A stretch of 64,000 nt of DNA. Origin: Anthoceros angustus. Lineage: Eukaryota > Plantae > Anthocerotophyta. Position 1 is the first letter of the stretch. Every line of letters starts with the position of its first letter. Below are positions 1 to 64,000 of this stretch, piece by piece. Where the stretch lies: contig MU008163.1 of NCBI GenBank assembly GCA_010909165.1, positions 558,001 through 622,000 on the forward strand, given 5' to 3'. Under the pieces are notes generated by a model. That model saw nothing but the letters and a program-made list of their open reading frames with translations. It was not told the DNA's origin and did no database searches. The position numbers and the translations under genes were made by a program.

Positions 1-1096
1 TGGACAGGCAGGGTTCATTGCAAGGCAGTAAGATCTTTCTTGACGAGCTGCTATCCCCCCACTTTGCCTTTGTCGGGCACAGGAAAGCTGTTGCCACAGG
101 AAGTTCTGCTGCCCTCTGTGTGCATGAAGCCACGCAGCCATGATTCTCAGAAACATTCGCTGAACCCATGGAGTTGAGCCTGAGTGCAAAACCCGGCTCG
201 AGGAGACAGGTGGGCTAATTCCGCAAGTGATGTCTACTCTCTTCAGCCATCCAGGCCAAACGGAAGATACGAGCTAGCGTACTCGTCGCCGTCACGTACG
301 ACCACGTCAAAGCTTCTCCTGCTTGGAATGTCCCTTGTGCTTTCTTCTCATGGGATTGCAGAAGCTGTGCAGATCTTGCTCGCCATGCCGACAAAGCTTG
401 CGTGTATGCCACCTACGAACTTCATACTGGTATTAGCTGTCAGTTTCCTTCTCGATCATGCTGCTCCCTGGTCCCTCCTTCTGCCATGAGGAACTCGCAG
501 GTTCATCACACAGGCAGAATCCCCTTGTCGGCATTCCATCTGAGGATTTGACATACACCAAACTGTGTAACAGTCAGAGACAGCATACAAACCTGTAGCC
601 AAGCGCCCTTACTCGGCATTCTCCAAAGGCAATGGAAATGCTTATACAATTGCATAAGCCAGTTCATGCATAACGAAGGAATTGAAAGTCGAGTCCAGTT
701 TGCCTCAGGAAGTTGCTTGGGAGAGTGTAGGGCTCAATCTAGCTAGTAGGCTTGTAAGAGGCACAAAGGTGAAGTCAGAGTGCAGAAGGAGGATCATTGA
801 AGAGTCTTTATTTCACAGTCCACCCACAATGCTATGAGTGCAGATGCACCGAAAGGTCGAGAGACAGTCCAGAACAGCGAGAATGCTCCATCTGCAGCAT
901 GACAAGGCCAATTCCCAAAGGACCAAAACCGGAGACAAAAGGGTCAGGTGAAGACCTCAGCTAGCCCATAAGCGTCCAGAAAATTGCTCAGACTGCGTGA
1001 AGCGCAAATCCAACGACATGGAAAGTTGTCTGCCCTCATGCCTCATCGAGCCAGAAACAACATACGTCAACATGGCCAGGAAGGGCTCCATGCCTA

Positions 1097-1363
1097 TCAT
1101 GTGCTCCGACTCCGGATAGATGTTGGCAGCCTCGGCCCGCTACCATTGTAGATGATCTCACAATCTCTAAGTGCCGATCCCAGACCCAGACCCGCGCCAA
1201 AAGCCACAGAGGCCCATCTGGTTGAAGGGCTCCTGAAGAGCAGCAAAGCGCCGAAGGTCCCTGCCACGGTTGAATACACAACGCGGCGCAGTGTGAGATC
1301 GATGCAAGCATCCCACTTGTCCTCGAAGACCAACTCCGACGGTCTCTCTTTCACATCTTCCAT
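1097..1363 (-). CDS. MIC10: MICOS complex subunit Mic10 (DUF543), single coding exon
   Basis: ORF reads MEDVKERPSELVFEDKWDACIDLTLRRVVYS...LLLFRSPSTRWASVAFGAGLGLGSALRDC, with KWD-C and the GxGxGxG motif of Mic10. A probable 5'UTR intron lies at about 1383-1470. Confidence 0.9.
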   Translation of the reverse strand: MEDVKERPSELVFEDKWDACIDLTLRRVVYSTVAGTFGALLLFRSPSTRWASVAFGAGLGLGSALRDCEIIYNGSGPRLPTSIRSRST

Positions 1364-2057
1364 CCCTTCACGCCGAGCTTCCTGAAAGCATGACAATCCC
1401 ACAAATTATCAGCTGCAGGGACAAGCGCAGCGAGCTCTGCTAGTGCAATGAGGCCTGCATCCGACCTTACCCGTACCACACTCTCCGCTTCCGCTTGTAC
1501 GTCAGTGAATGTCCGGCAAATGCACAGCAACCGGAACTTTGCTCTTCGCTCCGTTTAGGGCTTCCGAAGATGAAGTTAGCGAATGGACACCTATACAACT
1601 ACGAAATCTATCGACACGCGACACACAGTGGAGCTAGGCAGCGTCTTTGCGGATTTTCATGTCATCGACAAGTAGGTTCAACATGTACTAGTTTATCGTG
1701 TGCTGAATGCACACCCTTCAACATGTGAAGTTTTTATTAAGAAAAGAGGAGATTGGACGTGAACCCTCCACTAAAGGCCATCATAAGGAGAGCCCAAGGG
1801 TTACACTATGTGAGCAGCCAAAATCAACATGGGCCATTCGTCCTGCAAGTTTGTCAGCAGTGTGGATTCCAGTCTCTCACTCTTTGTGAGAGTCGCGCAA
1901 GCCTTGAATTGAAGAAGCCAGAATCGCCGCAATATGCAGACGAAAAGGGCGGGCCGGCTCTGCCACTTTGATGAAGCTTTGAGGTGGATCTTTTTCTTGA
2001 AGCACTTAGAGCACAAATCGTAATCGGACCTACTGCTTTCAAGAGCAAATGAAGCTG

Positions 2058-2760
2058 TCAGAAAGAAAGTAGCACAACTTGGACAAGCCAATAGAGAAAG
2101 TCACGTACAGCGTCTACAATATCATAACTAGGGAGATTAAATGACCTACATATTCTTGACCTAGTTGAGGATGCATCTCGAGCCGTCTCTGCTATCCATA
2201 AGATAGCCCCAGCAAGTGCCCTTTGGAGGGCAATGGATACACGCTGCCAAAAGAATGAAATAGGAGAGAGGTAGGCCCGCTCCATATCTCCTTACATGGT
2301 ATGCTTTCGCACAAAACTTGATAAATAATTATCAAAGTCTTTAGCCAACGCCCCATAAGTCTCTAAGGCAAGCGGGATGAAGAGGTGGCTTGCCTGCATT
2401 CCCCTACTTAGTAACCTTGAAAGTCGTCGCTCTAGCTGCCACCCAACCTAGACGGTTTAGGATAACCAGTTCAGAGGTGGGTTCAGGGTCATGAAACTTA
2501 GTCACCTCGAGCGAGGTACAAGTCAACTCTGACCATCTGACCCTATACATAAAGCATATCAATGCTCCCTCCAAGCCATATAACCACTTGCGTGAGCCAT
2601 TGCAAACATAACATCACGAATGCCATTATGGCTAGCAATACATTGACCCCCATGAGGACAACAAGCAAGGTGTGTACCACCTGCATCCGGGGCAAAGCCA
2701 CATTCACAGGTGACAAGTAAGGAAGCGACAAATGTGCCTGCCTCGCTCAACTCCCACTAT
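2058..2760 (-). mobile_element. Degenerate 3' end of a CRE-like (restriction-endonuclease-type) non-LTR retrotransposon
   Basis: Minus-strand fragments: zinc knuckle CECGFAPDAGGTHLACCPHGGQCIASHNGIRDV, then FIPLALETYGAL and FFWQRVSIALQRALAGAIL, typical of the C-terminal REL region. Frameshifted. Confidence 0.7.
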
Positions 2761-3911
2761 CATGATAGCAAATTACATAGCTCACGCCAAATTCTCGAAT
2801 CACACTTAGTCTAGCACTGAATTCAGCAGAGCGTCATTTTGTCCTGGTCCAAACTGTCATTGATGTGCTTGGAAAACCTGAACAGCTAGATGTCAAACCC
2901 CGATGGTCGGCTAAGCAACTCGCACCGTTCTGGCTGTTTGCTTTTGCTAAGACCCAGCAAATGGCTTTGTCTGTACTCGCATATCAAGACAGATAAGTGC
3001 CTGAACGACCAGCTCTTGGCATGAGCATGCCCACTTAGGTCACAACGTGTTGGCCAATTTGTCGCGACTTGACAATCTTGCTGCTAACTCAAAATTGTGG
3101 AGAGATTTTGACCCATCTTTGCTTACCCATAAACTCTGCACTTCAAGTTTGCATATCACAATTATAGCACTTGGAATTCCGCCTAACTACAAGCCTGATC
3201 ATACACAGCGCTCTTGTCTTGCAGTCGTGCTTTAGACTTCACAGCTCCAAGACTCCTATTATCTGCGAATTCTATTCGCACTCACACTCTTCTTGAGTAC
3301 GAAAGAAATCCTCGTTCTGTTTGCCACAAGATGGACCAGAGTCTGCAAGCAACTGTTAGTCTTATCCAGCAGAGCACCATGAAACGTGATCCTAGCTGGT
3401 CATGCTCGCAAACAAGATGCTAGATTTCTGCCCATTGATTAATTGTGGCCAATTACAGAATTGTAGATGAGAGTGCACATTCAGAAACTCGCGGCTATCT
3501 AATGTATTTGAATTGCTCAAATAAAGAACAACAACACACATTCCAGCAGGGGTACAAGCAGAACTTTGAAGACAGCCACAGAAGATAGGAAGAACCCTAT
3601 TGAAGAAGGGAAGGATATGCCTTAAGACCCATCGACTCCATGTGAAGGTGGTGCTTATGAGAAGGCACGAATTTTGTAAGCACATTTAAAGTGTTGAGAT
3701 CAGTGTGAACATATTCAATCTTGACGTGCCTTTGTTTGTTGATTATCAGCTGAAGTCTAAGAGCAGATGAAGCCACACTTGTATGCTCATAAATGTAATT
3801 AATAAAAGTGAGTACAAAATTGTTTATATACAATGTTCATAGGGGCAACCCTAAACAGGTGTGACCCTTGGATAAATAACCAAGCAGGTTAAATCCTAAT
3901 TAACCCTAACA

Positions 3912-5140
3912 CTCCCTCTTAACCTGCGAGGGTTACCGAGCGAAGGCCAGGAAATGATGACTGAGCATGGAACAAAGGAATCTCTCGTCGCCTCCTCGTG
4001 CCGGCTTCAACCGCCATGATGAACACAACATCAACCTTCGGAGCATGGCGGGGTCACAGCCATCGTCCTTCTGGTGATACTTGCTATGGAGGATATGGCG
4101 CGCTCAAGAAACAGCGCTTTGTCAAGCCAGAAGAGACCTTGGTCAACATCAAAGCAGAGGATTGGAGTACACAGCAGCCTCGCAGAGAGTAGCATCACGT
4201 CTCAGGAGTTGGAGACTAGCTCGAGCAGCAGCATAAGGAAGACAAAGCCGCCGCCCGACAAGAAACTTGCCGCCATACCGACTCCCTCTGCTCCAGCATC
4301 TGAAGAACAGCCATGGTGGCCAACTCAAGCAGACAGGGACTTGCTGTGACATCTGCATAGAACATTGGAGAAGTGTGACGAACTGAAGGACCTGCTCAAC
4401 TCTCCGCAAGCAAGGACTCGGGAGCTAGAAGAGCTACTGGCAAGCAAACCTATCAAACCGGCGATGTCCCATCCCCTGACCTCTACAGAATGTCAAGCGG
4501 TGGTGAGGGAACTGGAGAGCTTGGGTTACATCTACCGCCCAGCAAGCTAACAAGTTAACAGGTGAGTCCTTTGTATTCTAAGCTGTGACGCATCTCACGA
4601 TTGAATTATGAACATATGCTTCATCCATTGAGTGCATCACATGACCTACTGTGTATAGGACAGAAACAGGCAAGCCCAATTTTGTATAGAGTAGTTACAG
4701 CAAGGCCAAGTGAGGACTGCTGCATCAACTGGGCAAGCTGCTGTCCTGAGACTTTTACATAGGTAGGTCATGTACTAGAAGTGGGCATAGTGAATGCCCT
4801 GATCCCTAGTGCTACTAGGTGCTTGTAATGTTTTTCCTTGGAAAGACCCTTAGTAAAGATGTCGGCTGTATTGTCATTCGTACTGATGTACTGCACTTTC
4901 ACCATGCCCCTTGCAGCCACATCACGAATGTAGTGATGGTGAAGCTCAATGTGCTTGGTTCTAGCGTGAAACCTAGGGTTCGAGACAAGTGCAATAGTCG
5001 ACAAGTTGTCGCATAGAAGAGTAGTAAGGCCATCCTCACGTAAGTGTACTGCATCCAAAAATTGTCTTTCCCACTCTAACTCTTTACATGCGTCTGTTAG
5101 GGCCTTATATTCAGCTTCGATGGACGAAAACGCCACGGAA
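3912..5140 (-). mobile_element. Ty1/copia outer element: RNase H C-terminal part, 3' spacer and polypurine tract
   Basis: ORF 4768-5136 contains SSIEAEYKAL, CDNLSTIAL, HARTKHIELHHHYIRD and ADIFTKGL. PPT TTAAGAGGGAG (3912-3922, minus) is followed by TGTTA, the start of a 3' LTR at 3911. Confidence 0.88.
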
Positions 5141-5362
5141 AGTTAGAAATGCCATGCGGAAGCGTCTTGCATCAAGCAGATGCTTTACTAAGAATGATAA
5201 ACAATCAATTGAGGTTTAGGTTCATAGGTGGGCTTTTAAAGGGTTACGAAGGGTTGTGTCCTTTCGCTAGCCTGCTAGTTAACTAACTACATTTAAAGCT
5301 AAGGCCTAGTTAGACTAACCAACGTGGTACAGAACCAACGTGGTCTGCTTTTTCTTCTAACT
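5141..5362 (-). repeat. 3' LTR (222 bp) of the nested copia
   Basis: Bounded by inverted AGTTAGAA/TTCTAACT and adjacent to the PPT. Its 5277-5362 part matches 8567-8636 apart from a short internal duplication. Confidence 0.8.
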
Positions 5363-5922
5363 CTCCCTCTCAGACACGTTGAAGGTTGCTATTATCTAAG
5401 AGCTCCATGTAAACAAAAGGAGATCACTCTTGTTGTAGTCAAGCTTCCAGCCTTGCTCAATTCGGCTATCATCTAGAGTCAGTTGAACTGCCTCGCGGTG
5501 AGCCTGTAGTGTACAGCAACTCGTGGAGAAGAACACCATTCTTGTGGCCAGAAAAGAGTAAGCTTTCTGCAACGACTTACAACTCCTAGTGACGGAACAA
5601 AAATGGATAGCCCCACCAAATGAGCGACCTAAATCATGCAGCATCATACAGTATCTACAGTCTACCATTCCAATGACCACTTTTCTGAGAAAGCCAAATA
5701 ATCATATTTATCACCGATTGCCAACAACTCCACTCAGCTACTTCAGGATTGTAACCCTTTGGAAGCGTAAGTAGAACTACCTCTGCAGCAGAGATAATCT
5801 GCATATCTTCAGACGTAGTGAAGTCGGCTTGTTGAACTCCTTTTTTCTATTCCATAGGTGCCTTGGGAACGCCATGAACATGTGTCTGTGGCTACAGTTG
5901 TGCACTAACGCCGCAAAAGCAA

Positions 5923-6891
5923 TTAGCCACAGATCCCGTAAATAGAAACCACCAAACACACAGTTAGAGCACGAGGTCGGTGATCTAAATCTTGGGTCTT
6001 GGCCTTGAGGCAGCGGCATTCTCCATCCTTGGCTCTGGCGGCCTCACCAGCCTGTTTCTTCCGACACTCTCTCTCCCAATGGCCAGGTATCTGGCACCAA
6101 TGACATGTCCTCTCTCGCTTAGGAGACTTGGAAGAACCCGAAGATCCCTGAGAGCTCCTGTTCTTATTCTGTTGTGACCTACCGTTGGTCACGAACATGA
6201 CCCTTTCTCCCCCGTGTTGAGATGTGCCAGTATTGAACCTAGCGGCCTCCTCTTGAAGGAGAGCCCCAGCGATCTCTGACACAGTGATATTCGGGACCAT
6301 GCCCGACTGGACAGCCCGTTGAGCATTTCTCACCGTCTGGTTCTGGGAAGAGACAAAGGTTTGATAGCTAGCCGGAAGACTAGCTAAGAGTTGGACTGCA
6401 GCATCAAATTCAGAAATTACCGTCCCAAGAGCTGTAAGCTGAGCTCTCAGATACCTAAACTTACTCACGTGTACAGCAACACTGTCGTTAGGTTGCATGC
6501 GTAGGGAGTAGAACTCCAATCACACCGTGACAAGTGTCATCACGTTAGTAGATTGATAAATATCGGTGATCTGCTTTCATGCTTCAGCAGCAGTGTTGGC
6601 TCCGTCTGTGTGGTGAAGTGTAACTTCATCCAAACCAGAGACTATCATCTGCATAGCCTGACGATCTTGCTGGACCCATGCATCTATAGATGGTTGATTG
6701 GTTCCTTGAGCATTGAGGGTTGGTTTCAAGCTAGTACCTTCGACAATCGGGAGAAGATCCCGAGTGTTCAAGGCACACTTCATTCGACGTGACCATACCT
6801 CAAACTTCGTACCATCAAAGCGATCCTTCTCCTTGAAGTCAGTGTTAACATTTGTAATGAAAAATGTAGGTGTCGAAGGTTGAGTAGCCAT
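5923..6891 (-). pseudogene. Copia gag (UBN2-like region plus CCHC knuckle), disrupted
   Basis: DRFDGTKFEVWSRRMK, LLASLPASYQTFV and CHWCQIPGHWERECRKK, split by a stop and a frameshift. Confidence 0.85.
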
Positions 6892-8554
6892 CCTTAACAG
6901 ATTTCACTCAAGAGCAAATGGTCGAGATGTTGTGACACTTCGACCAGATCGCACGTTAGAGAGAAATCCGTCTTCAAAGATTAGCGAAACAATTTGCAGA
7001 TACCAGTGTCGATCTTGCTGACTTGGACCTGCGCACAAGAACTGGTTTTGGTCTGCAACCTACTTTTGGTCTTGCGGACTTGAACCTCCAGCGCACATAG
7101 CTCGTTGTAATTATCTTCAGACAGGAAGAAGGATTAATTTCCCTGATATTGTAGGTTTCTCTTCACATGTGAAGAGCAATGTGCCTTGAAATTACAGCAG
7201 AGCCTGTGTCAACTTGCTAGAATCGAGATTTCCATGGGCCTTAATTAAAGGCAAGATAAGTGAAATCATCAAAAGATGTTTTACAAAACATTATTATGAA
7301 GGCGAATGGTTTATTTAGGGAAGGGAAGTTTTGAAATGTCGCGTCGTTTCGGGCGGCACCGTTTCGAGGTGCCCCTCCTCCTCCCCCTTACCAACTTGCC
7401 TCCGTTGGGATGGGTATGGAATCTGACCACCTCGGTGCCATTTCTTCAAGAGATTTTAACCATCTGCCACCACAAGAGGAGCTCCACTGCTGCACGAGCC
7501 TAGAGCTTCTATGCCAGGCCGTCGCGCTCTCAAAATATTGAAAGATTGCATGAGAAAGGAGCACGAAAGTAGCACCTCACGAAATTGCAGGTTGGAAATT
7601 GAAGGCGTTGTAAGGAAAGAGAAGGCGAGATCTGGGCCAAGCGCCTCCTTGAGAGGTCGCTCCCCCTACACGCCTGCAGATTGGGGGAAATTGAGCCAGT
7701 TTAGGGATACTATGATCAACCGAGCTCCAATCCCACTCTTCCCCAATCAGGCCTCAATCAGCAATTTCTAGTGAGTTGAGGCGCCTAGATCTTAGCAAAG
7801 GAAGGGCGCCCCGTAGGCGCAACCAGCCCTGGCTTGAAATCGCTGTGAACGGGGCATCGGCGCCTCCGATCGGTGTGCCCAAAGATCCTCCTTTTTTTTC
7901 TTCTCCATGAGAATGTATATGAGAAAACCGTGTCTACATATCCTCGTGGTAGGGGCTTGTAAGGGTCAATACACTGGACTCCATCGAAACTCCGCGATGA
8001 AACGGCCACGGGTCGGATTAGTACTAGACAATCTAGATGGGTTACCAGACACTAGATGATTTTGCTGGATTTTCCAATTGCACATTCCGTTTCTATAGTT
8101 TAAAGTTCCTAAATTAGGCTAGTTCATGTAACTACCTAAGAGGAAGAATCTGAATAAGCAAACTTTCTTTTCTATTAGATTTGCTTTCTTGTTTTTAGTG
8201 CATATTTTATGCATCTTAGAGGTTCTATAAAAGGTTTTTTTTTTTTTAAACAAGATACACATCTAGAGCTCTTGCAGCCCGTCGTACTCTCCAGAAACTC
8301 TTCTTTCTAAATGTAGAATATTCACAACCACCTAAGACTCATATCTTGAATTCTTAAAAAAAAAAACCCTCAATGATCTTGTGAAGTGAATTTTCTTCCA
8401 TATTTTCTAATGATTTCTAAGAACGTAGTCTCGGACCATTGGAGCCCATCATACTCTTCAGAAACACTACAAATCTAATATGATATGCTATCTACTTTGC
8501 TCTTTATCAACAGAAGCAAAGAAGAGATAGCAAGCAAGTCCATGGCGGATCATT

Positions 8555-8566
8555 GCTCTAATACCA
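8555..8566 (-). promoter_or_regulatory. Primer-binding site (tRNA-iMet type)
   Basis: Minus strand reads TGGTATTAGAGC, one mismatch from the canonical TGGTATCAGAGC. Confidence 0.8.
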
Positions 8567-8636
8567 AGTTAACTAACTACATTTAAAGCTAAGGCCTAGT
8601 TAGACTAACCAACGTGGTCTGCTTTTTCTTCTAACT
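8567..8636 (-). repeat. Truncated 5' LTR (70 bp) of the nested copia
   Basis: Matches the right part of the 5141-5362 LTR and lies directly next to the PBS. The missing part is bounded by AGTTA microhomology. Confidence 0.78.
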
Positions 8637-9010
8637 CGGAAGTCTGCTTCTTACAAAACCAATTCACAACACATGTTGATAGAAGGAAGACATGGGCTGA
8701 AAGACTCTTCCGAGAGTCAGCATCGGACGCCCAGTCGGCATCAGCAAAGGCAGAAAGTGTGAACTCCCTCTGACCACTGGCAACATAGTATAAACCCAAG
8801 GTCAGTGTGCCCTTCAAGTATCTGTACATCCTTTTAACAGCCGACTAGTGTACTTTGCCAGGGTTCGTGAGAAATTGGGACACAATGCTGATAGAGTAAG
8901 AAACATCAGGGCGTGTCCAGTTAGCAAGAAAAATCAAGCACCCGACGGCTTCAGCATATGGTACAGTCGACATGGCTTGCTGCTCCTCATCATCTAATGG
9001 AGGCTGTTGG
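8637..9010 (-). mobile_element. Copia RT C-terminus / RNase H N-terminus of the outer element
   Basis: PYAEAVGCLIFLANWTRPDVSY, RYLKGT, AFADADWASDADSRKS and WFCKKQT, continuing at 5140 after the nested insertion. Confidence 0.85.
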
Positions 9011-9556
9011 GTGTGAGCATGGTAAAGTGACCACTAATTTAGGAAACGGGTGAAACCGTCTCTAAGTGGTGTTTTGCATTACGTTCATATTTTTTAACAA
9101 TTGAAATTATGCCCATTTTGACCGATATTTTTAGGGCTATTCGTTTTTAACTTCATAGATATATTACAATTTTTATGTTTGGAAAATTAATTTATTTGAT
9201 ATATTAGTAGATTAATTCTTGCTATATATGCTAGGGACAATTTATTATCCAAACTCGTAAGTGACCGACGGGCGGGAAGCAAGAGGCGGAAACGAGTGGG
9301 ATGCTCGTTGACTTTTTTAGGGTGATAATGAGGTTATCCACTTCCATTAGTCGTGCTCCTAATGTTGAGACTCACAAGCATTGTTTTTGTGCATGCATCA
9401 CGCTGAACTGCGAGCTCAAACTTGGACGGCAGGCGGTGAGGATGGTTGGCAGCCATGGGGAGTCCCTACATGGTTTCTGCTAGAGCTATGTTGTGCGGGC
9501 AATAGGTGGTGTGACGGCAGGCGGTGATTGTGCGCAGAAGCTGCTTGGAGTCGGAA

Positions 9557-12250
9557 CTAGGTTCTTACGGCCGGATTTTGGAGCTTGGTGGTGCAGGTTG
9601 TAGGCGGTGGCTTTGTGCAGCAGGCGTTTGGGTTCATCAGCCGTGCGGCAGGCTTTTCTTGGAACGAGGAGCTTTGTGGTGCGGCCAAAAGGTAGTGAAT
9701 GCTGTTAGGGTTTATAGGAGGATCATCTTGATTTGGATCAGGAATGACAACTGGTGGTGGATCAGGTACTAATACAAAAGGAGGAGGAGGTGGCTGGTCA
9801 ACTGGCTGACCTACGTGCGCATCGTCTTCATCCTCATCCATGGGGAAATGGGCAATATCATCCTCTGGAGCAGGTAAAATCTCTCCCTCTGTCGCAGGTT
9901 GTGGTCTGTCGAGTTCCAAGAAGGTAACAGAACGAGCTAACACGACACGCTGATGTGCAGGATCAAAGAGTTTGTAAGCTTTCGATTGTTCACTATACCC
10001 GATGAAGATGAGGGCTTGAGCTCTCGGATCTAGTTTCTTCCTCTTCTCCTCTGGGATGAGAGCAAAAGCACGAGAACCAAATACTCGTAAATGCAGTAAG
10101 CTAGGTTTGCGTTTCCAAAATGCTTCATAGGGTGTCTTCGAAGGAACTGAACTTGTAAACAGTCTGTTCAATATGTATGTTGCAGCAACAATAGCTTCGG
10201 CCCAATACTCTTGAGGTAGGTTAGCCCATAGCAACATACTGCGTGTCATAGCTAGCAAAGTTTGGTTTTTCCTTTCTGCCACGCCATTCTGCTGTGGGGT
10301 ATACGGGACTGTAAGCTGACGTTGAATCCCCCTCTCTTGCAGGAAGTTATCAAACGCCAGGTTTACAAATTCCGTCCCATTATCTGTCCGGAGGTACTTT
10401 ACAGATTGGCCTGTCTGCTTCTCAGCAATCAACAACCAAACTTGGAAGAGCTCCAGAGTGTCACTCTTTAATTTCATGGGGAATGTCCATGTATAACGAG
10501 AGTAGTCATCCGTGATGCAGAGGTAATAGAGAGATCCACCCAAAGAGGGGACATGGATCTTCCCTGAGATATCTGCATGCAATAGCTCGAGAACTGTGGT
10601 AGCTCTGTAGGAAGCTGAGACAGGAAACGGGTGTGCCTTCTGTTTCGCAACAATACATGCTTCACAGGTTGGTAAGTCCTTAAAAACCTGAGGCAGTGGT
10701 TCAAGATGACATTTTTGTAATGACATATCTACCAGTTTCCTCTTATTAACATGCCCGAGCCTTGCATGCCACAGGACAGCAAGGTGTTGGGCCTGCTTCG
10801 ATACAAGGCTTGCCTTATGACGGAGAGTACAAATATCAAGCCTGTAGAGGTCATGATCTAATGTACCTCTGAACGCCAGCATAGATGGTTCTGTTTTCAT
10901 ATAGAAAAAACAGGTATCTTCACTAGCTTTCATATCATATATGCGCAGTTGCATCAACTTACTGAGAGAGACCAGATTTTTAGCCATGGAGGGCACATAT
11001 AGAACGCCATCCAGGGTAAGAATTGACCCATCATGAAGTGTGAACTTGCATGTGCCACAGCCGAGGATCTGGAGACTAGATTGCTTCCTTTCATCTCCCA
11101 ACAAGACTCTTTCTGATACACGATCAGTCTTTAATATGTAAAACTGATCTTTACTTCTACAGATGTGCGAGGTTGCACCAGAGTCTAAGTACCACCCATC
11201 TTCATCACGCATAGATCGGGCAAGACATACTGTAAGTATCTTCACCACTGGTTTGGTGTCACCTATAGTCTTCTCCTTAATTGCAACAGTTGCAGTATTT
11301 TTAGGAGTTCGTTTAGGTTCCCCTGCCTTCTTTTTCTTGCATTCTCGAGCCCAGTGTCCAGCTATACCGCACCAGTTGCAATTGCCTGGACGCTTAGATG
11401 GGCCAGCAGAATCTGAATTTTGACTGGGTTTACCTCCTGTCTTGCCTTTGCCTTTGAATATCCTGTGATTAGCCACTAATGCTCTCTCCGTTTTACTCTT
11501 AGGAGTTCCTGAAGAAAACAATCGACTCTGCTCTTCCTGATACAAGGCGCCTATCACCTCCTCAAGGGTGATGTTCACAGCACCTCCAGCAGCAACAGCA
11601 GCATTTGCAGTGCGCAAAGGACCATTCTGGCTAGTGATAAAAGACTGGTATGACGAAGGAAGTCGTGTGAGGAGCTCAGCTACAGCATCCACTTCCTCCA
11701 TCTTGGTTCCGATTAAAGCCATCAGGCTTTGGTGTGAAAATTTACTTGTGAAAATTGCCACCTTATCTCCCTCTTTCATTCTTAGGTTGTAGAACTCATG
11801 TTTAACTGCACAGAGTGTTAATACATTTGTAACCTTGTATGTTTTCTCCAGCTGTGTCCAGATTTCAGAAGCATTCTCGATGAACTCAACTTCCGGTATA
11901 AGATCAGCATCCAGGCCTCCTATCAGGAGGGCAATTGCAATGCCATTCAGTTCATCCCATTCAGCATTCTGATCTGGTGACGGGGCTGGATTTGAGTTTG
12001 GATCTGGTTTCTTAATGGTTCCATCCACGATCTTCCACACACGTCGAGCTATCAAAGTAGCCTTCATGCGGATACGCCAGATAAGGTATTTTGTACCATT
12101 AAAGCGGTCTTTCTCCTTCAGTTCTGACGTATATGTTGGCTTGGTTGCTGCGACAGCCATAGCTATAGGTAGGTTTGTAGTAACTACAGGTTGCTTGAGG
12201 CTAAGGGCCTGAAATGACACAATCAATGCGTCTAGTGACCCTGTGGACAT
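9557..12250 (-). CDS. Ty1/copia gag-protease-integrase polyprotein (897 aa; most of RT missing downstream)
   Basis: CNWCGIAGHWAREC knuckle, WYLDSGATSH protease, LWHARLGH...CEAC, LRTDNGTEF, TPQQNGVAERKN integrase, KLDPRA...FIGYS. Confidence 0.92.
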   Translation of the reverse strand: MSTGSLDALIVSFQALSLKQPVVTTNLPIAMAVAATKPTYTSELKEKDRFNGTKYLIWRIRMKATLIARRVWKIVDGTIKKPDPNSNPAPSPDQNAEWDELNGIAIALLIGGLDADLIPEVEFIENASEIWTQLEKTYKVTNVLTLCAVKHEFYNLRMKEGDKVAIFTSKFSHQSLMALIGTKMEEVDAVAELLTRLPSSYQSFITSQNGPLRTANAAVAAGGAVNITLEEVIGALYQEEQSRLFSSGTPKSKTERALVANHRIFKGKGKTGGKPSQNSDSAGPSKRPGNCNWCGIAGHWARECKKKKAGEPKRTPKNTATVAIKEKTIGDTKPVVKILTVCLARSMRDEDGWYLDSGATSHICRSKDQFYILKTDRVSERVLLGDERKQSSLQILGCGTCKFTLHDGSILTLDGVLYVPSMAKNLVSLSKLMQLRIYDMKASEDTCFFYMKTEPSMLAFRGTLDHDLYRLDICTLRHKASLVSKQAQHLAVLWHARLGHVNKRKLVDMSLQKCHLEPLPQVFKDLPTCEACIVAKQKAHPFPVSASYRATTVLELLHADISGKIHVPSLGGSLYYLCITDDYSRYTWTFPMKLKSDTLELFQVWLLIAEKQTGQSVKYLRTDNGTEFVNLAFDNFLQERGIQRQLTVPYTPQQNGVAERKNQTLLAMTRSMLLWANLPQEYWAEAIVAATYILNRLFTSSVPSKTPYEAFWKRKPSLLHLRVFGSRAFALIPEEKRKKLDPRAQALIFIGYSEQSKAYKLFDPAHQRVVLARSVTFLELDRPQPATEGEILPAPEDDIAHFPMDEDEDDAHVGQPVDQPPPPPFVLVPDPPPVVIPDPNQDDPPINPNSIHYLLAAPQSSSFQEKPAARLMNPNACCTKPPPTTCTTKLQNPAVRT

Positions 12251-12689
12251 AAATACTTACAAAAGGAAGCATACAGGAGCTATGGCTCTGACGATCCAGG
12301 TAAGTGTTTATGCAAACAGGTCAATTATGATTGCTAACTGTGGCATGTAGGGAAGGCCTAATGGGGGGGCTTAGCTTGGAGGGCTACGGGTACAGTGCAC
12401 CTGGGGCTGTTCATGCTAACCTCCCCGTCAAGGTCTTCTCTGTATGCTCAGGTCTCCAGAAGACACACTTAAGACGAAACGTCATGCTAGTTAACAACGT
12501 TTCGTTTACATGCCTCCTAACTTTTTTTATTTAAAAAATGAAACCCTAACTGTCATGCCACCTTCTCGTGAACAGATATGTCTGTTGGTCTGACCAATGA
12601 CATACAGAATGGAACACAGGGAGGAAAAGGCATACAAGTGTTTATGCCTCTTCAGATCTGGCACGTAACTCGTGCCTGTGCCTGGCGCA

Positions 12690-13700
12690 GCTAGCTTTCT
12701 GACAGCGGAAGCAATTTAGATTGGTGAATTACAATTCAAGGCATGTCCTCTTTCCATGTCCTGGATCTTCAAATTCAGGCTTTGTAGAAGATCAGATACT
12801 CTTCTAATGTCATGTTTGATGTCCAGGGTTGTGGATTGGAGAACTTGCTCAGTCGTCTGTTCCAGGTCTTCCACTCTGTTTCTGATAAGTACTTGATCTG
12901 AGATGACACAAGACAACGTTTTCTCTACCCTGATAGCAGTAGCCAAAGATTTATGCGCAATCTTTGCATTTGCTACTTGGTGAGAAATTAATGGTCGCTT
13001 GTTTGGAAATTGCGTGTGTAGGCAATAGGTGGTGGGCACTCGGCGTCGTATATGCCGTCGGGGTTTCTTCCCTCTTCTCCGACGAGCTCACGAATTGCTG
13101 GCAGCGATTCGGTCGGTCTTTGAGAAGATGGTCTCACTAGTCCACACCTAGAATGCTTGTCTACAAATTTCCTTAGCGAGATTAGCGTAGTGCAGCTGTG
13201 TGACTAGCTTTCGGCAGTGAAGCAATTTAGATTGGTGAATTACAATTCAAGGCATGTCCTCTTTCCATGTCACGGATCTTCAAATTCGAGCTTTGTAGAA
13301 GATCAGATACTCTTCTAATGTCATGTTTGATGTCCAGGGTTGTGGATTGGAGAACTTGCTCGATCGTCATTCGGTCTTCCACTGTTTTACGATAAGTACT
13401 TGATCTGAGATGACACAAGACAACGTTTTCTCTACCCTGATAGCAGTAGCCAAAGATTTGTCTGCAATGCTGCGACTGCTACTTGGTGAGAAATTAATGG
13501 CTGCTTGTTTGGAAATTGCACGTGTGTAGGCAATAGGTGGTGGGCACTCCTGGCGCTCGTATATGAAGCCGTCAGGTTTCTTCCCTCTTCTCCGAGCGAG
13601 CTGATCCGGCTGGTGAGCGATTCGGTCGGTCTTGAGAAGATGGTCTCACTAGTCCACACCTAGAATGCTTGTCTACAAATTTCCTTAGCCAGAGATTAGC
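12690..13700. repeat. ~511-bp tandem duplication upstream of the copia gag
   Basis: GAAGCAATTTAGATTGGTGAATTACAATTCAAGG occurs at ~12708 and ~13219. The copies differ mostly by 1-2 nt indels. Confidence 0.85.
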
Positions 13701-14679
13701 GTAATTCTGCTTGTAGAGATCTGTAGCTTCTTCAAGAGAACAGTGTCGTGGTTGGTATTGAGGGAGACCTCCTCCACGACCACGGCCTCTGCCACTAAGA
13801 TCTCTAGCAGGATTGCGGGATCTCGGCATTCTCAAAGTACTTGATCAGATGGTATCGAGGCCCTCGCTGCGCCATCGATCAAGTGCTGAGAATGCCGAGA
13901 TCCGCAATCACAGAGATCTGGTTTCTTAATGGTTCCATCCACGATCTTCCACACACGTCGAGCTATCAAAGTAGCCTTCATGCGGATCCGCAATCTGCTA
14001 AGGAAATTTGTAGACAAGCATTCTAGGTGTGGACTAGAGACCTCGACACCCAGCCGTCGATTGAATTAACGATTTTGGAGCTTGGTGGTGCACCTTGTAG
14101 GCGGTGGCTTTGCGTGACGTTTGGGTTCATCAGCCGTGCGGCAGGCTTTTCTTGGAACGAGGAGCTTTGTGGTGCGGCCAAAAGGTAGTGAATGCGCTGT
14201 GAGGCCACGATGGACGGTGAGGTTTTTGTGTGAGCGTGTGTGAGGGAAGGCGTGTGCGACTATTGCTATTGCACCGTGAGGTGCGGACACTTCTTGAAAC
14301 TGTTTGGTTTGTTTGGGCTGTCTTTGGGTTCCTTTGTAAGGCTCCTTAACTGCTCAACGTTTACAGTATGACTCCCGGACCAATCCGACGGTTTGACAAC
14401 AAGCTAAGATTCTTCACATAGGTGAGGAGGAAGGCTGTCAGTGAGGGAGGAAGGCTGTCAGTGAGGGAGGAAGTCCGTGAGGAGGAAGCAGTTCTGGAAA
14501 ACCCATCATTTGTTCTATTCCCTTTCTTTCTAGTTAGTATTGAGTCTGACGGCTGTCTCTGCACTCATTTTTCCTCTGTACAAACGCAAGCACATGACTG
14601 ATTTGTGTGTGCTTGTGGATGTTTGTCTTTCCTGTATTGCTGTCATCATGGGGAGGTGGTGGCACTGCTCGTTTACGCT

Positions 14680-15060
14680 CTTGGACTGTTGATCTGTCTA
14701 CTCGATATTCTGTCAATGAGCATGTGATCCTCAACCCTCCGGGATGGGTGGCGGAGGGATGTGCCACGGCGCAAGTTCGTAAGTACTTTGCTATGCAGCA
14801 GGGGCACGCCTTCATCGCCCTCGCCATCGAGATCCATGAGGCCATGGGCAAGGCCTTTGCTAGGTTCCTTAAGACCTGTGCCAGGGAGTACCATAGCCGC
14901 AGGAATGGGGTTGGCCTCCCTCTTTCATGTATCGTGGCTTACAGCTGACGGTGTCCATTGTCTGGGGGCATTGGCCAGCGGTGTATGGGGCGGCAGCAGC
15001 GGGGTAGGCGGTTTCTTCGGCACCGGTAGTGGGTAGGCCCTTTCATATCCCTGATTTTGA
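14680..15060 (+). mobile_element. Second CRE-like non-LTR 3' remnant
   Basis: AQVRKYFAMQQGHAFIALAIEIHEAMGKAFARFLKTCARE matches the same REL-type C-terminal pattern as 2058-2760. Confidence 0.6.
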
Positions 15061-15831
15061 TATCCTTGGCGCGGTAGGCAGTTACAAGATTGGCGACAAT
15101 GAGGATTAGTCCCCATGGTCTGGTGTCCTCTTAAGGGTTTCTTCCCTTCTCTTGGGGTAGATGGTTTTCCCTTATTTTTTCATAATAAAGTCTCCAGGAT
15201 AGTGTGACCCTAGGAAAGGGGCTTTTTGCGAGCACCGCGTTTTTTGGAATGTAGGAAACGCAGTTTGGGGCAAGCGGCTTTTCGAACGGACAAAGTGTTG
15301 CCACTGCAAAAAGTACAAATCGGTATGTACGTTGGCTCTCTTGTAGGTTCCGACAACACGCGTGCCGTGAGAGGAAAGTCGCTAAAGCGCGTGAAGAAAA
15401 TTGGGCAAGGAAAAGAAAGAAAACGGGAATGGCTTCCGGCGGTGGGGAAATGGAAATCGTTGGGGTGGCCATGTGGCTTGCCTTCAAATCCAAAGCTGGC
15501 AGGAAGAAGCATCCCTTCTCCTTCCAGTCCATTTTACGCTGTGTTCACGCCCCGCGCATCCGCCGGCAGGGCCATGACATTCGCTTGCTGCCGCCTGGCT
15601 TTGCGCTCCTCTTGGGCGACTCCACCTGCCGCCCCGTTCGTCTGACACGGCATGCTCGCACCTAGTGCTGCCCGCTGCCTCCCCAGTCTCTCTCCGCTCG
15701 GCTGGCTTGTCCCGGGAGCAGGAGATAGCCTAGCTCTGCCTCAGGATTGGGAGATTCGCACTCGGATCGTGAGAAATCGCGCTGGAGGGAGCTCTGGATC
15801 GGGCGAGGGCGAGGGCGGGGTCGGGGTCGGG

Positions 15832-18800
15832 ATGGGATCCTCCGGGAGCGTTTGCTGGAGGCGGCGGAGGGTATGCCTGGCGCTGCTGATTCTGGCGCTG
15901 CTGGGTTTGCACGGCCTTGTGCTGGTTAGGGCGGAGGGGGAAAAGCGGTCGCTGTACAGCGCGTTGGGAGGGGAGTCTGGCGCCGGGGTGCTGTCCTTGC
16001 GGCATAAGTATGCGGATCGGGAGGGGTCCAGTTTTAAAGGCAGGGGGAAGGGCATGACGCGGGAGCACTTTGAGTTGCTCCGGGAGCACGATCGGGCTCG
16101 GCGGCGACGCTTTCTTGCGGAGGTTGCCGAGTTTCCGCTTGGTGGTAAACCTGATCCAGATGCTGATGGGTGAGATATTTTGTCATAATCTATCGAAGCG
16201 TGCTTGTTTTGTTGTTTTGTTTGTTTGTTTGCCTTTTTGTTCTTTTTGAGGCTGGGGGATCGTGTTTTGTTGTGAGTGTTGGTGGTTGATGGTCTTGACT
16301 CTGGTCTTAGATTGATGGGTTTCGTAGAATTCATTTGGATGCATTAGCTGGAGTCTGAGAGGTTCGGAGGCGAAGTCGCGTAGCCTTGTACAGGTTGTAG
16401 AAAACAGGGGTTCCCTGGGTTTCGGTCCTGAAGAGCTTTCGTCGTTTCCACTTGGTGCTTGAGGGATGGGAGCTCGCCATTTTTTGGGAGAAGTGGATTC
16501 GTCCGTTTTACCCTGCATCAGTAGTTGTAGCGAGCAGGTGTTAGGGGTTCTCTGATGTGTGTCAACAGTCTTTTTGCCACTCCTGTCCTTTTGTGGATCT
16601 GCTTCTGTTCAGTCTGCAAGTCTGAATCAGAAAGATCATACTCTGACACTGGCAGTAATCGTTGGGGTCAAGCAGGTGTGTGCACGAAAATAAATCCTCG
16701 AAAGCAGAGCAAGCGCTGAGGCAAATTAGACTTGTTTCGCTGCTGCAAGTTATGGCGGCCAAATTTTCTTGTGCACTTGCCCAAGGCAGCATCTATGCTC
16801 ATTGTCTACTATGATTGTGTCGGCTGCTATCAGCAGTGAATTCCTGTCTGGTGAATTTGGCATTGCAATTAGGTTTGCCTACGTTTCAGTTGAATTTGTG
16901 GTGATCCATGCTTGTGGGTGCCTTCCTTTATCGTTCTCTGCCTCTTGTACACTGCAACACCTGACATCGGGTCTGTGACTGCAGAGTACAGTATTACGTG
17001 CCAGACTTAGTCTGTAGATTGTTGCTGACACAATCTCCCTGTGTGCAGGCTCTACTACACCAGCCTCTCCTTAGGCTCACCTCCTCAAAAATTCTTTCTC
17101 CAAGTAGATACAGGCAGTGACCTGATGTGGGTTTATTGTCATCCATGCAACAGATGTCCATCAGGAGCAAGTAGCCTCGGGGTATGCTGCATCCTGTTGC
17201 TTCGTATTTACGTTGATCGTGCTTCTGGTGCTAGGGCAACTTGTTCTAACCATTAACATCGCTGGTGTATCTTCTTCAGTTTGAGATCCAGCAATACGAC
17301 CCAAGTCGTTCTTCAAATAGTAGTATTGTTGGCTGTACAGATGTGATGTGCAAGAACCTTCTTAGGAATCCGAGCTGTGATGTCAATGAGTGTGACTACC
17401 AATTGGTATATGCGGATGGGAGCCAGACATCTGGCAGATTGATTAGGGATACGTTGACCTACACACAGCTGCTCAACTCCGCTCCGCAGAATGCAGCAGC
17501 AAGTATTGTTTTTGGGTATTCCTCTTCTCCTGTTGTTGTACTTTGATGTCTTTGGCTTGTTTCTGCCAGTTTCGTTTGTTGAGCTGGTTTATCAGCTATG
17601 AAGTATCAGCTTGCCTCAGTTTGCAATGTAGTGGTGGGACTTACTGGAGGCTCTTAATTAGGTGTGGTTATGATCAGACAGGCGATCTGGCCTCCTCGAA
17701 TAGGGCAGTGGATGGTATCATCGGTTTTGGACAGGCTGCCATCTCTGTCCCGTCACAGCTGTATGCCGAAGGACAAACCCCCAACACCTTTGCACATTGT
17801 TTGGAGGGAGAAGGAAATGGAGGTGGGGTGATGGTGCTTGGTGCTGTGGATGATTCGGATCTTGTGTTTACTCCGATGGTGCCCAGGCAGTAAGTTTTAC
17901 CACCACAAGCTTTCCACACAACAATTCATAAAACAAAATTCCATCACTCCAAATATCTACCTTGGTATCATGGGGCTTCTGAAGCTGAATATTTGGTGGC
18001 ACATGCACTGATTTGTTCTATGACTCCAATTTGCAGGCCTCATTACAATGTCTACTTGCAGTCAATCGCCGTGGGTGGTGTGAACCTGTCTATTCCCGGG
18101 AGTGCATTTGCTACGGACTCAAGCAGTGGCGCAGGCACTATATTTGATAGTGGAACTACTCTCGCCCTGTTTTCAACACCATCATACAACCCAACTTACA
18201 GTGCGGTGAGAATTATCCTTGATTTGCACCCCATGGATGCTTATTGTCGGTGTCGTTTCTGAAGAGTATGTGCAACCAACCTCAGTAAGTTGGGTAGGAT
18301 GGCTTCCTACTTGAAGAGGAACTGGTCCAAGTCTAGATTGAGTTTGACTGGAGATTTGATTCATTCCAGGAAATGTGCAGTAAGTTATTCGGATATTTGG
18401 ATGACCAACGAGTCTAGTTGTTTGTGATCCTAAAGTTGTGGGGTTCTTGATGCAGATCCTTGAGCAGATGAGTGATAGCGTGAGGCGGCAACCTTTCGAA
18501 TCGTTTGACTGCTTTTTTGTGCCTTCAGGCGGGTGTGGCCCTCTCTGCGATCCCTGTTTATGTTCTACAAGAATTTAATGTCTCTGAAGGGTTGGTTCTG
18601 ATCCCTTGGATGTTGTTCTGCAGGTCAATTAATGACTACTTCCCCAATGTAACGCTCTACTTTAGTGGTGCTGCGATGCAGCTTACGCCCGACAATTATC
18701 TCTTTAAATTTGATAACATAGTAAGTGCTGATTTCTGTAGTTTGTAGTTTCAAAAGAGTCACCTCGTTATACAGGTGGCTGTGTTTTGGCATGCTGGATG

Positions 18801-19368
18801 AATGGCCATGTCTTCTTAAATCGTTTTGCTGAGGATGTTGTTTTGGCACTTTTAGGGGAGGAGTAATTTCTGGTGCTGGGGGTGGACAACATCTTCTGAT
18901 GAACCGGGCCTGACGATCCTTGGAGGTATGGCAAACTGACTTGTTGATGTTGATGTTGATGCGCCACGTTTTGTCCACTCAAACTCTTGGTTAGGGCGCT
19001 GTGTTTCATCAGAGTTGAGTGATTTATGTCGCCTCCGCAGATATTGTACTCAAGGATAGGCTAGTAGTGTATGATAATGTCAACAAGCGTATTGGATGGG
19101 CTGACTACAATTGTAAGTCTTCACTCGCTTGTACGATTGATCTTTTCAAGAGATGCTGTTCACCGTACGATGTGCTTACATTACGCGTCTGACATGCTTG
19201 GTGCCCTGAACAGGTTCCGGCCCAGTCACTGCATCAGCAGACCAGGGACCGGAGACAGTGGTTCCGTCACCTTTGACGGACAGGAATTGGGGTATCCAAC
19301 TGTCTGCAGGGCTAATGGGTACGTGGATTAGTATGATCATTGCAGGATATTTCGCCCTGCTCCATTGA
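15832..19368 (+). CDS. Pepsin-like (A1) atypical aspartic protease, multi-exon, with signal peptide and hydrophobic (GPI-anchor-like) C-terminus
   Basis: [28 protein letters not shown] (catalytic DTG), [28 protein letters not shown] (catalytic DSG), [12 protein letters not shown]. Exon boundaries are approximate. Confidence 0.9.
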
Positions 19369-20392
19369 CATGCATGACGGACCGTCGCAAATGGTAGCAT
19401 GTTTGTAACATGATTTAATGCAGCCTGGAATTTATTTCAGGCGTCTAGCATTCTTTTTAAGGCAGGTTTTCCCAGGAGGTAATTGGATGTGCATGGGAGG
19501 ATTATTGTACTATGTACCATGGTATAAATCATCTGTTGGCCTGGCGGATCGTTTCTTTTTTGAGGGAAAGTGTGGTCTTCTTCAAGAGTCCATCCATTGT
19601 ATTGAAGTGGAGCAGCATTTTAGCTTGTCACTATGTCACGGTGCGCAAGTTAAAACCCTCAATCCGGCTACTTGCATGCACCCATCCAGACCTGTACCAA
19701 GCCGTGGAAGTCTCGGAAAAAACTATCAAAACAAGGTTTTCGACAGTGAAATGCAAGCGCGAAACTTCCCCCGTGCACAATTAAATCCTGGGAAATCCTG
19801 AAGCTTGCTGTGCGCCATACGCTCGTTTTCTTATTGCATCGTTGTTGCGACATTTAACCTTCGGCACCTCACTTATGGATGTAGGACAGATGAAACCTGT
19901 ACACCTACACACCAATCCCCAAATTATAAAATATTGTCGCCTCACACCGTTTCGTGGAGGTCCCCGAAGCGTCTCAACGTTCAAGCGCCACCGCTAAAAT
20001 CGACCGTTGCCTCGCACAAAGCCAGCCTATGCGCTACCCTGAAGTCTCCTCCTCCAGCTAGTTTGTGACACAACCAAAGCACAGGTTAGTCATGTCGGAC
20101 AGTCTGCACACTACGATACCCCTTGGGCCCCTGGTATCACTTTGCTGGCTCATGCGCACTATTTCGGTCGCCAGAGACATGCGATTCCTCCAAGTCCAAC
20201 ACGGTTGCCATCCATCGCACGACAATATTTGTCTCCAGACCTGTGCACGAAACAGCAGGCCAGGCTTTCTGATTGACGTGCAACATCGCACCGGACAAAC
20301 ATTGCAGGCAACGGGTGCACGATTAGCTTTCCACAAATTCCTGCACCAGAATCAACAATCTAAATTTGCCTCCTGAGGTGTGTGAAGCGAAA

Positions 20393-20755
20393 ATGAACGC
20401 CGCCGCTGCCGCAAGGGAGAAGGAAGAGGTCAAGAGGGCGGCTGCCAAGGAAAACGCAGCAAAGGTGGCTGCCGAGAAGGAGAAGGCCGCACAGGAAAAA
20501 GAAGCCGCACGGAAGGCCAAGGAGCAAGCGGCCTTGCAGAAGGCAGCGGCTGAGAAAGCCGCTGCCAAGAAGGCGGCCGAGGACAGACAATTGGCTCAGA
20601 AGGAGCAGGCTGAGAAAGCCAAGCAAAAGCGAGAAGAAGCAGAGAAGGCCAAGCAAGCTGAAGCCGACAAAATCAACGCCGAGAGGGCGAAGAAGCAGGA
20701 TAAAGCCGAGCAGTCCGAGGCTAATCAAGCAAGGAAGGCAGGCAGGGGTGCATAG
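20393..20755 (+). CDS. Small Lys/Ala/Glu-rich helical protein (LEA-like, 120 aa)
   Basis: ATG in AAAATG context; uninterrupted AAEKEKAAQEKEAARKAKEQ-type repeats with coding-like codon use. Family is uncertain. Confidence 0.6.
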   Translation: MNAAAAAREKEEVKRAAAKENAAKVAAEKEKAAQEKEAARKAKEQAALQKAAAEKAAAKKAAEDRQLAQKEQAEKAKQKREEAEKAKQAEADKINAERAKKQDKAEQSEANQARKAGRGA

Positions 20756-21087
20756 GCATTTCTCCATTTCTCTCCGCCTATGCTAATCGCCTGCTATTAA
20801 CTAGTAAATTTGTTTGATAAAAATGTGCATCTTCATTGCCCGTTCGATGGACTATATGTAAACAAGTCTGGACGGCCTCAAGTGTAGCTGGCGGCGCTCA
20901 GCCCGTTGCTTGTTGCGTCTTTAGGCATTGTCTCTCAGCCTCGTGCATGCTTCTTCTTGCATGTTGCATATGCCCATGGCTTGCTTCTTCTTGGTGTTGT
21001 TCCTCTCCAAGAATCACCAACTAACCCAAAAAAACATTTCAAGAATGGCCCCAAATTAAACAGTCCAAAGGAGAATCAAAAACCATA

Positions 21088-21160
21088 TTCCGTAGCCGGG
21101 ACTCGAACCCGGGTCGCCTGGGTGAAAGCCAGGTATCCTAACCATCTAGACTACTACGGA
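21088..21160 (-). tRNA. trnE-UUC: tRNA-Glu (anticodon TTC)
   Basis: TCCGTAG acceptor pairs with CTACGGA; anticodon arm CCTGG-CT-TTC-AC-CCAGG; T arm CCGGG-TTCGAGT-CCCGG; T5 terminator a few bases downstream. Confidence 0.96.
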
Positions 21161-21395
21161 TAACATGACAACGCTTTGTCAATTAAATATTATAATTAAA
21201 AAAAATTATCTTAGGTGAAGTAATATTCACCATGCTTCTACCAAAGCAAGTCTGAGGGCGGGTGTTTTGAGAACCCAGCGTGTATCATCTTTACCTCTGG
21301 GCAGCTTCGAATTTGTCGGCTTGAGCTTGCTTGGCAATTCTCCGCCTTTGTTGCTTCCTTCTCTCGTGCGGCTTGCGGCAGCGCTGATTTTGGGT

Positions 21396-23714
21396 ATGGC
21401 AACTCGACCGGCGGTGGTGATTGACAATGGCACGGGGTAGGATGTTCTGGATCTCTGTCTGTGGATTGGATTCTGCCACCTTGTTGCCGGAAGTGTCTGA
21501 ATTTTGCAATGTGTGTGAAGGTACACGAAGATGGGGTTCGCTGGGAACGTGGAGCCTTGCTTCATCATCCCGACTGTTGTTGCGGTGAATGAGTCCTTCC
21601 TCGGGCAGACGAGCAGTCAGGGAAAAGGATGGACTGCGCAGCACACTGCAGGGGTGATGGCGGATCTGGATTTTTATATCGGTGACGAAGCGTTGGCCCG
21701 TACACATTCCAGCACGTATGCCATGAGTTATCCAATCCGGCATGGCCAGGTTGGGGCTCTGGTGCTCCTGATCAGTTTGATCTGTTTTGGATGCGGGGTT
21801 AGGAGAGGGTGAGCTGAGGATCTTGGTTTTTGTGGGGTTCAGGTTGAGAACTGGGACACCATGGAGAGGTATTGGCAACAGTGTATCTTTAGCTATCTGC
21901 GGTGTGATCCAGAGGACCACTACTTTCTTCTGACCGAGAGCCCGCTTACAGCACCGGAGAGTAGGGAGTACACTGGCGAAATCATGTTTGAAACGTTTAA
22001 CGTGCCTGGGCTCTACATTGCAGTCCAAGCTGTGCTTGCACTAGCTGCTGGCTACACCACCACGAAGGTCTGTTTTCCTTCCCATTTGCATCTTGTGCAC
22101 TGGATGCATTTGAACCCTGTAGTTAGAGGGTGAGTGGTGTCAGTCAGCCCTGAACAGACTGGAATATTGCAGTGTGAAATGACCGGAGTGGTGGTGGATG
22201 CTGGAGATGGGGTGACACACATCGTTCCTGTTGCTGATGGGTACGTCATGGGCGGCAGCATCAAATCAATTCCTATTGCTGGAAAGGATCTCACAATGTT
22301 CATTCAGAAAATGATGCGAGTAAGTCATATGTTTGGATTATTCTACCCGCATTGTAGTGACAGGATGTGCTGCTCCCACCGCAGCCAGGTTGGTCTGCAT
22401 GAATACCTTCGGATGCATGTTACTCTTCCTGCTGACCATCGTTTTTGTCCCAAATGATGGCCTAATGCAGGAACGTGGAGAGCCCATACCGCCTGAGGAT
22501 TCCTTGGATGTTTCTCGACGTATTAAGGAGGCATACTGCTACACCTGTGCTGACATGTCGAAGGTAGATAATTTGGAAGAATTTTGCATGCGCAGTTCAG
22601 TCTTTCGTCTCGTAACTGCTTGCCCAAAGAGTTGTTTTCCTTCCTCCTTTACCTAAGCTGCAGTAACCGTTTCACACCATCCTGAAAGCACAGATTACTG
22701 TTGTTGACCTACTATTGCCACCTGAATCATGGCAATTCTAACAACTGATGCATCTTTCCTGTATGTGGGGTTTACCTTTGACTGATGCTGTCATGCAGCG
22801 GATATGTTTTATCAATGTATGATGGCAGGAGTATGTAAAACACAACAAGGACCCAGCGAAATATGTGAAGCACTGGACAAGTACAAACTCAAAGACAGGG
22901 GCGCCGTACACCTGTCAGATTGGCTATGAAAGATTTCTTGCTCCTGAGGTTGGATGTTTACTGCCTCAAAGAGTTCAAACCTTGGATCCTCCCTGTTCAA
23001 ACCTTTCAAACCTTACACCTTGTTTCACCTGACGCAGGTCTTTTTCCAACCGGATATATATAGCACTGAGTTTACAACACCTTTGCCGGAGGTAGTTGAC
23101 AAGGTCATTCAGACGTCCCCGATTGACACACGTCGTGCACTGTACAAGGTACTTCATGCTAACCTTGTACAGGTTGGAGTTTCAGATATCTTCCTGACCT
23201 TGACAGAGATACATGCTCGAGAACACTAAAATCTCCTGCCTGTCGGCACCAGAATATCGTGCTCTCTGGAGGTTCTACAATGTTCAAAGACTTTCCTAGG
23301 AGACTTCAACGAGACATCAAGAAGATAGTGGATAACCGCAGGCATGGTGGGGAGCTGAAGGTACACTTAACTCCCACATCACCTATCGTTGGGTGTGGTT
23401 TCCATTATCCTTGCAAAGCCCCCCAACAATGTGATCTGTGTTTCGTGAACAGGGGCAGGCAATTGATGTGAACGTGGTGGGCCACCACATGCAGCGATTT
23501 GCAGTCTGGTTTGGAGGATCAGTCCTGGCCTCAACTCCTGAATTCTTTGCGGTAAAGTCGAAACTTGCCGTCTATCGTAAGTAGTCTAGAAACCCACGTT
23601 TCCCTTTGTTCCTAATTTCGACGTATGCTGCAGGCCTGCCACACGAAAGCGGATTACGAGGAGTATGGACCCAGCATTTGCCGCACAAATCCGGTTTTCA
23701 AAGGGATGTTTTGA
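21396..23714 (+). CDS. ARP3: Actin-related protein 3 (Arp2/3 complex), multi-exon
   Basis: [71 protein letters not shown]-terminus [11 protein letters not shown]. Confidence 0.96.
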
Positions 23715-24873
23715 TACTGAAATATGGCATATTGCCTCATCACTGAACATATCTATATCACGTTCCCGCAAATTCAGAAACTGTGACCAAACCCTGACCA
23801 CCGTGCTAACAACAGAACTGTCACAAAGGAAGTGCGAACCTGCACATAAAATCTCACCGACGACTGGCATTTATTTCACCAGGTTTTTTGAGTAACGTGG
23901 CATTCATTTCTTTAGACCGCTGCTGTACGACGGCGACCGGAGCTTGGCGAACCCCCAGATGCATTCATGGTGGATGGTCGATGATAACGTCTGGACGCTT
24001 TGCGGGTCAGCTTCACACATGCGTTCAAAGAGCTGGATCCAGGCTTGCTGACGAACGGACCTATGTGTTGTACACGTCCTTGTGCACAGGACTCGTGGCG
24101 AGACGTCGGCTCCGGGTTAGGTAGGCACCATAGGCTTGTGACCAATGTGGTCGCATCCTGACACAAACTGACTCTCCGAGGGTACCTGATTTCGATATGG
24201 AGGAGAAAGGGAATCAGGAGGAGATCCTCCTCGCTTCAACGAGCAAGGCAGTGAGCTGCAGCCAAGGCAAGGACGGCAGAACCGAAGAAGGAGAAAACCT
24301 GTAAACTGAACACCGAGACGAAAGTGGAATAATGTTTGGCTTGACTGGTATAGTACAAGTGCATCTGCTTGCAGAATATTTCCGAAATGGTCACAAAACT
24401 CTGGCGGAACAAAAGTGAGTAAGCCACACCTCTTAAGAAAACAGGAGGTTCGGGGTTAACGCCACCATCTATGACGGCAAATTACAGCTAACTATTGAGA
24501 CAAGGCTAACGCAAGCCAAAACAAGGGGCCTAGGTCTACATACTCCATGCTGACTGGGACATGGAAAGGGTGAGAGGACAGACCACCATTGTTCCCTATA
24601 CAAGCCTTTTATCTACTCCTCCTACAGGTGAACCACTGCTGCAAGTCAAGCTTACGTATGCTGGCAGGAGCTGACCTTGCCACACTTGAGTGACACCAGC
24701 CAAGGATTAGGAAGAACTCAATCTGGGCTGGATCAATCCCTGACAACTCTCTCCACCTTCAACATGCACTTGGGACAGGGATTGTACCAGAGGCTTACAA
24801 AACTAACCCATGACCAGATGCAACCTAGAGGTAAAGCCAAATTATTTTAGTTTAGCTCATACTAATACGACAT

Positions 24874-26544
24874 CTACGCGAACAAGTATCCCACAAAGAT
24901 ACCCAGCAGGATACCCAATAGCACCACAAAAAGTGAAAAACCGGACTGCTTCTGTGCAACAGCCAGGGAAGACTGAGTCCCATCTCCAGATCCTTTGCTT
25001 GCATGCTTTCTCGAGTCCATATTAGCCACCATTTGTGTCTGTGCAATACAACCCCCAAAAGTGAATTGAGTGACCTTCGAGTAGAAGAAAAACACCAAGA
25101 ATGCCAGCAAGCCTGTACCATTTCCTGCTGCAAGCGCTGGGTCAGCTGCACGGCAGCATTTCTCTCCTCGGACAGAGAAGTCAGTGCAGCCCTTGCCTGA
25201 AGGAACATCAACATGCCGATTGTTTCATGTCAAACCCGTGGGCTTATCCATGGGGAAGTACCAAACAAGCATAGCAAGGAAATATCACAAACCTCTGTCA
25301 ACTTTGCTTTGATCTCAATGTAATCCTTGGGTGTCTGTCACAGAAGATAAAAAGTGACTTCCATCTCTGAACTATTGAGAAACCGATGCGGACTTCATAA
25401 GAAAGCTCACAATCTGACCAACATCACAAATATCAAGAGTACTCACCACCTCGTTCACAGAAAAACTGTTAAAATCCCCATTGTCCTGCGTGATACCGGC
25501 CTTTGGTGACAACCCTTCCTCTGCTGACTCTGCTACTGGAGAAGGTGGTTGTGGTGGTGATACATAGACAACCCTCAGCTTTGCCTCATGGACCTCCTTT
25601 CCAGCTTCTTTGTTGAACTGAAAGATGACGCGGTCACGATAGAGTAACTACTCCATTGCAAGGGTGCCAATGCTCTCACCACTACAGACGTGCAATGCTA
25701 TTTCAGGCTTACCAGCTCTTGGTTCACGTCTTTGGAATGCATGCCACTAGGGGCTACGACGCTCTGGACAAGGAACTTGTCCTTGCATAGCATGTCTGGG
25801 GGAACCTCCCTCTGAGCTTGCATTGTGACTGCAGACAGCACAGGCATATCAGCACACGACAGTAAGAAGAGGCCTCGCACTTTGCAAACTGTAGCTGGTT
25901 TCAAATTTCAAAGTACCCTCGGCAAGGAAATACCTGTGACATCCGCACTCGCCTGCGGTAACACGATGCCCGTGTTTGGACGTACGCAGTACTTCTTGGG
26001 AGAAGTTGTTTTGACCTGAGATGCAAAGCAAGGTGAACCTCTTGCAGGACAAGCTAATGTACAGCTGACAACCACATCAGCGAAAGGTATCCAACCTTAA
26101 ACGCCACATAGTGGTCAGTCGCATTGACCAGGCGAAGCGAGCAGGATATCTGCTTCTTCACCTCAACTGTTCACCCCATTGAGCATCACATCAGAAGAAC
26201 AAACATCTTAATGCAAAACCACGCCTCCATGCCAAGAACATCCTACTACACCGGCTACCGACATCTAACTAAGACGCCACCGCCGGCCACGGCCACGATT
26301 CGGCCACAATTCCACCCTCACGATCACCTCCGATTAACGCCACCTCAACAGAAACAAGGCTACCCTAAGTTGCCGGCCGTCCTACCAATTTGACCGACAA
26401 CCAGCACAACTCACACCACGGGGATCAAACAAGCTGTTGCAGACGCAGCACGTCCCAAACCCATGTGCACGCAACACAAAACGCCACAAACTCACAAGGA
26501 AATTTCAGCTCCCCCGGCTGGATATGAAGCAGTTCGCTGGGCAT
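24874..26544 (-). CDS. VAP27: VAMP-associated protein (MSP domain, coiled coil, C-terminal transmembrane segment), multi-exon
   Basis: MPSELLHIQPGELKFP, YVAFK/VKTTSPKKYCVRPNTG, VTMQAQREVPPDMLCKDKFLVQS, C-terminal GFSLFVVLLGILLGIFVGYLFA*. Confidence 0.93.
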
Positions 26545-27213
26545 GGCTGCTGCTTCCGGTCCTTCTCCTCTGCTTCCTTCCACACACCTCCTCCTCAGGC
26601 TTCCAAACCGGCCCTACCTCTCCCGCCGGGCCACTCCCAATGCTCGACGCTACCAATACCACACGGAAGCCTAATATTTACACAGCGGCCACGCCGGGGG
26701 AATTCCCTACAGCCGTCTCAGGAACAGCTGGCCACATCCACAGATCTGAGGCGCATGCTTCATCCGAGTGCACCAGCCTGGCACCGTACCACACAGTACC
26801 GATTGCACCACCCGAGCTCACGTACACTCACCAACTCAACTCAGCTCCCCACGGCTCCACTCCCGAGACCGTTGCCTCCTTCCCTGCACGGCGGATCCGG
26901 CCGTCGCAGCCGCGCAGGCCAAGACGACTGCTGCACAGCGGAATCCCGCAGCAAGGCCGGGCAGCCTCAAATCCCGCGTTTCCGAGGCCGCCAAGACGGC
27001 GCTGAGGCGGAATTAGGCTCCGGAAGGCGGGAATTGCAGAGCAGCATGCAGCACAGCGGGCGGCTCAGAGCAAAGCGGGCGGGCGCGGGGGCTGAAGAGG
27101 ACGAAGCGAGGGAGACGGGAGGGCAAGGCGACCGAAGCGCGGGTGGAGCGGGGCAGGCGTCCGCGGTCGACCAGCAGCTCTTGAGGAAGGAGGCGAAGAA
27201 GAAAGGAGGCGTC

Positions 27214-27292
27214 GAGAGAGAGAGAGAGAGAGTCGGAATAGGAAGAAGGGGGAGGCGGGGTGGTGGAGGAGAGAGGAGAGAGGAGAGAGAAG
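27214..27292. repeat. (GA)n / purine-rich tract upstream of VAP27
   Basis: GAGAGAGAGAGAGAGAGAG followed by GAGAGGAGAGAGGAGAG repeats. Confidence 0.7.
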
Positions 27293-27959
27293 AGTGGTGC
27301 AGTGCACTGCTTCTGCACTGCACAGCACTCCTTTGATGGGGCCTTTTGGTGGATCTGGGATCGGGGGCGGCCGGGCCCTTCGTCGTCGCCAGGTGCCCGA
27401 CTTCCCGACGAAACTGGCCCCCTCGCTCTACGTTAACGTCATTTTATTCAAATGCGGAAGCCAAGTTTTGTGGGAGAGTCGGCCGAGTACAGCACTATGG
27501 CAGCAAATGCTTTGGTGACAAGCTGAACATGGGCCTTGTATGTCCATTCCGCGCACAAAGCCTGGTGGGGTTCTCGCCTGCGCCCTCCACTCACCCTTTT
27601 TTTAACAGCAAACAAAGCAACATAGGTGTCTCCTTTCCTTACATTGTCGGACCTTCTTGTATATCTTCCCTTCCACCAAACTTGTCTCTCTTACCTTGCC
27701 TGCTTGCCTTCCACACATGTAGTCTCCAAACTCCTTTGTTGCATCCAGCTTTACTCTTGTCCAACCCATTTCTGTGCACCCATCTCCAGCGCGCTCGTAG
27801 TTTACAGGACTCAGCAATCGTGTGAAGTTTGTGGTACTATGAAGTGACTTTAGGTCCTCCCTTCCTAGATTAATTTTCTCTTCTTCCTCCAGGTTTTATC
27901 TCTCACTCCAGTGTGTTGACGAATATTTTCACTATTATTTTTCATACACTAGTTAATGT

Positions 27960-29000
27960 ATGGAGTACATGAAACCTTGACAATATAGCTCAAAGAAGAA
28001 GCTCGTCCTAGCCCGTTCGGCTAGTGCTTCGGTTTCCATGTGAGAGCACTTCGGTTTCCATGTGAGAGCACTTCGGTTTCCATGTGAGAGATCGTGACGT
28101 GCAAACACATGGTACCTTGACAACGTGATTCCAAGAAAAAAGTTTTGATACAGACAGGAGCCTCAAATATCCATATCCTATTCCACTCCAACATTTTCTT
28201 CTCACACATTGGTTAGTTTGTGGAGCACATGAAACCTTGACAATGTAGTACAAAGAAGAAGGTTTGTCCTCACAATCTAGCCAGAGCGGAGACCTCCAAA
28301 GTGAGAAACCCTAAGGTGCGAAGTTGTACGTGCTACCTTGACAACGTGATTCAAAGAATTGACAATGCACGTCGCTCAAAAAAGAAGGGTTCCTCCGCGG
28401 TCGCTCAAAAAAGAAGGGTTCCTCCGCGGAATTGACAATGCACGTCGCTCAAAAAAGAAGGGTTCCTCCGTGGTCGCTCAAAAAAGAAGGGTTCCTCCGC
28501 GGGCTCTAGCCAACGCAGCCGCTACGCACAAGATAAACCCTAATGCGAGAATTTATACAGGCTACCTTTACAATATGATTCAAAGAAAAAAAGTTTTGAA
28601 ACAAAGTAAGCTTCAAATATACATAATCTATTGCACTCCAACACTCTCTTTGCGTACTTTAGTTAGTCTATGGAGCACATGAAACCTTGACAATGTACCT
28701 CCAAGAACGAAGGATAATAAGTCTAGCCATCTGGATAGTGCGTTGGTTTCACATGTGAGAGACAGTTTCCGAGGTGCGAATACATGGTACCTTGATGACG
28801 TGCTTCGAAAGAAGAAATTATTGTGGGACGATCAGGAGTACCGGCCCTATTCCACTATGAGTATCTTGCTCCACTCCGAGTATCCTATTCCACTCCGGCA
28901 TTCTCTTCTCTTGAATTCGCTAGCTTGTGGAGGACATCAAACCTTGACACTGTAATTCAAAGACGAAGGGTAAGTCTGCACAAGTTCCTAAGAGAGCGAC
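27960..29000. repeat. Degenerate tandem repeat region with nested minisatellites
   Basis: GGAGCACATGAAACCTTGACAAT-like heads at ~27962, 28222, 28673 and 28929; 22-bp CTTCGGTTTCCATGTGAGAGCA x3 at ~28027-28090; GTCGCTCAAAAAAGAAGGGTTCCTCCG x4 at ~28371-28500. Confidence 0.8.
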
Positions 29001-29946
29001 CCTGCCGGGGTTTTGCTCTGCAATGAGTTCTTGCCGTGCAGTTTAGCTGCAACCTTGATTAAGTAGTAGTTCGAAGAAAGTAGTAGTTCAGATACATGAA
29101 TCTATGTGGATCCTCATTCAGACATCTTCTTGTCCTGCGCGCGATCTGACGAAGACATGTGTCCTTGACATGATCTTCAATTTACACCATATCCTATTTT
29201 ACTCCGATATTCTCTTGTCCATCGTCGATGTACATACTCAATCCAATGTTGTAGTCCTTCCAATATACATACATAAAATATCTTTCACAATATGATGTAA
29301 AAAAATTACACTTATTGCAAGATCGCATGAATAAGGGACACAGCCTACCAAATATGAAACAAGAGCACACATAATCACTAAAGCTTAAATCAAGAATACC
29401 TACATACTGCCTGTAATGGGTTGATCCACGTGGATTGATCACAATTATATAATTATGTATGATGGACTAATATCCCATCTGTTTAAACTCAATAAACCTC
29501 ACTCTTTTAGTTATTGGGATATAAGTGTTCAGTTTTTGTTGGAAGTGAAGGATGAAAAGTACAGAGATAGGAGGGAAAGGCCACGGGTTTGTCCATAGCA
29601 ATCATTTACCTACAGTAAACACCATGCTCATTAATCGTAGGTTATACGTAGCATAACCTAGTAAAGCCATCCAGTTACGGGAGACATTGGGCTCAGTTTC
29701 ATGAATTCTCCAGTCCAAGAGGAGCCAGGAACGTAGGCTACGACGGAGAACCTCAAGGTGTAGCTGTTGAACTCCCTTCGCTCCAGAGGTCTTGACCAAA
29801 CTTGTCCGTCACGACTTGCTCACGAGGTGACGACAACTTAAACCGATGTTTACATCTGTAGCATGTCATTTGCTGTGACGTTTGGTGGCAGATGCCCTTC
29901 CTCATCAAGTCTGGTGGCTATGTCTTTCTCTCAAAGGGAGGCTTGT

Positions 29947-32088
29947 TCAATGCCGATCCCCACATGAGCAGAACCCATTAACGAAATGGTGGACACGGTG
30001 TGCATCTCTGACTATGATCTCTCGTTTCTCAATCCTGGACATGGTCTTGGTGCCATTGTGGCAGTCGTTGCACATGCGGAGGTTCTTGGTCACCAGCAAA
30101 GGTGTGCCATCTGGAGTGTTGAGCAGACCATAGGCCAAAGCGAGTTTCTCAGCATGCCCACACAGAGAATCTTCTTTGTGTGTGTCAGACAATGGCTGCA
30201 AGACCAACTCTGTGTGGGACTTCTGGGTGTCATCTCCTAAGACGAGATTCACACTTTTCAACTTCCAGGAAAGGTCGTCCCTTTCTTCCCCGACGTTGAA
30301 TGCGTGAACCCTGTTGTCTACCTCAATCCAGGCACTTGCAGGCTTCTTGCAAGCACCTGCAGACTTTCTCAGGCTTTCGATCTTGTCTGCATCCCTCCAC
30401 CTGCCAGCATTTGTGTAGATACTGCCCAACATCGCATATGCAGATGCATTCTGAGGCTCAAGTTTGATTACGTGATCGAAGCAACGCTGTCCTCGCTCGA
30501 CGTCACCATGGCTCTTGCAGGCACTCAGCAAGGATGTCCACCCTGTGACGCCATCCTCGAATGGCATGCTTAGAAGTAGGTCTTCTGCTTCCTGCAGATA
30601 GCCTGCCCGCCCGAGCAGGTCGGCCATGCAAGTGAAGTGAGACACTGTCGGGGAGATGCCATGGTCTTCCACCATCGTCTTGAAGTACTGGCGACCCTTG
30701 TCCACCAGGCCTCCATGGCTGCATGCCACAAGAAGACAGAGAAAAGTGGCATCATTGGGCATGATACCTTGCTGCTTCATCTCTTCAAAGCACTGCATAG
30801 CCTTATGGCACTCATTGTGTAGGGCATAGGCATTCATCAGCGCTGTCCATGTCACCACATCCTTCTTGGGCAGTCTGTTGAAGACACCACAAGCAGCCGG
30901 TAAGCTGCCACATTTGGCGTACATGTCCACCAAGCTGTTGCCGAGAACCACATCGTTTTGCAGCCCTCTCGACTGAATCTGGGAATGGAGCTGTTCCCCT
31001 TGTTGTATAGCTCCCACACTAGCACACGCTTTCAGGAGGCACACAAATGTGAACTCGTCAGCACCAGTCTTGCCCTCCTCTTGCATAGCTGCATAGAGAG
31101 CAAGTGCTTCGCGGCCAAGCCCTTGCTGAGCATATCCTGCGATCATGGCAGTCCACGTAACCACATCTTTGGTAGGCAATCTCTCGAAAATTGCACGGGC
31201 ATCCTCTAAGCTCCTGCATTTTGCATACATGTCCACCAAGCAGTTCCCGACAATTGCATCAGCTTCAAGCCCTTTTGCCTGAATCTGGATATGAAGCTGC
31301 TTCCCCTGACCTAAATCTCCAACACTAGCACATGCTTTCAGAAGGCACACAAACAGAATATGATCAGGCGGACTCTTGCCGTCCTGTTGCATACTCGCAT
31401 AGAGAGCGAGTGCTTCCCGACCGAGGCCATGCTCTGCATATCCTGCAATCATGGAGGTCCATGTCACAATGTCTTTCGTCTGCAGACTGTCAAAAACCTT
31501 GCGGGCATCCACTAAGCTCCCACATTTGGCATACATGTCCACCAGGCAGTTGCCAACAAACACATCAGGCTTGAAGGAGCTCCCCAGAACATCAGCATGC
31601 ACTCGCTTTCCGGTAGCCAGGTCAGCTGCGGTGGCACAGGCCTTGAGAACAGCCACAAATGTGTGGTTGTCCGGCCTCACAGCTGCCTCTCGCATCTGTC
31701 CATAGAGTTTGATGGCCTCCGTTGGCTGCCCATATTCACCATGTGCCAAGATCACAAAGAACCACGAAAAAATGTCTGGTGCAGCCAGTCTAGAAAAGAC
31801 TTCCTTCGCTTCCTCCAGCATTCCTTGAAAAGCATACATGCGGATAATGTGGTTGACCAGAAATGTGTTTGCCTCATATCCACGTCCGACAGCCAGAGCA
31901 TGAACACGCTTGCCAGCAACCACATCCTTCCTTGCAATGCACCTCTTGAGGACACGATACAAGAGTGAGTCAGGAACATAAGATCCTGTACTGATCAACA
32001 ACTCCAGCAACCCCACAGCTTCGCTGAGTGGCCCATGTTCGAATACATTGCTCCAGGTTTCAACCTCACACCTGCCAGGATATAGCAT
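29947..32088 (-). CDS. PLS-class PPR RNA-editing factor with E and DYW:KP domain (DRH terminus), candidate U-to-C editing factor; probably has additional 5' exons
   Basis: PLS repeats (LVDMYAKCGSL, DVVTWTAMI), KKPASAWIEV in place of the PG box, HAEKLA, KNLRMCNDCH, terminal CSCGDRH. Confidence 0.93.
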   Translation of the reverse strand: MLYPGRCEVETWSNVFEHGPLSEAVGLLELLISTGSYVPDSLLYRVLKRCIARKDVVAGKRVHALAVGRGYEANTFLVNHIIRMYAFQGMLEEAKEVFSRLAAPDIFSWFFVILAHGEYGQPTEAIKLYGQMREAAVRPDNHTFVAVLKACATAADLATGKRVHADVLGSSFKPDVFVGNCLVDMYAKCGSLVDARKVFDSLQTKDIVTWTSMIAGYAEHGLGREALALYASMQQDGKSPPDHILFVCLLKACASVGDLGQGKQLHIQIQAKGLEADAIVGNCLVDMYAKCRSLEDARAIFERLPTKDVVTWTAMIAGYAQQGLGREALALYAAMQEEGKTGADEFTFVCLLKACASVGAIQQGEQLHSQIQSRGLQNDVVLGNSLVDMYAKCGSLPAACGVFNRLPKKDVVTWTALMNAYALHNECHKAMQCFEEMKQQGIMPNDATFLCLLVACSHGGLVDKGRQYFKTMVEDHGISPTVSHFTCMADLLGRAGYLQEAEDLLLSMPFEDGVTGWTSLLSACKSHGDVERGQRCFDHVIKLEPQNASAYAMLGSIYTNAGRWRDADKIESLRKSAGACKKPASAWIEVDNRVHAFNVGEERDDLSWKLKSVNLVLGDDTQKSHTELVLQPLSDTHKEDSLCGHAEKLALAYGLLNTPDGTPLLVTKNLRMCNDCHNGTKTMSRIEKREIIVRDAHRVHHFVNGFCSCGDRH

Positions 32089-32207
32089 TTGTCAGACCAG
32101 ACATCATCGTTTCTCCTTCCCATACTTCCAATCCTCAGAACAGGCAAAAGGGATCAACTCTTGGAAGCATCAGAGTGGAAATAACTTGGACCTCCTAGCG
32201 TCCTTAC

Positions 32208-32765
32208 GGTCAGGTCCCTCGTGCAATCCAGGCTGGCAATAGCCTGCTCTCCACGGACCACGAGTCTGTACTGGTTGCAATTCCCTGTCGACCCATCCAT
32301 GCTGTGAATCGACCCACAAGACTTTCGTGGTTGCGCTGTGCACAAAGTCTGGATGATTGTCGTGTGCCTGCACACATCCGTAACGTTGGAAAGCGCCATC
32401 AACACCTGGGCCCAAAACAGACCGCAGCTTCAAATTGCTCGACCTGCAATTACCTTGCTCGATCTGTTGTCCCACCATTGTGAAGGATCTACTAGAAAGC
32501 CGTCCCACAATGCCTGCCGTTCTCCTGCCACTCCTGCAAACGCAACGCAAGAACTAAGACCCCCCTTCAGGTCCAACCCGCAAAGATGCTCCTCACACCT
32601 TCTCTGAAGCAAAAATTACATGAAGAAGCTTTTACCACCGATAGGTGCCACCCGCAAAGATGACAGCAACCTGCAGCGTTCTTGCCAGATTCTTCGGGTT
32701 CTGGGATTGTTCCTAATTAGGCACAAATCCACCAGCCGGCTGCCTAATCCGGCTCCGTTCTTCAT
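32208..32765 (-). CDS. Upstream exons encoding a transit-peptide-like N-terminus and an OSB/PTAC9-type PDF motif, likely the 5' part of the PPR gene
   Basis: Splicing 32533-32454 to 32367-32208 (GT-AG intron 32453-32368) gives LWDGFLVDPSQWWDNRSSK-AHDNHPDFVHSATTKVLWVDSQHGWVDREL. The exact join to the PPR exon could not be resolved by eye. Confidence 0.65.
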
Positions 32766-33004
32766 TGGCCGCACCAGCGGGCGGCGAGAAATAACTATCC
32801 ACCGCGAATCCGACTGCGGCTCATAACATCCATACCCTGATCCTTGCATGCACCGGTTTTAGAGCGAGAAAGTCGACAGGTGGATTCTTTTGCAGGCTCG
32901 CCACTTGGCACTACCAGTATGAGAGGACAAGGAGCACCGCTTCCCTGGTGATGGGCACCAATGTACTAGCCTTGCTCTCAGCCAGGCACAGTGAGAGGTG
33001 CAAT

Positions 33005-33006
<2 letters not shown>

Positions 33007-33042
<36 letters not shown>
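33007..33042. repeat. (GCT)12 microsatellite just upstream of the lipase ATG
   Basis: Direct count: 36 nt. Confidence 0.95.
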
Positions 33043-33057
33043 ACAGGACAGGACAGG

Positions 33058-34659
33058 ATGTGGCGAGCTGTGGTGATAGGAGTGGGGACATGGGGTGCCT
33101 GGAAGGCAGGCAAGGCTGCAGTCGGGAAGATGCAGGAACATGCAACCAGCAGAAATGCGGAGGGCAATCCTATGCAGATCATTGCCAAAGGGGCTACATG
33201 TCTGCAATCCCAGATTGGTCCGTGGGGTATTCAGGACCTCACTCTGGGTCTGGCATGCATGGCCAAGGTGTGAGCTAGTTTTTCTTGTCCCTGCTGGAGA
33301 TGTGAAATGATGAGGATTTTGGTACGCAGTTGTGGTGACATTCTGTTGCTGTTGTTGTTTCTTCCTTCCTTCCAGGTGAATGAGAAAAAGCCTCCCCAGG
33401 CTCCAGGCCAGCCAGCCAAGGAGGAGTCCCAGGATGCACAGTTTCTCAAAGAAGCTCAGCACTGGCGTTCCATGGCAGAGGCTGTGTACGTGCCGGATTC
33501 CGGCTCTTTCTCGATCCTTTCCCACCTGCCAGAGTCAGCCATTGTTGGGTCGCAGTGGGAGCCGGATTCGGACTCTCTCAGGCCTGCGTACGCGGTGTGC
33601 GTAGATGCAGCCTACGGAGCAGTTGTTCTTGCTGTGAGAGGGACTTCGCATGTGTTGGACATGCTGCTCAACTCTGGTGCTCAGCCGGAGGATTTTCATG
33701 GAGGCATTGCTCATGGAGGATTTGCACATGCGTCAGAGGTGCTTTGCAAGGAAGTTCAGCCCCTCATCGACAAGGCGTTTGAGGAGCATGGCCGACATCA
33801 GAAGGATGTGAAGCTTGTGATTGTAGGGCACAGCATGGGTGCGGCTGTGGGTATCATGTCCGGGCTCAAGCTCAGAGAGAGGTACAAGGATCTGGAATGC
33901 TGGGGCTACGCTCCCCCAGCTTGCCTCAGCCTGGAGCTGGCCGAGGAGTGCGCCAGCTTCTCCACTTGTTTTCTAGGGGCACACGACTTGGTTCCTCGCT
34001 TCTCCATTGCTGCCGTGGAGAAGCTCCGGCAGCAGGTCTGCAGCTTCGACTGGGACGAAGCAGAGAAGGTTGCCCACGACGACGAGGACTGGAAGAACCT
34101 GAAAAAGGCCATCGAAGCCATGCGAGGATTCCAGAGAACCCAAAAAGACGTGGGCAAGAAGGCTCAACAGGCTCAGGACGGAGTGAACAGGACCATGAAA
34201 GAGGCACACCAAAATGTCTGCGAGGCTCTGCCTGGACAAGCAAAAGACGACAAAGAGAAATCCGAGGGACAGCAGAACGGAGATGCAGGAGATGACCATG
34301 ATGCAGAGAAGAAGTCCGACGAGAGAAGCAACCAGGGGGACGAGAAGAAGGACCCTCCAAGGCTGTACGCTCCAGGAAAACTATACGTCCTGGCCTGTGA
34401 TCCTGTCGGATGTGGGAAGAAGCCGGAACAAAGGTCTAATGCCCCTGAGCTGAGGAACTACGGGGCATATCCTACCTTCGACGAAATCCAGAGGGCAAAA
34501 TGGGTCTTGCACAGGGCCCAGCAGGAGGACTTGAACAGCATACTAGTATCCCCATGGTGCGTATCAGACCACATGCTGGGAACGATACAAGAAGGAATAT
34601 ACTACCTGCAGAGGCACTGCAAGCCCGCCGTGGCCAAATCCTCCACCTCCTCTTCTTGA
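33058..34659 (+). CDS. Class-3 lipase / diacylglycerol-lipase-like protein (2 exons, intron 33268-33375)
   Basis: VVLAVRGT, AHGGF, nucleophile elbow IVGHSMGAA, YAPPAC, DLVPRFS, LYAPGKLY, SDHM. Confidence 0.88.
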
Positions 34660-34939
34660 ACCACCCTTGCCAGAGTAGACAGTTCTCGTAAACACCATGA
34701 TGTGTAGCATCCATGTACTACATGTCATGGAATTATCAAAAGTCACTGTAGGCAACCCGTTGTTCTGCTATTGGTCACTCATCTTCCAATGACCGTCATT
34801 ATCCAGACTTCCACAACTTCTTCACATCTGATTGCATTTTTGTACCACACTCTCCGCTTCTGGCCTTCAGTAGAAGCAGAGCACACTACAACGGGCTACC
34901 CATCAATCATCCTACATGGAACCAATTCCCCACCTTCCC

Positions 34940-36190
34940 CTACCGCTGCTCCAACACAGCTCCAGTGTGGTTAAACCCACAAGAAATCTGAATCCCCGTA
35001 AGACCCCCACAATCCAACTTCGTGGGCTCGAGGTAATCAAACTCGTTCCGATGCCCCAGCTGCCCTCCGGAAGACTGCCCACTAGCAGCATACGTGCCCT
35101 GTGAACCTCCCCACCCCCAAGTGAAAATCTGCCCTTCATCCGTGATGGCAGCCGAGTGCTTCCACCCGCACACCACGCTCTCCACGGTCAGCTCCCCAAG
35201 CCCAAGCCCCACCCGCACCGGGACCCGGCTGTGCCCGCCATACCCGACCCCCAAGCATCCATACTCATTCGACCCCCACATGTACAGGTCCCCGCTCCTG
35301 GACACGGCACCCGTGTGGTACCCGCCACAGGCAACCTCCGCCATAGCCGAGCCCAAACCCAACACGGCCTTTGGACTCTGCTGGTCCCCATCCTCCCTTT
35401 GCCCAAGCTGCGAGAACCTCCCCTGCCCGAAGGTGAACACCACGCCCTCCTCGTCCACGCACGCAGAATGCATCAACCCGGCTGAAACCCGCACCACCTT
35501 CCCCAGCCCCGTGGCCTTCACCAGCCGCGGGCTCCAGCAGGCCCGCTTTTGGAACAGCCGGAAGATGGCCCGGTGGGCATGCACATCCTCCCCGTGACCC
35601 AGCTGTCCGCTCCGCCCAGATCCCCAGGCCAGCAGCTCCCCGGAGGCTGCAAGGCAGAGGGAGTGCTCCCCACCGAGCGCCACAGCCCGGATCTCCACGC
35701 CCACCAAGCCCTCGACCTTGGCAGGCCGCTCCAAAGCAGAGGGCGCCTTCGATCCCAGCCCCAGCTGCCCCTGCCCGTTCGCGCCCCAGACGAAGAGCTC
35801 CCCGGAGTCCGAGACAGCCGCGGAGTGATGGCTCCCTGCCGCCACCTGCACGCAGCCCTCGGGCAGGCCCGGAACCCGGATCGGCGATGGCGAGAAGGGC
35901 ACGTCCAGGGAGACCCCGAGCTGCCCGCAGTCGTTGAGCCCGGTGGAGAAGACGGCGCCCTGGTCTGTGAGGATCAGAGTGTGCGCCCCCCCGCAGGCCA
36001 CTGCCCGGGGGCGGCAGTCCTGCAATTCCGAGCACACGGAAGGCTCCAGCCGCGAGTCTTGATGCGCCAGGCCCAGCCGCCCGAAGTCGCCGTTCCCCCA
36101 CAGCGCCACAACCCGATCGTGAATCGCGCGAGACGCGTATAGAGACGTGAATCGTGGGATGGTGCGGGAGCGGAGATGGCGTGCGAGCAT
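34940..36190 (-). CDS. RUG1: RCC1/UVR8-like repeat protein with transit-peptide-like N-terminus, RUG1-like, intronless
   Basis: ALWGNGDFGRLGL, VACGGAHT, repeated WGxNxxGQLG, CGWKHSAA, WGWGGSQGT...SSGGQLGH, ISCGFNHTGAVLE. Orthology is from memory only. Confidence 0.85.
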   Translation of the reverse strand: MLARHLRSRTIPRFTSLYASRAIHDRVVALWGNGDFGRLGLAHQDSRLEPSVCSELQDCRPRAVACGGAHTLILTDQGAVFSTGLNDCGQLGVSLDVPFSPSPIRVPGLPEGCVQVAAGSHHSAAVSDSGELFVWGANGQGQLGLGSKAPSALERPAKVEGLVGVEIRAVALGGEHSLCLAASGELLAWGSGRSGQLGHGEDVHAHRAIFRLFQKRACWSPRLVKATGLGKVVRVSAGLMHSACVDEEGVVFTFGQGRFSQLGQREDGDQQSPKAVLGLGSAMAEVACGGYHTGAVSRSGDLYMWGSNEYGCLGVGYGGHSRVPVRVGLGLGELTVESVVCGWKHSAAITDEGQIFTWGWGGSQGTYAASGQSSGGQLGHRNEFDYLEPTKLDCGGLTGIQISCGFNHTGAVLEQR

Positions 36191-36986
36191 TTCTGAGGAA
36201 GGATATGGAGGAGGAGGAGGGGAAGAGAACCCATGTGTCGGGAACGACGGAAGGATCAAACGGGGTGGCGAGTTAACCCGGGAGAAGGGTCAAAGGAACC
36301 CGGGGCGAGGGTTAGTGGACGGAATTTTGGTCGCTTATGTTGGTGTAATGTAAGAGGAGGAGGGAGCGAGAGGGGAGGTGGAGGTGGAAGGTTGTCGGGA
36401 GTTGGGAGTCGCGATTCGCATTTATTTCTTGCTGCCGTGCCGCGTTTCCCTGTCCGCGCTGGTTTGGGGTGGCCGGCGGGGAAAAGATGGCGGCGGGCGG
36501 CGTGGGTGGAGTGTGATGGAGTAGGATTGCGCGTCTTCCTGCGGCTCGATCGACGCTTGCGGGTATGGAATTGCGGTGGTGTGGGAGATGGAGGAGCGTG
36601 GTGGACGGGATGGGGTTTGCGGGATGGAGTGGGAAGGAGGAAAGGGAGGGAGGAAGGAAGGAAGGAAGGACAGGAGGGATTGTTTTGTGTGGCAGCAGCT
36701 AGGTTTGATGAGGTGTGGGGAGTGGGGGAGGTTGGTGGAGAGGGGTTTGGCGATGTGGTGTGAGTGAAGGAGGGAATTGGTAGTGGCTGGAGGTTGGGAA
36801 GGGCGGGAGGAGAGCAGGCGGGTTTGGGATTTAGTATGGAGGGAGGGAGGGGCAGAGGGAGGGAATAGGTGCTGTAGGGTTTCAGGTTTTGGTGGGAGAG
36901 GTTGGATGGATATCTTGTCTTAAGGTGATTTGTGGTGTTGTGTGTGGGTCGCGCTTATGGCAGTGTTGATCAGCTGAAGCTCCAGG

Positions 36987-39900
36987 ATGGGAGTCAAGTC
37001 AGGGCCACGGCAAAATGGAGATGGACCGGAGTCCTCGGCCGGGCACCATGAGTCGGCTTCAGGGTCTGGGGCGCCAGCTGCGGGCTCCAGAGCTTTGGAG
37101 AGAAGTGGTTCGCGGCGGAAAGGGATGGAGAAGAGCATTTTGGATGATATTATGGGGGACCCTGAGGATTTCAAGGACTTTGCAGGCTCTGATGCTGGGT
37201 CGGAAAGTGATGGGGGACGATGGGAAGATGCAGTTAGAGCGGCGTAAGTGAATGAGGCACCTTTGCCACGCCGATGATGCTATTATGCGTTGCCCACTTT
37301 GGCTCCGGATGTCCTCATTCGATGTAGGCTACGTGTATGATATGGTGGTGACTACAAGTCTCAGTTCTTGCTTTTACCAGACATTTTGTATGCCGGACAG
37401 ACCTCTCGTAGGTTACAGCCATGTCCGCTCTAAGATTTGTAACGGTCGTGGCAATCCAGTTTTGAGAGTGGGTTGACCCTCTGTTTTAGGGTGGGATAGG
37501 CTCTCTCTGTTCTTGATACAGAGGATGGATCACGCACTGTTATGGATTTTTCAAATTTGGTCCTGACGGTGTTTGGAAATGTCTCCACAGGACAAATATG
37601 GGGTAGGTTTAGGCCAGACTTTATTGTGACATCGTTGAGATTTGCTGATGGTTGCAAAAGGAACTTAACTTTTCTCTAGCTTCATCCAGATAAAGGAAAC
37701 CATGTTTTTCTTTCTTCTGGGTCTTGGTTCTCACATGACTCCAAATTTACGGATGGGCCTTGTTGCTGAGCCTTAGTCAGGATGTTGATTGGTTAGGTTT
37801 CAGCTTGTGTGCTCCAGTCCCCTTTCCTGTTTCCTTTGGAAACGGGATTTGTGGTCTGTGTCACCAACGTTTCTGCCAACAGACCATGCTAGTTGTTAGG
37901 TGTGGCCATCATTCGAACAGAGGGTTGCATGATGACTTGCCAAATCCACCTAATCCGCACATTTGTTCTTGGAGAGAGTTCATGACTTCCTGCATTGGCA
38001 CCTAAATTATTCCATCTCTGATTTTTAGCTGTTTAGAAGAGTGAAAGTAGCTCGGATTGTGACATGCTGCTCATGTTTTTGGTTGCTACATAGGTCCAGC
38101 CCATGTAGGTTCTGGTAGGGTTTGAATTGGATCACCACGGTGGAATGCAAAGCATGATGTCAGGGCTGGTTTTCAATGTTTCCTGAGCGTCCTGGCAGAA
38201 GCGGATTAAGTTGATGGGTGGTGTGTTGTCTTGTGATTTAAGAGTCCTGTGGTTTCTCGTAGACCTAGGAAATGGAAGTTGTCATAGGTTTTAGTAGTAG
38301 TTCCCTTTGAATGATTCAGTCTGTGTTTTGGCAACTTCTTTGTCCAACATTAATTCTGGACTCGGCAGTCTTAAGAATGAGGATGCTGCGATAGGAGCAC
38401 GTCGTAAGGAGCAAAAGGGAACTGAGGTACAGTTTTCTTCATACCACACCACTCTCTTGTTCCTCTGTGTGCTCACAGGATTTTCGTTACTGCAGACTGA
38501 GAATGTGATGTTTGGTTCGTCAGGCATCTGCATCTTGGCATCGAAAGAGTGTGTGAGGACGCCTCCTTTGTCCCGTACGGGAGTCTCAGAGCAGTGTGTT
38601 ACTTGCCTCTTGTAAATTTGCAGAACAGGACCAAGTCGTCTGGAGAGAGGGGATCGAAGAAGATTGAAGCCTCCTTTGATCGCTTGCCCAAGGATGGATC
38701 ACATGCACCAAGCTCCTCTTCTGGAGATCATGGTTAGCGCTGAAGTCATTTCACTAACTTGTCGGGATCGTCTTGATCGCTTTCATTCAGATACTCATCA
38801 AGGTAGGGCTGATCTTGTGGTTGTGAAGGTCCTCTCAACGGGAGGAATAGTCCACGGGCCAACCATGGGAGGGGTTCGTATGGTCCATCAGCAAATGGGA
38901 CTTCGGGGCGACACAAAGAGTACGAAAGAAGATATTTTATCATCAAGAGCCTGAATCATCATAACATTGCCAAGTCCATTGAGAATGGAATCTGGGCCAC
39001 ACAGGCTATGAATGAACCCGTTTTGAATGAAGCATTTGAGGTATGTTGGCTGCAAGCTTTCTCTGTGTAACTTTAAGATAGACCTCAGATTTGCATAGAG
39101 TCACTGCAAGTTGTGCATTGATGAAGAGCCTTTGTTTTGTGTAGACGGCCAACAGAGTTATTCTGGTGTTTAGTGTCAACATGAGCGGCCACTTTCAAGG
39201 CTATGCACAAATGGTGTCTCCTATTGGTCGGAGAAGGGCAAATGTCTGGAGTGAAGCCAATGATGGTGCTAATCCTTGGGGCGGGTCCTTCAGTGTTGAA
39301 TGGCTGCGCCTCTATGACTTGCCATTCCTGAAGACTGTTCACCTGAAGAACCCTTTAAACTGCATGAAGCCAGTCAAAATTAGTAGAGATTGTCAGGTAT
39401 GATCACATGATTGTGACTTTTGTTCTTGTTCATTAGTACAGCCATTTGCATTGGGCTGATAGATCTTGCTATGCAGGAGCTGACAGAAGAATTGGGTGAT
39501 GCCTTATGTGCTTTGATTGATGAAGGGGCTGATCGAGAGGGAAGGCCTAAGAGGTGCGCAGCTAACTCCCCTCCTGGTCACTGTGATTGTGTTTCATTCG
39601 ATGCCTAGCTTGGAAGCTCATCATTTACCTCTGGATGTGATTGAAGCAGAAAACTCGATGGCCCAGACACGAATTTCCAAGGATCGAAAAGAGCTTTTTT
39701 GGAGCCGATGGGAGGACACCCAGATATGCCTCACAGACCCAGATTGCCACCACCAACTGGTTCCGGCGTACGCTTGCCTATGATGTATGGTGGCCCGCCC
39801 TTGCCTCCAGGAGTGCCACACGATCCTTATATGCTCCCAGGATCGGGTAACAGGCCAATGAGTAGCCATGCAAGTAAATCGCTCCACCCGGAGCCAGTGA

Positions 39901-40875
39901 GGATATCAAAATCAAGGTCGCCACATCCCACATCTTCAGAGAAAGCTGAGGACCGCGAGAGGGATAGAGACAAGGATCGGGAGCAGGAAAAGCCCAGACC
40001 TCTGGAGAGGAATGGGGATAAGGGTAGATCCCGAAATGGAAATGGCGGTAAAGTTGCCGGTGATGACGACTTGCTGGACATGGTATGTAGAAACGGCAAG
40101 ACCCTTGCTGCGGTCCTACTGTTTGTCATCCACGTCGAATTTAGGAAGTATAGCCCTCGCGTGTCAATATGCATTTCAATTGGACTGAGTTGTCTTGCGC
40201 CCTCCCTGAACTTCTCATCTGCCTGCTGCGTAGACCTATGAGGAATATCTTCAGCGACATGGCCATGCAAGAGACTATGGTGGTTACCAACAGGTGAGGA
40301 ATGCACGCTCTCCCAAATTCGGCACCAGGGCAAGGCTTCTTGTGTGTATTGCAAACTAAGTCGGGATGCTCTCTCAGGGATTCGTGCTATCCAAACCCAG
40401 ACTGAAATCAGGGGGAGCCTTCTAATTTCCGTTTTTGCAGGGTGGTCGGTTTCCGGGTTACCCTCCTGCTGGGGCCTATGGTCGAGGATGGATGGGTGGT
40501 GGTCCTAGAATGAACTACTCTGATGACGAGTAAGTTCCATGCTGGCCAGTCAGCTTCAGGAATTTCTACTGTACCATTGGCCTTTTTGCGACGCTTTCTT
40601 TATCAGTCATTCATGTGTATGATTTGTGCTGGATCAGATATGTGAACTACATTGCGAACTGGTATGGAAGGCAAGGCCCCATGATGGGTGGGGAAGGGTT
40701 CTATGGAAATCACAGCATGGGCTACCCAGGAATGCGTGCCATGGATCCCTTTTGGCATGGTAAACCAGGTGACATGCCTCCACCTAGGCGAGCCCCACGA
40801 GCTTCAGAAGGCAAATCATGTGGTAATGGTGGACCTATAGAGGAAAGTGTTCGAGCTCCTCAACAGCAGCACTGA
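36987..40875 (+). CDS. YTH-domain m6A reader of the YTHDC type (ECT12-like), multi-exon
   Basis: RYFIIKSLNHHNIAKSIENGIWATQAMNEPVLNEAFE, VILVFSVNMSGHFQGYAQM, FSVEWLRLYDLPF, KNPLN, KPVKISRDCQEL. N-terminal exons are approximate. Confidence 0.88.
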
Positions 40876-43093
40876 AGGCTGTATGTTTCGGGCCTAGTGT
40901 AATTATTTGTAGGCACTGGGAAGCGAGGTAGCGATGCTCTTGTTTGTTCATTGTTTCTGGCAGTGAACTTGTATATTTCAGTTCTGTTCGTCGGCAGGTT
41001 CAAGTAGGTACAAATAGATAGATCCCTTTACAAGTAGATACATCCCTTTTCTCCAATTTTTAGGCTTGAGACACGGAGCTCCTTGAGAAATGATTTTTGT
41101 CCGACTACATTGAAATGGTTATCCAAGAAAGCGAGAGGTTTGTGCCCACTAGGATGCTTCATATCCCAGTCATCCCATGCAGTGCATGCTACACTGCACT
41201 TGATTCTGTATTTTTAATATTCTGAAGCTCTTGGGTACACGTGAATGGCCGACTGTACATTACATTAGATTGGACTGGACATTATTGATTTTGACTCATT
41301 GTTTACTTCGGGGCTTGTGGACTATATACAATGTTGATGCCCCTCCATCGGGTAGAGCAAAGGTTGGCAACAAGCAGTGCTTGGCCAGCTGGTCCCTAGG
41401 GATGAAATTGCTCTGTACATTTGAGAGAGCAGTTTTGCTTGTGTGTTATCAGCGCGAGGCTCGAGCCAATGTATGTTATAAACCTGTAAATTAATCAGTG
41501 CATGTGCATCACACCTGCTGTTCCTTACGTTCCTTCCTGGCCAATGAAAGTTTTCACTTTGCTGTTTTAGCAACGTTCCTTGCTGGGTGTTCCTTCCTGT
41601 CCGACGAGCGTTAGGAAAAAGCTAGAAGTACACATAGTCAGAATCCTGTAGAAATGAAGCTGCTTCCTCTGAGATCCATCTCGACCGTGTGAAGACAATG
41701 TCGCTTGCAGAGCCAGCGGTGACTGAGACAAGAATCATCCCCGTACCGGCATGGTCTGGAGGCTGACAGGAGGGGCTTTCTCGGATGCACGGCGAGTCTA
41801 CTCTTTTCACCAGCTGTTGGCAGAAGTGACTGCTGTAGGAAGCACAGCCTTTTCTGTGGGGAAGCAAAGGTGCTTGTGAGTCATCCATCCGGTGCTTCAT
41901 CAGGCTGCAGGGGAGGCAGAGATGGTATAGAAATCGGACTTCTGTCAGATCGATCCCGACTGTGTGAGGACGACGCTAGAATTTGGCCTGAGGGATGGAG
42001 TTGCTGGTGACTGCTGATGGGACAAGAAATTTCACTGCACTCCACATGACTTGGAAGGTCTTCCAGGGGCGACGGACACAGAGTCACAGACAAGCGAGGC
42101 TTACGGCGACTCTTTTCAACAGCAGCAGCCAGCAGGCCTGTGTGATGACCGTCTGGAGCACGCGGGGCCTCTCCCCTCGTGAACTCTCTTTGTCGCCATG
42201 GTTACAGGTTGGCCCTTTCTGCCCAAAACCGTCTGGTTGGTGGAAAGCACTTCCGTCCATACCCACTGTACTTCGTAACCAGCTATGGCTGCTTCAATCA
42301 CCCTTACAGTTCATGCCTGCCTGGTGTCACTCCTTCCATGCTAACCACCTAGCTCAGGACTGCATGATCACGCGGAATTTATAACAACAAATCGGGAGTG
42401 AAAAGGTTGGTAACTAGGCACCTGCCAGTGAATTGCAGGCAAAAGGACACGTCCATGCCTTATGGAGCACCTGCCTGGAGGCCTTCCTCTCCAAGGAAGA
42501 TCTACTCTGTGTGTGGGCATCATTCATGTCGGTAGGCTGCGGTGGGAAACATTTACCAACTCTGGACAGAGACCTCTCATCCTTTGTCTTTCTCCTACTG
42601 TGCACCTTTCTGATCATCTCAGACAGGCCCTATCAACGTCAATCTCGTGCTTGGGATGAGGATGAAGCTGGCTGGCTCACTGATGATGGCCTTCAAGGTC
42701 TTTCTCACAGTCTCCCTCAACCTGGAGACTGATGCATCTGGTACAGGTGGCCTTCTGAATCCCACATCTCTCTTCCCCTCTCTCCCCCCGTGCATTGATG
42801 AGCCATGAGGCTTGGCTGTCAAGATTCCCGTCTGCTCTGACTGCACATACTTAGTCCTCGGCCCATAAATACACAGGAGCTTGTATCATTCTTCACGGCT
42901 CCGAGCTCCTAGCTCCATTCCCCGCACAGTCCTTTCGTCACACTTTGTGAAGCGAGCTGCAGTCTCATTGCAAGCGTGTTCTATTGATTGCTGGACTCGG
43001 CCTCAGACTGTGTTCTGCTCCTGCAGATCCCGCTGGCACTGACACTCATCCGACTCCCTCACTCGACGATTACTGAGGGCAGTTGCCTAAAAA

Positions 43094-44613
43094 ATGGCAC
43101 AATTTGAGATTCTGCCTCTCCTTTCCGTGCTGGTCACCCTCGTGATGCTCAGAGTGGATGCCTCATATACTCCATCGCCATCATCGTCTTCCAGTCGAGC
43201 TCCAGCATTCTTCATATTTGGGGACTCGACAGTGGACACCGGAAATCAGAATTTCCTCGCCAGCGTGATCAAATCCAACTTCCCGCCGTATGGCAGGGAT
43301 TTTGTTCCTCCTGGCCCGACTGGCCGCTTTTCCAATGGCAAGCTAGCGAATGACTACATCGGTCAGTTCCTCACTGCCCATGAACAGCTCGCAGCCTGGC
43401 TTGCAAACACATTAAAGTGAAGTATATCATTTGCATTGTTTGCCGCGATCGTGACGATCTGTTCCATCCTGACGTCTTGCTTCTCTGCGCAGCTGAATTT
43501 TTGGGTCTCCCATCGCCTCCGAACTCCTTGGATCCTCGAACGAGAGGAACCAAGGTCCTCAAAGGCGTTAACTTCGCATCTTCCGGTTCAGGATTCCTCA
43601 ACATCACCGGAGTCGTGTATGTAAGCCCCTTCGCATTTGCAGATCAGAGTGTCAAATGTTTTGCAGCCTCGCGTGGGTCTGGCCGAATCCTCGACTCAGA
43701 CTTCCGCCCATGTTCAGGGAGTCATCACCCTGCAGCAACAGCTGAAGAAATTTAACCGCTTGCAATCCGAAATCACCACTATCATCGGTCCCGCCAAGAC
43801 AGCAAAGCTGACGGCTGACGCATTCTACCTGATCAGCACAGGCAGCAATGACTACATCAACAGCTACAACCTCAATCCTGTTCTACAGGAGGCCTACAAT
43901 CCCGAGCAGTACCGGAATCTCCTTCTATCCACCATTTCAGCGTTTATCACGGTAAGGAAATCAGATCACAGATTCCTCTTGTTGCGGCTTAGGAAAGCTC
44001 GTGGGGTTGATTTTGTCTGTTTTGGTTTGGCAGGAGCTGTACCACAGTGGGGCTCGTTACATCGGAATCGACTCACTGGCACCACTAGGATGCGCTCCTC
44101 AGCAGGTCTTTTATTTTGGAGAAGGAAAATGTGCCGAGAGAGTGAATGCCCCTGTTGTTGCATTCAACAAAGGCCTGCGGCTGTCGCTTGAACGATTGAG
44201 GTCCTCCCTTCCTGGTGTTCACCTGCTTTACAGCAACGTGTACGATGTTCTTCTCGGAGCCCTTCGAGATCCTGCTGCTTTTGGTAAGGGCAAGAGCTCG
44301 CTTATGCTTCAGTTTCGCATGTCCAACTGACAAAGAAAGCTCACCTGATAACGAACTGCACCTGTTCCCCGTCATCTTCTGCCCAGGGTTTAAGCATTCC
44401 ACAGATGCTTGTTGTGGGTTGGGGAACAACGGCGGGGCAGGGCCATGCTCCACCCTCGGTGATGTCTGCAAGGATGCCGACGACTACATCTTCTGGGACT
44501 TGTTCCACCCCAGCCAGGCAATGTACAAGATAATAGCTGATGGAGTTATCTCGGGATCAGAGGACACAATTTACCCAACAAATCTAAAGACGTTATTCCA
44601 GGCAAAATCTTGA
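43094..44613 (+). CDS. GDSL esterase/lipase, secreted, 5 exons
   Basis: Signal peptide, [45 protein letters not shown]. Confidence 0.94.
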
Positions 44614-45116
44614 AACGCAAGCCTCTCCAATATGCAGCTCCCAACGCACTCGAATTTTGTGTTATACCGTTCAACGTCACCACGTGCCGAGCAGTTCCAA
44701 CTTTCCTGCAATTGGTCAGAGTAAACGCTTGACTGTGTCACTTGCACTGTCGTCCAGCAGCCAAATCCTGGGACATCGCAACATCATAGCACCTTCCATG
44801 TTGTATGGTCTTCCATTCAACTCCTTCAACTCAGTTGCCAAGACTACCGATGCGTCTAGAACATTGTTGCAATAGGAATAGGTCACTTACATGGGATTGA
44901 ACATACTTTTAGCCCCTCATTCAGGGAAAGTATTCAGCATCTCGAGCACTTGTTGCTCTTCACATAGAATCTGTTTGAGATAGAACTGTGCAAGTAAGCA
45001 ATAACTTCGAGAACGGTGCATTCGCAAAATGCTAGAAGGGAGGGGAAATACCTTTCTGCACTGCTGCCATGCCGGCAAGTTGCTACCTCATCAGCTGGCC
45101 ATCGTGCATTGAATGT

Positions 45117-47486
45117 CTAAGAAGCAAACGATTTCACCTGATTGATCTCCCGAGCAATGTCTGCCATTTCTGGTTTATCTTCCATCTTGCGAAGTAGCTC
45201 GTCAATGATGCTGGTGGTTCTTGCGTCTGGAACACAGCCCGCACCTTGCATCTGATGCAAAAGCTGCAGCGAACTAGCACAATCTGCCCCTTCCAAGTAT
45301 CCAACCAGGAGAGAATTGAAAGTGAGCACGTCTGGGTTGCAACCATCAGTTGCCATTGATTCAAATAGCTGAATTGCCTTATCCATGTCTCCACTCCTAA
45401 CTAGCACGTCAATCATTGTGTTGTAGGTGATAACATCTCTCTGGATTTTCCTCCTTCTCATTTCTCCAAAGAGAACACCAGCCTCATGCACACTGCCGAG
45501 TTTGCCCAGAACACCAATAATGATGTTGTAGCTCACTACATTTGGCTCCACCCCTTTTGTTGTTTCCATGATCTCAAACAGACAACAAGCTTTCCCACTC
45601 TCTCCATTCTTGCTCAGACCATCAATCAGAGTGTTAAAGCTGATGACATCGGGGTTACAGCCAGATCTCTTCATTTCCTCCCACAGCTCAAAAGCTCTCT
45701 CAATATCACCCGCTTTGCACACAGCTTTTAAAAGAGAGTTATACACTACAAGATTAACCTCTGCTCGCTGTTCGTCGCCCTTAGGTAACCTCATCTCTTG
45801 GAACAAGCTGTACGCTTCATTGAGACGTCCCTCTTTCCCGAGACAATCTATAAGTGTAGAGTACGTGACAGCAGTCGGCATTGCCTGCTTGAGCTTCATT
45901 TCTTCGAAGAGCTGGAGAGCAAGATCAAACTTTCTTGCTTTTGCAAGGCCGCACGTGAGTGTGTTGTATGCGACTGGGTCAGGATGCCACCCTTTGTTCT
46001 TCAAATCAACAAAAAGGATGAGAGATTCCTGCACCTGCCCCACATCACTGTAAGCCTTCAGGATAATATTGTATGTGATGAAATCAGGAGGCAACCCAAA
46101 TTCCCCCATCTCAGCGAACAGATCCAAAGCATCTTGCAATTGGCCTGCCTTTGCCAGCGCATCAATCAATGTGTTGTATGCACTTGCATTCAGTCTCACT
46201 CCTCTTGCCTTCAGAACTGCAAAAACCTTCAAAGCATCCTTGGTGAAACCTGCTTTGGTGAGTCCAGCAAGGACTATGGTAGAAGTGTACACATCCGGAG
46301 CGCATCCTGTACTAGTCATGTGATTGAAGAGCTCAGATGCCTCGTCTGCCTTCCCTGTTTTACAAAGCCCATCCATCAGAGTATTGTACGTGGTTGCATC
46401 TGGGGATATGTTCATCTCCTTCATCTCTTCCAGCAATGCCAGCGCCTTGTCCATTTCACCGGCTTTCCCAAACCCATCACAGAGGATATTATAGGCCCTT
46501 GTGTTTGGACGCACACCCTCCTTCTTCATAGCCGTGAAAACACGGGATGCCTTGTCCATTCTCCCAACCTTGGCCAGCCCTTGCATTAGCACTGAGGTGG
46601 AGTACACATCCATTGTGTAGCCACACCTCTTAGTCTCCCTCCACAGCTTCAGAGCCTTGTCCAATTCATTCTCTCTAGCAAATCCACAAATTAGAGCACC
46701 ATAAGTCAACTCGTTTGGAACAAGACCCTCTCTTAGCATCTCCCTGAAGGTATCCCAAGCTTCGTCAATTGCCCTGCTCTTCACAAGACTTGATATCACA
46801 CATGTGTAGGTGTACGCATTCCTATCACACCCATCCTGCACCAATTGCCTATACACCTGGTGCACACCTTCATGATCCTCCGCCTTTGCAAACAGATTAA
46901 GCAGACAGTTGTAGATACCCCTGTTCGGTTTCCAGCTGAACTGCTCCAACCAGTTAAAAACAACCTTGCACTCCTCCAACCTGGCGTGACCACACCCAGA
47001 CAAAATCGTCGTCCACGTAGCAGTAGTGATTAGGCACCCCTCCATTTCCATACTTTTCAACACCTTCCAGATCTCGGAGAGAGAACTCACATTAAGCAGC
47101 AGAGCATTGTAGGTGAGTGTACTGTGGCTGAAACCTCTCTCCTTCGCAACCCAGTCGAAAAACCTCCGTGCCTGAACTCCATCCTCAATGTTCCTTAAAA
47201 ACTCGCTCACAATCACAGGCTCGAAGGAGTCATGCTGCAACTCCGCTAAAGCTTTCTGCACTCCTGAATCCCATCTGCCCGTTCTCAAAGCGGCAAGTAC
47301 TTTAGCAGAGGTTAAACCAGAAAATGTGACACTCGCATTCGCCTCCAACCTCCTGCTGCTCAAACTGGGACCCTGTGAGTCCTGTAAGGCGGACCTTGGT
47401 GCACCCAATTTTGCAGCAGAATGCACAGCCCTGGCCGACGACCCCAATATCCGCCCCTGCAAACTACGTCCGGAGACTTTGGCCAT
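45117..47486 (-). CDS. P-class PPR protein (789 aa), organelle-targeted
   Basis: Long array of 35-aa repeats (TYNTLMDGLCKTGK, PDVISFNTLIDGL), single ORF, N-terminal basic/Ser-rich peptide. Confidence 0.95.
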   Translation of the reverse strand: MAKVSGRSLQGRILGSSARAVHSAAKLGAPRSALQDSQGPSLSSRRLEANASVTFSGLTSAKVLAALRTGRWDSGVQKALAELQHDSFEPVIVSEFLRNIEDGVQARRFFDWVAKERGFSHSTLTYNALLLNVSSLSEIWKVLKSMEMEGCLITTATWTTILSGCGHARLEECKVVFNWLEQFSWKPNRGIYNCLLNLFAKAEDHEGVHQVYRQLVQDGCDRNAYTYTCVISSLVKSRAIDEAWDTFREMLREGLVPNELTYGALICGFARENELDKALKLWRETKRCGYTMDVYSTSVLMQGLAKVGRMDKASRVFTAMKKEGVRPNTRAYNILCDGFGKAGEMDKALALLEEMKEMNISPDATTYNTLMDGLCKTGKADEASELFNHMTSTGCAPDVYTSTIVLAGLTKAGFTKDALKVFAVLKARGVRLNASAYNTLIDALAKAGQLQDALDLFAEMGEFGLPPDFITYNIILKAYSDVGQVQESLILFVDLKNKGWHPDPVAYNTLTCGLAKARKFDLALQLFEEMKLKQAMPTAVTYSTLIDCLGKEGRLNEAYSLFQEMRLPKGDEQRAEVNLVVYNSLLKAVCKAGDIERAFELWEEMKRSGCNPDVISFNTLIDGLSKNGESGKACCLFEIMETTKGVEPNVVSYNIIIGVLGKLGSVHEAGVLFGEMRRRKIQRDVITYNTMIDVLVRSGDMDKAIQLFESMATDGCNPDVLTFNSLLVGYLEGADCASSLQLLHQMQGAGCVPDARTTSIIDELLRKMEDKPEMADIAREINQVKSFAS

Positions 47487-50400
47487 CGTTAAGGATAAAC
47501 AGTCCGTCAGATGACTCGAGTTGTCTCCATCGGACCTGGTCAGTGATGTCAGCTGTGCAAATACCCATGGCGCTGCAGCTGCACCATCGGCAACAGCCTA
47601 TGATATGATGAAGGTATAGTCCTTTTCCTTCCTACTCTACATTGCTACAAAGCAATACTATTTTGAAGCTATAACTTTTTGTTATGAATATCGTCCAGAG
47701 TTTTCACGCGTTTTTAAATATATTTTCATAAAACTATTTTCATTTCTTACCATCCAGAGTTTTCACGCATTTTTTATTTTCATAAAATTATTTTTAAATA
47801 TTTTCATTTTTATTCATATTTTACAAAATTATAATAGTTCAATCATTTGCTCATTAGCACCCCTCGTAAGGCAAAGTTAAACCCATACAAACTACCATCG
47901 TACTAATGAACCAAATAAAACCATGAATTAAAGACTTAACACTACAATAAAACATAAATTGAAACTATTAAAATTTATTCTTGTTAGTGAAGAGTCAAAA
48001 CACCTACGTAAGTAAGCTAAAGAGGCTAAGTATGATGTCATACTTTAGCATGATATGATCCAAATGCATTCCATTGGTATTTTGTCATCATAAACCAAAG
48101 TCAAAACCTGAAGTGGCTAGGTATGATGTCATACTTTGAGAACGGGATATGATCATGCTGATCAATAATCCGAATGGATCCTTTGGGCACTTTGTGATCG
48201 TAAACCAAAGTCAAAACTTGAAAAGTAATTCTCGTTGTCGGAATCGAATCCGGGTCGTAGTTGAACCCCGTATCGTGGTGGTCCAACCTCCGTATTTAAA
48301 CCACTATACTACAAACCAAAGTCAAAACTTGAAAAGTAATTCTCGTTGCCGGGATTCGAACCCGGGTTGTAGTTGAACCCCGTGTCGTGGTGGTCCAAGC
48401 TCCGTACTTAAACCACTATACTACAACGAGTTTGGTGTTCACAGTGTATGTTTACTAAGTATCTACTTATGTAGTATCGACAGTAAAGCAAATGAAACAT
48501 ATTTTGTTAGGTATGATGTCATACTTTGAGAATGATATGATCATGCTATGAATAATCCGAATGGATCCTTTGGGCACTTTATCATCGTTAACCAAAGTCA
48601 AAACTTGAAAAATAATTCTCGTTGCCAGGAATCGAACCCGGGTCGTAGTTGAACCCCGCGTCATGGTGGTCTAAGCTTCGTACTTAAACCACTATACTAC
48701 AAACCAAAGTCAAAACTTGAAAAATAATTCTCGTTGCTGGGAATCGAACCCGGGTCGTAGTTGAATGTCGTGGCGGCCCAAGCTCCGTACTTAAACCAAT
48801 ATACTACAGCGAGTTTGGTGTTCACAGTGTATGTTTACTAAGTATCTACTTATGTAGTATCGACAGTAAAGCAAATGAAACATATTTTGTTAGGTATGAT
48901 GTCATACTTTGAGAATGATATGATCATGCTATGAATAATCCGGATGGATCCTTTGGGCACTTTGTCATCGTTAACCAAAGTCAAAACTTGAAAAATAATT
49001 CTCGTTGCCAGGAATCGAACCCGGGTCGTAGTTGAAACCACTATACTACAAACCAAAGTCAAAACTTGAAAAATAATTCTCGTTGCCGGGAATCGAACCC
49101 GGGTCGTAGTTGAACCCCGTGTCGTGGCGGCCCAAGCTCCGTACTTAAACCACTATACTACAACGAGTTTGGTGTTCACAGTGTATGTTTACTAAGTATC
49201 TACTTATGTAGTATCGACAGTAAAGCAAATGAAACATATTTTGTTAGGTATGATGTCATACTTTGCAAACGGTATGATCATGCTGATCAATAATTCGAAT
49301 GGATCCTTTGGGCACTTTGTCATTGTTAACCAAAGTAAAAACTTGAAAAGTAATTCGTTGCGAATCGAACGGTCGTAGTTGAACCCGTGTCGTGGTGGTC
49401 CAAGCTGCATTTAAACCACTATACTACAACGAGTTTGGTGTTCACGGTGTATGTTTACTAAGTATCTACTTATGTAGTATCGATAAAACAAATGAAACAT
49501 ATTTTGTTAGGTATGATGTCATACTTTGCAAGCGGTATGATCATCGATCAATAATTCGAATGGATCCTTTGGGCACTTTGTCATTGTTAACCAAAGTCAA
49601 AACTTGAAAAGTAATTCGTTGCGGAATCGAACCGGGTCGAGTTGAAACCACTATACTACAAACCAAAGTCAAAACTTGAAAAATAATTCTCGTTCGGAAT
49701 CGAACCCGGTCGAGTTGAACCCGTGTCGTGGCGGCCCAAGCTCACTTAAACCACTATACTACAACGAGTTTGGTGTTCACGGTGTATGTTTACTAAGTAT
49801 CTACTTATGTAGTATCGACGAAAGCAAATGAAACATATTTTGTTAGGTATGATGTCATACTTTGTAAAGCGGTATGATCATGCCGATCAATAATTCGAAT
49901 GGATCCTTTGGGCACTTTGTCATTGTTAACCAAAGTAAAACTTGAAAAGTAATTCGTTGCCGAATCCGGGTCGTGGTTGAACCCGTGTCGTGGTGGTCCA
50001 AGCTCCGTGAAACCACTATACTACAACGAGTTTGGTGTTCACGTGTATGTTTACTAAGTATCTACTTATGTAGTATCGACGAAAGCAAATGAAACATATT
50101 TTGTTAGGTATGATGTCATACTTTGTAAAGCGGTATGATCATCGATCAATAATTCGAATGGATCCTTTGGGCACTTTGTCATTGTTAACCAAAGTCAAAA
50201 CTTGAAAAGTAATTCTATTGAATGGATCCTTTGGGCACTTTGTCATTGTTAACCAAAGTCAAAACTTGAAAAGTAATTCTGTCGGAATCGAACCGGTCGA
50301 GTTGAACCCGTGTCGTGGTGGTCCAAGCTCCGTACTTAAACCACTATACTACAACGAGTTCGTGTTCATAATGTATGTTTACTAAGTATCCACTTATGTA

Positions 50401-52893
50401 GTTTCTGATGAAAGCAAATGAAACATATTTTCATTATCATACAACATGATGATTTTTCACAAAACAAAATAATTCTCATTGTCGGAATTGAACCTTGTTG
50501 ATAGTTGAACCCGTGTCGTGGCCCAAGCTCACTTAAACCACTATATGTACTACAATGAACCAGTCGAGTTGAACCCGTGTAGTGGCGGTCGAGCTCGTGC
50601 TTAAACCACCATACTACAATGAGCCGGGTCGTAGAAGAAGAAGAAGAATTTTATTTAAGTCCACTAAGGACGGATTTATATGGGACGGATAAACAAAGAG
50701 ACTATAATGAAATTTAAGCGCTATTCGAGTGCGTGAGAATAGTGTGAGGCATAATCAAATATCCGCAAGTTGAGAAGTTCAAGTTGGTTGGTCCTCATTT
50801 CCACATTTGTTTCAAGCAAACTCCTACAATAATAGGGTCGAAAATTGAAAAATCACAGTGAAGATCGAGCTCGTAAATAGATTGATAAATGTATGTATGA
50901 TATCTTCATATATGGGACACGGAAAACAAAGTGTTCCTCGGTCCTAGTTGAACCCGTGTCGTGGCGGTCCGAGCTACATGCTTAACCCACTATACTACAA
51001 CGAGTTTGGTGCGTGTTACTAGGTATCTGCGTATCTAGTACCAACAAGAAACCAAATGAAACCTATGTAACCTAATTTGCCATCACACAATAGGATCATG
51101 CTTCAAAAATAAAGTGAAAGTGTTATGAGTAAATCTAGTTGCCGGAATTGAAGCGGGTCGTAGTTGACCCCATGTCGTGGCGATGCAGGCTGCAGACTTA
51201 AACCATTATACTACTACAACAACAACAACAATGACACACCACACATACACACACACACATATATGATCTTTTGTCCACTTAGAGTGGAAGGACCACCATG
51301 GGATAGAAAAGGTATAGGCGAAAGGTGAAAAAAGACCTACATCGTGCGTCGAACTAGAGAGACAAGCAACATGCATATCTATGAACCAGAGAGACAGGCG
51401 ATGCAAGCAAGAAGGCAATCGAGACGATCAATCAACAGTGTCATAAAAAGGTCGAGGACAAAATAACCAAATGATCACCACGAAAAAAGGGTACCTAACC
51501 CAAGGCATGAGCAGTCTTAAAAGCAGACAATTTCTCCTTCTTATTTTGCCACTGCAAAGGGATAAGGCCCTCGTTCAATATGCAAGATTGTTTGTTGTTT
51601 CTCATGAAGAAGTCCTATGTCATTGATATATATTCAGTATATGTATTGTGAACATGAAACTACAATGAGTTTGATGTTCACGTGTATGTTTACTAAGTAT
51701 CTACTTATGTAGTATCGACGAAAGCAAATGAAACATATTTTGTTAGGTATGATGTCATACTTTGAGAATGATATGATCATGCTATGAATAATCCGAATGG
51801 ATCCTTTGGGCACTTTATCATCGTTAACCAAAGTCAAAACTTGAAAAATAATTCTCGTTGCGGGAATCGAACCGGTCGTAGTTGAACCCAGCGTCATGGT
51901 GGTCTAAGCTTATTTAAACCACTATACTACAAACCAAAGTCAAAACTTGAAAAATAATTCGTTCTTTGGGAATCGAACCCGGTCGTAGTTGAATGTCGTG
52001 GCCCAAGCTCACTTAAACCAATATACTACAACGAGTTTGGTGTTCACGGTGTATGTTTACTAAGTATCTACTTATGTAGTATCGACAGTAAAGCAAATGA
52101 AACATATTTTGTTAGGTATGATGTCATACTTTGAGAATGATATGATCATGCTATGAATAATCCGGATGGATCCTTTGGGCACTTTGTCATCGTTAACCAA
52201 AGTCAAAACTTGAAAAATAATTCTCGTTGCCAGGAATCGAACCCGGGTCGTAGTTGAAACCACTATACTACAAACCAAAGTCAAAACTTGAAAAATAATT
52301 CTCGTTCGGAATCGAACCGGTCGTAGTTGAACCCGTGTCGTGGCCCAAGCTCCGTGCCAAACCACTATACTACAACGAGTTTGGTGTTCACGTGTATGTT
52401 TACTAAGTATCTACTTATGTAGTATCGATAAACAAATGAAACATATTTTGTTAGGTATGATGTCATACTTTGCAAGCGGTATGATCATCGATCAATAATT
52501 CGAATGGATCCTTTGGGCACTTTGTCATTGTTAACCAAAGTAAAACTTGAAAAGTAATTCGTTGCGAATCGAACCGGTCGTAGTTGAACCCGTGTCGTGG
52601 TGGTCCAAGCTCCGTGCCAAACCACTATACTACAACGAGTTTGGTGTTCACGGTGTATGTTTACTAAGTATCTACTTATGTAGTATCGACAAAGCAAATG
52701 AAACATATTTTGTTAGGTATGATGTCATACTTTGCAAACGGTATGATCATGCTGATCAATAATTCGAATGGATCCTTTGGGCACTTTGTCATTGTTAACC
52801 AAAGTCAAAACTTGAAAAGTAATTCTCGTTGCCGGGAATGGATCCTTTGGGCACTTTGTCATTGTTAACCAAAGTCAAAACTTGAAAAGTAAT

Positions 52894-52983
52894 TCTCGTT
52901 GCCGGGAATCGAACCCGGGTCGTAGTTGAACCCCGTGTCGTGGTGGTCCAAGCTCCGTACTTAAACCACTATACTACAACGAG
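52894..52983 (-). ncRNA. Best-preserved tRNA-like unit with non-canonical extended anticodon arm (similar copies at 48341-48430 and 49078-49167)
   Basis: CTCGTTG-TA-GTAT-AGTGGTTTAA-GTAC-G-[GAGCTTGGACCACCACGACACGGGGTTCAACTACGAC]-CCGGG-TTCGATT-CCCGG-CAACGAG-A, followed by T-runs. Expression is unproven. Confidence 0.6.
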
Positions 52984-53273
52984 TTCGGTGTTCATAATGT
53001 ATGTTTACTAAGTATCCACTTATGTAGTTTCTACAGTAAAGCAAATGAAACATATTTCATTATCATACAACATGATGATTTTTCACAAAACAAAATAATT
53101 CTCATTGTCGGGAATTGAACCTTGTTGATAGTTGAACCCCGTGTCGTGGCTGTTCGAGCTCTGAACTTAAACCACTATATGTACTACAATGAACCAGGTC
53201 GTAGTTGAACCCCGTGTAGTGGCGGTCTGAGCTCCGTGCTTAAACCACCATACTACAATGAGCCGGGTCGTAG

Positions 53274-53613
53274 AAGAAGAAGAAGAATTTTATTTAAGTC
53301 CACTAAGGACGGATTTCCGTCATGGGACTGATCCGACGGATAAACAAAGAGACTATAATGAAATTTAACTGCTATTCTGAGTCTGGCGTAGAGAATAGTG
53401 CTGTGAGGCATAATCAAATATCCGGCAAGTTGAGAAGTTCAAGTTGGTTGGTCCTCATTTCCCACATTTGTTTCAAGCAAACTCCTACAATAATAGGGTC
53501 AGGAAAATTGAAAAAATCCCTGAGTGAAGATCGAGCTACTGTAAATAGATTGATAAATGTATGTATGATATCTTCATATATGGGACACAGGAAAACAAAG
53601 TGTTCCTCAGTCC
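53274..53613 (-). mobile_element. 5'-truncated LINE (ORF2 C-terminal zinc-finger remnant, 3'UTR and (TTC)n tail) inserted in a tRNA-like unit; duplicate at ~50634-50944
   Basis: Minus strand reads TEEHFVFLCPIYEDIIHTFINLF...MWEMR...*, ends in (TTC)n, and splits GGGTCGTAG|TTGAACC with TAG on both sides. Confidence 0.72.
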
Positions 53614-54719
53614 TAGTTGAACCCCGTGTCGTGGCGGTCCGAGCTCTGTACTTAACCCACTATACTACAACGAGTTTGGTGCGTATTTACTAGGTATCTG
53701 CGTATCTAGTACCAACAGTAAACCAAATGAAACCTATGTAACCTAATTTGCCATCACACAATAGGATCATGCTTCAAAAAATAAAGTGAAAGTGTTATGA
53801 GTAAATCTAGTTGCCGGGAATTGAAGCCGGGTCGTAGTTGACCCCATGTCGTGGCGGTACGAGCTCTGTACTTAAACCATTATACTACTACAACAACAAC
53901 AACAATGACACACCCACACATACACACACACACACACATATATGATCTTTTGTCCACTTAGAGTGGAAGGACCACCATGGGATAGAAAAGGTATAGCTGA
54001 AAGGTGAAAAAAAAGACCTACATACGTACGTCTGAACTAGAGAGACAGCAACATGCATATCTATGAACCAGAGAGACAGGCGATGCAAGCAAGAAGGCAA
54101 TCGAGACGATCAATCAACAGTGTCATAAAAAGGTCGAGGACAAAATAACCAAATGATCACCACGAAAAAAGGGTACCTAACCCAAGGCATGAGCAGTCTT
54201 AAAAGCAGACAATTTCTCCTTCTTATTTTGCCACTGCAAAGGGATAAGGCCCTCGTTCAATATGCAAGATTGTTTGTTGTTTCTCATGAAGAAGTCCTAT
54301 GTCATTGATATATATTCAGTATATGTATTGTGAACATGAAACTACAATGAGTTTGATGTTCACAGTACATGTACTTATTGAATACCAAGAGTAAAGCAAA
54401 TTGAAACTCATTTGGTCATTGCACACAAAATGATATACTTCACAAAACAAACTGGTCTTAACTGAACCTTGCATCGTCACTCTTGCATTTTGGGATATTA
54501 TTTGAGCAAAAGTTTATGGAAATTAATTTTGACTTTGTGAGACTCAAATTTAATGATTCTAAATTTTGAAAAAAAAAGAGATCCATGTTCTCAAAATTGG
54601 GACCACGGACCACGAACAAGACATCATCGAATAGCCCTGCTCACGCTCTGTGCCTAACACGATGACCACGGGGAACGATTGAAAACAACGTCCAAAACAG
54701 GCGATCTGAACGCCAAAAT

Positions 54720-55310
54720 CCTCCACATGCCCGCACTTTGCATACATATCAATCAGAGTGCTGGCGATGTAGATGTTTGACTCAAAACCGCCCTGGGTGA
54801 TAGTGCATGAAGAAGCTTGGCCTGCCTTAAGGATGCTAGCAAGAGTCATCTTGTCAGGCCGCACGCCCTCCACTTGCATTAGCCGGAAAAGGTGGAATGC
54901 CTCCAGGCCAAATCCGTGCTGGACATAGCAGGCCTGCGATCATGGCTGCATTCCATGTCACTGCATCTCTTGTAGGCAGTCTTTCAAATATGATGCGCGC
55001 ATCCTGCAGCCTCCCACACATATGCCATACATGTCAATCAGTGTGTTGCCAACGTTACGAGAGCATGTGATATATTCACACCCATGTTCTCTTCTCGATT
55101 GTGGGCATGAACTAGTCTGCCAAATGCCAAGGCTAGCTTGTGAGCCTGTGGCATCAGCACCTGCTTTGAGCTGTGCAGCCACAAACACAAAATGTAGGCA
55201 TCAGGCTATGCATTGGATGGTATGTAGAACTGAATAGCCAGCTGATCATGAGGCCAGCCGTGGTTGTCAGGTGCGGAGAGGTGTCATCTCATGCTGGATC
55301 ATGGCGGTTC
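54720..55310 (-). pseudogene. Fragmented PLS-PPR pseudogene
   Basis: VGNTLIDMYG, MQVEGVRPDKMTLASILKA and FESNIYIASTLIDMYAKCGHVED in shifting frames, truncated at ~54720. Confidence 0.8.
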
Positions 55311-56399
55311 CAGGAGCATGGGGAACTGGAAGGTGTTTAGCTTTTCTTTTTTACAGACCAGACCTGTGTAAAGTGTATGGACAAATGGAGCAGGCTAGGA
55401 GGGCGTGAGTGGGCGGATCATGTTCCTTTTGCATACAGGTCTGACGACATGTGCAAGCTTAGCGCTGGCCTTGGTGCATTTAAGTCACAAATAGGCAGGC
55501 AGGCCTAGGTACGCACTCTCATATTGTGAAAAAGGGGACAGCTAGCTGGCTAGCACCATGGCCAGGACAGTGAGGTACCATATGCATCCTGGAGAGCCAT
55601 GTTTCACAGCCCAGCCCGCTGCTCTTCAGGAGCTCAGAAAACATGGAGGCCAAAGTCATTATATATTCCATCTGTTTTTGAGACTTACTCCCATACCCCC
55701 GGGCCCCTAGTAGACAAAACCCTACACCTGGTGGCTGGAGTAACGCAGCCAAAAAAGCAGGGAGATGCGACGTCGACGCACCAGCTAAGTCCGAGCTTGC
55801 GTACAGACCCTGTAGACTATCCATCTCTGGCCTGCAGCCTGCTCAAGTGTTGAAGGGGATGAGAGCCAACCCGGCGGGCGCTCTGAGAACCTTCTCGAAA
55901 CACATCCCAAGCTCACAGTCCAAGAGCATGAGATGAGCAGGCAGCACAGTGATTGACGACTACGGGTGTCCACTGTCCAGCTCTAAGTGAGCGAGCCTGA
56001 AAAAAGAGCTTTTCTGCTGGCAGACTGGCCACTGATTTGTTGTCTCTCCAATTGCGCACGGAGACGTTTGAGCGATTTGTGCCCTAGGTCAAGCTGCACA
56101 TTGTAAGATTCTCACCGCAAGAAACAGACTCGAGGAAGACCCTCAATTCCCTCCTCGAGTGCTCGCAAGATTCCTTTCGATACCCTCCGACCCGAGCCAT
56201 GATGCCTGGTCCGACCTAGGCAGCCGTAGGTGCCGGCCCGAGTGGCTGGCTGTGGGCGGTCACGCGAAGGGCGGTAGTACATGGCCTTGCGTCGGCACCT
56301 TCGCATAAATTCATAGGGTAGGTATACCTAGTTGTTGTATGTTGGGGCCCATTTTCTGCAAGGAACAAAATGGTTGTGTTCTCGGTATAAAATGATTTC

Positions 56400-56469
56400 A
56401 TGACGGAAATCCATGACGGAATCCCATGACGGAAATCATGATGTCCCATGATTTCCGTCATGGGACTGA
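56400..56469. repeat. Perfect 19-bp inverted repeat preceded by CATGACGGAA direct repeats
   Basis: TCCCATGACGGAAATCATG (56422-56440), 6-nt loop, CATGATTTCCGTCATGGGA (56447-56465). Confidence 0.9.
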
Positions 56470-56550
56470 AATATGATAACTACATAGATTGCGGTAAAAT
56501 GATCTGGAAGAATGTAAAGATAAAATTCAAACAAGAGAAATAATCTTCAA

Positions 56551-56870
56551 TCAATCAACAGTGTCGATGAAATAGCGTGAACGAGGGCCAAACACAACCA
56601 ATTCATCCCCACGAAAGAAAGCCACTTGACCTGTAGTGCGAGCTGCTCTGAAAGCGGGTAACTTCTCCCTCTTAGTCTTCCATTGTAATGGTGTAAGATT
56701 CTCATTGATATGTAACTGAGTTGTCCGTAACATAGACCCAGCCTTCATAACCTAGAGGCAATCATCCATAGAGTGAAAAGTCATAATCAATATGGGCTCC
56801 CTACCAGGATCCTTTCCAAGCCAGAAGGCTTGAGGAACGGTTTGTAGATGAGGATAGAAAATTAGATATT
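56551..56870 (-). mobile_element. LINE ORF1-like C-terminal remnant
   Basis: AFWLGKDPGREPILIMTFHSMDDCL*VMKAGSMLRTTQLHINENLTPLQ...FRAARTTGQVAFFRGDELVV resembles the RRM/C-terminal end of L1-type ORF1p; contains an internal stop. Confidence 0.6.
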
Positions 56871-57040
56871 TTTATCGACCTAGAAAATCTTGAAAATAGC
56901 CCGGTGACTTAAACGTTACATTATATGATAGGTTTGTTTGTGTCTTCTCCTTTGGTATGAATATGGAAGTGCTAGGGATGCTTGGGGATACTCTATTCGA
57001 CTCCAGAATTTGGCCCACCAGTATCTAGGTAGGTGACCCT

Positions 57041-57286
57041 AGCAACTGATCCTAATGGGGTCACAGATGGCTCAACAAAGGTGGTTCTTGGCAGCTGACC
57101 CCAATGCGGTCACAAATGGCTCAAGGAAGGTGGTTCTTGGTAGCTGACCCTTATGTGGTCACAAATGGCTCAATGAAGGCGGTTCTTAGCAGCTGACCCT
57201 AATCCGGTCACAAACGGCTCAAGGAAGGTGGTTCTTGGCAGCTGACCCTAATGCGGTCACAAATGGCTCAACGAAGGTGGTTCTTG
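57041..57286. repeat. 49-bp minisatellite, 5 copies
   Basis: Unit GCAGCTGACCCYAATGCGGTCACAAATGGCTCAANGAAGGTGGTTCTTG starting at ~57042, 57091, 57140, 57189 and 57238. Confidence 0.92.
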
Positions 57287-57983
57287 GCCCGTGGTACACT
57301 CTGATGGCGGAGGTCAAATATTTGGAAGGGGATGAGTTGGATTTGATGACCACGACGGTGCAAGGCATCAATGCGATAGGTACCAACTTCATCGCCTCCG
57401 AGCTTGAAGGATTTTTCAAGCAGGTTATGCATACTAATTCAGTGTACATCCACTTGCTCAAAGATGGCTCCTTCTGGATCAAGCTAAACTCTGCCATTTG
57501 AGGTGGACAGGCTTCTTGCTTCTGACAAGCTGTTTTGGGATCGAGCACCATTAATCTTGGAATGATGTGACGTAAAAGTGGAATTCGATAGGAATGAGCT
57601 ACCGTAGCCATAAACCTTCAAGAGGGGGAATATACAAACCCTCTTCGGTTGCTGGTGGACCCTCTTGACATAGATCACACCTTTCTCAAAACAATGTTTT
57701 TTTCACGTTTGTGACGTATGTCCACGCTTGTCCGATGGATCCCATGTTGGAAACAACGATTTCCAAGGCTTTGCAATACACATGGGCCTCCACGTCTTGG
57801 CGAGTCTTCCCGGGACATATATCGCCAAAGCAATGGTCCACAATGTAGGAAGGAAAATTAAAATTCCACCACTTGAAGACGGTTTTTTTACTCCAAACTA
57901 TGCGAGTGGCCAACCTTGAACTGTATACCTCTATCCAACCACAAAACTTATCGTTAAATACCGTCAGACGAAATATAAGACGT

Positions 57984-60621
57984 CTACAATGGATCATTGG
58001 GATGGCTCAACTGCGACTCGTCTACTGCCTGTCCTGTCACAGAGTCTAAGACAACCGCTAGGTTTCTAATGCGCTCTACTTCTTCGTCTTCAAATTCGTC
58101 GTTTTCTTCCAAGGCCTTCTCGTCTTCGTTCACATCACACTTGGGGTCGTCGGAGGTGTCGCCACACATCATCCAACGCTTGCCCATCTTCCAAAAGTTC
58201 ACTGTTGTCCTCTGCAACCTCCTGGCACTCAAAGAAACAACTTGTGCCTTGACTATCTTTTCCGATACATACCTCCTTTGCCTGAATGTGATGGTCCTCT
58301 GCGATGGGGTTGAAATGTAAGCTCTTCCTCTGATGGAAGGACCTCATAACCATGTATTCTGAGGAATGTACCGCACATCTCAACCTCAATCAATGCGCAG
58401 GCCCACTCAGATCGCAGCAAGTGTGGTGGTCCCACGCCGAACATGCATCAAGAACCCGCCCTTCCTTTGAGAAGGTCCTTATAAGTTTCATAAGAAGACC
58501 AAGTGGGCGTTGATAAGGGCATACCACAAGTTTGTCATTGGACAGTACACTGCTTTCTTCACCACGTGGCGTGTCCTATAACCGACCTCCCATTGTTGAA
58601 CGTCCTGCATAGCATTCGAAGATAGGAGCTCTATCCTTTGTGCTTGTGTCTTTCGACACCATCCCACTGATGTACTCCAGCCTCAAACCCCGCCTCATCA
58701 TTATGCATGTTGGTCTTATCCCATATGAAGGATACCAATCCGCCTTTCCACATCCATGTCCGCATGGATTCTCGACGGCAGTGGGCTTCTTGACCCCATG
58801 CATGACTATAATGCGGTAGTCTTCACTTGTTGTCTTTTCCTCAAAGCTCAAACACGTCGCATCATTGCCATGTCCACCCGCTTATCCATAGGGCCAATGT
58901 CAAACCCACGTGGAACGCCCATTACTAGAGCGTGTACCCCTCGTCCTCGAAACCCCGCATGTCAAGAATATTTCTTGCCTCCACCTGGTATTGAACCTGT
59001 TTGTCACTGGAAGGCACGTTAAATATGTTAAGACCTTCTTCCAGGTCCTTATCAGCCAAAGCCCTTTGCTCGTTTTCAAGACCTTTCCAGTTGTTGACTT
59101 CAAATATGAAATGGCGGAAGTCATCCGGCAGCTTCGCCAAAACCTCGACGTCCTTTAGTTGCTGCAAGTTAAAAACAAAACCACGTCGTAAGTGCCCCAT
59201 GGACATAAGGAGGCGCCCTCCATCTTCACTTGTGTTGGTGGAGGCGCCGGCGGCGCCCGGCGCCCATCTTCACTTGTGTGGTGGGCGGCGCCCGCCGCCT
59301 TCACGAAGCTGCCGATGGAGGGCGCGGCCGGCGCCCACCGCTGTCATGGTGGGCGGCGCCCGGCCGGCGCCCATCTTCACTTGTGTTGGTGGAGGCGCCC
59401 GGCCGGCCGGCGCCCATCTTCACTTGTGTGGTGGGCGCGGCCGGCGCCCACCGCAGCTTCCCTTGTGGAGGCGCCCACACATTGAATAGAAAGTGTTTCT
59501 CACCTTTCCGCAAATCTTGAAACTGACAAGACACTATCTGTTGCATGATGGGGATACTCTTCCGCACCTCCTCGAACGATGAGCACCCAAGGTGTTTCGC
59601 CATCGCCACTTGGATGATGTGAAATTTCTTGGGAGGGTGATATCATCATCCATGCCCTTTAGGTCAATAAGCCTGCAAGAACCTTCTCCGTTCGATATTA
59701 GTATCATTGCGCATTCACTGATGGTATTCCTTGAAACGATTTCCAAGGCTTTGCAAGCATATCCTTGACTTCACATATGCGATCGATTTTCTTTGACTCT
59801 TGATGACCTTCCGCTTTCCTTTGCCTTTCTTGCTCGTGCCCACCGCGACATGTTTCTTTTGCTCAAGCTCCCGGCTTCCCACTTTGTAAAAATCTTATCC
59901 ACATTCTCCCATACTCGCCTCCCGCTTTGCAATACACAAAATATGAGTCCTGTTGTCCACTTTGTTGCTTATATACATCGCCTTCTCGCCTCATCGCCGT
60001 CAATCAACCCTAGCGGTTTATGATTAAACTTCCATGCCATGGTCATGCACTCCGTTTTGCGATAATCGTTCGTCCCTCAAATATCGACTTGCTCAATGAA
60101 ATTCATTTTCTTCCTCTGTCGGACAACACATTGTGATCTGTTGCAAGAATTCGCATTTCACACCCCCACAATACACATGGGCCTCCACATCGAAAGCGAG
60201 TCTTCCCGGGACATATATCGCCAGTGCTTCATTCGCATAGGTGTGGTTGCCTCCAAGAACCCCATGACGTATTTTTTGCCTGAACTTGTCCCAATCAAGT
60301 TTGCTCGGTCTTCACACTCTGGGTCAATCATACATAATAGAGGCAATCGCCTTCCTCAATCCGCCTTCAAATCACGCGTGCCAAGTAATTTGTCCATGCT
60401 TCGTCAACCCTCCGTATCTGAGCATGCGGTGTGAGGTGTGATGCTGGCCGAAGGTTCTCCAATTTCACCAAAACTGTCTCCAAAACAACCTTTTTTGAAT
60501 AGGCCGATTCCCTGATGCGCGTTAGGGGGTCTTCATCCCGAATAGCATCTGCTAACCGCTCCTTGTCCGTTGATACATGGACAGATGGTATGTCCTCCAG
60601 CAACTCCTGCGCCTTTTGCAT
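57984..60621 (-). pseudogene. Frameshifted ParB-like domain / beta-class N4-C or N6-A DNA methyltransferase fusion gene
   Basis: In order on the minus strand: VKLENLRP...IRRVDEAWTNYLARVI, PLLCMIDP, VLGGNHT, AHVYCG...EMRILATDHN (ParB-like); then VMGVPRGFDIGP (degenerate motif IV position), CPYQRPLGLLMKLIRTFSKEGRVLDAC / GTTTLAA (motifs X/I); acidic tail. Confidence 0.7.
59209..59480. repeat. GC-rich tandem repeat inside the ParB-methyltransferase region
   Basis: Four copies of CCATCTTCACTTGTGT(T)GGTGG embedded in GGCGCCCGGCCGGCGCCC repeats. Confidence 0.85.
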
Positions 60622-63600
60622 GCTATTGGTTTTTCTCCTGGTCCACTAGCTCCAAGCTCTGAACGACTCCTCTACTTTGATGCATGGCCCTCTCGCCTTC
60701 CTTTTCCTTTGCGCTCTTATTCCCACTCACATCCTGCATGGAGGGAAGGAGAGGCGCCCGGCCGGCGCCCCTCTTGATGATCACCATGATCTGCTTGCCC
60801 AGGCAGTGCTTCCAGAATGACCGCAGACCCGGCGCCTCATCGCCTTCTCGCCCCTCATCGCCTTCCTCAATCCGCCCTTGAGGTGCATCCATGGGCGCCC
60901 GGCCGGCGCCTCATCGCCTTCCTCCGGTCATACCTCCTACAACAGGCAGCCCTAAGGTCTCCACGATCGCGGATCTCGAACCTCTGCTGCGCATCCGATT
61001 GATCATCATCGTGCGAGAATATCGTGAATAGGGCCATCGTCTTCATCTTCGGTCCAAGCTCGCTTCCTTCTTCACAATCATCGAGTGAGATGTTCCTCCT
61101 CAACCACACCGTGCTCGAGTGCGCCTTAGGGACATGACTCTTACATGCTGAACAACCGATTGTGTGATTTACGCACATAGGGCCTGATGTATGCATTTCC
61201 AATTTGAGGCCCTGATTGACACAACATTTGTGGTTAGAGACCAAGCGAAAGCACGAAAAAACATACGAGGTCTCACTACCCCAAAATGCCTTCGAACAAT
61301 TACCGCTTTGTTCTCGTCTACATTCGCGAAGATGCACTGACCTGGGCTCGCATTTCTTGATGATCGGTTGTTGAACACGAGATCAAATGCCTGTATAGCT
61401 CGGGCCCTTGTGGCACTTCATCAAACTGTGGCTTTGTTATACTGAGCGATTGCGCATGGGTCTCCTTGACACATATCGGTTCGCCCACACAACCCAACCT
61501 CGTCCGATTAGGCAAGGCATCCTTGTATCCCATGATCCACAACTTGAAGAGTGGTGTCCAAATACCTTCATCCTGGCTCCATTCTTGAACCAACATCCGG
61601 TCCTTATCCAAAAGAGGTGTGGAATCCATCCGGGCTCCAAGCCTTCGTATGTAGACAGCCTCAAAGGCGTAAGGGGATGGAATAGGCCGCGCTCTGCTTT
61701 GTCTCCCTTGTCACCAGTAGGAAGACCTTTGGTTGTGCTAGCCTTACCGGAAGTAAGGCTCCCGGATTTCGCCTGATTCGCAGCTCCTACCAATTGCGAC
61801 CCAATCAAGGGGCCCAGCTTCCATCGCCATCGGGTCCCGACCTCCGCGCCCTTGAGGAGCATCCATGGGCGCCCCTGCGGCAGATGCCTTCCCCTTCCCT
61901 GGCGCTCTTGATCTCCTCACCTTCTGTAGGGGGTTAGGGGGATCAGGGATTCTATCGCCCTGGTCTTTTTTGCTCCTCCGACCCATTGCCATCTGCTGGA
62001 AGGCCACCAAAACCAAAGTTGAAGACCGCAATTCTTGCTCAGAGAGGTGGAAGATCGAAGAGCAAAACCCGTAATCTGACCTTTGTTTAGAGGATGTTGC
62101 CAAGGGAGGGCGTGGTGGCGCGATGGCGCAATTGCTCCGGCTTCACGGTGGCGGCGATAGTCCCGGCGATGCTGGCGAAAACGCCCGACCTTCACAAGCC
62201 GTCACAGACGCGAATGGGCGACTCTTCAGAAGTGTTCCCTTCGACGGTGTCTCGATGCACACCTCGACTTACAAACACCGATTTGCTCCAGTAAAAGAGA
62301 TAATCCTGCTTTCTTCCTAGGGCAATAATAACCCCATCGACATTAGGGTTGAAAGGATGCTCAAACATCATGTCCAGCGTATCCACATGAAGGTACCAGC
62401 AAAACCTAACCTCGCTCGAAAACTCGTATGTATGGATGGGAGCAGGTAGAACTATTTTTCATTCGCAGCAAGTTCCACCAAACCAAAGTAGGAGTACCCA
62501 CAAGTATCACCATCATGGTAATCAAAATCCCCATTGCGCCACAATCAGTCCATGTGGGATGCCGAGCATGAATGCAATGTAATTAAAGCTGCCGCCATTC
62601 CTTGTCCCAGCTAGCGGCGCCGCATATCTAAGCCGGATACGCTATTAACGTCCATTTTTCCCGAATGATTGACCCAAGTTTGCCTTAACCTTGCACGGCG
62701 GCCGCAAGGGTTTCAGGTTTGCCGGCCCGACACTTTAGTTCGTCTGCTCGTTTTCCAGCCAGCCTTCACAATCATGTTGAATGCTACTCATCCTTTGGAT
62801 GGAGATGAGGTGTGGATTGTTTTGTTGTCAATTTGCCGATGTTTTGGGCTTCTGTAGATCTTTGACTCTATTCCATCCGTCGGGTGCATCGCCTCATGCA
62901 TGTTTTGCGACGAAGCGCCGCAATTCAAGACAACGGCGCGGAGGATGTTGCCCAAAAGGAGGAGGATACTAAACGTGCCTCAAATACAGTCTCGGCATGT
63001 GGTGTGTGGACCTCTGCCTTCCCCAAAAGGGCAACGCATTCCCGAAGGTATAACCAGGAGAGAATCGAACTGGTCTGTTCCTACTTGCTTGAATTCCGTT
63101 CCTACATACCAATGCTTTGCTTGCATTTGCAGCTCGTTCCAGTGGTGGCCACAATGGGCGCCGCAGAAGTTCATCTTCACCATCTGTTCCGAGGGGTGTG
63201 CCTCGGACACCGAGAAACCTCAATTTGTATGCCGCCTTAGATAGGAGCCCGTCTGCTCGACTGCATGAGAATGCACAAAGTAGTGGAAACTGTTCCACCC
63301 GAGTAGGAGGGCCTCAAGCATTGAGGCGTGACTTATTTCCTACTATGGATGAGTGGGAAGGTATCCTCCGGAAAGGTGTCGGGCCGGCCGACGAGGAGGA
63401 TGACGTCTTTCAAACACCAGGAGGTGGACATGCCCGCAATCATACCATCCCAAGCCATTGAGCGAAAGCTTGATAGCAACAAAGGCTCTTGTTTCAACTG
63501 GTCAAAAGACGCTACCGGTGCCGATGAGGAAATGCGGCGGAAGCTGCGTCTCTTGATTTCCGCAAGCCCTGTTGCAACCAAATGTGTGTTCAGATATTGA

Positions 63601-64000
63601 CTATAGAAAGGTTGCGGGAGCGAGATACCGGTTTCTACGAATGGGCGAGCGGGAGACATTTGGAATCTCTTGTTCACGCCGATCGTAGCGGGCAGACAAT
63701 GATAAAGTTGTGACTCATCTATGGGGTCGACGCGATGCGCCTCGAGCCTTCGCAGGTATATTGCATTGGCCATAGTAGGTATGAGGAGTGAAGAGAAGGG
63801 TTATTGCACATGCACCGTGGATGGCTTTAGAGCAAACCCTAAGCAGTCTACATATGCGCAGGTGCAATCGCGTGGATGGACAACATTCTGCTCATGGCGG
63901 AAAGGCTCCCCAATGTTGATGTGTTCAATCTTCCGGACACATTTACAAAGTTCAAATTTGGGCAAAATATAAGCGGCAATGTGAGGGTTCCGATCGGTTT

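Follow-up and report, generated by a model that had tools for sequence, protein, structure and literature searches.

Tandem arrays of tRNA-like sequences raise the question of whether their units are maintained as genes for a functional RNA or are the remains of an amplified tRNA gene. An array of this kind was examined in the hornwort Anthoceros angustus, within a stretch of 64,000 nucleotides of contig MU008163.1 (hereafter the window). Our preferred explanation, which we consider fairly probable, is that a rearranged, non-decoding tRNA-Asp pseudogene was tandemly amplified by unequal crossing-over and that the resulting cluster is now decaying.

Organization of the array

Based on self-BLAST, TRF and monomer alignment, the whole array extends from position 48118 to 54363; it and all of the units and unit parts described below lie on the minus strand. 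A PPR gene is located at 45117-47486 with the array directly upstream of it, and the DNA beyond 54360 is repeat-rich. Monomer alignment revealed two monomer types, S (~260 bp) and L (~345-383 bp), and self-BLAST placed them in a higher-order repeat of ~2.68 kb, in which 54363-51932 is 92.5% identical to 51681-49328 and 53057-51659 is 92.2% identical to 49840-48420. The periods reported by TRF were 112, 261 and 383. A search of the window with a profile made from ten units identified 26 minus-strand tRNA-like pieces between 48230 and 53897, in good agreement with the approximately 25 tandem units of the initial annotation, and in the rest of the window the profile matched only the T arm of a true tRNA-Glu (21088-21160). 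Three of the 26 pieces are intact, each of 90 nt; the other 23 are truncated, internally deleted, diverged, split by a retroelement or unreliable. Head-to-tail repeats each carrying a tRNA-type gene, as in the tandem tRNA gene clusters of plants, are present, while the anticodon arm expected of the decoding tRNAs in such clusters was found in none of the copies.

Intact units

The intact units are Ub (48341-48430; Rfam tRNA 40.5 bits, also recognized by ARAGORN), Uf (49078-49167; 40.1 bits; a GGGCC/GCC variant) and Ug (52894-52983; 40.1 bits). All three possess a perfect 7-bp acceptor stem (CTCGTTG/CAACGAG), the A box TAGTATAGTGG (48413-48423, 49150-49160 and 52966-52976, respectively) and the B box GGTTCGA(T/A)TCC (48352-48362, 49089-49099 and 52905-52915), with a gap of 50 nt between the boxes. 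T4 or T5 runs are situated 5-9 nt downstream (T4 at 48332-48335 in Ub, T5 at 49069-49073 in Uf, T4 at 52885-52888 in Ug) and are followed by a second T4, at 48324-48327 in the case of Ub. The acceptor stem, boxes and T-runs noted previously for the best copies thus hold for three of them, and the predicted Pol III type-2 gene layout (A box, B box, spacing, T-run) appears complete in each. An upstream CAA had been ascribed to most units; it is found, as CACCAAA, at most monomers with a preserved 5' end, but is absent from Ug (CACCGAA at 52983) and from 5'-truncated units.

When compared with the Rfam tRNA model (RF00005), a check that had been proposed for these units, the three copies scored 40.1-40.5 bits (E ~5e-6) against a gathering score of 29 bits. 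The model accommodates their acceptor, D and T arms and skips 29-31 nt at the place of the anticodon arm, where no anticodon stem of 5 bp closed by a loop of 7 nt (U33, anticodon, purine 37) was found. It is only because of this skip that they pass the threshold and, since they lack an anticodon stem-loop, the units cannot decode. The intact copies could still undergo transcription by Pol III. ARAGORN labels the units tRNA-Pro with an anticodon that shifts by copy (TGG at position 34, GGG at 35); this label, together with the three units passed by Rfam, serves as a warning for tRNA annotation.

Origin of the middle hairpin

The middle arm of Ub occupies 48371-48401. The pairing TTGGACC/GGTTCAA, described as extendable and without a canonical U33 loop, was recovered: in the cloverleaf-constrained fold it extends to 11 bp with two bulges, closed by a 7-nt loop (ACGACAC) that has C at the place of U33. 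The GGACC to GGGCC variant, present at 49078-49167 and 48729-48813, likewise preserves its pair as G-U. To judge from local alignment, an 18-nt tandem duplication within the unit accounts for most of this "long hairpin", which is not a new arm. The first copy in Ub lies at 48373-48390 and the second, which carries the predicted working B box, at 48355-48372; the layout is common to every unit. The duplicated segment comprises the variable loop and T-stem/T-loop, and ACGACACGGGGTTC aligned locally with ACGAC-CCGGGTTC, a score reached by 38 of 5000 shuffles. The 3' strand of the hairpin is therefore a decayed second B box.

Relationship to tRNA-Asp

The initial annotation had noted a close resemblance to plant cytosolic tRNA-Asp, and for the 5' half of the unit this is borne out. 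Its 5' 18 nt are identical at 17 of 18 positions to the 5' end of plant tRNA-Asp, taken from a primer sequence (PMC6521008), and a 24-nt soybean tRNA-Asp fragment (PMC3519564) matches the unit except for G1>C and a TT insertion in the D loop. Both published references belong to the 5' half. Descent of the units from cytosolic tRNA-Asp is supported by these sequence matches, with ancestry shown for the 5' half. Relative to tRNA-Asp, pair 1:72 was swapped from G-C to C-G and pair 2:71 was tightened; at pair 4:69, one old unit (o4, described below) has A-T in place of G-C, that is, where young units have G4-C86. The changes at 1:72, 2:71 and 4:69 hint, on sequence grounds, at a period when pairing mattered, although each of the two 4:69 sites is a CpG hot spot.

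Broken and old units

Alignment showed several routes of decay. Unit Ud (48729-48813) lacks 5 nt of the middle arm and carries the changes T5>C, G16>T and G>A in the T stem; it scored 28.1 bits, below the Rfam gathering score, and its fold was not better than shuffles (z = +0.37). In Uc (48617-48706) the 5' acceptor strand was swapped for the spacer sequence TGGTTTG, and one of its four substitutions disrupts the middle arm. Ua (48230-48318) is without the 5' acceptor strand and has a damaged T stem. An internally deleted unit at 49000-49051, in which the D loop runs straight into TTCAACTAC and the T arm, has a twin at 52222-52273, and the surrounding 48882-49064 is 100% identical to 52104-52286.

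Four older units are located at the far end of the array. In o1 (53806-53897) a (GTT)n microsatellite has overrun the 5' end, CTTCAATTCC is what decay has left of the B box, and the T-run downstream is no longer than T3. Only the 5' part remains of o2 (53614-53674), which is interrupted after CAACTA by a 340-bp insertion. A head-to-tail fusion at 53100-53262 (TRF period 73) consists of o3 (53194-53262, without a T arm) and o4 (53100-53193). A middle segment (CCA, TCAACTA) is invariant, old copies included.

Low-quality interior and probable methylation

Fifteen further unit pieces lie in the low-quality interior of the array (49171-52893), at 52824-52881, 52560-52638, 52302-52378, 52222-52261, 51967-52034, 51853-51933, 51134-51218, 50934-51003, 50567-50622, 50474-50558, 50283-50357, 49955-50029, 49690-49767, 49618-49659 and 49356-49432. 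This interior contains 55 small deletion runs versus four in its clean paralogs, and 41 of the 55 are at or next to CG, CAG or CTG (CG/CWG), compared to a background of 22% (p = 3e-16). Such a bias points to long-read errors left uncorrected at methylated cytosines, and assembly error seems to account for much of the variation between copies in this region. From these presumed errors we infer that the array is probably CG/CHG-methylated and, as we likewise infer, mostly silent. CpG is not depleted in the array, the observed/expected ratio being 1.06 versus 0.67 for the window. Methylation and silencing of clustered tRNA genes that have intact cis-elements are described for Arabidopsis (PMC7544208). 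Deletion noise at CG/CWG sites flags unpolished, probably methylated stretches of this assembly, where apparent frameshifts and variants are untrustworthy.

Tests for functional maintenance

The most serious alternative, although an unlikely one, is that the units form a lineage-specific family of Pol III-transcribed, non-decoding RNAs derived from tRNA-Asp, which would function either as structured RNAs or by giving rise to tRNA-Asp-like 5' fragments. Under this scenario, RNase P and RNase Z would process the transcripts of the intact copies, and the broken ones would represent the ordinary debris of a multigene array. The alternative draws on the three copies with intact A and B boxes ~50 nt apart, terminators and a perfect acceptor stem, on the compensatory-looking changes at pairs 1:72 and 4:69, and on the middle segment that is invariant in old and young copies. 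Two of the three intact units also fold far better than their shuffles (z = -3.3 to -4.8), but folding does not favour the tRNA shape, the cloverleaf lying 7-11 kcal/mol above the minimum-energy fold when constrained and free folding were compared.

The comparison of copies also argues against such a family. Pairwise substitution diversity was 7.0% in the unit versus 5.6% in the spacer, and in clean rows 7 of 90 unit columns versus 24 of 184 spacer columns were variable; among ten usable sequences, a sample of low power, no extra conservation of the tRNA-like part over the spacer was found. The covariation check suggested earlier, run on the aligned units, gave the proposal no support: substitutions fall without regard to stems, and in these ten sequences, again with low power, no covariation was found for the cloverleaf (89.2% paired versus 89.1% in shuffles, with 244 of 500 reaching it) or for the more stable alternative fold (91.3% versus 90.9%, 131 of 500). 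Neither the compensatory changes nor the stems more constrained than flanks that mark a structured functional non-coding RNA were seen in this low-power set of ten related sequences. Judged by the identity elements of yeast tRNA-Asp, a unit with A as discriminator and no anticodon would offer aspartyl-tRNA synthetase no handle. The hairpin as a by-product of duplication and the deletion-error pattern indicating methylation count against an RNA family as well. No transcripts were seen in the sole RNA-like run, which is shallow and unsuited to small RNAs.

Of the non-decoding, tRNA-shaped RNA family put forward in the initial annotation there remain the lack of decoding (no anticodon stem-loop), the tRNA-Asp origin and the Pol III layout of intact copies. 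Its maintenance is not supported, given a unit that varies like its spacer, stems ignored by substitutions, 23 of 26 pieces broken or unreliable, a hairpin due to duplication and an error pattern that suggests CG/CHG methylation. It is improbable that the 90-nt unit encodes an undescribed Pol III RNA, specific to this lineage and derived from tRNA-Asp, that is maintained and expressed from intact copies; such an RNA might act on tRNA-Asp-dependent processes, as a source of 5' fragments or as a decoy for tRNA-Asp-primed LTR retrotransposons.

We favour the decay of a tRNA gene cluster that grew from an unusual founder, because only three copies are intact and the sequence carries no sign of functional upkeep. 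In the proposed scheme, an 18-nt slippage duplication (variable loop, 5' T stem and T loop) and scrambling of the anticodon region would have produced a 90-nt founder gene, which would have retained the acceptor, D and T arms and both Pol III boxes and lost the anticodon arm. The gene and ~230 bp of spacer would then have multiplied by unequal crossing-over on scales of 112 bp, 260-380 bp and 2.68 kb, acquiring truncations, internal deletions and a retroelement insertion during amplification. The order of these events, like the absence of an RNA function, is our reading of the copies.

Retroelement insertion

The 340-bp insertion inside o2 lies on the minus strand at 53272-53611 and has a paralog at 50633-50942 (89%). 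The final 58 bp (53272-53329), which terminate in (TTC)4, represent the 3' end of an element of very high copy number: depth over this piece was ~11,000-15,000 in run X1 versus ~13 in the flank, the piece is also present in X2 contigs, and loose ends begin at 53329. The element with its (TTC)n tail is of the non-LTR type, and it was inserted into the unit rather than being the unit's own tail. The splitting of a unit by a retroelement preceded the 2.68-kb duplication, and the array accordingly behaves like passive DNA.

This bears on a very improbable alternative, that the units originated as the head of a tRNA-derived SINE, or of some other mobile element, and became tandemised, or that they constitute an internal satellite of a larger transposon. 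The tRNA-related head with A and B boxes and the non-LTR-type element with its (TTC)n tail inside the array would fit such an origin, but the latter is an insertion and the T4-T5 terminator comes directly after the unit. As had been noted before, there is no SINE-like body or tail; within the window neither a tRNA-unrelated body with a 3' tail nor dispersed copies with target-site duplications were found, the remaining 58 kb being free of dispersed copies.

In yeast and mammals, insulator activity is known for tRNA genes and TFIIIC sites. The least probable explanation, that dense TFIIIC/Pol III sites act as a boundary separating the chromatin of the PPR gene (45117-47486) from that of the repeat-rich DNA past 54360, can invoke this precedent, up to 26 B-box-like sites in 6 kb and the position of the array directly upstream of that gene, but most of the B boxes are decayed or within the apparently methylated interior, and tandem tRNA clusters of Arabidopsis are heterochromatic and not barriers (PMC7544208).

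Comparison with known systems

Arabidopsis possesses a tRNA-Pro array, a Ser/Tyr (SYY) cluster and a tRNA-Cys cluster with 0.4-kb repeat units (PMC7544208, PMC10701932, PMC12308677, PMC11700998). The present array resembles these in its head-to-tail units of a few hundred bp, each with one tRNA-type gene bearing A box, B box, CAA and T-run, and in its proposed origin by unequal crossing-over. The Arabidopsis clusters are methylated and mostly silent, a state that is probable for this array from its error pattern. Their units are real decoding tRNAs, whereas the units described here lack an anticodon arm, carry the 18-nt duplication and are mostly truncated. Tandem tRNA clusters, known in flowering plants as silenced extra copies, are here encountered in a bryophyte, and it would appear that they can also grow from a dead founder, in this case a tRNA-Asp gene in which an internal duplication had cost the anticodon arm and the Pol III signals had been kept. 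The array is a curiosity of genome turnover, of interest only if intact copies are expressed or the family is conserved in relatives.

With plant tRNA-derived SINEs the units share tRNA-related sequence, internal Pol III boxes and high copy number; unlike them, they terminate at once, have no tRNA-unrelated body, tail or target-site duplications, keep the 3' acceptor strand that closes a full acceptor stem, and are tandem, not dispersed. Among regulatory RNAs that descend from tRNAs and have given up the tRNA fold, rodent BC1 RNA, derived from tRNA-Ala, has kept its Pol III boxes and adopts an extended hairpin over the cloverleaf. The unit also keeps these boxes and its minimum-energy fold prefers an extended hairpin, but BC1 is a single conserved expressed gene and the present array consists of many copies known from sequence. 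The units resemble intron-containing tRNA genes in their length (~90 nt) and in having additional sequence between the D and T arms; unlike those genes, they have no anticodon stem or loop, whereas 90 metagenomic tRNAs sharing the D-loop and T-loop motifs of the unit display a clear 5-bp anticodon stem and loop around an intron.

Organization of the array

The tandem array (48118-54363, every unit on the minus strand) appears rather likely to be a decaying, probably methylated cluster derived from a rearranged tRNA-Asp pseudogene. Based on BLAST searches with the best unit and on a profile built from ten units, 26 unit pieces were identified between 48230 and 53897, in agreement with the initial annotation, which had counted about 25. 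These searches revealed no further pieces in the rest of the window, save the T arm of a canonical tRNA-Glu(TTC) gene (21088-21160, minus strand), which is close in sequence to the T arm of the array units.

Repetition was observed at three levels: a 112-bp sub-repeat, monomers of two sizes (S, ~260 bp; L, ~345-383 bp) and a higher-order repeat of ~2.68 kb (54363-51932 versus 51681-49328, 92.5% match). The sub-repeat consists of a unit and a 28-bp trailer, and is the source of the 5'-truncated second units. Each higher-order copy carries four old, diverged units (o1 to o4) in its upstream half. The 5' acceptor strand of o1 has been replaced by a (GTT)n microsatellite run, and (GT)n and (GTT)n microsatellites (53898-53945, minus strand) abut this unit, while two old units form a head-to-tail fusion lacking a T arm. 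The 450-bp segment 53898-54345 has a paralog at 51224-51663 (97%) and a weak match (69%) at 56550-56697. Further damage includes internal deletions in two units (49000-49051 and 52222-52273), loss of the 5' acceptor strand in two others (48617-48706 and 48230-48318) and, in the unit at 48729-48813, a 5-nt deletion (28.1 bits with the Rfam tRNA model). Sub-threshold matches to CRISPR-DR63 (53082-53121 and 50456-50494, plus strand; 30-33 bits against a gathering score of 37) sit on the decayed T arm and T-run of o4 and its paralog, and were attributed to chance, as was a sub-threshold tmRNA match on a T arm and terminator.

Structure of the intact unit

Three units of 90 nt are intact (48341-48430, 49078-49167 and 52894-52983). 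All three possess a perfect 7-bp acceptor stem with discriminator A, a 4-bp D arm with TAGTATAGTGG and a 5-bp T arm with GGTTCGA(T/A)TCC, and each is followed at 5-9 nt by a T4 or T5 run and then by a second T4. The acceptor stem, both arms and the downstream T-run described in the initial annotation are thus all present, and the CAA which it reported upstream of most copies is found at two of the three (CACCAAA), the third having CACCGAA. With the Rfam tRNA model (gathering score 29) the intact units scored 40.1-40.5 bits, compared to 65.8 bits for the tRNA-Glu gene; the acceptor, D and T arms fit the model, and 29-31 nt were skipped at the place of the anticodon arm.

The segment between the D and T arms is 37 nt long and offers no 5-bp stem closing a loop with U33, which supports the earlier view that the units are non-decoding. 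When the three tRNA arms were enforced, this segment was predicted to form a stem of 11 bp, interrupted by two bulges and capped by the 7-nt loop ACGACAC, so that the previously proposed TTGGACC/GGTTCAA hairpin is recovered, in extended form, in the constrained fold. In the minimum-energy fold (-34 to -38 kcal/mol, 7-11 kcal/mol below the cloverleaf) the D-loop region 15-25 is paired with 31-41, and 49-60 with the T arm; by this calculation the RNA of the unit would not favour a tRNA shape. A tRNA with an intron or a long variable arm was rejected, as a 5-bp anticodon stem cannot be placed. The tRNA-Pro label assigned by ARAGORN was judged to be a forced parse; it needs a base of the D stem and leaves a 2-nt variable loop, and the anticodon reported by this program shifts from copy to copy.

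Origin of the unit

The first 18 nt of the unit are identical at 17 of 18 positions to a plant tRNA-Asp primer (PMC6521008), and a 24-nt soybean tRNA-Asp fragment (PMC3519564) agrees with the unit except for G1>C and an inserted TT in the D-loop. Opposite the swapped position 1 the 3' strand carries a G, and base pairing is preserved. Both matches argue for the tRNA-Asp ancestry suggested in the initial annotation. Unit positions 41-58 and 59-76 constitute a tandem repeat of ~18 nt, in which ACGACACGGGGTTC aligns with ACGAC-CCGGGTTC, a score equalled by 38 of 5000 shuffles. The hairpin's 3' strand is thus a decayed duplicate of a segment spanning the variable loop, the T stem and the B box. 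The gene from which the array started was accordingly probably a tRNA-Asp gene rearranged by slippage, rather than one which acquired a designed arm.

Assembly quality and probable methylation

In the low-quality interior of the array (49171-52893), most differences from the clean paralogs near both ends are small deletions. These were one-sided, with 38 versus 3 and 17 versus 1 deletion runs in the interior and the paralogs, respectively (total 55 versus 4); paralogs do not evolve at about four deletions per substitution with the excess confined to a single copy. Of the 55 interior runs, 41 overlap or lie next to CG, CAG or CTG, against an expectation of 22% of positions (p = 3e-16). The deletions are probably uncorrected long-read consensus errors at methylated cytosines, and this signature makes CG and CHG methylation of the array probable. 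For the same reason the broken appearance of the 15 interior pieces is untrustworthy in either direction. As a caveat, the observed/expected CpG ratio was 1.06 in the array and 0.67 in the window, i.e. the array is not depleted. No clean independent copy of the array was found in a small DNA run (X1) or a possible RNA run (X2), both searched as contigs. A further caveat is that one X1 contig, over 48882-49064, has six missing letters in the T-arm region which match no copy in the window, so a fraction of the deletions may be genuine or belong to a different locus. Variants and frameshifts called in noisy stretches of the assembly such as 49171-52893 are unreliable.

Substitution patterns and alternative explanations

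Pairwise substitution diversity among eleven monomers was 7.0% in the full unit versus 5.6% in the spacer, and variable columns among four clean monomers numbered 7 of 90 in the unit versus 24 of 184 in the spacer; neither comparison revealed extra constraint on the unit. Covariation was assessed on an alignment of ten units, six of them young and four old, taken from the clean stretches with the noisy copies left out. The cloverleaf was 89.2% paired versus 89.1% in column shuffles (reached by 244 of 500), and the alternative fold 91.3% versus 90.9% (131 of 500). Only one double change was seen, G4-C86 to A-T in o4, and both of its positions are CpG sites, at which transitions are to be expected in any case. 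The recurrent A>G substitutions of the middle arm preserve pairing in both folds and are uninformative between them. Substitutions ignore the stems, a pattern which the initial annotation had listed as contrary to its proposal, the test being a weak one with so few related sequences. No X2 contig lies on a unit.

The maintained family of tRNA-shaped RNAs proposed there is thus unsupported, since the units show no extra constraint over spacer and no covariation among the ten aligned. A functional Pol III RNA family is unlikely, and keeps some probability because three copies, judged by their sequence, would be fully equipped for transcription.

A 340-bp insertion (53272-53611; paralog 50633-50942) splits an old unit after CAACTA. 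Its final 58 bp (53272-53331; also 50631-50673) end in (TTC)4, occur at ~1000 times the depth of unique flank in X1 and are present too in many X2 contigs, which identifies this piece as the 3' end of a very high-copy retroelement. Since the element had already inserted into a unit when the 2.68-kb duplication arose, the array behaves like passive DNA. A TFIIIC-binding chromatin boundary, the other proposal of the initial annotation, is very improbable, and a mobile-element origin of the array is hardly more credible. No LTR primer-binding site fitting the unit 3' end was found within the window.

Relatives of the unit

Metagenome contigs were searched with a D-loop/T-loop pattern (GTAGTATAGTGG, a gap of 40-62 nt, GGTTCGAWTCC). 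The 90 loci recovered were rejected as relatives, since all are ordinary tRNAs that carry introns, have clear anticodon stems and lack the insert of the unit. They include His(GTG)-like and Gly(TCC)-like genes with introns of 15-35 nt, and many came from one soil study. An insert-specific pattern gave zero matches in prokaryotic genome and viral contigs; the metagenome, prokaryotic and viral collections yielded no relatives of the unit, but as they hold little plant DNA these negatives carry little weight. Unit-specific strings were absent from the papers searched, and the literature search turned up no account of comparable arrays in hornworts or bryophytes. Arabidopsis has silent tRNA gene clusters (PMC7544208, PMC10701932), and on the favoured reading the hornwort array would be the same kind of object but, unlike these, grown from a dead founder.

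Surroundings of the array

The window is plant nuclear DNA with a GC content of 48%. Directly downstream of the array is an intact P-type PPR gene (45117-47486, minus strand, 789 aa). The exact sequence of its product is not on record, and the best homolog among 5.8 billion proteins was Marchantia MpPPR_17 (34% identity). ORFs past 54360 had no Pfam match. Other genes in the window encode a PPR-DYW protein, RCC1-like and lipase proteins and a copia polyprotein, the last as an open gag-protease-integrase ORF of 897 aa (9557-12250, minus strand; Retrotran_gag_2, rve and SH3_retrovirus domains). A 150-bp direct repeat (12708-12857 and 13219-13368) was also noted.
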